Assembly: GCA_012295275.1 (NCBI GenBank)
Contig: CM022677.1
Coordinates: 2,728,001-2,792,000, forward strand
Origin: Chrysomallon squamiferum
Lineage: Eukaryota > Animalia > Mollusca
Length of the DNA: 64,000 bases
Reading direction: 5' to 3'
Positions 1 to 64,000 of the stretch are shown one piece after another. Every line of letters starts with the position of its first letter. Position 1 is the first letter of the stretch. The notes beneath the pieces were generated by a model, which was given only the letters and a program-made list of their open reading frames with translations, was not told where the DNA came from and ran no database searches. The position numbers and the translations under genes are program-made.

Positions 1-273
1 ACACCACCACCAATAGATGCTGAAAATAATTACATAATAACATTGATTTTAATCTAAGTACAGTTAACTATGTAAATGTTTGCTTGTTTTATTTTATTTT
101 ATTTTATTTCATTTTATTTTATTTATTTATGTTTATTTGTTTTTTTCGTCGCTTCTTGTCGAAATATGTATATTTTTAATTTTGACACAAATATAACGGA
201 TTATTTTCCCCTTTTCACATAAATTATATACCACAAATTACTAAAAATATTAAAATAAAAGAAATCTGGAAAG

Positions 274-308
<35 letters not shown>

Positions 309-804
309 ATGATTAAAGGAATACAAAAATGAAAATATATTTAATTAATTTTAATAAGATTTGCAGAATAAATATAGTAAATAAATAAATAAGAATAAAA
401 ACTAAAAAAAATGTATCTAGTAACTTAAATTTAGTGAAATAAAATTAGTTAAAACCAGTAAAACAAAATTGTAAAATTAAAACTAACCTGACTTGTTTGA
501 TGAATGTTGAGTCTCAGCGGATTGTTTCCTTGGAATTATCTCCCCTGATGTTGTTGGTTCAAAATCAGAAGAAAAAGATGGTCTGGAGAAAAGTATGGAA
601 GTTGACAATTTTGGCGTAGTTGCTGCGGTTGTTTTCTGTGTCTGTTTCGCAGGTGTTGCCACCGATGTGGATGTTGTTGCTGGTGTAGTTACATTATCTG
701 TAAATACATAAAAGACTGTCTCAAGAAGACGTTTGTTGTTTTGTTTTTGTTTTATTAAAAGTTTGTATGTCATCTTTTAACTTTATTATTATTATTATTA
801 TTAT

Positions 805-837
<33 letters not shown>

Positions 838-1816
838 CTGTAGTAGTAGTAGTAATAATTGTAGTATTAGTATTAGTAGATATAGTAGCAGTAGTTTAAA
901 TTATAGATAGCTATTATTTCACAACACATTTATACATACATGCATAAACATATATATTATATACGTATTATGTACATACATACACAGATACATGCCTATG
1001 ATACATAATACTGTTACATTTTACAAAAATAAGTACATACAAACATACAAATACACAAGCACATACCTAGAGATATAGATATTTATATAAGGGTCTCTTT
1101 GTCTATAATCATTTTTAACTAATAAACAAAACGACTTTTTAACAATTTGTTTTACCGTGTTATTTTATACTCACATTTCTGACAAACAGCTGGATTTTTC
1201 TGGTCTGATTTGTAACTGTAATATAATCTGTAATTTTTTGTTAAACCGACCATCCTTTTAAAATCACTTTTAGAATCTGGTTTTCTTAACGATGCCACAC
1301 TACCTGCAAGATTTAAAACAAGTGTGATAGAATTTTGTTTTACACAGAGGAAGAAGTAACAATAAATACTGAATGTCTATTCTTTGTCGTTTTCAGCAGC
1401 AACACGAACATCAGTTAAATAAAGATTATCAAGAACAATGAAAAGATAAATATAACTAACACACAAAGACCCAAACACATACTTCCACACAAACACAACA
1501 CAAGATGTATACACATTTCTGACAACAATTTACCATCAATCCACAGCAGTTTGACATCTCTGTGGAGTCCAATCCAGTAGTAAAGATTTGTTTGTAGCAG
1601 ATTCTGCAGTGATGAGACTGTACTGCTGCTTACTTTAAACATGTCAAAATGTCTGCTTGCATAGTTCCATGACATCCTCCACCGTGAAATACAAGTTTCA
1701 GAATCCCAGTAACAATCTAAAAACAGATAATGAAAATGATGTTATAATGAAGGAATATTTCAATTTATTTTATTATTTATATTACATAGTTCTTCATTAT
1801 TATTAGCAGTAATAGT

Positions 1817-1871
<55 letters not shown>

Positions 1872-4800
1872 GTCATTATCAGATTATTTATTTATTTATT
1901 TATGAACTTTGTTAAAACTGTTACCTGTATAAAGTGTATATGCTCTGTAGCTGTCACAGTTTTGAAAACCAATTGTAAAATTGCCAGAATTGAACTTGAC
2001 GTAGCCGCAGCGCTTGATTCCGTCAGCGCTGTCGTCGATTGTAACTGAAGACGGAAGATCTGTAATGAAGTAATTTTTATATTGTGATAATGATCACTAT
2101 ATCGATGCATATTGATCCCAGACTTTATACATTCATTCATTATTGATTCGTTCGTTCTTTCGGACATCGTTTATTCATTCATTCGTGTGTTCGACTGATG
2201 TTAATAAAATAATTTTAAAAAGATAAATATTTTAAAAATTATGTTAAAGTTGTTTGTGTACCTGTTCTATAAATAGAAATTGTATTTCTTCCTCCGCAGT
2301 ATTCTTCATATGTCCCTGCACATCGAACTCGTTTTGTAGTTGACTTCACAGGACTTGCTGTGTCAGAGATTTCACAGTAACACCGCTTTCCCTACAAAAC
2401 ACGAAATAAATAACAATAATAACAAAAAATAACCTGGAATAAATGTGGAAATAAATTTACAATTAAAGTATGAACACAACAACAACAACGACAACAACAA
2501 CAATAAAAACAAGAGGAGTAATAATAATAATAATAATAATAACAATAATAATAATAACAATAAAAAGAAGGATATTGGTAGTAGTAGTGGTAGAAGTGGT
2601 AATAGTAGTAGAAGATGAAGTAGTTGTATTGGTTGCCGCAGTGACAGTTTAATTGTAGAAGTATATCTGTCTGTGTGTCCCATTTGTCTGTGTGTTATTC
2701 AGGTAACCTAAAACAAGTATATATTTAACACTTTTTTATTTGAATTCAGACTTTATGAAGAGAAGAATTTACCAACCTGTAAACCAATTTTTCCATTGCT
2801 CGGTTTACATTGCTGGAAGCATTTAAAAGCATCATTGTCTTGTATTGAGTATTTACTACTCAAACTCCCAACATCGATATCTCCAACATACTGGAATAAT
2901 TTTTCATTGGAATCTGAAAACAATAACAACACACACACACACACAAAAATTAATTAATAATAAATAAGTAGAAATAATAAGAAGAATAAAAAAATTAAAA
3001 ACAAAATAAAAGAAAAATAAAGCAACTATTTATTTATTTATTTATTTATTTATTTATTTGATGTGTATAGCTCTTATTAGTGGTTTAGTTGTGACTGTTG
3101 ATGTCGTAGATTAGTGATTTTCAAACACTGTGCCGCTGCACACTAGTGTGCCGTGAGAGATTGTCAGGTGTGCCGTGGGAAATTATCCAAGTTAATTTAA
3201 TTAGTCCAGAAAAAGAAATGATTGAGTTACTGCAGGTGAACTGCCATGGTTGAGTGTCTGTGTCTGGCGAAGTAATTAAATACTCTTCCATGTATTGACC
3301 TTCAGGCTGCATCAGCGCCGCAATAATGACGTTGTTAACTTAAGACAACAGAATTAGTGATGTATTTGAGAGGTGACGTCGAGAAGACGTACAGCGATAG
3401 ACGAATATTTGAAAAGTAAATAATGAAGACTCCGAACTGGATCCTGGACAAAATTGTAACCCAGGTGAAAAGCGTAATATGTTGGTGCTGGTCAAAAGAA
3501 AGCAAACTCGCTGAGTTCAAGAAAACACAGTTAAAGTTATCTTTCGCTTCAATTTACTTTTACTGGGATCCTGCTGCACTAACTCTTTGCTTGGTGTGTG
3601 GGCAAAAGGTTAACAACAGTGCATAGTCAGAAACAAGCTTAAACACCATCTCCAAACGAAACATTCGTCACTACAAAGCAAGAACACAGACTAATTTCTT
3701 TTCCTGCGAAAAAACACGGAGGAACAGCAGGCTTTAGGAGAAAAACTACAACGGTGTCTGTGAGAGCTCTCAAAGCTAGTTACTTTGTAGCTGAACTTGT
3801 AGCCAAATTTGAGAAATACAATAAAACTACCTGACTTCAAAACCGTTGTAAATGTGATGTTCAGCCCTGACGCGGTTAAAGAAGTACTTAAAGTTCCTCT
3901 GTCAGATAACACAACTGCCAGACGTATTGATGACGTATTGAAAACACACAATCGTTGATAATGATTAAATTATAAAGTAAAACTTTAATAAAACAGTAAA
4001 CTATTATTTATTTTGTAAACGACATTGAGATTAATAATAAAAGAATACCTACCAGTCCACATCCAAGGTGTAAACGTCTCTAAAGCTCCTACCCAATACT
4101 TTGTGTTGTATTTCATCTGAGAAAAAAGTTTGTCGTAGTCTAAACCAGAATGATGAACAACGAGTCTGCCTCCTGCCTCCTCACAGCCAGAATACGCTGC
4201 CTCCCACCAAGTTTGTTTTTTATCCAGTGTAAAATATTCTTCTAACATTTCTTCTTGTTTTCTGTCAGACCACGGACCTGTGTTCATTTATTAATATTTA
4301 TCTTAATTATTTATTTTGAAATATGTTGTAGAAATTTATAAATACTTACTTTTTTATGTTATGGTATGCTTTAATCAAGTTATGTTATATTGTAATATGT
4401 AATATTGCTATGTTATTATTTTAGTTATATTATGTTATGTTATGTTATACTACAAGTTATAATTAAGTTATGTTAGCGTACATTATGTAATATAGAATTT
4501 ATAGTAAATATTTAATTTTTAAACGATGTTATAACGTGCTAGTTTATTCTATTATGTAAAGTTTTACTGTTATATTAAAACATGTTATCTTAAATCGAAA
4601 CTCTGAGTTTGTCTGAGTTTGTTTTTGTTGTTGTTGTTATTAACTATGTTACCAGTATTTCATGTTAAAAATCCATTAAACATTCATTAGACATGATTTT
4701 ATAAAAAAAAGTCTGCTTTTTACCGCTTAAATATGATCGGCATGTATAAGAAATAAAAATTCTAAAATCCCTATTAATCAATAAATAAAACTTAAATAAA

Positions 4801-4963
4801 ATTTAACATTATAAGTTATCTCCCCTAGCCTTACACATATTTCAAATGACTTGAAGTACAACAAATAAATTAATTTTAAATAAATAAAAAACTTACTTAG
4901 TCTTTCTGCACCTGTAACCTGATTGTAGATCGTTAATATAATCACTGCTGTTAGTAAATTCAT
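1..4963 (-). CDS. Multi-exon type I membrane protein: signal peptide + C-type lectin-like domain with inserted WSC domain + second CTLD + Thr/Ser-rich stalk + start of TM segment (3' end runs off the window)
   Basis: Exons 4897-4963 (MNLLTAVIILTIYNQVTGAERL, signal peptide), 4053-4277 (TWWEAAYSGCEEAGGRL...YWVG...WMWT), 2777-2913 (YVGD...CFQQC...IGLQ), 2262-2391 (GKRCYC...CAGTYEEYCGGRNTISIY), 1925-2059 (RCGYVKF...QNCDSYRAY), 1534-1716 (MSWNYAS...YWIGLHR...WID), 1175-1303 (...PAVCQK), 488-697 (T/S/P-rich), <1-19 (ASIGGGV). All introns are GT-AG and all phases join without a stop. Confidence 0.85.
3112..3950 (+). mobile_element. Degenerate hAT (Buster/Charlie-type) DNA transposon relic in an intron of the lectin gene
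   Basis: Terminus-like tagtgattttcaaacactgtgccg...cactagtgtgccgtgaga. Broken transposase motifs: LCLVCGQK..NSA, KLKHHLQTKH (BED finger) and KVPLSDNTTARRIDD, with stops and frameshifts. Confidence 0.8.
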
Positions 4964-5578
4964 TATTTCTTTTTGTTTTCTTCTCTTTATTTTTATTTAC
5001 GAAACTTCTTACACAAGACGATGTAAAAACAGGTTTGTTTAAAGCAACCAGGAAGTAGATATTAATAGAAAGAGGAAAACAGGTCACGAGATAACATTCG
5101 TCACTGAAACGTTCAGCCTACACACCTAGCAACCTGACAACACAAGTTTATCAATGAATGGATACGTGTATTACAGAATACACTGTTTGTAATTTTGTGT
5201 TGGTATAATTATAAGTGATACATCCATTTTATTAATGTAAGTAGCTTGAATTTATTTAAATAATAGCTTACTTTATTTGTATGTATTTATATGAGTCTGT
5301 CTTTGTACATAAATACATAAATATATACATGTACACATGCATACTTACATAATACATACAGGCATACATACATACTTCTAAAGATACCCTCATACAAACA
5401 CACCAAAATATAAATACGTACTGAGTTTAATTTCACAGGCACACTTATGGTCACTTTATTTGGAGACTTGAGGATGTCTCAAAGCTGATAAAATATGTGA
5501 AGATTTCGATATAATGACATAGTGTCTTATTTCAAAATACAACCTTTGACCTTTTACACGCAACATATCAGTCTTAGT

Positions 5579-5580
<2 letters not shown>

Positions 5581-5649
<69 letters not shown>
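5581..5649. repeat. (CT)n microsatellite
   Basis: Perfect ct dinucleotide run. Confidence 0.95.
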
Positions 5650-5653
<4 letters not shown>

Positions 5654-6210
5654 TAATAATAATAAATTGTTACAGTTATTGTTAATTTTATTATTATTCT
5701 TTGTTCTGAGAACTAATTTTGCAATTGGTGGTTCATTTATCAAAATGCATTTACATACTTTAAGACAATATAACTTTAAAAAAATAAAAATATAAAGGAT
5801 AAAAAATATGTTTGGTAATAAACACAGTTTATCGCTAGATTTCTCTTATTTTATATTTTTAATATCAATCATGATGATTGTGTTCAGGAGCTCGCACCAG
5901 ACTGTCGTCATCTAGCCGCCATCTTTAAATTTTATCATCCATTGCAATAAGAGGATGATCTATCTGCGGAGATGGCATTATCTTTTTTCCTGACTGAATC
6001 AAACATTAGAAATATGTTCTGAAATTTTGAAGAATTTTTGCATATTTCCTGTAACACATTTTATAAAAACAAATGAAAGAAATGGCGATTTGGTTTCAAA
6101 TTTGATTGGGATCAGGGCCGACAACAGCTATTATTTTACATTTTATTTATTTAATTATTTATCTTAAAAATAGCTCATTTCATTTTCCTGTGTATGCATT
6201 GTGTGTGTAT

Positions 6211-6268
<58 letters not shown>

Positions 6269-6314
6269 ATGTATATAATTATTATGTTTTACTTTTCGCT
6301 GAGAACCAGTCTAC

Positions 6315-6322
6315 TGACGTCA
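6315..6322. promoter_or_regulatory. Full CRE palindrome TGACGTCA in the candidate promoter of the mini-tau gene
   Basis: TGACGTCA lies in a locally GC/CpG-richer patch upstream of a possible non-coding first exon (donor-like gcag|gttagg near 6434). Function is only inferred. Confidence 0.3.
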
Positions 6323-6688
6323 CTGGAAGACACTGGTTACGTTGTAAAATAAACGTCAGTAAGTGTTTTTGGTCTTTTCACTCCCATTTTGGCCACGAAA
6401 ATAAAAAGGTTAGTCCGAAAAAGTACAGATGCAGGTTAGGTAGATATTTCTCCTGGGAAATGCCTTACATCAAATTCTTGGTCACATAAAATCACTGCTG
6501 TTTTGTGCATTTAAATAACAAAAACTCTGTTATCTGAAAAGTAATGACATAACGTATTTAGTCCTCTGTTATATCTGATTGATTTTGTTAGCTTGAAAAA
6601 TCGAAGTGAGATATTTATTAGATGATCGAAAAAAAGAAAAGAAGAAAAAGGTGTTAATAAGTAAATAAATAAATAAATAATAATAATG

Positions 6689-6775
<87 letters not shown>

Positions 6776-6937
6776 GATTGATTGATTTACTGATTGGTTT
6801 TGCTTTTTTTTTGTTACTGTTATCATAATTATAATACAAAATTAATAAAGGAATGAAATTCATTATCATTGTATTTTTCTTAATATAAATATATTGTTAA
6901 TTAATTTCTAGGTGAATCCATACATTAAACTGAAATA

Positions 6938-7188
6938 ATGTCAAAGAAGAAGGTAATATAACCTAAATTTATTTTGTACACTACACATGTCTATGTGTTT
7001 GCATATGTGTGTGTGTGTCTATGTAAATGTGTATATATGAATATATGTATATATTTATGTATATGTCTGTATATATATATACAAGTGTGTATGTATTTAC
7101 ATATGTATCTTTGTACATGTGTGTGTATGTATATATGATTGTTTTGTACATATACGTATGCATTTCGTGTACTTCTCAGCTGTCACAT

Positions 7189-7233
<45 letters not shown>

Positions 7234-8862
7234 GAGGAGCTGTAAGAGACTGATGTGTGCATACTTTGCTAAAACTGTTTTGTTGTGTTTAGATTGAGTC
7301 AAAGATTGGATCACTGGACAATGCAAAACATGTTGCAGGTGGAGGAAAAACCAAGGTAGTTTTTTAAATGTGTGGGTGTCCAACTGTCTCTTAGTGTGTC
7401 TTCTTCTGTTTGTTATAGAAAACCAATTAAATAATAACATGTCTTTCTTTATCTTTCTCTCTCTCTAAATATGTGCGTCACTCTGTCTCTGTCTCTCTCT
7501 GTCTTTGTCTCTCTGGTTTGTCTGTCTGGCTCTCTGTCGGCCTGCCTGTTTATCTGTCTGTCAGTGAGTCTCTGTATCTGTGTCTGTCTGGCTGTATGTC
7601 TCTATGTATGTCTGTCTGTCTGTGTCTCTTTCTGATCTGTCTGGAGTTCTGTGTATATTTGTCAGTTTCTGTCTGTCTGTCTTTAAGTCTCTGTCCATGT
7701 GGCTGTCTGTCTTTTTCTGTATATATATAATATCATATATATGTGTGTGTGTGTGTGTGTCTGTCTGTATGTGTATGTGTCTGATCTGTATGTCTGTCTG
7801 TCTGTCTGTCTATCTCCAGGCTGTCTGCTTGTCTGTTTCAGTCTGTATATGTCTGTCTGTCTTTCTGTCCTTCTTTATTATTATTATTGTTATTTTTTCT
7901 TTCAGTATTTGTGATAATGTACATTTAGAATAAATAAACTAATAACGAGGGCTGATGATGTTTGCCTTATAACACAATTTAATAATAATAACTACAACCT
8001 TTGAAAAAAAATATACAATTTAATTCCACATTTTCAAATTCATATAACAATTTTTTTTCTTTTTCTTTTTTGGCTTTAGCTTTAATTTTCAATTTGCAGT
8101 TAAACATTATTCATACATTTTTATTTGTAATCAAATTCAGTTAAAATAATTGCCTTTTTTTTAAATTATTATTATTTGAGTGGGGAGAAGGAGAAGACTG
8201 ATTTTATAACACTTTTATATTTATCATTTAATTAGGTGTTTGATGAGAAAGTGAAAGTTGAAGCAAAGTCTAAAGTTGGGTCTCTGGACAATGCAGCACA
8301 TGTAGCTGCTGGTGGAAAAGAGAAAGTCATTATTTTATTTTATTTTATTTTATTTTATTTTATTTTACTTTATTTTATTTTGTATTGTTTTATTTTATTT
8401 TATTTTTCTTTATTTTATTTTTGTTTGGTTCTGTATGCTGATAATTTTGATGATGTTGATAAAAAAAAAAAAACATTATTTTATGGATAATTTGTAAAAT
8501 TTATTTTTATTATGATGTAGATTTACTGGAAGTAATAAATTATAATAAATTATAAAAATATTTATTTATTGTTTTTTGGTTGTTTATTTATATTTGTTTA
8601 TCTTATATTTTACTTATTACTGTTATTTTCTTTTAATATTTTATTTTATTTTATTTTATTTAATGTTATTTTATTTATTTATTTGTTTATTTTTTTGATC
8701 TATCTTTTATTTATTTATTTATTTATTTATATATTTATTATTAATTAGGTGTTTGATGAGAAAGTGAAAGTTGATGCAAAGTCTAAAGTTGGATCCATGG
8801 ACAATGCAGCCCATGTAGCTGGTGGTGGTCAGGAAAAGGTCATTATTTATTTATTTATTAAT

Positions 8863-8909
<47 letters not shown>

Positions 8910-11587
8910 TAGTTTAAAACTTTAACATCAGGTTTAATTTAAATCTATTTAAAATAATTATTTTATATTAATTTCACTCTCTGCAGTAAAAGTATCTTGT
9001 GGAATTCAAAGTCTTGAATGTATTAATGTGCAGTGATATAATTTGGAATAATTATGTTGTTGAAGGTGTGAGTTAAACATTTCAGGTGTTTGATGAGAAA
9101 GTGAAAGTTGATGCAAAGTCTAAAGTTGGATCTCTGGACAATGCAGCCCACGTAGCTGGTGGTGGTCAGGAAAAAGTCATTATTTTATTTTATTTTATTT
9201 TATTTTATTTCATTTCATTTTATTTTATTTTAGTACTACTTTTGTAGTGTTTAATTTATTAATTTTATTATTTATTTTCTCAAAATATTTAAAATGAAAA
9301 TATTATTATTATTGTTTTTGTTCTTGTTTGTCATTATTATTGTTGTTGTTTTTATCATTATTTAATTAACTTTTTTATTTTTAAATTATTTATTAGGTGT
9401 TTGATGAGAAAGTGAAAGTTGATGCAAAGTCTAAAGTTGGATCTCTGGACAATGCAGCCCATGTAGCTGGTGGTGGTCAGGAAAAGGTCATTATTTATTA
9501 ATTAATTTATTTATTTATTTATTTATAGTTTAAAACTTTAACATTTATCTAAATTTCCCAGTAGCGATAGGTTTAATTTAAATCTATTTAAAATAATTAT
9601 TTTATATTAATTTCACTCTCTGCAGTAAAAGTATCTTGTGGAATTCAAAGTCTTGAATGTATTAATGTGCAGTGATATAATTTGGAATAATTATGTTGTT
9701 GAAGATGTGAGTTAAACATTTCAGGTGTTTGATGAGAAAGTGAAAGTTGATGCAAAGTCTAAAGTTGGATCTCTGGACAATGCAGCCCACGTAGCTGGTG
9801 GTGGTCAGACCAAGGTATGTGTTATACTGAAATGTGTGTGTTACACTGAAATGTATGTGTTACACTGAAATGTATGTGTTATACTGAAATGTATGTGTTA
9901 CACTGAAATGTATGTGTTACACTGAAATGTATGTGTTACACTGAAATGTATGTGTTATACTGAAATGTGTGTGTCATACTGAAATGTATGTGTCACACTG
10001 AAATGTATGTGTTACACTGAAATGTATGTGTTATACTGAAATGTATGTGTTACACTGAAATGTATGTGTTACACTGAAATGTATGTGTCATACTGAAATG
10101 TTTGTGTCATACTGAAATGTTTGTGTTGTACTGAAATGTTTGTGTTATACTGAAATGTTTGTGTCATACTGAAATGTTTGTGTCATACTGAAAAGTTTGT
10201 GTTACACTGAAATGTTTGTATTACACTGAAATGTATGTGTTATACTGAAATGTTTGTGTTATACTGAAATGTTTGTGTCATACTGAAGTTTGTGTTGTAC
10301 TGAAATGTTTGTGTCATACTGAAATGTTTGTGTTACACTGAAATGTTTGTATTACACTGAAATGTTTGTGTTGTACTGAAATGTTTGTGTTACACTGAAA
10401 TGTTTGTGTTGTATTGAAATGTTTGTGTCATACTGAAATGTTTGTGTCATACTGAAATGTTTGTGTTACACTGAAATGTTTGTATTACACTGAAATGTTT
10501 GTGTCATACTGAAATGTATGTGTTACACTGAAATGTTTGTGTCATACTGAAATGTATGTGTCATACTGAAATGTTTGTGTCATACTGAAATGTTTGTGTC
10601 ATACTGAAAAGTTTGTGTTACACTGAAAAGTTTGTGTTACACTGAAACGTTTGTGTTGTACTGAAATGTTTGTGTTACACTGAAATGTTTGTGTTGTACT
10701 GAAATGTTTGTGTCATACTGAAATGTTTGTGTCATACTGAAATGTTTGTGTTATACTGAAATGTTTGTGTCATACTGAAATGTTTGTGTTATACTGAAAT
10801 GTAGGTGTTATACTGAAATGTAGATGCTAAACTGAAATGTTTGTGTAATACTGAAATGTTTGTGTCATACTGAAATGTATGTGTTGTACTGAAATATATA
10901 TGTTATACTGAAATGTTTGTGTTGTACTGAAATGTTTGTGTTATACTGAAATGTTTGTGTTGTACTGAAATGTTTGTTATGCTGAAATGTTTGTGTTACA
11001 CTGATATGTTTGTGTTATACCGAAATGTTTGTGTTACACTGAAATGTTTGTGTTGTACTGAAATGTTTGTGTTGTACTGAAATGTTTGTGTTATACTGAA
11101 ATGTTTGTGTTATACCGAAATGTTTGTGTTACACTGAAATGTTTGTGTTATACTGAAATGTACATGTTATACTGAAACGTATGTATTGTACTGAAAAGTT
11201 TGTGTTGTACTGAAATGTTTGTGTTGTACTGAAATGTTTGTGTTACACTGAAATTTACGTGTTATACTGAAATATTTGTGTTATACTGAAATGTTTGTGT
11301 TACACTGAAATGTTTGTGTGATACTGAAATGTACATGTTATACTGAAATGTTTGTGTGAATCATTTCTCTTTGTTGCTGTGTCATCATAGTTGCCATTGT
11401 TATTATTGATTTATTGCAATTATTATTAATATCATTATTATTATTATCATCATCATCATTATCATTATTATTATTATTAATATCATCACCACCATCATCA
11501 TCAGTATTATTATCATCATTATATTTATTATTAAATTTTTATTATTATTTTCATTATTACCATCATTGTTTTCTTTTTAATTTTTTC

Positions 11588-11621
<34 letters not shown>

Positions 11622-11773
11622 AATATTGTTGTTATTATTATTATTAAAAAATTTTAATTATCGTTACAATTATTCCTATTATTGTTGTTATTGTTGTTGT
11701 TGTTGTTGTTGTTATTGTTATTGTTATTGTTATTGTTATTCAGATTGAGAGTCACAAACTGGATGACTGGTAA
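6938..11773 (+). CDS. Small tau/MAP2-type microtubule-binding-repeat protein (185 aa, about 6 repeats, no projection domain)
   Basis: Coding exons 6938-6952 (MSKKK), 7293-7355 (IESKIGSLDNAKHVAGGGKTK), five 90-nt exons 8236-8325, 8749-8838, 9086-9175, 9397-9486, 9725-9814 (VFDEKVKV[D/E]AKSKVGS[L/M]DNAAHVA[G/A]GG[Q/K][E/T]K), and 11744-11773 (IESHKLDDW*). All introns are phase 0 and GT-AG. The SK[IV]GSLDN..H..GGG motif is the tau/MAP2 tubulin-binding repeat. Confidence 0.85.
9815..11358. repeat. 19-bp minisatellite (about 80 copies) filling most of the last coding intron of the mini-tau gene
   Basis: Unit gt[at]tgtgt[tc][ag][tc]actgaaat repeats head-to-tail, starting at the donor site at 9815. 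Confidence 0.95.
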
Positions 11774-12253
11774 TCAGTTTACAGGTAAGTTTTATATGGC
11801 TCAGTCTGCCACATTATTATTTTAGTTTAAACATTTGTAAAGAAATAAAATAAATTTTGAAAGTAATGGAAATTAAAATTAAAACATAAATAAATAAATA
11901 AAATAGTAATAATAATGAAATATATGATGTGACATGATATGGTGTGATACATACATGATATTATGATAATTGTAATAAATCAAAAAGGTTAATAATATAA
12001 TATTAACACAGTCAGTGTTAAAAATAAAATGATTTTATTATCTAGTATGTCAGTATTTCTGAACTGTGTAAAGAACAACATATTTTGCAGGTTTATGCAA
12101 ATAAAATTATGGGTTTAATAACTGATATTTGAAAATGTACAAATAGGATATAATAAATTTAAAAAAATCAAATCACTTGAAAAAAGAGATATTTATGTTA
12201 AGACCAACATAAATATCTTCTTCTTGTTTTTCTTTTCCTTTTTTAATATATAC

Positions 12254-12285
<32 letters not shown>

Positions 12286-15200
12286 GTTATTTGTTTTGTT
12301 TTTGTGTACAGGTATAACAGGAACAGAACATGGTGACAAGGCTTTTTGGTTTAAGTTATTACTGACATTCCATATTGCTTTAACTAGTTTACAAACACGT
12401 TTATACAGCATTGTCATATTACGCTTATTTATTCAGATGCATTATACATAGAATTGTAAGAAAACTGGTTATTTCATATCCTTACAAACGTTACATGTAA
12501 CTTTATATACAAAACCAGTGTAATATTATTTTATATAAACCAGCATGTTATATGGAATGTAGTATTATTTGTTACATGTTGTGTAGTATAGTGGCAGTGA
12601 TACTGTTATATTGTGTAGTTTTTAAACATGAATTGTTTATTAAATGCTATTTATTATTTAATAACAATATAATCTAGTTATTGTTTGGCAGTGTAAGCTT
12701 TTACAAAATGTATTACAGATCTTTACAATATGACAGAATAGTGCATTTTATAAATATTGTTAAAAATTAGACTTTTTTTTTTTTTAATTAATTAATTGCA
12801 GATCATATAAGAAATATTTACATACATGTACCAGAAATGTTTATATTCTCGTAAATGTTGGTTTTTAAATAAATTTTTCCCTGCTGATAATAAAAAAACA
12901 AAAGTTACAAACATATTTATCACTCTTCTAAGTAATATGTACTACAAAATAAAAATATCATGGTGTTATTGTGATTTGTGAAATGTATGTAAATTTGTTT
13001 AATTTTACACAAAATATTATATATAAACTCATGGGCTGTTTTAACTTTTTATTTTTGTGTAGAAAAGTCTTTTTTTTAATGTTTTTATTCTTCAAACATT
13101 AGATAATTTTGTTATTATTATTATAATTATTATATATGTACGTATGTTTGCATGTATGTATTCCTGACATTTATTTTTTATGTAATAAAAACAATTTACA
13201 ATGTTTAGAAATTATTTCTTTTGAAAACCTAAGTGAAAGAATTATTTTGTTTGTCATATTTAGACATAAATTTATTTTTCTATTTTAGAAATGTTTAGAT
13301 TTTGTATGTAACACTTTTTATTCTCATAAAATCTGGTTTCCATTTATTTAATAATCAATACATTTTATATTTATATATTTTGTTGTTGTCCATGTGTCTG
13401 TGTGTTTGTGTGTCTGCAATATGCTTTGTATAAGTTATATTTAATTGCACTTTCTTGTTACAGATGTAGATATACTTAGTTTACCATTTTAATTTATTAT
13501 TTTTTATGAATTTATTTATAATGTAAGAGTTGTTATGACATAATAAAATTTATTTTGTCAACATGTTGTTTGTTTATATATAATTTAATAATAGCCAGTT
13601 TCAGTTAGAAAAAAAAAATAAAATAAAATAAATAAATAAATAAATAAATAAAATAAACAATAAACCTAATAAAAACTAACAAATACAAACAAGTATAAAA
13701 TAGTAATACCTGGCTAACCTAACAAATCCAAACAAGTATAAAATGAACTACAGACATTTCAGAAACAACACAAATACCCAGAATCCTTTGTTTTATATCC
13801 ATATATATATATGTGTGTGTTTGTATATATAAACAGTAATAATAATACTGCTAATAATAATAATTTATAACAAATATTAATTTTTTCTTTTCTTATTCTT
13901 ACTGTTTTATATATTTTTAAATTTCACAGAAATAATAACAAGACTTGTTTTTCAATTTCATGTAAAGTTTTATTTCCAATGTCCAGTGTCTCAGATACAA
14001 ATGATTCTTGTCATCTGTTAATTAATTCTACTTTTCAGATTATTTACTACTCAGTTATGTACATAAAGGTTTCTTGCTTAATATTGTTCAGGGGAAATAA
14101 TCAGCTAATTCACTCTTTAGCTTGGAAGTTACTTTAATGGATATAAGCCAAAATTTCACTTTTCAACTTGAAGGTGCATTGTTTTGCTTTCTTGTTAAAA
14201 CTGTAAAGGGACATAACCAAGTAATTTCACTCTTCAGCTAGAAGGTAAGTTTATCTTTTAACCAAGTTTATGGATAGACATAACCAACATTTTCCAGCTT
14301 TGGTACATTTTGTCTTAAATGAACAATATCAGAAATAACCATGTATATAAATTTTCTGTGTGTAGAATTAATTAATTTATTAACCAAGCAAAACAAGGAA
14401 CTGAAACAGTCATCTATTTATTCAGAAAGCAAATAAAAAAAAGAAAAAAGAAAGTTATAACGAAATAAATAAATAAATCTTAAAAAAATAAAATAAAATA
14501 ACTGATTATATTAATGATATTATTAATAGTATATTCTGTGTAGTGAGTTTCAAAATAATGATTCAGTAAAATCATTTTTCAAGATAAATTCAAAAACAAA
14601 TAAAATAAAATAAAATAAAACTAAAGATACAAACACCAGAGTTCACTGAAGAGGAGATGCAGTGGGGTGGGGGGGTATCCACCCATCTTGACTGATAAAA
14701 CATTACAGAAGTAAAACATCTAAAAACAAATACTTAATAAAAGTTGTTATATAAAATGTATTTTCTCAGGTGCAAAATCGTTAAAAACAGCTGTCAGGTG
14801 AAAATTACATAATGGAATATTTGAAGTTTCATGTTAATTCCAGTCACATTGTAAAACATGAATAAAAAGTAGATAATAGTTTAAAACGATTCATATAAAG
14901 TATACAAAATATATCTAAATAAATTCAGTAATTAAACAGTCTGAAATGGTAAATACTGAGATAGCAAAAATTTGTAAATCTTTAGATGTTTAAAATATTA
15001 TGATTTTGAAAATTCTGTGTTTTAATTAAAAAACAAAATGTATGGTATAAAATGTAAATGGTACAAAACAGCATTTACCATGTTTTAAACTTACTTTTAC
15101 TTCTCTTTGGTGTTAAATAACAGATTTTGACCTGTTTATTATTATTATTATTATTTTAATATTTAATTTTGTTTTTGTAAGTGTTTAAAACAATGAGGCT

Positions 15201-18200
15201 ATGAAAACATGATAGAGACAGGATTGCAGATCTTGGTTTAGTGGTGTTTACTTTATTATCAACAAAGATTAAGCTTTATTAATATCAATTTATAACCAAA
15301 TCCTCATCGTAAACTTGATGATATTATTTATTTAACATTAATGTAAAAATAAATAAATGAAATAATTTGAAATATACAAAATTAATTGCTTATTATCAGG
15401 ATTAACATGATTACACTTCAAGAACAAACAAAACAATGATTTTCAAGCACATAAAATGTTTTTATGCTACTTTTTAACACAATTTCATTAACAGCGAATT
15501 AAAATACCGATTTAGAACTTTACAAAAAAAAGCTTAATATGCTGTCTGAATAGTACCAATACTGGTACATATTAATTTGTATCCGAGTTAGTTTTATATT
15601 TACAATAATAAATATTGTAAACGAACATTATGCTGATTATATTTGAAAATAATTATAAAAACTTAAACGAGACAAGACCAGAAGAAATATTTAACAATAA
15701 TAAAAATGTAAATACAAAGTAATGTAAATACAAAGATTTCTAAAACAAATATATCATAATAATGATGTGCACACAAAAAGCAAAAGCTGCAAATTAAATT
15801 TAATTTCTGTTTGTCACAGGTAGTGTGCCTAAGAACAAAAAAAAAGCCAAAATCATCAGTTCTATTTTCAAAATGAAAACGATAAAATTATTTTATAAAT
15901 TGGACATAAATTTATTAAATTTGAATATTCCATGTTTGTAATGATTTTAAACAGTGCAAATTCAAACAGGTGGATGTAAAACATTAAAATTAAAATAAAT
16001 TTTAAAAACATTGTAATTCAGGGTGTGTACAATAAGATAATTTACAGGTGATGAGAAAAAGAATATATAAAGCATATGTATCTGTTTTTTGTTTTTTTGT
16101 CTTAAACAAATATCTATGATTTTAAACAGATTATATTCATTCATGCTTATTTCAGTTTTTTAATAAAACATAGTGATTTAGTTCTGTCTCATTTGCTAGC
16201 TTGCTTTTTTACTTATTTATTTATTTATTCAGTTGTTTATTTATTCAGTTATTCATTTATTTATTCAGTTATTCATTTATTTATTCATTCAGGTATTTAT
16301 TTATTCAGTTATTTATTTATTTATTTACTCTGAACATTCATCTGATAACATTACAATAACATGTAAAGTTGTAAAAGATCAAACATGAAATGTAAAATTG
16401 ATGTAAAAGGATAAAAACATCAACAAATTTTGTTTACATACATTTATGAAATACAAAAGAAATGCAAAAATCATATAAAATACATATTTACAAAAACAGT
16501 TTTATTTGTTTTAAGAATGTACATATATCATCTTTTTAAAGTAAATGATCCATTCCATATAAGTATACAGCACTTCAAACATTTAACTGTACCTCAATAA
16601 AACTGTTCCTAAATCATTGTAAACTGTAAATAAAACACATCTTTAAACAGTGATAATGTGACTTACATTACATCATCACTGACCCATCCTATCAAACAAT
16701 ATTGGATTTGAAATAAGCTTTTAATTTGTAACAAGATTTATGATTGGTTGATATTTTCTACAGCCAGCCAATTAAATAGTTTTGTAGCCATTTAATAAGG
16801 TGAATATCTTGCAGTATGAAATAAAATATGCTGTATGGAATGGCTCTACAAAAAGATGCACACAAAATTATATCTTTAAAAATTAAACCATCACGTTTAA
16901 GCTTTGATATAAAAATGTTATTAATAAACAACAAAAATCATCTTTCAATTTACAAACATTAAAATTAATATTTTTGATTTATTTTATGTACTACAACCAT
17001 AATATGCTTACAAGTCAACCAAAATAGGTTTACATGTCAACCACATATATAATATAAATACTTATATGTCACTTAGATGGATAATAATTTAGGTATTTTA
17101 TCATGAAAGTGAAAAGGTTACAAAAGAAAAAAGAAAAAAAAAGGAAAGGGAAAAAAAAGAATAAAACAAATGTTTATAGTCTGAATTTTTTTTTACTATA
17201 TTAACGAAATAATATACTTCAATAAATTAGGGAGAAAAAATTAATAAAAATAAATAAATAAATGAATAATTGAATAAATGAATAAATGAATAAATAAATA
17301 TAAATAACTAAATAAAAATAAACCAAATTCCATCAAAATAAATTATTATTTCAAGCGAACAGGAAAGACTAACTTTTTTCTTTTTCTTTCGTATTAATGA
17401 TGTTGTTGTATCAGGCAACATTTAAATATAATAAAAACAATTTAAACGAATAATTAAAAAAAGATTTAAATGAATATTTTTTGGTATTTGTTAATTTAGG
17501 AGGCACACTTGTAATTAGTTTATATTCTTTATTATTATTATTATTATTATTGTTATCTTTGTTGTTGTTACTGTTATTGTTATTATTATTAGTCTGTTAT
17601 TTATTATTATCACAACAACAACCGGGAACTTGTCTTACAGTAGAAAGATAAAATAAATATTTTACATGTCCACTGTGTTAGGTATTTCTTGTTTAATAAT
17701 TTTTTTGAAAATGAACAATATTTTATTACAATTAAACTGTATATAATTTATAAAACAACTGTTTTAACAGATCTCTCATTTTACACAGAAGTATTTTCAT
17801 TTACAGTATAAGGCAAACTGTTTAAATATGAGAGTGATCAAAAGTGAAAATAACAATTAGATAATTACAATTAAAGCAGTTATTTAGTAGCATTAAAAAA
17901 GCTTTTAATTAGAGGAAATCTTAGGACATAGAACTACAAAAGCATGTTTAATATCATTAATATGTGATGAGTAAGCAATATATACAGAAATGTTTATATA
18001 ACAAAGTTTGAAATGGAGGACATGCACTAATTACATTACATTTTCTGTCAGATAAAACAAAGACGTCATCTGCTACCATATCACTCAGTTTACAAATTTT
18101 GGTTAAATTTTGTTTTAGAATTTAAATAATTCCAAATTATGTTGAAAAAAAAAAAAAATAGAGTAAGATTTGACGTCAAATTTTTTATTTTAAAATTAAT

Positions 18201-19420
18201 AACTTAAAAATAGTTTTTAAGATGAAAGAAAATTGTCTCTGTATTTCATCTAAACATCTCTTGTTAACATATTCACCAAATTTTAGTTTTCTAGTTTTAT
18301 CTCCGGCCTGTACTGAATTTACTCTACATTCTAAGGCTCAGCACTTGTATATGTTTACCTACAGTAAAAACAAATTCTTATTATTGATATTATACCCAGT
18401 TATTATCTATATTAAAATGTGAAATATAAATTAAATAAAAATGCTTCTAATTGTAAATAAATTAAAAAGTTAAAAGAAAAAATGAATAGATGTTTTTCAG
18501 AGGTAGACCGTATCAATTGAGTGACTTAATAAAATTAAGTAAAAATAAAATAAAACCAAAAATTCTAAAGAAGTACAAATAGAAGTACTATGTGAATGTG
18601 TTATTAATATTTTTTAATTTTTTTTCTTTTTTCTTTAGAAAGACAGAAAAGAAGACGAATATAAAAACAAACCTAACAAAGGTAAAATAAACATATAACC
18701 TCACATACAATAATATATATTTTTTTTAAATATTGAAAAAGGAAGGAATTTTAAAATTTTTGGTATTTCCAAGTTTTGGAGGCACAACAGCATAAATTTA
18801 CATTATGCAAATAATGTCAGAACAGTTTTACTAATATTCATAAAAATGTGAGCAACATTATTACAATAATTATTGTGAAATATTTTGTAAAATTTAAAAT
18901 TTTTATAAACTCTTAGAGAGAATATCAAATCAGTTTTGAAAATATTTGTTTTATAAAGAAAAATGAAAAACATAATTGCTCTTATTACTATTGTTTAAAT
19001 GGTTTTTCAAGAAATTCAATTTGAAATGTTAATGTACTTGATTTGATGTTTATATATGGGCACAAAGCCATACAAACAATAATGATATTAATAAAAAGAT
19101 AGTAAATATTATTTCTATAAAACAGATAAAAACTGATGAGAAAATTTAATGAATTAACATATATGTATAAATTTTACTCAAAAATATTCACATAAAAGGA
19201 AAGAGTAGAATGTAGTTTATTTTTGTGTAAAATTCTTAAAATCCAAATAGAAAATGAATTTTATTTTTTTTTATTTTTTTTTTAGTAAAACAGCTAAGTC
19301 AATTCAACAACAAAAACAGATAAAATTTTCTGAAAGTTAAATATAATTCTGTTGAAGATTAAAGATGTCTGCCATGTTAAGTTTAGTTGTCTGCCCATCA
19401 TATTGTAGTTGTCTCCCCTG

Positions 19421-19682
19421 TCACACTTCATTGCTCATCTCGCTGGTACTGCTGGTGCTGGACCTGGGGGGGTGCTGACCAGAGGGGCTGACTCCGTGGT
19501 CTGTTTTTGCCTTTGCAGTTTCCTTGAAAGAAAGTTTCTGAGACTCAATCTGAAACATTTAAAAATTTTAAATTTACAATTAAATATTTTAAAATATGAA
19601 GAGAAATGTGCTCAGTATATTTAGCAACAATTATGTAATTTTTAGAATTTTGAGAAACTGCTTCTTCATATTATACTAAATT

Positions 19683-19719
<37 letters not shown>

Positions 19720-20623
19720 CTCAATATTATAGCATATAGGCCAAATCTAAAATATGTTTTATTTAAAAATTTGGTATTTAAAATAATTTTACTTAAAATC
19801 AATATTGCTGAGTACATAAAAAAAAAATAATAATAATAAAATAATAATTTGAAATAAAATAAGTACTTTAATTGTAGACAACATTGAAATACACAAAATG
19901 GAAAAATATTTTAAATTATTGTTTTTATTATTATTACTTTTTCTATTAATTTATTTGATAAACATTAGTGTTGCTAGAACAAACAAGAAATAATTTTAAA
20001 AAGTTAAAAATAACTAATTTAAAAAATTTCTCTACTTTTTCCATCAATATCACAGTAACAAATATGAAATAATAAATTTTTTAAATATTTAGAATTATCA
20101 AGATTTTATGAATATTATGGAATAGAGAATCAATTTTCAATAAATCAAAAATAATAATAAAATATAAAAATAAAAATTATATTTTAAATTTCACAAATAT
20201 ATAAAAATTTAGAAAATATATATTTTAAATCTTTCTTTATAGAAGAAACTCAAATAAGAAATACAAATAATATCACTGTGTCCATTCTTTTCAACTGACC
20301 ACTACCTAAATATCCCAACATCCTTTGCACCAGATGTTTCATGTACATGCAAAGATTAAAGGTATAGAAGGCGGTTTTTAAGTGTAAAAACTTACAAACT
20401 GATTGTCTTTATACAATTTGTAGAATTGCATCTATCAGTTTACTCTTTATTACAACTGAAACCATTATTTTTTTTTAATATTCTAAATTCCAGTCTACTT
20501 ATTAATTTATGAAGAGAAAAACATTTACTAATTTCTTCAGTTTTAATGTTTATATTTTTACCTTTTGCCTCAAAGTACTTTTGAACTAAAGAATTAAGAT
20601 TAGATAATAAGAAAGTAATTTGA

Positions 20624-20656
<33 letters not shown>

Positions 20657-21410
20657 TTTTATATAACTGTAACTAGTGTAAATAAATAAGTAAATACTTT
20701 ATATTATTCACAGATTAAAATCTGCTGTCATCAGAAACACAAAACAAAGATTAAAAATTCAGCAACCCTGATGGACTGTAACTACAAAAACTAAAAAGAC
20801 TGAGCCTTCAGAAAATACAATTACCTTCAGGTTTTGACAGTATCAAAACACAGGTTATTCTAATGACACACAAATACTCATATAAACATAACCACACACA
20901 AAAAACACACAAACATATTCACTGACAAAAAAAAACCTCACATAAATACCACATCAAATCTTACTTACAAGTATGAAACACATTAATTCTACATAAATTA
21001 ATCACGTACAAACATTTTGTATTGAGTGAACTCTAAGAATAGTATGATACGAATGTTTTTAGAATATTTCTTGTCACAAAATCACACACACAACACTGTC
21101 ACACACTAACAGAGCTAATCACACACAAACATATGCATATACTCACACACAATCACACATATACATACACACACACACAATCACACATATATATACATTA
21201 ACACACAAATCATTTCTGTCTTCATTTTGCATTCTTTCTTCTAAGACACTCACAGAGAAAAAAGAACAGTTCACATGTTTATACATAAACATGAAAAAAT
21301 ACAAAAACTTATACCCACATTATACACATACTCATTTATTGAGAAACTAGTCAAAGTGAACTTTATAAATAAATTACATTATACATATGTAAGTCTGTAT
21401 GTGAGTGTGC

Positions 21411-21448
<38 letters not shown>

Positions 21449-21510
21449 TAGGATTTTGACTGTTCTCTGTGAACAAGGTCTAATCATGACCTCACAAACC
21501 TTGACCTATA

Positions 21511-21541
<31 letters not shown>

Positions 21542-21945
21542 TGTATCTGTGTGTGTGTGTGCATTTCTCTGTGTATTTATGTATGTATGTATGTATGTAT
21601 GTGTGTGTATCTGTGTGTGAGTGTATTTCTCTGTGTATTTATGTATGTATGTACGTATGTATGTGTGTGTATCTGTGTGTGAGTGTATTTCTCTGTGTAT
21701 TTATGTATGTATGTATGTATGTGTGTGTGTATCTGTGTGTGAGTGTATTTCTGTGTATTTATGTATGTATGTATGTATGTGTGTGTGTGTGTATCTGTGT
21801 GTGAGTGTATTTCTCTGTATATTCATGTATGTATGTGTGTATCTGTGTGTGTGTGAGTGTATTTCTCTGTGTATCTATGTATGTATGTATGTATCTGTGT
21901 GCGTCTGAGTGTATTTCTCTGTGTATTTATGTATGTATGTGTGTA

Positions 21946-21981
<36 letters not shown>

Positions 21982-24900
21982 TGTATTTCTCTGTGTATTT
22001 ATGTATGTAAAACTACAAATGTAGACATTCTGTTACTGACTATTTTAAACACTAAGCTACTAAAACTTACAGTCACGCATCATGTAGTAATCAGAGTTGT
22101 CAGGTGACAGAGAATTTGATTTGTTCTTACTCGGCAGCGAATCCACTTTTGATTTCACATTCCACTTCACTCTCTTACTCGGAATAACATAGTTACCTCC
22201 CCTTGGAGTGTGGTGGATATTTTCCAGTGAGCCCACTTTGGGCCTCGCCCGCCAGTTTGTTTTGAAGTGCGGGATTTTCACTCGCCCCCCTCTCGGTTGG
22301 TAGGAAATGTTTTGCAAAGAACCGATTTTTGATTTTCCGTCCCAGCTGAGTTTCTCCTGCAGGAAGAGCACGTCCCCGCCCGAGGGGCTGTAGCTGATGT
22401 TGTCAAACGACCCGATTCTTGACTTTGCGTTCCAGCGACACTTGAACGTCGGAATCTTTTTGTTTCCACCCTGAGGAATGTGGTCAATGGCCTCCAGAGA
22501 TCCGACCTTTGACCTGACGTGCTCGAAGTTCTGCTTCCGTTTCACCACAGTGGCGCCCCCTGGTGTGTAATGAACATTGTCGAGCATGCCGATGTTGGCC
22601 GCAGCACCATAACGACTTTTCAGCTTGGGAAACGTCATCGTGGTGGTGTTGTTGCCCTGTTTCAGTGGTTCGCTCTGGCTTCGCCAGTGTTTCACTGGGT
22701 GGTCGATGTTGTCAAACGAACCAATCTTCGAGCTCGCTGTCCACACGACTTTCTCCGAGAATATTCTCTTCTGCCCTCCGCCCGGCTGGTGGTCATAGTT
22801 GTCCAGGGATCCGATCTTCGGACGGGCGTTCCAGGGCAGGGTGCAGCCGGGCAACTCCCTGCTCTGACCGCCTCGCTTGGTCAGCGAACTGACGCATGTA
22901 GAATACTTCCACTGTGGTCTGACTGATCGGAACTTCACCTCCGAGGAGTTTTTCAACTTCATTAGGTTCCACGGAGAATGTTCCTGGGTTACTGGGGCAA
23001 CAGGCTGAAGTTTGCGAGGATATTTCTCGATGACGATGTATTTGCCGTCACTCCGTTTTTTCACTGTGACGTACGGAATAACAAACGGAAGAGGTTTCCC
23101 GTCTGGACTGTGTTTTGAATAATCATATCTGTCCAAGGGACTGAACTTCAGCTGACCTCCAGGATGAGTTGTCCTCCCATAAGGAATTAAGTTTCGATTT
23201 TGCTCAGTTTCTGACATTTTGATGGATGAAGATTTTTATTTTATAAAAATTTTCTTAAAACAAGTTCATTTTTAAAAATACTTTATTTATTACTTTAAAT
23301 ATATATTTTTTTTCTGAAAGAATGGTTTTCTACTTCAATACTGATCAGTCCGTTTAAAAAAAGATTTTTAAAGACAATTTATCTAAAGAAAATTTTAACA
23401 ATTACTATCATTATTAAACTGCAAACAGTACAGACTTTGATTTCAAAAACCTTTTTGTTTCTTTCTTTTCTTAAAAATGTTTCTTGTCTTTCTTTAATCT
23501 TTTTTAGATTTGAAAATATTTAACCAACTGCTAGTTATTAGTTTTGTAAATCACGACATCCATAACAATAAGTTAATTCTCTATATATATATATATAAAA
23601 AAAAAATCGTAGTTTTAATCCAAATTTCTAGAAATAACGTAACCTTTAAAACTTCATCTTTCTAGACACAACATTTCTATGACTGTTACCACATCTAAAA
23701 CTTTGCACCAAATAAAAATAATTCTAATAAAACTAGTTTCTTCCTCAGAATCAGACACACCAGCACAAACACATGTGAATGAAAAAACATGTTATCCTCA
23801 GAATACACATCCTGCTTCTATCTACATGTGTAGATGTACAAATACTGAAAATTGTCAAACTAACAAGATGGTTGTCATGGAGACAAAAAGCAGAAACACC
23901 TGAAAATCAATAAATCTTATCACTAACGTCTCATGTCTTCAGATTATTCTTCAGTGCAGATTGAGAGGAAAGTGTATCTGCTATTTTCAAATAATAATCA
24001 GTCGCAAAGTGAGATGATTTTTAAATGAAAACTAATTGAGAAGTTTGTGTGTTATTTAGAAAGTGAACTTTCGCTGCCATTGAGAAAATAAGTAAATACT
24101 CCAGAAAACAAAGACAGCACTTTATCTGCTACTTAAAAACTCAGAATATTTCTTTCCTGTTTACAAAGTCAGTGCATTTCTTCTTCTTCTGAAAAATCAT
24201 CTTTCTCATTTAGAAACTGTAAACTGTTGTTTGTTTTAAAAGTTGTAAATTCTGTTAATTAGGAAACAACACAGTCCCTTGTTCAGAAAAAATCATCACA
24301 TTCCTCCTCATTTAGAAAATCTGCAAATTCATCATCTTTCCATTGTTCAAAAAAAAAAAAAAATAAATAAAAATAACTCAGTCACCATTCAACTCATTTT
24401 CAAATTCAAATCACCGAAACTAATTTCTTCTGTCACTGACATTTTCCATTTCTCAAGAGACTGTTAAACTTTATATTCACTTTGTGTCTGGATTATCCTG
24501 TTACATGGACAAAGCACAACAGCGGTTTATCAGTTCACTACTCAAATCCTTGTTCCAGGCAATCAATTTTTCCTTTCCTTTATTCACGGCAATCAAAGTA
24601 GAGATAAAGGTGTAGAACTTCATTCATTTCACCTGTAGCGGCTGACGACTCTGTCTCAGGTGTTAAAACACACCTTGACAACATGAGAACTAATGTACGA
24701 ACTGAATACATTTACCTGTACATTTAAGTGGGTGTTTATTTAAGTAAATGTTTATGTCTATATCCATATCTGTGTGTGAATGTGTGTGTGTGTGTGTGTG
24801 TGTATTTATGTGTGTGAGTGTACTTATGTAAATATGTATATATGCATGTTTGTATGTATATATATATATGTGTGTAAGTATGTATAAACATAATACATGT

Positions 24901-27900
24901 ATTTTATATATATATATATATATATGCACACACAAACATATATAGTAAATATATAGTAATGGTACATAAATACACATTTATACATAAATACATACAAAAT
25001 ATGAACACATACATATGCAGGCATAAACACTATAAAATAAACACACACACACACACACACACACAGACTCCTCTATATTTAATAAGTTATATAAAGGAAC
25101 CAATTTGTGAAATAACAAAACTGATTTCTATTTGCCTGCTAGTTCTACTAATAAGAATTTCCTAGGTAAATACTTTTAATGTGAAAACACCACAAATACC
25201 AGCCCTGTTTGTTGTTCTTTTTCTCTCAAACACTAAACCCATTGCTTGAGATCTGAGACTTTTTCCAGCTGGAATGCTAAAGTCACAGTGCTCATATTTA
25301 TTACTTCTTTCAAGTACCCTGAACATGTGAAACGTCATTGATTATGAATAGATTTCTTTTTCTTCCATAAATAAAGATCAGTTATATTTAAATATCATAA
25401 AAGGTGTCGAGTACAGTTGGGTAAGGGAGAATAAGTTGGCTGAAAGGAATCTTGATTTTTGTTTGAGGAAAGTAAATATACAATTTTTGTTTGTGTATGG
25501 TTGTGGTAATAATAATGATAATAATGAAATAAATAACAATAATAATAATAATAGTAAACAATAATGATGATGATGATGATGATAATAATAATAATAATGA
25601 TAATAAAAACAACAATAATAATAAAAAAATAATTGTAACAATGATAATAATAATAACATAAACACAAATACAAATTAAAAAAATAATACTAATATTAATT
25701 ATAATCATAAGCATAATAATAACAATAACAAAAATTAAGTGTCTCTGTTTATGTAAATATTGTATCAAGATACTGAAATGTTTAATGGTGTTTTTAAAAA
25801 CACAAGGATTAGTTTAAACCACTTTTTTTTTATAAGACACACTTAGTCACCATGAGAATTCAAACAGAGAAAAAAAACTTTCTTAAAGATACTGTAACAA
25901 TATATTGTTTTTAATTTTTGTTTTAATATTTGTACATTCATTCTTTATTTACTCTTTCTTTTCATTTGATTTGATATTGATAATTTTAGCATTATTATTT
26001 TTAGTTATTACTGTTGTTATTTTATTAATATTATTTATTTATTATTATTATTAATATTATAGAAGTCTACAGTTCATGCTTAGATATTTGTTTTAATAGT
26101 GAAACAATGTTTAATAAAATAAACTGCCTTAATAATTTTTTATTTAAATTGTTGTCTACTTATATTATTAATTTTACTGTTAATGTACTTATTTTTTAAC
26201 ATTTTTAATCATTTGTTATTCTGATATTTTAAAATTTCAACACAATTTCAAATACTATAAAGAACAATTAAATAATAATAAGAATAATAAGAAGAAGAAG
26301 ATGAAGAAGAAATATTAAAAACAATTGATACAACTTTGGAAAAAATTACGAAGAAAAGTTTTGTTTTGTTGTTTATTTTTACATATATTAATAAAAAAAA
26401 AAAAAAATGCTTTATTTTAAAAAATATTTTACTTCTACAATATCACAGTTTAAAACTTCCCAAAGCATAAGAAATTGCAAAATCACACAGTCACAATAAC
26501 TTGTAAAAATATTTCAAATCTTCATACCTTAGCACTAACATATAATCACAGTTCAAACAAAAATCTCTCTTGTCACTGTTATCAAAACTTCACAAACAAA
26601 CTAAAACAACCACCATATCAAAAACAATCTACTTGTTACTACTTTAAAAACATAAACATTTGAAATATTCCAGGTGTCACTACATGTCACGTTTGAAAAA
26701 TAAATCACATGTCACTATTAATACAACATCAAATTTGAAAAAAGTTTAACAAAATCATATTCAAAAAAACCAAAAAAACCAACATGAATTGTTATTATTA
26801 TTCTAATCTCCCATTTCAAAAATATCTCATATGACATTTTAAAATATTCAACTTGTCTAATAATCAAAACACTAATACATTTAAACTTGTCACTATCACA
26901 CTATAAAAACATCTCTCCAAAATCACAATATCACAAAATTTCAAAAAATCACAACACCTGATTACCTTTCTGTTCCCCCCCTGGGGCTCATGGTGGACAT
27001 TGTCTAACGACCCCACCTTACTATCCACCTTCCATTCAACTTTATGCTTTTCAATCTTTGCAGAAAAACAAAAAATTAAATTGAAAATTAAATCTACTTT
27101 TTATTTCAAACCACAGGACCACTGTATTTATTTATTTATTTGTTGTTGTTGATTTGTTTTTTTTAAATTTTATTAACAGATATCCCAAAAAAAAAATTAC
27201 ATTGAAAATTAAATTTACTGTGTAATTCTAAACATTGACCATTGTATTTATTTATTTACTTATTTTTATTTTATAATCTTATTAAAAGACAAAAAAAAAA
27301 AATATATATATATATATATTGATTCTATAATTATAAGCATTGGCCATTTATTTATTTATTTACTTTTTTTATTTTTTTAGTAAAATGAAAATTAAGATTA
27401 GTTTAATTCTAAACTCTGGTCTTTGAATTTATTTATTTATTTAAATTGACAGTTGTAGAATAACAAATAATCAGAAAATTAAATCTAGATTTAATTTGAT
27501 ACATGAACCATTGTAATTATTATTTTTTTTTTTCCCCATTATTAGCCACATTGTTGCATATTCAGTTTCCAAATTATAATGTAGAGGCATACCACATGCA
27601 TACAGATAAAATAAAATAAAAATATACATACATACATACATATATATATATTTTGTATTCTTTTCTTTTCTTTTAACAAGAGGAAAGGAAAATCATTTTA
27701 TGTTCATAATGGCTACAACATTTTAAAAATACTTATTGCCTTACTTTATTATTAGTAAAGGTTGGTATGGCAACTAAACAATAAAGTAGAAGCATTCAGT
27801 ATAAGAAGGCTGTTTTTTTTATAGGTACACAGAAAAGATGATGTAAACAGAGAAATGATTAAACTGAAAGATGTGTACACTGAATGAGAAAGAAATGTTT

Positions 27901-29664
27901 TTAAATAATCTCAACCTATTTATTAGCCTGTAGAACATTTTCTTTATGTTTGTGGTTGTTTAATAACTGATAAAGAGATAAATACTTTTTAATTCCTTTT
28001 TCTGCATTCATTGGATTTCTCATTTTCATAAAACAAACACACGGATAAACACAAACTCCCCCACACACACACACAGACACACACAGATACACACAGACAA
28101 ACACACACTAGAGACCAGAAGTTGGTAAGTAAATAACGACATTTTCTTCTACATTTAAAACACACACGTTCAGGTTACCAACATTTATTCCCCAATAATT
28201 GGGGAAATTCCCCAACCCCATAAATTATCTTCTTTTTAAAAAAAAAATAAAAACTGTAATTTAAATATAATGTTAAATATGTAAAAAATAATCATCACAT
28301 ATGTACACACAGACAGTTACAAATGTGTATTTAAGTAAATAAACGTTTTTTTTTTGTTGTTTTTTTAAATCATACAATGTAGATTATTTAATTACAGGAC
28401 AGTGGGGTGGGGTAGTTTTTTTTACCTTTTTATTGCCTCCCCCAGGTGTGTGGTGTACTTTGTCCAGGGAACCAACTTTGGGTTCAGTTTTCCATTCCAG
28501 TTTCTTGCTCTCAATCTGAAATAAATAAATAAATAGATAAATAAATAAATATATATAGCAGTAACAATAATAACAACAGTAACAACAACAATAATAACAA
28601 AACAACAATTATGATAATAATAATAACATTATCATAACAACAAGTTAGATATATATATATATAAAATGTTCTCACTGTTCAGTATATAAATATTCATATT
28701 AATAAATTAGAAAAAACTAAATATATTTATTCTTCACTCTAGATCATGTTTGAATATTTTCAGATAAAATATACCTTTTTTGTGCCTCCTCCAGGAACAT
28801 GTTTAGCATTTTCTAGGGATCCAACTTTTGATTCCGTCTTCCACTCCAACTTTTTACTTTCAATCTGTAACCAAAAAAACAAAACTTCAGTTTATTTTAA
28901 ATAAATATACAAAACAAAAAACATATATATATATTAATAGAAGGACATGCCTATCATCTTCTTAAGTTAGTGTTTAAACTTTTCTAGAAGCAAAACACTT
29001 AAGCATTCATTTCACTCAGTGAAACAAGTGATCATGCAAAAAAAACCAGATGATCATGATGATGATAATGATGATGATAACAAAACAGACATTATTCACA
29101 GAGTATTAAAATTATTGATTTAAATGTTTGGTAAAAGAAAGAATATTTATAAGTAAAGACTGGAATTTAAACAAAAATACAAATATAAAATATAATAATA
29201 ACAATAATAATAATAATAATAAACTTATTAATAAAACAGATATATAATAAGAAAAAAGTAGTTTTTTAGTATATATATATTTGTTTTAATTTAAAAATTA
29301 AAAATGTATTATTATTCTGTTTGAAGAACATCTGTTTTCTTAATTTCATAAAATAAATAATAACCAACTATAATAATAATAATAACAAACAAAATATCAA
29401 TAAAAAAGTAAAAATAGTATAAAGTCATATCTCCTCCCTGAAGAGCAGAAAAAGTAAAGCTTTACAAAAACATTTAGAATCAAAGAAAGAAAATTAGTTT
29501 CATTATACTGAACAAAAACCATTTCCTGTTACCAGAGTTGTCTTAGTGTCCAGAGTTACCTGCCCTTGTCTTACCTTCTTGTCACCGCCCCCTGGCACAT
29601 GGCTAGCGTTTTCCAAAGAACCAATCTTTGATTGCGCATTCCAAGTTACTTTCTGTGATTCAAT
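19421..29664 (-). CDS. MAPT: Tau/MAP2/MAP4-family microtubule-associated protein, 3' portion (upstream exons not found; probably beyond or lost at the assembly gap)
   Basis: Phase-0 90-nt exons 29575-29664 (IESQKVTWNAQSKIGSLENASHVPGGGDKK), 28775-28864 (IESKKLEWKTESKVGSLENAKHVPGGGTKK), 28426-28515 (IESKKLEWKTEPKVGSLDKVHHTPGGGNKK), 26966-27055 (IEKHKVEWKVDSKVGSLDNVHHEPQGGNRK). Terminal exon 19421-19549 reads IESQKLSFKETAKAKTDHGVSPSG...NEV*, matching the vertebrate tau R' segment IETHKLTFRENAKAKTDHG. The symbol denotes the MAPT/MAP2/MAP4 family, not proven one-to-one orthology. Confidence 0.9.
21510..22008. repeat. Compound TG/TATG minisatellite with core gagtgtatttctctgtgtatttat
   Basis: About 9 cores separated by variable (tatg)n/(tg)n tracts, just downstream of the nested ORF stop codon. 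Confidence 0.85.
22060..23217 (-). CDS. Intronless 385-aa protein with 7 tau-type microtubule-binding repeats plus 1 partial, nested in the last intron of the tau/MAP2 gene
   Basis: Uninterrupted ORF, much GC-richer than its flanks. Repeats: PKIGSLDNYDHQPGGG, SKIGSFDNIDH, NIGMLDNVHYTPGG, SKVGSLEAIDHIPQGG, SRIGSFDNISYSPSGG, SKIGSLQNISYQPRGG, PKVGSLENIHHTPRGG, SKVDSL. The ATG is in an aaaATG context with an in-frame TAA 7 codons upstream. Confidence 0.88.
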   Translation of the reverse strand: MSETEQNRNLIPYGRTTHPGGQLKFSPLDRYDYSKHSPDGKPLPFVIPYVTVKKRSDGKYIVIEKYPRKLQPVAPVTQEHSPWNLMKLKNSSEVKFRSVRPQWKYSTCVSSLTKRGGQSRELPGCTLPWNARPKIGSLDNYDHQPGGGQKRIFSEKVVWTASSKIGSFDNIDHPVKHWRSQSEPLKQGNNTTTMTFPKLKSRYGAAANIGMLDNVHYTPGGATVVKRKQNFEHVRSKVGSLEAIDHIPQGGNKKIPTFKCRWNAKSRIGSFDNISYSPSGGDVLFLQEKLSWDGKSKIGSLQNISYQPRGGRVKIPHFKTNWRARPKVGSLENIHHTPRGGNYVIPSKRVKWNVKSKVDSLPSKNKSNSLSPDNSDYYMMRDCKF

Positions 29665-29864
29665 CTGTTGACATTTAAAACAGGAATGTTTTCAAAACTA
29701 AATAAATAACAAAAACTAATTCTTTAACCTGTTTTCTTTAGGGTTAGTTGGTAATTTTTTTTTTTCTTAAATATTTAAATTTGTAGAGAATGAAGTGTCG
29801 GATAGTTTCTTTTTAAATTGTTAGTGTATTCTTATTACTGTAAGATCTTAATAAGTTATAAATA

Positions 29865-29903
<39 letters not shown>

Positions 29904-30932
29904 TTATCATTTATCATTAATTTTTTAAAAAGAGAAAATTTAAGAAATGTTAAATATTTATTAAAATCAAATGGATATTAAAAAAATATAGAATATAACA
30001 GACCTACAAGAGATACAAACATTTTATTATAATTTTTTTTTAATTATAAATACATTACTAACTTTCATCCTTGAAATTAAAACATTTATAATAATTAACA
30101 TTAATGATGCACACTTTATTATAAGCTAATATAAAGTAAAAGTATTAATTTATAATAACAATAATAATTATTATTTTGAAAATTAGTAAAATTTTTCTTA
30201 TTCTGTAAAAATACTGGCTACCTGTAGATTTTTTATAATTTCTTTTAACTAAATAAGAATAAAGCAGTTTAATTATGCCAAGAGAAAGGAACAATAAATA
30301 ATTGTAATACATATAAAAATGTATTTGATTAGTTGATTTATATTAAAAAATTAAATCTAACAAGTACTGGTATAGACTAATGCAACAAATAGCTATGATG
30401 TGTTTAAACACACACATACATACACATTAAATCTCTATTTTTCTTTCTTTTTTTAAAACTATTTTGACACTACAGAATGAATCAAAGAAATTAAAACTGT
30501 GGAGAGAAGATTATACAATATTTAACAAAACTAAACAATATATACAAAATGACCATGCAGGGAAATGTGCTGCATTTTGAATCTGTGTAAAACAAATTTA
30601 CTCTCAAACAGACGATGAATGAGAAAACTGAAATTGAGAAACACTGAAATTAAAATATTAAAAATAAACAAAACAAAGAAATGTTGACATATTGTTGTTT
30701 ACTTTGGACACAGTTCTGTAAAAGTAAATTTTAAGTATTTCTGTTTTTATTTCACAAGAAAAACTAGGAGATAGAAATCAAAAAATCATTTGTTTTCAAC
30801 TTAAAATTGTAAGTAAATAAGTAAATAAATATCATCAATCACAAATTATAATAACATTTTAAACTCTAATAATATGAATTTGGTTGTGTTTAGGTAATCA
30901 TGCTTTTGTAACAAATATTTTTAAATTTTTAT

Positions 30933-31132
30933 NNNNNNNNNNNNNNNNNNNNNNNNNNNNNNNNNNNNNNNNNNNNNNNNNNNNNNNNNNNNNNNNNNNN
31001 NNNNNNNNNNNNNNNNNNNNNNNNNNNNNNNNNNNNNNNNNNNNNNNNNNNNNNNNNNNNNNNNNNNNNNNNNNNNNNNNNNNNNNNNNNNNNNNNNNNN
31101 NNNNNNNNNNNNNNNNNNNNNNNNNNNNNNNN
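30933..31132. other. Assembly gap (200 N)
   Basis: Run of 200 n; a round size typical of a scaffolding placeholder. Confidence 0.99.
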
Positions 31133-31683
31133 ATTCATCTTTATTTTAGATATATTTGTTATCTCTCTAATCTATTTAGATTTAATTAATATTTTATTTT
31201 TAATATTTCTTTATTTTATATATTTATTTTTTAAAATGCTGGCATTCAAAACTTCTCTGCGTGTAGATCACATACATTTAATTTAATAGCAAATATAGAT
31301 CTGACCTTCATTCCTTTGAAGAAGCTAACTCCCAGAAGTAATTAGTTTAGATTTGGGATTAAATGCCTCTTTCTTTAATTTTTATTTATTTATGAATTTG
31401 TTTTTGTTTTTTTCTCTATGAGATATATTTCTGTCACAGTTTTAGGCTCATCATAAATAATTATTAGTAGCCGGGAAGCCTGCCAAAACAGTCTGCTAGA
31501 TCATTGTAGAAGTTCAAGATGACAGAGGAAATAAAAGAGAGAAATGTACTCAGTGAATACAGATAGAACACACTGTAAGCTGGAAACCATTTTGAGTTTA
31601 TTGTGGCTAATCCAGCTTTACTTCCAAAATTGCTATATAAGTAATCTTGTGCAAGCTGAAAATAAATATTTCTGGTTTTGCAG

Positions 31684-34070
31684 GTGATTTTGAGAAAAAA
31701 AACCTGAAGCTGACAAATTCATCTGATACAGTTACTAGCCAGAGAGAGGAAATCAATAAAACAGAAAACTGTTCTGAAGTAAGTGGTCTTGATATGTTTT
31801 ATAGTAATACTTTTTTTTTTCTTCTATATGTTTTAAAACAAGAGCCATAATAATAATTTTATGGGAAATATTAATTTCACACAGACTTAGTTAAAATGGT
31901 AGAATTATCTTTATTTTGTTGTCTGTAATGCACGCCTATAAAAATTATATTTTTTATTAAGGTTTTAACTGATTAATTGTAAGGTTTGCTCAGGTAAAGG
32001 ATTTAGTCTTTTTTAAAGTTATTTTTGCTGCTTCTTGAATGTTACCATTATATCCAGTCAGTATTAAAACATTGTTAAAGTATAATTTATAATAATTTTC
32101 CATGACTGAAATTTTTCTTCCCAAAGATTTTATAGTGCAAATTAATCAAATGCTCCTAGCTTGAAATAGGTAAAACAAATAATCATTTAAATAATTTATG
32201 TTAAGATTTAGAATGATAAACTTGATGCTCATTTTTTATTTATAGTTAATTAATTTTTATTTTATTAATTTTTATTTCTATATTTGTTTATTTAGATAAA
32301 TCTGGCTAAAAAAGGGGAATGTACAAAATCCACAAAATTGCCTGATCTTGAACAAATAGTAAGAAACAGTGACTCATACATGAAACAAGATAGTTGTTTA
32401 AATATACCTATCAGACCACCAGCACAAACTTTGGATCCAGCATTTCAGAGGATTTTCTTGACCAGCTTGGAAGACCTTTCATGTAATCAGATCCAAGATA
32501 GATCGGTGGATTTTATACTTATGTGGTTTGCAGGGAAGGGATATTAATGTTTTTTTGTTTGCTTTTTTTTTTCTTTATCTGCTCAAATAGCATTTTAAAT
32601 AAATTATTTAAAAATATATAATAGCAATAACAACAACCATCACCACAACAACAACAACAATAATAATAAAATAAAATAAAACAAAAACCTGTCAAAACCA
32701 GTACTTTATTTCTTGATTCTGTTTTATAAAAATTCCTCAATATTCCTGAAAAATGAACATTCCAAATGCACAGACATCAAGTTGGTGGTAATTATGTTAT
32801 AAACTGCCATTGATCAGGAAGAAGCAGATGTAAATCCTTACAACTCTGATTCCTACCAGTCAAAACTTTATATATCAGATGACACAGAGTTGATTAGTTT
32901 CAGTGTTACTGTTGCAGTATCTGCATTATTTTGTTCAATTATTTTTTTTTTTTATCAGCTGGATCACTTCCTCGTTCAGGATTCAAATCTGTTAAGTTTT
33001 GTTTTGTGTTAGAATAATATACAAAAACTAGCTGATGAACTTAATGATATTCACAGATAATGTTTATTTTTTATGAATTTATTCAGCTGTCATTTACTGT
33101 TATAAATTTTTTTTTTCTTAAATATTTCAAAAAGATTTGAAGGTGTAAAGGACTTTTTTGTGGTTTGAATTAATTATATCATCACATTTAAAAGTGTTAA
33201 ATATTTGTAATTAATTGGAATTCTCTTTTGGGATTAAAAGATTATTATTCTGGATAAATGTATTGTTGCCAGATTATTAACTTATATTTCTAATCAAATC
33301 TAAAATTATGTGTATAGGATCAGTTCTAAGTGTTCCAAAAAAGTAAAGTAATCAAAATGACTGAATTCACATACCTAGTGCAGAATGATATTAACATTTT
33401 GTTATTAGAACTGAAAAGCTTTGGTATCTATTAGTAAACTAATGAATTCTTTTCAGTTTACAGGTGGAAACTGTCAAGTCCATGTCAGATTTTGTATTTC
33501 TTTTAAAAACTTGGTCAATGACAGAGTTTTTCAGATCTCACTCTCTCCCTTACAGTACAAGGCAGGTCAGTGCTGAAGATTCAGAGGAGAATTCACAATT
33601 TTATGAATTTCAGCTTTGAGAAATATTAGTGGTATTTGTATTATTATTATTACATTTTCATGTTATGTTTGTATTGCTTAACTTTAAAATATTTTGATTT
33701 AATCAATGCATTCTTTTTGTTTAGTATTAGAAAATCTTTCATAAAGAAATATTTTCAAATATGTTTATGAATTTAGTTATAAAAGACAATTTTTCTTTTT
33801 AAATTGAACAGAATGTAAAATTTGTAGTGATACTTTTTTATAGATATATATTTTTTGTTTAAATTATTTGTGATTTATTATTAAAATCTATTACAATAAG
33901 AAACAGATGGTGTTTATTTATAATAATTTCTTTCTAACATTACAGACAATTAAACAAAACCAAAAAATACTTATTATTCTATTAAATTTTATTACTGTAT
34001 CTACAGGAAAGACAAGATTCTGGAATCAGCTTCAGTTACAAGAATAGGGAGAAGATTTTAAACAGATGAG
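31684..34070 (+). pseudogene. Candidate exons of an unidentified gene or pseudogene
   Basis: AG/GT-bounded open segments: 31684-31778 (GDFEKKNLKL...ENCSE), 32296-~32545 (INLAKKGECTKSTKLPDLEQIVRN..., in phase with the previous one), 33464-33565 and 34007-34070. No recognisable domain and no complete model. Confidence 0.3.
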
Positions 34071-34816
34071 GTATCTACTGATAACTGGTAAAGAGATACA
34101 TAGAAAGAAAAGAGGGAGATATTATTGATAGACTGATAGACAGTTAGATCAGTAGAAGTTAAGCAGTAAATTGATAGATGTAGATGAATTTAGGCAGATA
34201 GTTAAACATGACAATGGCCATCTATCTATTCTGTGTTTTCTTCTTTCTGTCATGTGTGTTTGTGTGCCAGGCTGAGAGTGTAGACATACAGTAAAATACA
34301 TAGGTTGTAATGTAGCTATCTAGACATAGTTAGTTATGTATGTAGGTAGTTTGACAGGGAATTAGATATGATTGATGGATGGTTATTGATCTGTTATTGA
34401 TAATAAACAAATAGGTATGTAGGTCAGTAGTTCAGTAGGTTAATATGTAGATATATGTAGATAGTATGTAGCAGACAGACAGATAGGTGTAGGCAGGTAT
34501 GATGGTAATGTGGAAGACTGAATATATATATATATATATATAGCTACAGGTGTAGGTATGTAAGCTGGAGCAGGGAATAGTATATAGAAGGAAAAGTTGC
34601 TTGTCTTTTTTGAAGAGTGAATATATTGAGTAAATATGTTTGCAAACATACAGAACTATAGGGAGGTTTGAAGGTATGTAGACAATAAGATGTTTAAATG
34701 ACTGATAGATGTTATTGATATATAAACTGTTAGATAGGTTGATTATGTAGATAGAATGAGAAATTGTGTACATAAATATCCATATAGAGATACATATAGA
34801 TAGGTGGACACAGAAA

Positions 34817-34847
<31 letters not shown>

Positions 34848-35835
34848 ATTGATAAGAATGGCTAAATATGGGAATTGTGAATGAGAGTTATAAATGGAAA
34901 GTAACACAGAAAGATAGATATAAAACGTAGTTATAATAATTTAGGGAGATAGTCAGGAAGATGAATATCTGATTCAAGGGATTGTTATTGATGGATAGAG
35001 AAATATATATAGGGAGGCATTTCCTTAGAGTTCGATGGATGGATAAATAGATAGGTGTAAGCATATATGATGGTAAAGTGGATATGATCATGTATATGTA
35101 CATAGATAAATACACACAGAGACAGACAGAAGACAGAGAGGATTGGATCTGTATTTGGATCGAGTTAGATATCCAGAGTTAAATACAGATAGATTATATA
35201 TAGATATATAGAAATAAATACAAATAGATTTTATATATATATAAATACACACACAGAGATAAATACAGATAGATTATACAGATAGATTATATAGATGAAA
35301 GATATAAATACAGATAGATTACATAGACATTCAGCAAAATAGTGAGGTTTGAAGTAGTATATAGTTAGATATTCAGGGAGCTGGACATATTATTGATTGA
35401 TGGTTATTGAAAATTAGACGTATAAGCTAGAGAGATAAACTGATAGGTAGGTATGTTACTAGTTTGGTAGATTGATTTGTAGACAGACTGACAGACATAT
35501 AGATAGACATGTGTGTTAAGAACGGGGATGTGTATATATATATATATATACAGATGTATACACACACATACAGAACGTGTATAGTAATGATAATTTATTT
35601 GTGTGTTTAAAGATGATTAGTATATGTGTGTGTGTGTAAAAAAGGGTGGATAGAGAGGTAAATTGATAGACAGAAGAAAGCTAGATAGATGCAAGGAGGC
35701 ATCAGTATATACTCTCCCAGCTGTAAGAAAGACCGAGTCTGTTGCTTATGTACATGGGATAAATAGATAAAAAGAATGTATTTAAATAATTAAATATGAT
35801 ATAAATAGAGAGAGTGTATACGTAAATATGTGTGT

Positions 35836-35877
<42 letters not shown>

Positions 35878-36775
35878 AAAATAGACTGTGCTATTTGTAA
35901 CCGAGAGGGTAAGATAGCTTGATGTAGGGATAGTTAGACGTATTAATCGCTTGAAAAATAGATTGATAGGTTATGAAACTGCTTTGGAAAGAAAAATCCA
36001 TCTTTTGTGAATAATAATTGTTCCATATCAGTAGACACCTCATCTGTTTAAATTTTTCTCCCTATTCTTATAACTGAAGCTGATTCCAGAATCTTGTCTT
36101 TCCTGTAGATACAATAATAAAATGTAATAGAAATAATCATTATTTTTCCATATATATATATAGGTAAATGGATATAGTGATGAATGAATGGTTAGCTAGA
36201 CAGGTAATAAGATTAAGCTATACCACAGGTTGATCAACAAACAGACAGATACATAGATAGACAAATAGCCAAAGAAATTGATGATGAAATAAAACATATA
36301 CATAGATTGACTGATAGATAGATAGAAACATGCAGGTAAGTAAGGATGAGTAATTTGGACAGTGAAAGCCAGAGGGAGATATTTATATGTCATAACTTAT
36401 TCTTAAGTATATACACTTCTGTCTATGCTCTGTTGGCCTGTCTGTCTATCCGTATATAGAAAGAGCTTTCAAAGTAATGACACTGTATTCAAAATTAGAA
36501 AAAGTAGCAATACCCTATGTATCCATCTGTTCATCTATCTTCAGTAACTATATCTGTATGTAGGTATTTCTATTTATCTATCATAATCTATCTATCTGTC
36601 TGTCTATCTAACCAAAATAATGTTATTATATTAATGTACTAATTAACCATTCCCTATGGAAATGTTGCCAAACATACACCACGGTGAGGTTCAGTACACG
36701 TAGGGGATGTTAGTAATGGTTAGTATTTTTAAAAGGTTAGTATTTGGTTAATGATTTGTATTTTCTTAATGGTTA

Positions 36776-37388
36776 GTCTCTTTCTCTCTGTCTCTCTCTT
36801 TCTCTTACTCTCTATCTCTTTCTCTTTTCTCTCTTTCTCTTTTCTCTCTATCTCTGTCTCTCCGTGCGACTCTCTCGGTCTCTGTGTCTATCTCTCTCTG
36901 ACTTGCTCTCTCTGTCTCTCTTTCCCTCTATCACTGTCTCTCTTTTCTCTCTTTCTCTCTGTCTAACTCTGTCTCTCTCTTCCACTCTCTGACTCTGTCT
37001 CTCTGTCTTTCTTTCTCGGTCTCTCTCCATATCTCTCTGTCTCTCTCTGAATCTCTCTTTCTCCCTCTGTCTCTTTCTTTCTCTGTCTCTATCTGTTCTG
37101 AATCTCTCTTTTTCTCTCTTTATCTCTCTATCTCTCTCTGTCTCCCTATGTCCCTGTCTCTTTTCTCTCTGTCTCTTTCTCCCTCTGTGTCAGTCCCTAT
37201 CTGTCTCTCTCTTTATCTCACTGTCTCTCACTGTCTTTCTCTCTTTGTCTCTCTGTGTCTCTGTCTCTCTTTCTCTCTGTCTCTCTTTCTCTCTGTCTAT
37301 CTGTCTGTCTGTGTCTGTATCTCTCTGTGTGTTTTTCTCTGTCTCTGTCTTTTTCTCTCTCTCTCTGTAACTCGCTTTCTTCTCTCCA
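36776..37388. repeat. Degenerate CT-rich simple repeat
   Basis: About 600 bp of ct/ctgt/ctat low-complexity sequence. Confidence 0.9.
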
Positions 37389-38969
37389 CACAAACTTAAC
37401 AATTCTGCCTAAAGCAAAATTAACCAACAGCAAAAGCAACAACTATAACACCAATATTAGCAATAATAAAAATAACAAAAATAGTAATAATTATGTACCA
37501 CAGTAAACTAAATAACAGTGTTAGCAATAATATCAACAACAAAAATAAAAACAAACAAAAATGAAAGATGACACATACACACACAAACACACTTAATTAT
37601 ACTTTTAAACACCTGAATTGATGTTACATTCCGCGCTCTAGAAATCATTGTAACTGTGAAATTTAAATGTGTCAGTATGAAATGGCAGAAAAACAGTATT
37701 TATATGTAATTGAAATTTTTATGCTACATTTTTACAGTGAAATGAAATTTTCATGAAAACGTACAATCTTAGTCGTAGTGAAACCCAAATCTCTTTTTCT
37801 CTAATCATAATAAATAATATATATAAATTTTCACGTATCAAAACGGAATGTCGTAATAAATTTAAATTCTTATTTTTATTCTGAATAGTATGAATGAATA
37901 AATATTAAGTTTTTAGTAAAGAAACATTTTAAATATATGAAATAAACTAAGAATACACAGAGATACTACTACTACTACTACTACTACTACTAATAATAAT
38001 AATAATTAGTCAATTTTATAGACAAAGTAGTCTAAGGGAAATAACTCTGTTGTCCATTAATAGGAATGAATATAACGATGATAATGGTTAACATCATTAA
38101 CAACAACAAAACAAATTTTGAAAAAGGAAATAAAAAAAAAATGATGTATTTTGTAATTTAGATTTCTGTTTCATTTAATTCATTTAGTTAAGTGCTAAAG
38201 AAATGATATGAAATTAAATTTTTAGAATATATATTAAATTAATAATTGTTTGATAATTTTGATAATAATTTTAAACGAAAAATAACAAATAGTGGCATAA
38301 TGAATCAATAATAATTTTTTTATTACATTAAATATTTTCACAAACTTTGATGAATCTTCTATTCACATATTTCCACAAACTGATTTCATATCAAGTAATT
38401 CTGATAAACCCTTTTTTAAATGTAAGAAAGGGGAGATAACTCCATCCGAGAAAGTATTCGTTTTCATATTAAAGGAAAATAACTCTATTTGTGAATATAT
38501 TCGCTGGTAACTATTATTAAGAAATATTTTATTGTTTATTATATTTAATATAACAAATATTCATTTGTTTCTCCTTTTACCATCGGACAAAAGTATAATG
38601 TAGAAAACAATTCTTGTATTTTTAAGTTCTCACTATCTTTATCATATTTCAAGTTCAGTTATATCAAAATATAAATTTTCTTTTTGAAAATTTTAGATTT
38701 CAACAAATTAGATATTTTCAACATTGAATTATTATTATTAATATAAAACAGATGTTATTTACCTTTTAGACATTGATATATTAATATAACAAAAAAAGAA
38801 TATCCTATAAATATTTCCATCTGATCGATAATTTTAATATAAAAAGCATTCATTATTTAAAATGCTTATCAAATGATTAAGCAGTGTCCACTAATTAAAT
38901 TAAATTAAATTATTGGATTCCATTGGTTGAAAATATACCTGCACATTAATCACAAGCGAATATATTTAT

Positions 38970-39832
38970 ATTCTCTCCCTTTAACATGAAAAAGAATAAC
39001 CTCTCGGATAGAGTTATGTTCCCGTTGTTACATTTTTTCTCCTTGATTATTCAGGTTAAAACGAACATATTCCTATATAGATTTATCTCCCTTTAACATG
39101 AAAACGAATAACCTCTCGGATGGAGGTATCTCCCCTTTGTTACATTTTTCTCCTTGATTATTCAGGTTAAAACAAACATATTCATGTATAGAGTTATCTC
39201 CCCTTTGTTACATTTTTCTCTTCATTATTCAGGTTAAAACGAACATATTCCTATATAGAGTTATGTCCCCTTTCCTAGATTTTCCTCCTTGATTATTCAG
39301 GTTAAAACGAACATATTCCTATATAGATTTATCTCCGTTTAACATGAAAACGAATAACCTCTCTGATAGAGTTATCTCCCCTTTGTTACATTTTTCTCGA
39401 TTATTCAGGTTAAAACGAACATATTCCTATATAGAGTTATCTCCCCTTCGTTACATTTTTCTCTTGATTATTCAGGTTAAAACGAACATATTCCTATATG
39501 GAGTTATGTCCCCTTCGTTACATTTGTCTCTTGATTATTCAGGTTAAAACGAACATATTCCTATATAGAGTTATGTCCCCTTTGTTAGATTTTTCTCCTT
39601 GATTAGTCAGGTTAAAACGAATATATTCCTATATAGATTTATCTCCCCTTTGTTACATTTTTCTCTTGATTATTAAAACGAACAGATTCCTATATAGAGT
39701 TATGTCCCCTTTGTTACATTTTTCTCCTTGATTAGTCAGGTTAAAACGAATATATTCCTATATAGATTTATCTCCCCTTTGTTACATTTTTCTCTTGATT
39801 ATTAAAACGAACAGATTCCTATATAGAGTTAT
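38970..39832. repeat. Tandem array of ~67-bp units (gattattcaggttaaaacgaacatattcctatatagagttatctcccctttgttacatttttctc)
   Basis: Unit starts at 39466, 39533 and 39601 give a 67-68 bp period; a ~40-bp variant sub-unit is interleaved. Confidence 0.9.
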
Positions 39833-40701
39833 CTGATAAACCCTTTAATAATATAAGAAAGGGGAGATAACGTCATCCAAGAAAGTATTCGTTTTCATAT
39901 TAAAGGGAAATAACTCTATTTGTGAATATATTCGCTTGTAACTATTATTAAGAATTTTTTATTCAATATAGAAGATTGTAAAAGCAGAGCAATAATAAAA
40001 AGAAATAAAAACGCATGGCCCCTACCCCCCTGCCCTAGTACCCCACCCTCACAGCTTGTACTTTTGGAATCCGATGGAATCCTATTCCAGATTCATCTAC
40101 GAAATATTGTGGAAACATCACTTTCTTTATATATAACATGGGTCATACCCCGTGATGTGTCACCAGAGGTGGGAGGAGTTTACTCGGCGAAGTAAAGGCT
40201 ATATTGATTACAGTTTAGTGATATGTGCTCACAAACGTAGATTAGAGTTATGTCCCTTACGTGAGATGTATTCACTAAGCAAAGTGGAAATTATATCGAT
40301 TAGAGTTATCTTGAAAAATGAAATAAAAAAGAATAATGATGTAGTTTCTAATTTAGATTTCTGTTTCATTTAATTCATTTAGTTAACTGCTAAAGAAATG
40401 CTATTTAATTATTCAGTCAAGTTATGAAAAAATAATTCTAATAAAAACATTATTCACATAATAGAAGATTGTAACAGCAGAACAAAAAAAAAATAGTTTA
40501 AGAAATAAAAACGTATGGCCCCTGCCCCCCTGCCCTAGTACCCCACCCTCACACAGCTTGTGAAGGTACAGAACAATGTTTCTTGTAAGCATGTTCATGT
40601 GCGTGAGATCGTGGGATTGAATCTCAGCGTTTTTGGAGACATCAGCATTTCCGATTCCAGATTCATCTACGAAATACTGTGGAAACATCACTTTCTTTAT
40701 A

Positions 40702-40916
40702 CAGGGTGGCCCAGATGTAACCGAGCCCGAAAGCTCAATCGATGATCACTGATTTCAAGTCTGCTTCGCGAAAATGTGCAAAAAAGTAACAGAATGAACC
40801 ATTGAACGATGTCATCACTGTACTACAAATAATGGTTTGCATTTTGAACATTTGCTGTAACTATATGAAATAAAATTTGTTTCATTTAACTGTAACTTTA
40901 CATCTGGGCCACCCTG
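40702..40916. mobile_element. 215-bp Tc1/mariner-type MITE
   Basis: Perfect 19-bp TIRs cagggtggcccagatgtaa / ttacatctgggccaccctg with a TA target duplication. An exact empty site exists in the paralogous segment at about 40121-40140. Confidence 0.92.
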
Positions 40917-40984
40917 TATATAACATGGGTCATACCCCGTTATGTGTCACCAGAGGTGGGAGGAGTTTACTCGGCGAAGTAAAG

Positions 40985-41315
40985 GCTATATTGATTACAG
41001 TTTAGTGATATGTGCTCACAAACATAGATTAGAGTTAGGTCCCTTACATGAGATGTACTCAGTAAACAAATTAAAGATTATATCGATTAGACTTATCTCC
41101 CTTTAGTGATATGTGTTCACAAACATAGATTGGAGTTATGTCCCTTTTGTGAGATGTACTCACTAAGCAAAGTGAAAATTGTATCGATTACAGTTATCTC
41201 CCTTACGTGACATGTACTCACTAAATAAAGTAAAAATTATATCGATTAGAGTTATCTCCCTTTAGTGATATGTGCTCGCAACTTTAGCCCTACGTGAGAT
41301 GTACTCACTAAGCTT
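40985..41315. repeat. Short tandem array built on the gagttat[cg]tccctt motif
   Basis: Alternating ~40-bp sub-units: tttagtgatatgtgctcacaaacatagattagagtt and cccttacgtgagatgtactcactaagcaaagt...atcgatta. Confidence 0.75.
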
Positions 41316-42085
41316 ACGTACGCTAATTATCCATATGGGATAAATGGAATCTCGAAAAATGCCGGGGACTAGGGCAGGGGGCGGATAGATAAAAATAACT
41401 GAGAACACTTTCCCCTGGCAGACAGCCCGTGCTTCCGGGGTAGGGCGGGAGGGCATGTGTTCAACTCACCTTTTCTGTCCGGGATCATAAACATGGGCTG
41501 AAGATTGTACAAGCACTAGGGGCTTTTAAGATTAAACTGGTAATTAAATGTTTAAAAAAGTAATATTGTTTTTGTTTACTGACTGAAAATATAGAAACTT
41601 ATCTAGTGATCATATTTTGCAATTACTGATAGTGACTTCAGGATTTATCTGATCTATCTATCTATCCGTGCATACACGTGCATACACATACATACATATG
41701 CACGCATGCACTTACACACTGTTTGATAGAGGTAAGCTTCTGAAAATCGACTGAATATTGACGAGTATAAATAAAATATATATGAATCCATGATGTGTGT
41801 TTACATTGGTGTGTGTTGGTGCACACATTTGCATACAACAAACACATAAATTAAGCTATGCATTTCTTTATTTATTTTTTATTTGTTTTTCATCCATTTT
41901 CCAATCCAGTGCCTCCTGAAATCATTATTAGAGATTTCAAAAATGATTTTTGTAAAATGATTTTAAATAATTACATATATTTATCTTGTCAATCAATTGA
42001 TATTTGTTAAACAGTTTACACAAATACTTTGTAAATAATGTTTATCAATATTCTGCCTTATAACATGATCAGTATAACATTAATT

Positions 42086-42520
42086 CAGTGATTCTCAACC
42101 AGTGTGCCACGAGATCTTCCTATGTGTGCCGCAAAATTTTGAACGGCACACTAAGAAAATGCGAAAAACCACGTGATCCCAAAATAAAACAAACAGTAGA
42201 ATGCAAGGTAAAAACGAAAATATTCTCACTTCAACAGACAAGTTAGTTGCCCTCAAAAAGAAAATAGTGATTTGGAAAAAAAAGAGCAATCACTGTCAAC
42301 CTTTATATGTTCCCTTTATTGCGTTCTACCTGCATTAGAGAAATGATCCCTATTGTGTTTACTCACCTGACAGCCTGGACGAAAGCATCAACAATAAGCT
42401 TCCGTCATTAAAGACAGAAAAATATGATTCGATTAGAGATCCTTTCATAAATTATTCCAACATTGAACTTGAATTACAGGAAGAAGAAGAATTGGCCGCA
42501 TTTTCTAATGACATTCAGTT
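42086..42520 (+). mobile_element. Internally deleted hAT (Buster/Charlie-type) transposon relic
   Basis: Terminus cagtgattctcaaccagtgtgcc joined to C-terminal transposase remnants MQGKNENILTSTDKLVALKKKIVIWKK, YD.IRDPF and LQEEEELA. Confidence 0.75.
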
Positions 42521-42644
42521 GTTAATGATTTAGTGGAACTTTATGGCTAATGAATTACATTAGGTATATTGATAACCACAACAGTAAAGCATTAAACAGC
42601 ACATTTCTAAAGTTATAAAGCATGTTTTATATTCCATTTATATA

Positions 42645-43482
42645 TCAGTAGTATGGTTGAAATAACAGTGACAGATTAGTAGTAATATCAGTAGTATGGT
42701 TGAAATAACAGTAATATCAGTGACAGATTAGTAGTAATAGCAGTAATATCTCTGAAGTAGCAGTCACTGATTAGTGGTAATATTAGTAGTATGGCTGATG
42801 TAACAGTGACAGATTAGTAATAATAGCGTAGTATTGCTGAAGTAATTGATAGATTAGTAATAATAGTGGTATTGCTGAAATAAAAGTGATTAGTAGTAAT
42901 ATCAGTAGTATCGCTGAATAACAATGGTAGATTAGAAACAATAGCAGTAGTATCGCTGAAGTAACAGTGATAGATTACTAGTAATACAGTAGTATCGCTG
43001 AAGTAACAGTGATAGATTACTAGTAATACAGTAGTATCGCTGAAGTAACAGTGATAGATTAGTAGTAATACAGTAGTATCGCTGATGTAACAGTGATAGA
43101 TTACTAGTAATACAGTAGTATCGCTGAAGTAACAGTGATAGATTACTAGTAATACAGTAGTATCGCTGAAGTAACAGTGATAGATTACTCGTAATACAGT
43201 AGTATCGCTGAAGTAACAGTGATAGATTACTAGTAATACAGTAGTATCGCTGATGTAACAGTGATAGATTACTAGTAATACAGTAGTATCGCTGAAATAA
43301 CAGTGATAGATTAGTAGTAATACAGTAGTATCGCTGAAGTAACAGTGATAGATTACTAGTAATACAGTAGTATCGCTGAAGTAACAGTGCTAGATTACTA
43401 GTAATACAGTAGTATCGCTGAAGTAACAGTGATAGATTACTAGTAATACAGTCCTATTGCTGAAGTAACAGTGGCAGATTAG
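42645..43482. repeat. 42-bp minisatellite
   Basis: Unit gtaacagtgatagattactagtaatacagtagtatcgctgaa; about 12 near-perfect copies from 42945, preceded by degenerate copies. Confidence 0.95.
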
Positions 43483-43612
43483 CAGTTTTGAGAGATTTAT
43501 AGATATAAAAAAAAGGATACTATGTAAACAGTTTTTGAAATGTTTTAAATATATTTATAAATGCATCGTTCTAGAAGTGTATTTCTGTACAATCCCGAAT
43601 GATGATGTTAGT

Positions 43613-43680
<68 letters not shown>

Positions 43681-44167
43681 ATATTTTTGTGTAGATAACA
43701 ACTGCTGAAATCTCTATATCTATAGCCCATTTTGCATCCACTATTTCCCATTTTTTCTCTGAGGTTGATTCACCTTAAACTGATTTGACATACAGATATT
43801 ACGATCATGATGCATATACATCTCTAACGCTGGGTTTGATCTTTTCTCAAGATTGTAGACTTATTTATATTTCCCGCCGATCTTTCCATGTCAGTGGAAA
43901 TCTTTAGTTGAAAATTATTTCGTCATTTTTAAATAGAAATCCATTGCTGAAAAAAGCAATCGTTTTGAAGAAAACGATAGATTATTTCATATGTTTTACA
44001 ATTTGTTGCATTTATAAAATAAATGTTAGTTTAGGTATCCGTGTGTGTGACTGTGTGTGTGTGTGTGCGTTAGTCTCGTTATTATTATTTTATTGTTGTT
44101 GTTATTATTCATTTATTTATTTTATTTTATTTTATTTTATTTTATTTTATTTTATTTTATTTTAAAG

Positions 44168-45166
44168 CTACCGAATTAAAATCCCAACAGAAAAACTGTT
44201 TGATCCACATCCTGATAAAGGTGAGACAAGAATCATATTTGAATTTTATTTCATTTGAAATGGTCTCAAATTTTGAAATGCTTTCAGTGTTTCTTAAAAA
44301 ATGGAGAAATAAACAAACAGAAATAAAAAGAAGCCCATAAACATAAATCACAATAGTGACATATATAATGTATGGCTCATACCTAGGATGCCACCAAACG
44401 ATTTTGGTTCTGATGAAATTATTTAAAATATGTTTGTATAGGGGTGAACTGTCATAGGCATGGTTTATTTTAGATACGTCTTTGAATGCAAAAGAACCAA
44501 TTAATATATTTTAGCTTTTAAAAATACGTTAGTGAGTTTTCAGCAGAGTATCTTAGATACTTCTGTCTTATTAGTTCATATTTGTCTTTCAGAACCAATT
44601 CATCCAAGAAAACGAAAACGCAAGGTAAATTAAAAACGACGTTAAAATAATCTTTTAAATTGTTTTAAATCTCGAAAAATAACAATTCAGAAATATGTTT
44701 TAAATTTTGTTGTAAAAGAAAGTAATAGTAAATGATAGTAGATATGAAAGACGTATAAAGATAATAAAATGATGACAATTCGATTTAAACACTGGAATAA
44801 TATTTACATTATGAAAAATTAGAATGTAATTTGATATTCAGTCTTGCTACAACGACATATTGTTTTCATCTACATCCAGTGGTTATGAATTATAAAGGTT
44901 TTATTTATTTATTTATTTATCTTGACTTTATTATTTCATTACATTGTGTCACTTTTCAGTTGATTCACTTTAATCACTCTTTAATACAGTTTTAAACACA
45001 CACGCACACACACATTGATATTAATAATCAAAAGAAATGTTACCACAATACAACTGAAATTTCACAAATATATTAAAACATATTAACTTTCATATGTTTT
45101 TATTTAACATTTCAGCGCGCCAGGAAAAGACACCCTAAAAAAGCAAAAAACATTTCAAGAAAGTAA
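44168..45166 (+). CDS. Three small phase-compatible terminal exons encoding a Lys/Arg-rich C-terminal tail of an unidentified gene
   Basis: 44168-44220, 44593-44624 and 45116-45166 splice AG/GT in frame to YRIKIPTEKLFDPHPDKEPIHPRKRKRKRARKRHPKKAKNISRK*, with AATAAA about 25 nt after the stop. No upstream exon was resolved. Confidence 0.45.
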
Positions 45167-45938
45167 TATTCTACCATAACCTGTATATAATAAAGAAATC
45201 AACTCTTCGTGATTCTTAGAATCTACATTTAACTGAGAAAACCATAAATAACAAATACCGCAAATAAAAGAGAAATCCCACCTTCCCCCGAAATAATATA
45301 TTATATGAAATTATATGAGAGTAATCTCCCTTCAGCTATAGTTTCTTTCTTCTGTTTGTGGGGTTCTCGGTGTACGTCATTGCACACCACAGAAAATCGC
45401 TGATAACGAAACGTCGTATATAGCTGTATAATCAGTAATAAACGTAAATGTGTAGGTACGTTCCAGGAATATCAGTTTACATACTATAAAGAATATACTG
45501 TATCTATAAATATGTGATAAATAACTAAAATATAAACAATAAAAATAAATACAGTGGACACTGTCAAAACCGGATGATTCACTGAGACCAACGTGATATA
45601 CCGTTTTACACAGAGTGCAGATTTCTAAAGACTAAAATAACCTAAAACAGGAATATTGTTTCATTATAAATGTTGAGCATAAACAGTCTGTCATTGTTGA
45701 CTGTGTTTTTTTTGGGGGGGGGTAAGTTTTAATTTTGTTTTTATATTTCTTTCTCTGTCATGACCTCCAAGTTAAATATTAATTGCAAAAGCTGCTTTCG
45801 ATAACAACAGATTTCAGATATTTTTAAAAGTGGCATAGAAACTGTTTTAATGTCTTAAATTTCAGCATCACTGTTAAAATCATGATAAAACAATTTTCGG
45901 TGAGAAATGCAGAATCTCTTCTTTAGCAGGCTTAAGAA

Positions 45939-46310
45939 TTAGAAGCGGTTTTTGATATTGCAATGGTAGCGACATTTCAAACGATGTCGCTGTCGTACTT
46001 TAATAACGTCTTCACCACGACAGAGAGCATCGAAAGTTGTTTTTTCTTTAACTCTGGCATTTTTTCTCTTTTCTTTCCTAAGTTTTGATATACTTGAATA
46101 CTTTTTTCTTCTGTTCGGAGCACGTTCAAGTCCACGAGCTAACATTAACAGTTTATTTGTCAAATTTAAAACGTGTTCTATATGTGCCGCTAATTCTCTA
46201 CCGTGTATTTCATAGTCATGAAGTTCTAACCGAGATACGTTCTGAATTTTTTCTGTTCTTACTTTCTCAAGACTTGTCTCCATCCAGATATGTATAGAAG
46301 AAAATATCAC
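45939..46310 (-). CDS. Hypothetical basic ORF or exon fragment (123 aa as annotated; first ATG at METSLEK)
   Basis: Non-repetitive open frame in AT-rich DNA; no recognisable motif. Confidence 0.2.
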   Translation of the reverse strand: MIFSSIHIWMETSLEKVRTEKIQNVSRLELHDYEIHGRELAAHIEHVLNLTNKLLMLARGLERAPNRRKKYSSISKLRKEKRKNARVKEKTTFDALCRGEDVIKVRQRHRLKCRYHCNIKNRF

Positions 46311-48639
46311 TTTTAAATTCCGGGAAAAGCGCTGGGTATATTTTAGATGACTACTTTTTCTAAGCTGGAGTCAGTGAGATGGAGAACGATGAAAGTGATT
46401 TTCATTAATTACACCACAGCCTGTGTTCTTAATTTTCTGGTTATTAATATTTAACCAGTCAACTTTAAGAAATGTGGTACTTATTCGTCCTAATTGTTAT
46501 TTTACTTATCATTTTAATTAGTATTATTGTAGTTGTTGTGTTTACAAGAATAAAGAAATAAATAAATAAATATGTTTTTAATTTTAATACCGACTTAATT
46601 TAAATAATTTAAATAATGCAGATTGGATATTTATATCATATTAGGCGTATTATGTAGATGAGAAGGCGGCAGTTTAATCTGATATTTTAAAAGCTTCAGT
46701 TAAAATTTTACTGATAACTGGAGGAGAAACATTATTATTTACTTGATAGTAAAGACATTATTGTTATGGTTTAATAGGATTAAATAAATGATATATTTCG
46801 TCTAGCTAACTGAAAATATCCTCATATCTCATAAAACACTAGTTCAGGAGGACAGGCATGTTGTCTATGATGTAAGTTATAAAGTATAATATTAACTATA
46901 AGATTTTTCCTAGTAGAATAAAATGTACATGAAATTATCAATGTTATGATGCAAAATAGAGGAAAATATAATAAAATATCACGTTATTTTCACTCAGTAT
47001 CAATTTATAATATAAACGTCGCTGGTTTTATGTATTAACGTGAAGTAATGTAATCTGTTCTGCTGTTAATCAAATATCACATTTATATGGATCTGACCTT
47101 TTATTTTATAGCGGCATTCAGCGCTGGACTTGTAAATTCAGAAATAAATAACTTAATGACTAGATATACAGGGAAAGCGCTCTGTAGTGAAATATTTTTC
47201 TGTTAAACTCAGTTATAATTTCTTCTCAACAAAAAAATAAAAAATAAAAAATTTACTTGAATCACAAAATATGATTTTGTAAAGCAAACGACATTAAAAT
47301 TGAAATTCACAGAGATAAGCTAAGTTTGTATTAAAATTAAAATTATATTTATTTATTTATTTATTTATTTCAGTTAAAGATAATCAGTGTAAATAGTGGT
47401 ATTCCTAATATTTCAAGCTATTTTTGGTTGAATCTCAGTTTATAAAACTGAAATCTTGTTAATTTATAGAACGTAAATTCCGTCCAGCAATTTGTCCATA
47501 GAAAACTACACTGTACTTCAAAGTTTCGTGTTTCAGTAAATACTCAAATACGATTTGTATCATGACTTGACTTTTGAAAGAACAAAACTGGACAGCAGAA
47601 TTTTTAATGAAACACGTGTTATCCAGACAGTCAGCTACACGTCTGCACAGCCCGACTTGTCTTCACAAGTTTCACCCAAACGTTTCTTCACAAAACACGC
47701 CGTTTTATAGGACGAACAAGTACCAAATTTCTTAAAATATTCTGGTTAAATATTTAGTTTTATCTGTAATAATCATGTGATTTTTTTTTTGTGTATAATC
47801 TCTAAAATGACGTTAATCCACAAGCGCGCGCTATAATTCTGAATATCCACTGATCTTCTATAAAACAAAATATTTATCTTGCGCATTCTGCGTTAGTAAT
47901 TATAAGTAATACGTCAAGTCATAAAATGTCATATTATTAATCTATCCTCTTCACACCTTTTAAACTATAATCCTACATTGGTGATTAAAGAAAAAAAATA
48001 AAAAATAAAAATCCAGAAGCCCATTTAATATGTTCAGTATACACCTCTCACCTTCATACTAAATTATATAAAATGTTTTTTATTATACGATGTAAATGTT
48101 TTATTTATTTATTTATTTATTTATTTATTATTATTATATTCTCAAATAATTGTCTCGCTCATTCTCTGTTTTTTTATCTTTTTTTTCTGTTTTTCATTAA
48201 AGAGGATTGAAAAGTTGATATCTCCTGGTTACTTGTCTGTGTGAAGCTATAGCTACGTCATAAAATATACTGACATCCAGACTGGAGCGATGATGTTAAC
48301 GTTTGAAGTCTTCTGGATATTGAGAAGGAAGGAAATCGAATAAAGATTAAAATGTTCTTTTCTTTATATTACTATTGTTGTTGTCGTTGTCGTAGTCGTT
48401 GTTGTTGTTGTTTTATGTGTGTACTGTAGCATTATAGTAAACATTACAGGTGTAATTTTACTGTGAAAACACTGTGTACTTTCAGAAATGTAGATTCGGC
48501 TTCCAGGTTAGCGTGTTTTTATAAACAACAGTAGAATTATATGTGAATATCGAGAACGCTTCCATACTGATGTGATATTTTATTAACAGAACTTGTTTCA
48601 CTGAAAAGCTAAGTAGGAGTAATTTTAAAGATAAATATA

Positions 48640-48980
48640 TAATGGAGAAATAATAGCCATTGCTTCCTATTCTGTAAAGGTCAGATTATGTAATGTGTTA
48701 AAGTAATTAGTAGGGAGTAAGTTCTAGCAAGATAAAGATCTCTGTCTCCTATTGGGAACGTTCATGTGACATGACCGTATATGGCAATTGCTGTCTGGAA
48801 TTTTTCGGGTGACGATCTCAGAGCAAAAGGATTCACTTTGGCCTTGGACATTGCAGGACTTAAACTATTGCTAGTGAAGGTGGCGACACGAGTGTGTGTG
48901 TGTGTTTTTTAATTTTTTTTTTTATTTATGTATTTTTTTTATTGGTTTGGTGTTTTTAGTTTGTAACTGTAGAATTTATA
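48640..48980 (+). mobile_element. Partial LTR, a diverged inverted copy of 60745-61095
   Basis: Reverse-complement match, e.g. aatggagaaataatagccattgcttcctattctgtaaagg ... ggtggcgacac ... gtttgtaactgta. Confidence 0.65.
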
Positions 48981-49409
48981 TATATAATGAACACGTTAAA
49001 AAAAGCACATTAATTTATTTCTCAATTTTTAAAGAAAAATAATACCACCTCCTCTAGCTCTGACTTCTTTACAGTTTGCTGGTTTTGTTACGCGTGATTA
49101 TCATGTATATCCTGGCTAAGTGCTCTAGAGGAAACTTATTAACTTATCAACTATTAGTCAATGAAATATGCTACGCAATCTAAACTACAGGTATAAATGA
49201 ATAAACGTTTACTACATCCTCTAAACTTAATATTCACGTGAATGCTGACATCCTAATAAACCTGTTATTATTACTATTTTCATTCAGTTCTTCATGTGAA
49301 AAAAAAAGGTAAATATTCTTGGATGAGTTTGGAATCATGTACATGAGGTATCTCTCTTCAGTTAGCAATCTTGATATATATATATTTATCGATAATGTCA
49401 TTTTTTAAA

Positions 49410-50617
49410 TTAATAACACTGCATTTTATTTTTTTTTAAAAACAAAGAAAAAACTCATACCTATAAATTTATATTCAGCGAAAAGAATGGTGCAATTTAC
49501 ACGTGAAATTTTACTACAGTTGATATGGGTAACTGTAATTTAATAACGATGATATTTACTCATACAGAAAACCCGAGTATTGAGAAATACAGAGTGTACA
49601 CCAGAATCTTGCTACATCGCAGTTCTAAAATGTGCTCCAGTTTTGTTTATTATCTTATAAGTAGATTTATGTCAGCATGGTCCAGCATGCTTCGGTAGTT
49701 ATAAAGATTTGTTCGGTATCATTCGTCAGTTTCCGGCTGCGAACGCAATCGCATGTAAAATTATTATTATGATACAGCTGAATAACAAAATTAGTATATT
49801 TTTATATTGTCTTCGCCTCAGAAAAGGGTTTATAAAGGGTTGTCATTTATTTATTTATTTATTGAAACTACTGTCTTAATCGAGACCTGTCTTCAACTCG
49901 CACCAGACCGTTTTACTCTTGAACGATGAACGATAAAAGAAAGAATAACGTATAACAATAAATGTTCTCTTATTAATAATATTATTATTTATCTCCAAAA
50001 CAGACATCACAGGAAGAAATCCAACTTTTAGGAACTTGGGTCATGGTGTAAGATTCTAATCATGTTTATACAAATAATTCTCAGTTTCATAAACAATGGA
50101 AGTTTACTAAACATTTTTTTCTTTTTGTTTACAGTAAAGAAATACATACCAGTTTGAAAATATGTTACGGCTTTGTTTATCTTATAAATGGATTTAAAAT
50201 GACCACCGTATGTGTGTGTGTGTGAAATATAAATATATTTTCTTTCATTTTAATTTTATTTTTATTTTTTCAACGAAAAGTGACATTTTTTTTTTTATTC
50301 TTTTACATTATTTTCATTTTTCATTTACATGGTATTCATTTTATTGTTATATTTTTTCTTTTCTTTTCCTCTTTTTCTTAATGAACCAAAACAGATAATG
50401 TATTTGAATCTGAATTTGCTGAAAAACAACTAGACAGACAGATAGAAACGTTTATCCATGTGTTTAAATAAAATATATATTTTGATGGATTAAATAACTA
50501 TTTTTAGAATGTTAGTTAAATTAATAAATTAATAAAATATAATTATGTATTTTGAAAAATAAAAATTACTAGTGTAATACTATCTCCCATGCACATGCGC
50601 AGTCTATTTAGATCTAC
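49410..50617 (+). repeat. 1.2-kb direct duplicate of 51081-52292
   Basis: Collinear from taataacactgcattttatt to cccatgcacatgcgcagtctatttagatctac, with scattered substitutions. Confidence 0.92.
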
Positions 50618-51840
50618 ATGTTTATTAGGATGTCAGCATTCACGTTAATATTAAGTTCAGAGGATGCCATAACTATTGGTAAACATTTCTTCAGATCTAC
50701 CTGTAGTTTAGATTGCGTAGCATATGCCATTGACTAATAGTTGATAAGTTAATAAGTTTCCTCAAGAGCACTTAGCCAGGATATACATGATAATTATGCG
50801 TAACAAAACCAGCAAACTGTAAAGAAGTCAGAGCTAGAGGAGGGGGTATTATTTTTCTTTAAAAATAGAGATAAATTAATGTGCTTTTTTAACGTGTTCA
50901 TGTCCTTTTTTAACTTAATAACACTGCATTTATTTTTCTTTAAAAATTGAGAAATAAATTAATGTGCTTTTTTAACGTGTTCATGTCCTTTTTTAACTTA
51001 ATAACACTGCATTTATTTTTCTTTAAAAATTGAGAAATAAATTAATGTGCTTTTTTAACGTGTTCATGTCCTTTTTTAACTTAATAACACTGCATTTTAT
51101 TGTTTTTTAAAAACAAAGAAAAAAATTCAGCGAAAACAATGGTGCGATTTACACGTGAAATTTTACTACAGTTGATATGGGTAACAGTAAGTGATAACAA
51201 CGATGATATTTACTCATACAGAAAACCCGAGTATTGAGAAATACAGAGTGTACACCAGAATCTTGCTACATCGCAGTTCTAAAATGTGCTCCAGTTTTGT
51301 TTATTATCTTATAAGTGGATTTATGTCAGCATGGTCCAGCATGTTTCGGTAGTTATAAAGATTTGTTCGGTATCATTCGTCATTTTCCGGCTGCGAACGC
51401 AATCGCATGTAAAATTATTATTATGATACAGCTGAATGACAAAATTAGTATATTTTTATATTGTCTACGCCTCAGAAAATGTTTATAAAGGGTTGTCATT
51501 TATTTATGTCGTAATCGAGACTTTTCTTCAACTCGCACCAGACCGTTTTACTCTTGAACGATGAACGATAAAAGAAAGAATAACGTATAACAATAAATGT
51601 TCTCTTATTAATAATATTATTATTTATCTCCAAAACAGACATCACAGGAAGAAATCCTACTTTTAGGAACTTGGGTCATGGTGTAAGATTCTAATCATGT
51701 TTATGTAAATAATTTTCAGTTTCATAAACAACTGAAGTTTACTAAACATTTTTTTCTTTTTGTTTACAGTAAAGTAATACATACCAGTTTGAAAATATGT
51801 TACGGGTTTGCTTATCTTATAAATGGATTTAAAATGACCA

Positions 51841-51896
<56 letters not shown>

Positions 51897-54490
51897 TAAA
51901 TATATTTTCTTTCATTTTAATTTTATTTTAATTTTTACAACGAATAGTGAAACCTTTTTTTTTAATTCTTTTACATTATTTTCATTTTTTATTTAAATGG
52001 TATTCATTTTGTTGTCATATTTTTTTCTTTTCTTTTCTTTTCCTCTTTTTCTCAATGAACCAAAACAGATAATGTATTTGAATCTACATTTGCTGAAAAA
52101 CAACTAGACAGACAGACAGAAACGTTTATCCATATGTTTAAATAAAAAATATATTCTGATGGATGTAAATAACTATTTTTAAAATGTTAGTTAAATTAAT
52201 AAATTAATAAACTATAATTATGTATTTTGAAAAATAAAAATTACTAGTGTAATAATATCTCCCATGCACATGCGCAGTCTATTTAGATCTACGTCAGCGG
52301 ATTTAATTTCGGGTATAAATAAAAACATTTAACGGTTTTACGTCAGTTGACATTTGTATGCCAATATCAGTAGGTCACATTTGTTTTATTTTTTTAATTT
52401 TTTTTTTAAAATATATTTATTGTTAGCAATTTAATTTTTATAATTGTTTATAATCAATAATATTATTTAACTGTATATTTAATTAGTATTAATAAAATAT
52501 TATCGTTATAAATAATTATTGTGCTATAAGAAGAGCACTTCCGAACTGAATTCGAATAAAATCGTATAAAACTTTCTTATTATTTTAAATTTATATTTAT
52601 TATTTATTCATTCTTCTTCTTCTTCTTCTTATTATTATTATTATTATTATTAGAAGTAGTAGTAGTAGCAGCAGCAGCAGCAGTAGTGTTAGCATTATTT
52701 TAATCTGTTATATGTCAAACACAATAACTGTGGTGAGTTCATTTCCGGAAGTTTATATACAAACTAACTGAAAAGTACGCTAAATAACGGAGACTCGCGT
52801 AATTTGCCGAGTACTGCCGGACAATACAAACATATTTACTGTGCGAGACCATTTTGGTAAAGATTTTCTTTACTGATCAAGAAAAAATCAAATAATTCTG
52901 AAGACATTATTTTAAAACGCAATTAGGAAATTCCATCATGAAATAAATAAAAAAAATTGAAAAACTATAATAATAATATTATTTAAAAAATAAATAAATA
53001 AATAAAAGTAAAAAGAACAAACCAAAAATAAATCATAAAAATAATCATATTAATAAAAAAAATGAAATAAATAATTGAAATATGAAATAAATAGATTAAA
53101 GAAAAGAAAAGAAATGAAATGAACATTTACTTGTTTGCGCACAGTGAAACTGCTGTCCGTGGACATATTATATCAAACAAGTCAATTATGTGATTTTATT
53201 TTTGTTTGTAAATGTAGTAACTCTATGTGAACAGAGGCAAAGACATTTATCTGGTATCAAAATTACCAGTTGTGTTGTGTGTTTGTGATTAAATGAAACA
53301 AAATAAACTGACAAACACAATAAAATACAGTTAGGAAAAAGAGGAAAAAAGACAAATTACAAAATAAGCTGATTATTAAAATAGATTTTTGCATTTCTGT
53401 ATGTATCTGATTGTATGACCTCTTAATCTAATATCTGTGTGTGTGTCTGTGTGTGTGTGTGTGCGTGTGTGCGTGCTCTCAACATGATTATAACCACTGC
53501 TTATCAGATTTGTCGGATCAGTCACATCTGCCTGCCTACCTGTCTGATTATTTTTATTTTATCCACTCTAAATACCAACGTACCAATATTCCCTTACAAA
53601 CATACACACGGTTATCAATTGCAAATCTGTCTATATATCGATCTAAATAATCTCTCCCTGTCAGTCTGTCTGTCTGTCTGTATTCCAAAGCACTCTATTT
53701 TTGGGTCTGCCCAACTGTTTCAACTTATTTCTACTGATACTTGTATCTTTATCGTTATGTTTATTTCACGAATGTTACAAAAATAATCACAATATCAGAA
53801 GTATCTTTGATTATGTTTCTGCAAGTGTGTATTGGATATTAAGAAAAAAAAAGCAAAAAAAAAGCACAAAACAAAAACATAATTATATTTATAATAGAAT
53901 GAAGTTATGAATTTTCAAAGATATATATATTAATATCAAATGAATGATTTTTTAACTTTGTATGTAAATATTCTTAGCAGAGTTTGGAACACACGGTATG
54001 ACATATTATGAAACAAGCCTATAAAAAGATTTCTTCAAAATGGCAATATTGAAAAAACAAAAACTTTGGAACAATTTGACTGACAATTTTAAATATTTTG
54101 TTTCTGAAATCAGGATAAATATATCTTTAGTCAACCTTGTATTTCCTAAACTGAAAATCACTTTTCAGTACCTAACAACTCCTCCAACGACAAAAAGCAA
54201 CAAGAACAATAATATAGATAAAGAAAAAGTAAAACTGATAATAACAATAACTGAAATAAAAATATAAGTTTTAAAAGTTATGAGATAATAAAACAGCAAA
54301 AAAAAAAAAATAATAATAAAATAAAAATAAATAAAAATCATAAATTTCATGAAATCACATCACATATAAACCTTAAATATGTGTGTGTGTGTGTTTGACA
54401 GTAGATTTTTATTTATTTTGAATGCATTTTTAAAAGTATCCACAAACAATTTAAACCCTGTACACATATCATTTTAGATGCGAAACTGAC
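50616..54490 (+). repeat. Left arm of a large inverted repeat (pairs with 56723-60300)
   Basis: Reverse-complement collinearity from acatgtttattaggatgtcagc (50616/60300) to cattttagatgcgaaactgac (54490/56723). Confidence 0.92.
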
Positions 54491-54739
54491 ATTGTGTAAT
54501 AAATTCATGTAAAGTTCCATGCTATATGTTATGAACATTGGCCCTGCATGTACAGTCCTTGTGCAAAGATTAACGTTAGTGAAACAAACAGATAAAACGT
54601 ATAAGTAAAAAAATGTACTGCCATAAAAAATAAAATAAAAATAGATATAGTTCAACAACAGAAATAAAATTAATAGATATTTTTGGATTATAATTAATTT
54701 TGTTTTCTCCTACAATGTTACTGCAGTTATCAATACGAA

Positions 54740-55525
54740 ATGGGAAAAGTAAGAGCGTCCAAGAAACGGAAAGCACAGGATGATGGGTGCCCTGAGAAGC
54801 CTCCAAAAGGGCGAAAGATTTCCGAACGTGACCCTGGAGAAACATCACGTAGAGGACCAGGGACATCAACATCTAGGAAACGGAAAGGACAGGATGATGG
54901 GTGCCCGAAGAAGCCTCCAAAAGGGCGAAAGATTTCCGAACGAGACCCTGGAGAAACATCACGTAGAGGACCAGGGACATCAACATCACGGAAACGGAAA
55001 GCACAGGATGATGGGTGCCCGGAGAAGCCTCCAAAAGGGCGAAAGATTTCCGAACGTGACCCTGTAAAAGCAGCATGTGAAGAAAGACCAGGGATGTCAA
55101 CATCACCATCACCCAGCACTGCTGAATCAACACAACAGCCTGAATCAGATAAGTCACCTACTTGTTCTTTGTGTTCAGAAGAATTTTTAGATAAGTGTCA
55201 TGCAGACTCGTGTTTACATGAATTTTGTTTCAGCTGTTTGGAGAGGTGGTCTAGAAGCAGAAGAAATTGTCCAGTTTGCTCTGCAAGATTCACCGCCATC
55301 GTTTACAACTTAAGTGATGGAAACTGCGAGATGTACACATTGCCACCTCTCAGAGTCAAAAGAGTCAGAAGACATTCTCCAGCTGGACCAATCAGACGTA
55401 TATTTACGTATATCGGTCGTATATTTACATTTATTCGTCGTATAGTTACTTCTCTGTTGTGGAAAATCTTATTTGTGCTAATCGAATTTTGTCTTCTGAC
55501 AGGTCGTTTACTAGGATATGCTTAA
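54740..55525 (+). CDS. Topors-like RING-HC (C3HC4) E3 ubiquitin ligase-like protein with 38-aa basic N-terminal repeats and a hydrophobic C-terminus, 261 aa, single coding exon
   Basis: CSLC...CLHEFCFSCLERWSRSRRNCPVC, followed by SARFTAIVYNL, resembles the Topors/ICP0-type RING. About 2.7 copies of a 114-bp repeat (RKRKAQDDGCPEKPPKGRKISERDPGETSRRGPGTSTS). An acceptor-like ctgcag lies 13 nt before the ATG. Confidence 0.75.
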   Translation: MGKVRASKKRKAQDDGCPEKPPKGRKISERDPGETSRRGPGTSTSRKRKGQDDGCPKKPPKGRKISERDPGETSRRGPGTSTSRKRKAQDDGCPEKPPKGRKISERDPVKAACEERPGMSTSPSPSTAESTQQPESDKSPTCSLCSEEFLDKCHADSCLHEFCFSCLERWSRSRRNCPVCSARFTAIVYNLSDGNCEMYTLPPLRVKRVRRHSPAGPIRRIFTYIGRIFTFIRRIVTSLLWKILFVLIEFCLLTGRLLGYA

Positions 55526-56189
55526 TATTAGAAACCTTACAACGTTACTCTAGGTGTATTGCTTTAACTTCAGCTGGCATCCTTCTGTCATTTTTTAATT
55601 TTATGATGAAGATAGTAACAGTAATAGATACAGACATTTATTTGTAAAATATTTATTTGAAGTTGGTATTATCTGCAGTGATAATAACATTCTGTCCCTT
55701 TTGCCCCAGCATATCAGTGCTATAGGATATTGTGTTGATGATGTTGACGTGAAGCTGGTTATGCTCCTCGCAGCTCCATAACCCTTGAGAGGTGGGCTCA
55801 GGTTTGTATTGTTTTTTAATTAATAAGTACTAACATGCGACCAAAATACTAACTATTAACCAGGTAGTACAATTTATATAGAGACACACACATACATCCA
55901 TACAGACACATACGAATATCCACACAGACAGAACACACACAGAACTACACTAACATATTTACAAACATATATACACTCACACACAAACATACTAACATTT
56001 AACAAATACTAACCTTAACCAATTAGTTACAATTACTAATAATTACCACATACTTATCTGAATACGTGTATAACCACAAACACACACACACATCAACATA
56101 CACACACACACACACACATCAACACACATCAACACACACACACATTCACATACACACATATTATTTTACAATTAAAACAAATTATAACC

Positions 56190-56462
56190 ATTAACAAAAT
56201 ACTAACATTTAACAAATAATACCATTAACCAAATAGTAACCATTAACCAAATACTAATGTTTAACAAATACTAACCATTAAGAAAGTATTAACAATTAAC
56301 CAAATATTAACATTTAACAAATACTAACCATTAACAAAATACTAACCATTAACGAAATACTAACAGTTAACCAAATACTAATATTAAACAAATACTAACT
56401 ATTGACAAAATACTAACCATTAACCAAATAGTAACATTTAACAAATACTAACCATTACTAAC
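56190..56462. repeat. ~18-bp minisatellite aaatactaaccattaac
   Basis: Tandem degenerate copies of aaatactaac(c)att(t)aac. Confidence 0.8.
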
Positions 56463-56722
56463 ATCCCCTACGTGTACTGAACCTCACCGTGGTGTAGGGG
56501 GTGGCAACATTTCCAAAGGGAATGGCTAATTAGTACATTAATATAATAACATTATTTTGGTTGGATAGATAGACAGATAGATAGATTATGATAGATAAAT
56601 AGAAATACCTACATACAGATATAGTTACTGAAGACAGATATAGTTACTGAAGATAGATGAACAGATGGATACATAGGGTATTGCTACTTTTCCTAATTTT
56701 GAATACAGTGCGATTACTTTGG

Positions 56723-58281
56723 GTCATTTTCGCGTCTAAAATGACAGGTGTACAGGGTTTAAGTTGTTTGTGGATGGTGATTTTAAAAATGCATTCAAAA
56801 TAAATTAAAATCTATTATCAAAACACACACACACACATTTAAGGTTTATATGTGATGTGATTTCATATCATGAAATTTATTATTTTATTTATTTATTTTT
56901 ATGTTTTTGCGGTTTTACTGTGTCATAGCTTTTAAAACTTATATTTATATTTCAAGTATTGTTATTATCAGTGTTACTTTTTCTTTATCTATATTATTGT
57001 TCTTGTTGCTTTTTGTCGTTGGAGGAGTTGTTAGGTACTGAAAAGTGATTTTCAGTTTAGGAAATACAAGGTTGACTAAAGTAATAGCTAACTTTTTATC
57101 CTGACTTCAGAAACAAAATATTTGAAATTGTCAGTCAAATTGTTCCAAAGTTTTGGATTTTTTAATATTACCATTTTGAAGAAAACGTTTTATAGGTTCG
57201 TTTCATAATATGTCAACTGTGTCTTCCGAACTCTGCTAATATTTATTTACATATAAAATAGGCAAAATCATTCAGTTGATATTAATATATATATATATGT
57301 ATGTATGTGTCTTTGAAAATTCATAACTTCATTATATTTATAATAGAATTATTTTATTATTATTTATAACCGATACACACTTGCACAAACATAATCAAAG
57401 ATACTTCTGATATTGTGATTATTTTTGTAACATTCCTGAAATAAACATAACGATAAAGATACAAGCATCAGTAGAAATAAGTTGAAACAGTTGGTCAGAC
57501 CCAAAAATAGAGCGCTTTGGAATACCTACAGAAAGACAGACTGACAGGGAGAGATTATTTAGATCGATATATAAACAGATTTGCAGTTGATAACCGTGTG
57601 TATGTTTGTAAGGGAATATTGGTACGTTGGTATTTAGAGTGGATATGTAGATAAATATAAAATTAAAATAATAAGACAGGTAGGCAGGCAAATGTGACTG
57701 ATCCGACAAATCTGATAAGCAGTGGTTATAGTCATGTTGAGAGCACGCACGCGCACACACACACAGATATTAGACTAAGTGGTCATACAATCAGATACAT
57801 AGAGAAATGCAAAAATCTATTTTAATAATCAGCTTATTTTGTAATTTGTCTTTTTCCTCTCTTTCCTTACTTTATTTTATTGTATTTGTTTGTCAGTTTA
57901 TTTTGTTTCATTTAATCATATATTTATTTTTTAAATAATATTATTATAGTTTTTCAATTTTTTTTTTTTTTATTTCATGATGGAATTTCCTAATTGCGCT
58001 TTAAAATAAGGTCTTCAGAATTATTTGATTTCTTCTTCATCAGTAAAGAAAATCTTTACCAAAATGGTCTCGCCCAGTAAATATGTTTGTATTGTCCGGC
58101 AGTACTCGGCAAATTTCGCGAGTGTCCGTTATTTAGCATACTTTTCAGTTAGTTTGTATATAAACTTCCGGAAACAAACTCACCACAGCTATTGACATAT
58201 AACAGATTAAAATAATGCTAACACTACTGCTGCTGCTGCTACTACTACTACTACTACTAATAATAATAATAATAATAATAA

Positions 58282-58312
<31 letters not shown>

Positions 58313-59031
58313 AAGAAGAATGAATAAATAATAAATATAAAATTAAAAGAATAAGAAAGTTTTATACGATTTTATTCGAATTCAGTTCGGAATTGCTCTT
58401 CTTTTAGCACAATAATTATTTATAACGATAATATTTTATTAATACTAATTAAATATACAGTTAACTACTATTACTGATTATAATCAATTACAAAAATTAA
58501 ATTGCTAACAGTAAATGTATTTTAAAAAAAAAAAAAATTAAAAAAAAATGTGACCTACTGATATTGGCATTCAAATGTCAACTGACGTAAAACCGTTAAA
58601 TGTTTTTATTTATACCCGAAATTAAATCCGCTGACGTAGATCTAAATAGACTGCGCATGTGCATGGGAGATATTATTACACTAGTAATTTTTATTTTTCA
58701 AAATACATAATTATAGTTTATTAATTTATTAATTTAACTAACATTTTAAAAATAGTTATTTACATCCATCAGAATATATTTTTTATTTAAACATATGGAT
58801 AAACGTTTCTGTCTGTCTGTCTAGTTGTTTTTCAGCAAATGTAGATTCAAATACATTATCTGTTTTGGTTCATTGAGAAAAAGAGGAAAAGAAAAGAAAA
58901 GAAAAAAATATGACAACAAAATGAATACCATTTAAATAAAAAATGAAAATAATGTAAAAGAATTAAAAAAAAAGGTTTCACTATTCGTTGTAAAAATTAA
59001 AATAAAATTAAAATGAAAGAAAATATATTTA

Positions 59032-59077
<46 letters not shown>

Positions 59078-60300
59078 GGTGGTCATTTTAAATCCATTTA
59101 TAAGATAAGCAAACCCGTAACATATTTTCAAACTGGTATGTATTACTTTACTGTAAACAAAAAGAAAAAAATGTTTAGTAAACTTCAGTTGTTTATGAAA
59201 CTGAAAATTATTTACATAAACATGATTAGAATCTTACACCATGACCCAAGTTCCTAAAAGTAGGATTTCTTCCTGTGATGTCTGTTTTGGAGATAAATAA
59301 TAATATTATTAATAAGAGAACATTTATTGTTATACGTTATTCTTTCTTTTATCGTTCATCGTTCAAGAGTAAAACGGTCTGGTGCGAGTTGAAGAAAAGT
59401 CTCGATTACGACATAAATAAATGACAACCCTTTATAAACATTTTCTGAGGCGTAGACAATATAAAAATATACTAATTTTGTCATTCAGCTGTATCATAAT
59501 AATAATTTTACATGCGATTGCGTTCGCAGCCGGAAAATGACGAATGATACCGAACAAATCTTTATAACTACCGAAGCATGCTGGACCATGCTGACATAAA
59601 TCCACTTATAAGATAATAAACAAAACTGGAGCACATTTTAGAACTGCGATGTAGCAAGATTCTGGTGTACACTCTGTATTTCTCAATACTCGGGTTTTCT
59701 GTATGAGTAAATATCATCGTTGTTATCACTTACTGTTACCCATATCAACTGTAGTAAAATTTCACGTGTAAATCGCACCATTGTTTTCGCTGAATTTTTT
59801 TTTTTTTTTTTAAAAACAATAAAATGCAGTGTTATTAAGTTAAAAAGGACATGAACACGTTAAAAAGCACATTAATTTATTTCTCAATTTTAAAGAAAAA
59901 TAAATGCAGTGTTATTAAGTTAAAAAAGGACATGAACACGTTAAAAAAGCACATTAATTTATTTCTCAATTTTTAAAGAAAAATAAATGCAGTGTTATTA
60001 AGTTAAAAAAGGACATGAACACGTTAAAAAAGCACATTAATTTATCTCTATTTTTAAAGAAAAATAATACCCCCTCCTCTAGCTCTGACTTCTTTACAGT
60101 TTGCTGGTTTTGTTACGCATAATTATCATATATATCCTGGCTAAGTGCTCTTGAGGAAACTTATTAACTTATCAACTATTAGTCAATGGCATATGCTACG
60201 CAATCTAAACTACAGGTAGATCTGAAGAAATGTTTACCAATAGTTATAGCATCCTCTGAACTTAATATTAACGTGAATGCTGACATCCTAATAAACATGT
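56723..60300 (-). repeat. Right arm of a large inverted repeat (pairs with 50616-54490)
   Basis: Reverse complement of the left arm, including the internal triple ~67-bp repeat and the microsatellites. Confidence 0.92.
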
Positions 60301-60786
60301 TATTATTACTATTTTCATTCAGTCTTCACGTGAAAAAAAAAGGTATATATTCTTGGATCAGTTTGGAATCATGTACATCAGGTATCTCTCTTCAGTTAGG
60401 AATCTTGTGTCATCAACAGGTAGTCTCGCATAATCATCAACATCAAATCTTCTGTAGGCCTGGTCAGGTGAGGGTATTGGTTGTCTTTCACCTATTTCTA
60501 AATACCAGTTTAATCCTAACCGCCTTATAGTCCCGCTTGTGACACCAAAAGTAACGGAGGGTGGAAGCAAGCGGTTCTCTTAGCTAACTGTCTAAGGAAT
60601 AAACAAACAAGATGGGGTTTCCAATTAAAGTGCTTTAATGCTAGGTAATTCCTGATATAGCAATGTTAACATTTACAACATAGTAACAATGGCGTCTCCA
60701 AGGAGGACAAACTGGCCAGGTTCATTAAAAACAAATCATAAAAAAGATTTTACAGTTACAAACTAAAAACACCAAACCAATACAAA

Positions 60787-60819
<33 letters not shown>

Positions 60820-61290
60820 AATACAAATCACACACATACCGGTGTCGCCACCTTCACTGGCAATAGTTTAAGTCCTGCAATGTCTAAGGCCAAAGTGCAA
60901 CCTTTTGCTCTGAGAACGTCCCCAAAAAAAATTCATGCAGCAATTGCCATATACGGTCATGTCACATGAAAGTTCCCAATATGAGGCAGAGATCTTAATC
61001 TATCTTGCTAGCACTTACTCCCCACTAATTACTTTAACACATTACATAATCTAACCTTTACAGAATAGGAAGCAATCGCTATTATTTCTCCATTCTACAC
61101 ACTTCCTTACTTAAAATGTTGCCATCCTCGGCAACATAAAACATTTAATAATAATTTTAATTGATACAATAAAATCTCTCATAATTTATCTCTATGACAT
61201 TAAGAACAACGCCATTATGACGCCACCCACGAAAACATTAACATTAAAATAGGATTATCAGGTGGAAAGGTGCCAGGTTAAAGTAATATT
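60060..61290 (-). mobile_element. Degenerate Gypsy-type LTR retrotransposon fragment: internal 3' end/PPT, LTR (~60550-61099), tRNA-Leu PBS (60530-60547), decayed gag-like start
   Basis: The minus strand reads ...ccgttact ttTGGTGTCACAAGCGGGAC, close to the tRNA-Leu PBS TGGTGTCAGAAGTGGGAT. ATTAAA occurs upstream in the LTR. A purine-rich taagtaaggaagtg precedes TGTAG at 61099. Confidence 0.55.
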
Positions 61291-61599
61291 CCACATAGAA
61301 TTTTATAATTAATAGTAATAGTTATATTTTTGATTTTATTATGAGAAGTCTGAAATACTGAAAAATATTTAATAATGTATCAATTGTAACTGGTTTATTA
61401 CAGGAAATATGAGAAATGGCAACATTAAGCAGATATTCTGTTTGCTTTACAATTAATATTATTCATAGTTATAAATGGAGCAATGGATATTTACCTTTTT
61501 AGGAACGTCTCAGAATATGTTGAAAAGATAGAGAGACTTCCATTAATGTCCTTGATATATATATTCACAGTGTGTATGTGTGTGTGTTTATGTGTGTAA

Positions 61600-61734
<135 letters not shown>

Positions 61735-61813
61735 AAGAGAGAGCAGGTACATACGTAGAAGCATTTTATAGATAGATTGAAAGTCAGACAGACAGCCAGA
61801 TAGATTGATACAT

Positions 61814-61845
<32 letters not shown>

Positions 61846-62533
61846 GATATTTACAACATAACTGGACTTTTGAAACCATTCCAAATTGGTCACATTTAAA
61901 AATGTATTTAAAAATGACAGTAAATTTTGGAATAAATGATGAAATATTTATATTTGATATACTGAATTGTCAAAAGAAATTACCTTGAAAGACTGAGTAT
62001 ATTGAAATGTCTTGTGTATTCTTAGCTTTTAAGAATTATTTTACTATAAATAAGTCATTGATAATCCAAACAAAAACTTTCTGTCCACTGGTCTATCCAC
62101 TATGTCCATCCACCATAATGCTTTCTCTAAAATGTCCCTGTTTGTATATCTTCCTGTGTGTGTGTCTGCTGTCTGTCTTTTAATAGACAGATACACACAC
62201 AAACACATCTATCTACCTACGTATGGATGAATAAATATTATCTCTGTCTCTTTACCTCTCCATCTCTCAATCAGTCAGTCAAGCAATGTGGGACTGACTG
62301 TCTGTCTGTCATTCTTTCTATATACCACTCTATCTATCTGTCAAATAACATATCACTCATAATTTATCCAAAACTATAGTTGAAATTTTTGGGGAGAATG
62401 CAAGATTTTCACTTGTATTAATTTGCACACAACAGTTTTTATTCATCTATTTCTCTATCAGTCTATCTCTAATGTTCTAAATCTGTCTTTCTAGGTTTCA
62501 ATCTACAAATCAATTTACTGCCAGCCAGTGTGT

Positions 62534-63195
62534 CTCTTTATCTATCTATAAAACACATACACAAACATAATTCTCTCTAATTAACACTCATTACAATCTC
62601 TTTATCTATCTATAAAACACATACACAAACATAATTCTCTCTAATTAACATACTCATTACAATCTCTTTATCTATCTATAAAACACATACACAAACATAA
62701 TTCACTCTAATTAACATACTCATTACAATCTCTTTATCTATCTATAAAACACATACACAAACATAATTCTCTCTAATTAACATACTCATTACAATCTCTT
62801 TATCTATCTATAAAACACATACACAAACATAATTCTCTCTAATTAACACTCATTACAATCTCTTTATCTATCTATAAAACACATACACAAAACATAATTC
62901 AATATAATTAACATATCTATAAATCATTTTCTCTAATTAACATCTCTTTATCTATCTTTATCTATCTATAAAACACACACACACAACATAATTCTCTAAT
63001 AAATACTCATTACAATCTCTTTATCTATCTATAAAACACATACACAAACATAATTCTAATTAACATACTCATTACAATCTCTTTATCTACCTATAAAACA
63101 CATACACAAACATAATTAAATCTAATTCAATATCATTACCATCTCTTTATCTATCTATAAAACACATACACAAACATAATTCAGTCTAATTCAAA
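62534..63195. repeat. 64-66-bp minisatellite, about 10 copies
   Basis: Unit ctctttatctatctataaaacacatacacaaacataattctctctaattaacatactcattacaat; starts at 62598, 62664 and 62730. Confidence 0.92.
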
Positions 63196-64000
63196 TACTC
63201 CCATCCTATCTCACTAACACATTAACATACTAACACTTTCTTCCTTATACACATATCAGCATAGCTCTACATATCTCTGTATCTATCTGTATGTCTGTTA
63301 CCTAGATATCTTCCTCTCTGTCAGTCTCTCTCACTAATTGTATATCCCTCTCATTATACATATCTCTCTGTCTATCAAACTTCCAGTCTATCTTTTCATC
63401 TATCTCTCTCTCAAAAATACATACACACTCTTGCACACACATGCATATATACCCATTTTCTCTCAACAATAAAAAATACATATTCACAAGTTACTTATGC
63501 ATACACACATACATATCATATGTAACACACTTAGCTAGATGAATGGAGGGAGACAGGCAAATACAGAAGGATGAAATTGTCTTTGTCCTCCCAGTATTGG
63601 TGAATTTACTTTGACAATATTTTTGTTTTTGAAGAACTTCATTCACTTGGTGTGAACACTGTCAGTGTGTATTGAAACAGTCACATTTTGATGGATTGTT
63701 CTCATTTACAATCATTTAAACATCTGCTTTTTCAAAATATGGTCTTATCTTGATTCTTTTATCACTTTATTTTATGTATATAATGAACTGCTTCTAAGTA
63801 GTTCTCATAGATTTCACAGAACTCAGTGAAAATTTACATGAAGCATTTAATAAAGATCAGTAACTCACTATACATCTTATTGAAACTTAGAATATTTATT
63901 TGTCAAAATAAATGTGTATTTTTAAATCTTTTTCTATTAACGGTTTACACTTTGTAAAATGTAAATATTTGTCATTTTATTTTAAAGAGTAATTAGTGAT

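Follow-up and report, generated by a model that had tools for sequence, protein, structure and literature searches.

When an intact, tau-like open reading frame (ORF) is found within an intron of a tau gene, is it a gene of its own, an exon of its host or the relic of a copy? This question is raised by the window analysed here, a stretch of 64,000 nucleotides from Chrysomallon squamiferum, for which an earlier reading of the letters alone (the sequence-only reading) had reported an intact 1158-bp ORF and had taken it either for an old paralogue with its own start, hosted by its own parent and held under selection, or for a giant alternative last exon of tau. The ORF indeed runs from 23217 to 22060 on the minus strand and encodes a protein (P0001) without internal stop, six stretches of which match Pfam family PF00418 (E 2.8e-62; 206.7 bits, curated cut-off 27). 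No open frame exceeded 197 codons in 200 shuffles of its bases, and the in-frame stop seen seven codons before the ATG was confirmed (Table 1). Its GC content of 0.50 differs from the 0.26 of the remaining intron, as had been noticed; since host exons also show values of 0.40-0.52, this contrast marks coding DNA and is no sign of a foreign origin. By its sequence, the ORF is a tau-family gene, a divergent paralogue and a non-canonical tau that lacks a projection domain.

Table 1. Positions of the nested ORF, its parts and its tau host (window coordinates), and of two ORFs on bivalve contig L001.
Feature	Positions	Strand	Evidence or remark
Nested tau-like ORF P0001	22060..23217	-	385 aa + stop; pI 10.1, net charge +36
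In-frame stop, 7th codon upstream of nested ATG	23236..23238	-	sequence; stop-to-stop ORF from 23235
Family-specific conserved N-terminal region, residues ~25-125	22843..23145	-	alignment, profile
Predicted beta-hairpin, residues 50-64	23070-23026	-	AlphaFold pLDDT ~78-87; remainder low
Repeats 1 (complete) and 2 (truncated), Trp-type, 30 aa	22675..22854	-	repeat alignment
Conserved family-specific linker, RYG...HYTPGG motif	22546..22626	-	alignment, profile
Repeats 3-6, one host-R2-like, then three Trp-type	22186..22545	-	repeat alignment
Final half-repeat (KVDS) and start of tail, counterpart of host terminal-exon half-repeat	22096..22185	-	alignment
Candidate 5' splice donor GTAAGT, phase 1, over last codons	22065..22070	-	seen in sequence; putative use
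First AATAAA past nested ORF, ~720 nt after stop	21335..21340	-	candidate own poly(A) site if the gene is unspliced
Low-depth RNA-run contig 5' of nested ORF	23931..24174	-	5' UTR candidate, or intronic/DNA background
Host repeat exon E1	29575..29664	-	cassette; X4 links E2 to another upstream exon
Host repeat exon E2	28775..28864	-	RNA contigs, AG/GT borders
Host repeat exon E3	28426..28515	-	contigs of RNA runs X1, X3 and X4 join it to E2
Host repeat exon E4	26966..27055	-	cassette; skipped in X4, inclusion not seen
Host terminal exon, coding part	19421..19549	-	proven acceptor; candidate splice partner of nested gene
Bivalve orthologue, single ORF	L001:1076-2602	as second ORF	locus scan
Second intronless tau-like ORF, 445 aa, P0009/P0013 family	L001:5869-7206	+	ORF, 55% identity to P0013

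The first 125 residues of P0001 have a net charge of +12 and contain 13 prolines. They had been described as a basic, proline-rich and unique N-terminus; the first two attributes hold, whereas the third does not, as the region is conserved across molluscs. Searches of Pfam, PDB sequences, Foldseek and the atlas gave no match to it (best atlas value 0.80, below threshold). Repeats that are strongly diverged and yet keep the tau signature had been noted correctly: five K[IV]GS motifs and one RIGS motif are present, and 8-16 of 30 residues are identical to the host repeat exons, which share 16-23 of 30 among themselves. An exact PGGG occurs once and P-x-GG variants occur four times, repeat 2 being truncated. 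The host tail KAKTDHG is absent as written, but the final half-repeat has its counterpart, with K-V-D-S of P0001 aligning to K-T-D-H of the host terminal exon. The repeats match human tau structures. The AlphaFold model has a mean pLDDT of 46 and a pTM of 0.17 and is confident for the hairpin of residues 50-64 only, the low values elsewhere being consistent with intrinsic disorder and, at an alignment depth of 27 sequences, no proof of it. Homology of the RYG linker to the KYG pseudo-repeat of the host is ambiguous (profile probability 87) and was not relied on.

The host exons E1-E4 are 90 nt long each, in phase 0, have AG/GT borders and lie on the same strand as the nested ORF. The closest protein retrieved for the host was tau of Gigantopelta aegis (88% over two repeat exons, 71% over the terminal exon). 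Four public runs cover the region, three of RNA from one study and one of unrecorded type that behaves as DNA. An RNA contig of run X4 contains E2 and E3, and its loose end equals positions 19520-19549 in 30 of 30 letters. It thus joins 28426 to 19549, which means that host mRNA is spliced across the nested ORF and that E4 can be skipped, the evidence being one contig from one of the three RNA runs. The ORF therefore lies within an intron that is removed from host mRNA, on the same strand, as the sequence-only reading had proposed; the intron limits given there (19550-26965) apply if exon 26966-27055 is included, and the sole informative RNA contig skips that exon. Similarly, none of the four Gigantopelta tau isoforms has anything between the E3-like and the terminal exon. 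Searches by tblastn found no host 5' exons in the window, including the 33 kb past a gap of 200 N at 30933-31132, and X4 links E2 (at 28866) to an upstream repeat exon that is absent from the window. The 5' exons are placed beyond the window, across either a very long intron or a scaffolding break.

The window also contains a second small tau-like gene (6938-11773, plus strand) that converges on the host. Its first exon has 5 codons and is followed by one of 63 nt, by five 90-nt repeat exons that are almost identical and by a short last exon; it would encode ~185 residues, nearly all of them repeats, if every exon is used; a tandem array of the 19-bp type occupies 9812-11357. Exon-like frames at 483-4287 (minus strand) presumably resemble a C-type lectin and a Thr-rich membrane protein. 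Tandem arrays with long open frames at 39008-39834 and 42640-43486 are likely satellites. Long inverted repeats (~48.6-54.5 kb versus 56.7-61.1 kb, 86-96% identical) flank a plus-strand ORF (54698-55525) for basic tandem repeats and a C3HC4 RING finger, and the segment 48641-61094 is possibly a palindromic mobile element.

The best matches to P0001 were full-length orthologues with 33-68% identity, among them XP_067685815 of Haliotis asinina, XP_050405114 of Patella, XP_021368827 of Mizuhopecten, K1QMM2 of the Pacific oyster and XP_045207177 of Mercenaria, which carry the automatic names tau-like, MAP2-like, MAP4-like or uncharacterised. Of 330 collected proteins, 86 carried the N-terminal profile. 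When 1.84 billion representatives were searched with it, 15 matches resulted, 12 of which were family members, whereas three unrelated, bacterial-type repeat proteins matched the hairpin only and were discarded. Every named member comes from a gastropod (Haliotis, Patella, Lottia, Elysia, Plakobranchus, Batillaria, Nucella, Pomacea) or a bivalve (Mizuhopecten, Pacific oyster, Saccostrea, Mercenaria, Mya, Dreissena), with no named cephalopod among the profile and homologue matches, and the divergent P0072 and P0021 may come from other groups. In the family alignment G58, V62 and E64 are invariant, and the start methionine is aligned in at least 90% of 27 rows, some bivalve orthologues having N-termini longer than that of P0001. 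A tree of 48 rows, made by a quick method, separated limpet, heterobranch plus caenogastropod, pteriomorph and heterodont groups (support 98-100; group names taken from named rows) from the host taus, the monophyly of the family itself carrying no support value. Since orthologues occur in gastropods and bivalves, the nested gene should be older than the split between these classes, and the bivalve lineage dates to the early Cambrian according to the part of PMC5700196 that was available. The gene is, by the orthologues found, common to both classes and hence older than the sequence-only reading implied, and its view of an old paralogue with its own start, hosted by its own parent, is sustained by orthologues in two classes, their grouping in the tree and an intact, selected ORF. 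Five other tau-like proteins (P0154, P0164, P0016, P0055 and P0079, one of them from the nemertean Lineus) have Trp-type repeats and odd termini and are possibly further intronless lophotrochozoan paralogues.

Adjacency of the orthologue and tau across species is well supported. Both lie on one contig in four of the five species in which both were found (H. asinina, H. rubra, Mercenaria and Mya; the shared contig of H. rubra measures 1.0 Mb), and in Nucella they are on separate contigs, the tau model there being without its terminal exon. Identifiers are consecutive in H. rubra (host tau XP_046580151-164, orthologue XP_046580165), and in Mizuhopecten LOC110460313, which is tau according to the supplement of PMC11763176 as far as available, adjoins by identifier the orthologue LOC110460314. 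The orthologue model of Batillaria terminates in the tau terminal exon and should therefore precede that exon on the same strand. A metagenome locus scan with 15 bivalve query sequences gave two loci from 43 pattern matches, both too short to reach host exons, so that the evidence for nesting in other species comes from gene models and identifiers. Nesting within tau is supported by these for gastropods; for bivalves it is adjacency that the data evidence, and from it we infer nesting. On the bivalve contig L001 a second intronless tau-like ORF follows the orthologue 3.3 kb downstream, with a GTAAGG 15 nt past its stop. No paralogue of this type occurs in the C. squamiferum window.

The gene had been called intronless. 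This holds for the coding ORF, which is uninterrupted, and is doubtful for the transcript, as the sequence-only reading missed a candidate splice donor at the 3' end that overlaps the last four codons and has its matching protein signature in 11 of 20 gastropod clusters, so that the gene is probably not strictly intronless. GTAAGT occurs three times in the 7.4-kb intron, the donor at 22070 included. If a phase-1 donor of this kind is read through, cysteine (T-GT) followed by glutamate or lysine is encoded, and such a dipeptide was found 22-31 residues past the last Trp in those 11 clusters, which share descent and do not represent independent events; a twelfth case, the Cys-Lys of P0007, sits within the half-repeat and was discarded. 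The background is one in 6633 dipeptides of the protein bodies, and bivalve tails have none in 27. The tails after the dipeptide run for 2-60 residues and differ between close relatives, those of close Elysia relatives (3-60 residues) including some microsatellite-like Cys-Val runs. The other nine clusters comprise one with Ser-Lys, which is the closest relative and is compatible with an A-GT-AAG donor that did not keep the Cys, two ending in Tyr-stop, the Batillaria fusion, two of limpets and three divergent ones, with the signature absent from the limpet and divergent clusters and from all bivalves. Donors of the orthologues were deduced from protein sequence alone. One gene model of Elysia crispata leaves the ORF exactly at the dipeptide codon, where the genomic calls in its cluster show read-through; the next exon of the model is not recognisably that of tau.

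When the ORF of the window was joined in silico to the host terminal exon, a protein of 383 residues with a Tyr-stop end resulted, which is the ending of two orthologues. A conserved donor suggests a terminal exon shared by the nested gene and its host. In gastropods the nested transcript would be spliced from the donor at its end onto the tau terminal exon, where the shifted frame would lead to an instant Tyr-stop, and would thereby share the tau 3' UTR. We consider use of the donor at 22070 moderately probable, with the tau terminal exon as its likeliest partner; none of the reads or contigs in the public runs examined spans a splice at this site. Our joint reading, which we favour at slightly better than even, is that of a selected tau paralogue of gastropods and bivalves with one coding exon inside a tau intron, its own start and the last exon of tau.

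A serious competitor, which we hold to be possible and distinctly less probable, is the same selected paralogue as a self-contained gene of one exon that ends at its own stop (22060) and uses its own poly(A) site, for instance at 21340; Cys-Glu/Lys would then be kept for protein reasons, or the donor would be a minor one. Models of three Haliotis species and one Logan protein read through the donor into a common tail, five Logan clusters, which may derive from DNA or from RNA, also read through the dipeptide, and the bivalve orthologues on L001 and L002 are uninterrupted and without the donor, none matching it at the orthologue end on L001. An AATAAA is also at hand downstream of the stop. Self-containment does not sit well with the varied length of Elysia tails and their Cys-Val runs, with the Ser-Lys of the closest relative, which retains a possible GT-AAG yet loses the Cys, or with the Tyr-stop ends of two orthologues, and we therefore keep to the reading with a shared last exon.

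As to the origin of the nested gene, the ORF is uninterrupted in the window and in L001 and L002 where the host has separate 90-nt exons, as for a retrogene with an intron-bearing parent. In the best profile alignment, residues 215-367 are colinear with the end of R1, R2 and the Trp repeats of the host, and the first two repeats and the N-terminus fall outside this order, giving a repeat order unlike that of the host. At the DNA level, short matches only remain between the ORF and the host exons; at such an age, a poly(A) remnant and a target-site duplication are not expected to survive. The view that the gene is retrocopy-like is thus plausible for the colinear part, and the two repeats before the linker misfit a plain retrocopy, for which reason we regard retroposition as fairly probable and no more; the similarity of the repeats to one another makes colinearity weak evidence for it. 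The nested gene would then derive from a processed copy of the tau repeat region that later underwent an internal duplication and gained a new N-terminus.

A DNA-level duplication, or a tandem amplification of 90-nt repeat exons within the intron with loss of their introns, is the less likely origin, but one to be taken seriously. It would account for the two Trp repeats that precede the R2-like repeat; repeat exons duplicate readily, as the five near-identical ones of the plus-strand gene illustrate, and the second intronless paralogue on L001 would also fit. The succession of R1-end, R2, Trp repeats and terminal half-repeat is, on the other hand, that of spliced mRNA, and reverse transcription is a simpler route than losing about five introns at once.

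The other possibility raised by the sequence-only reading, that tau transcripts splice into the ORF at an internal in-frame acceptor and gain about six repeats from it as a giant alternative last exon, fared badly and appears very unlikely. The ORF does share the strand of its host, which has many cassette repeat exons, and in-frame AG sites exist (for example 23151, 23004 and 22983). Their upstream T content amounts to 0-0.29, compared with 0.41-0.71 at host acceptors, and thus no host-like T-rich tract is present. Position 23004 is downstream of the invariant hairpin, most of these AGs are downstream of G58, V62 and E64, and all three variants in codons 1-70 are synonymous. Across three species, 26 annotated host isoforms lacked both the N-terminal and the linker profile. 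Among 120 matches longer than 674 residues, which are weak evidence on isoforms, the single one with the N-terminal profile is a bivalve orthologue with a long N-terminus, and the other 119 lack it. A start of its own is therefore the better reading of the nested ORF, with transcription presumably from an internal promoter.

Comparison of the run variants with the window revealed 32 differences within the nested ORF, of which 26 were synonymous and 6 non-synonymous (255 and 843 sites, respectively), corresponding to a pN/pS of 0.07 (binomial p 7e-12), a result against which errors in low-depth contigs would work. Selection on the ORF, claimed earlier, is in agreement with these values. Contigs of two of the three RNA runs cover parts of the ORF at a depth of 2.8-6.4, intronic stretches have 2.2-5.5, and X3 has no contig over the ORF; since the ORF depth resembles intronic background, neither expression nor its absence is claimed. 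The cover of X2 is missing upstream of 23313, which carries no weight for divergence of the flank. A non-functional, neutrally evolving processed pseudogene, with which RNA cover no higher than background in the three RNA runs would agree, was rejected as having practically no chance against an intact ORF, a pN/pS of 0.07 and intact orthologues in two mollusc classes.

What might the protein do? In tau and MAP2 a projection domain and microtubule-binding repeats make up a bipolar molecule, and their KxGS motifs are recognition sites of MARK kinases (available part of PMC6468450). An acidic N-terminal projection domain is absent from P0001, the high pI and charge of which (Table 1) compare with a pI of 7.2 and a net charge of -1 for Gigantopelta tau. 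P0001 is predicted to bind and stabilise microtubules under regulation at its KxGS motifs and without a spacer, and as a disordered, strongly basic protein with six KxGS-type repeats it would stabilise microtubules and bundle them closely. It probably does so in one limited kind of cell; sperm and ciliated cells are a guess, as is testis-type expression by analogy with mammalian nested genes, which trend to testis expression (PMC11694760, as far as available). Our search found no mollusc tissue data for the nested gene and no paper naming six orthologue identifiers, and the orthologue was not found in the supplements of PMC8534442 and PMC8353863 when looked up for tissue expression. The available rows of a table of PMC11763176 list the host tau only, and further rows may hold the orthologue.

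Tails of the EEY/F type are read by CAP-Gly proteins, and an acidic tail ending in Tyr can be likened to them. The likeness belongs to an extended reading to which, taken jointly, we give little credence. One or two processed tau copies would have resided in the last intron of their own parent since before the gastropod-bivalve split, and in snails the inner gene, read from an internal promoter, would borrow the last exon of tau in a shifted frame and with it an acidic tail with terminal Tyr. Inner promoter and donor would compete for the shared exon, and the locus would alternate between a tau with a spacer and a hyper-basic one that lacks it, the latter serving specialised microtubules, for example those of the sperm tail.

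The nested gene represents an overlooked, old, single-copy branch of tau. Its conserved N-terminal motif is new, and it offers a natural test of how the repeats act on their own. For a paralogue to be retained by its own parent in two classes of animals is an unusual architecture. If the frame-shifted exon is indeed shared, gastropod gene models have wrong C-termini and a single locus yields two tau-like proteins of opposite charge design. The orthologues are already in databases as automatic models; a description of the family or of its nesting was not found, nor were papers on a tau paralogue inside tau, in a search that was thin on subscription journals.

When compared with known systems, P0001 resembles tau/MAP2/MAP4 as represented by Gigantopelta aegis XP_041371890 in its six repeats, KxGS and PGG motifs, predicted disorder and terminal half-repeat, and differs from it by a single coding exon, the lack of a long acidic projection domain, an N-terminal hairpin, an array broken by a linker and the location inside tau. 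With the database orthologues (e.g. XP_067685815 and K1QMM2) it shares the N-terminal motifs, the linker and the repeat layout. Saitohin (STH) is, like the nested ORF, a single-exon gene within an intron of a tau gene, human MAPT (PMC4815063, the available text of which names molluscs merely as outgroups); in contrast to P0001, a tau paralogue in two mollusc classes, it is limited to primates, overlaps repeats and is not tau-like. Nested retrogenes are common and may alter splicing or poly(A) choice of their hosts, an effect of the kind that the sequence-only reading had thought possible for inclusion of the host terminal exon; KTI12 in TXNDC12, Mcts2 in H13 and Nap1l5 in Herc3 are, like P0001, intronless copies in a host intron (PMC5408686, as far as available). 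The hosts of these three are unrelated genes, whereas the host of P0001 is its probable parent.
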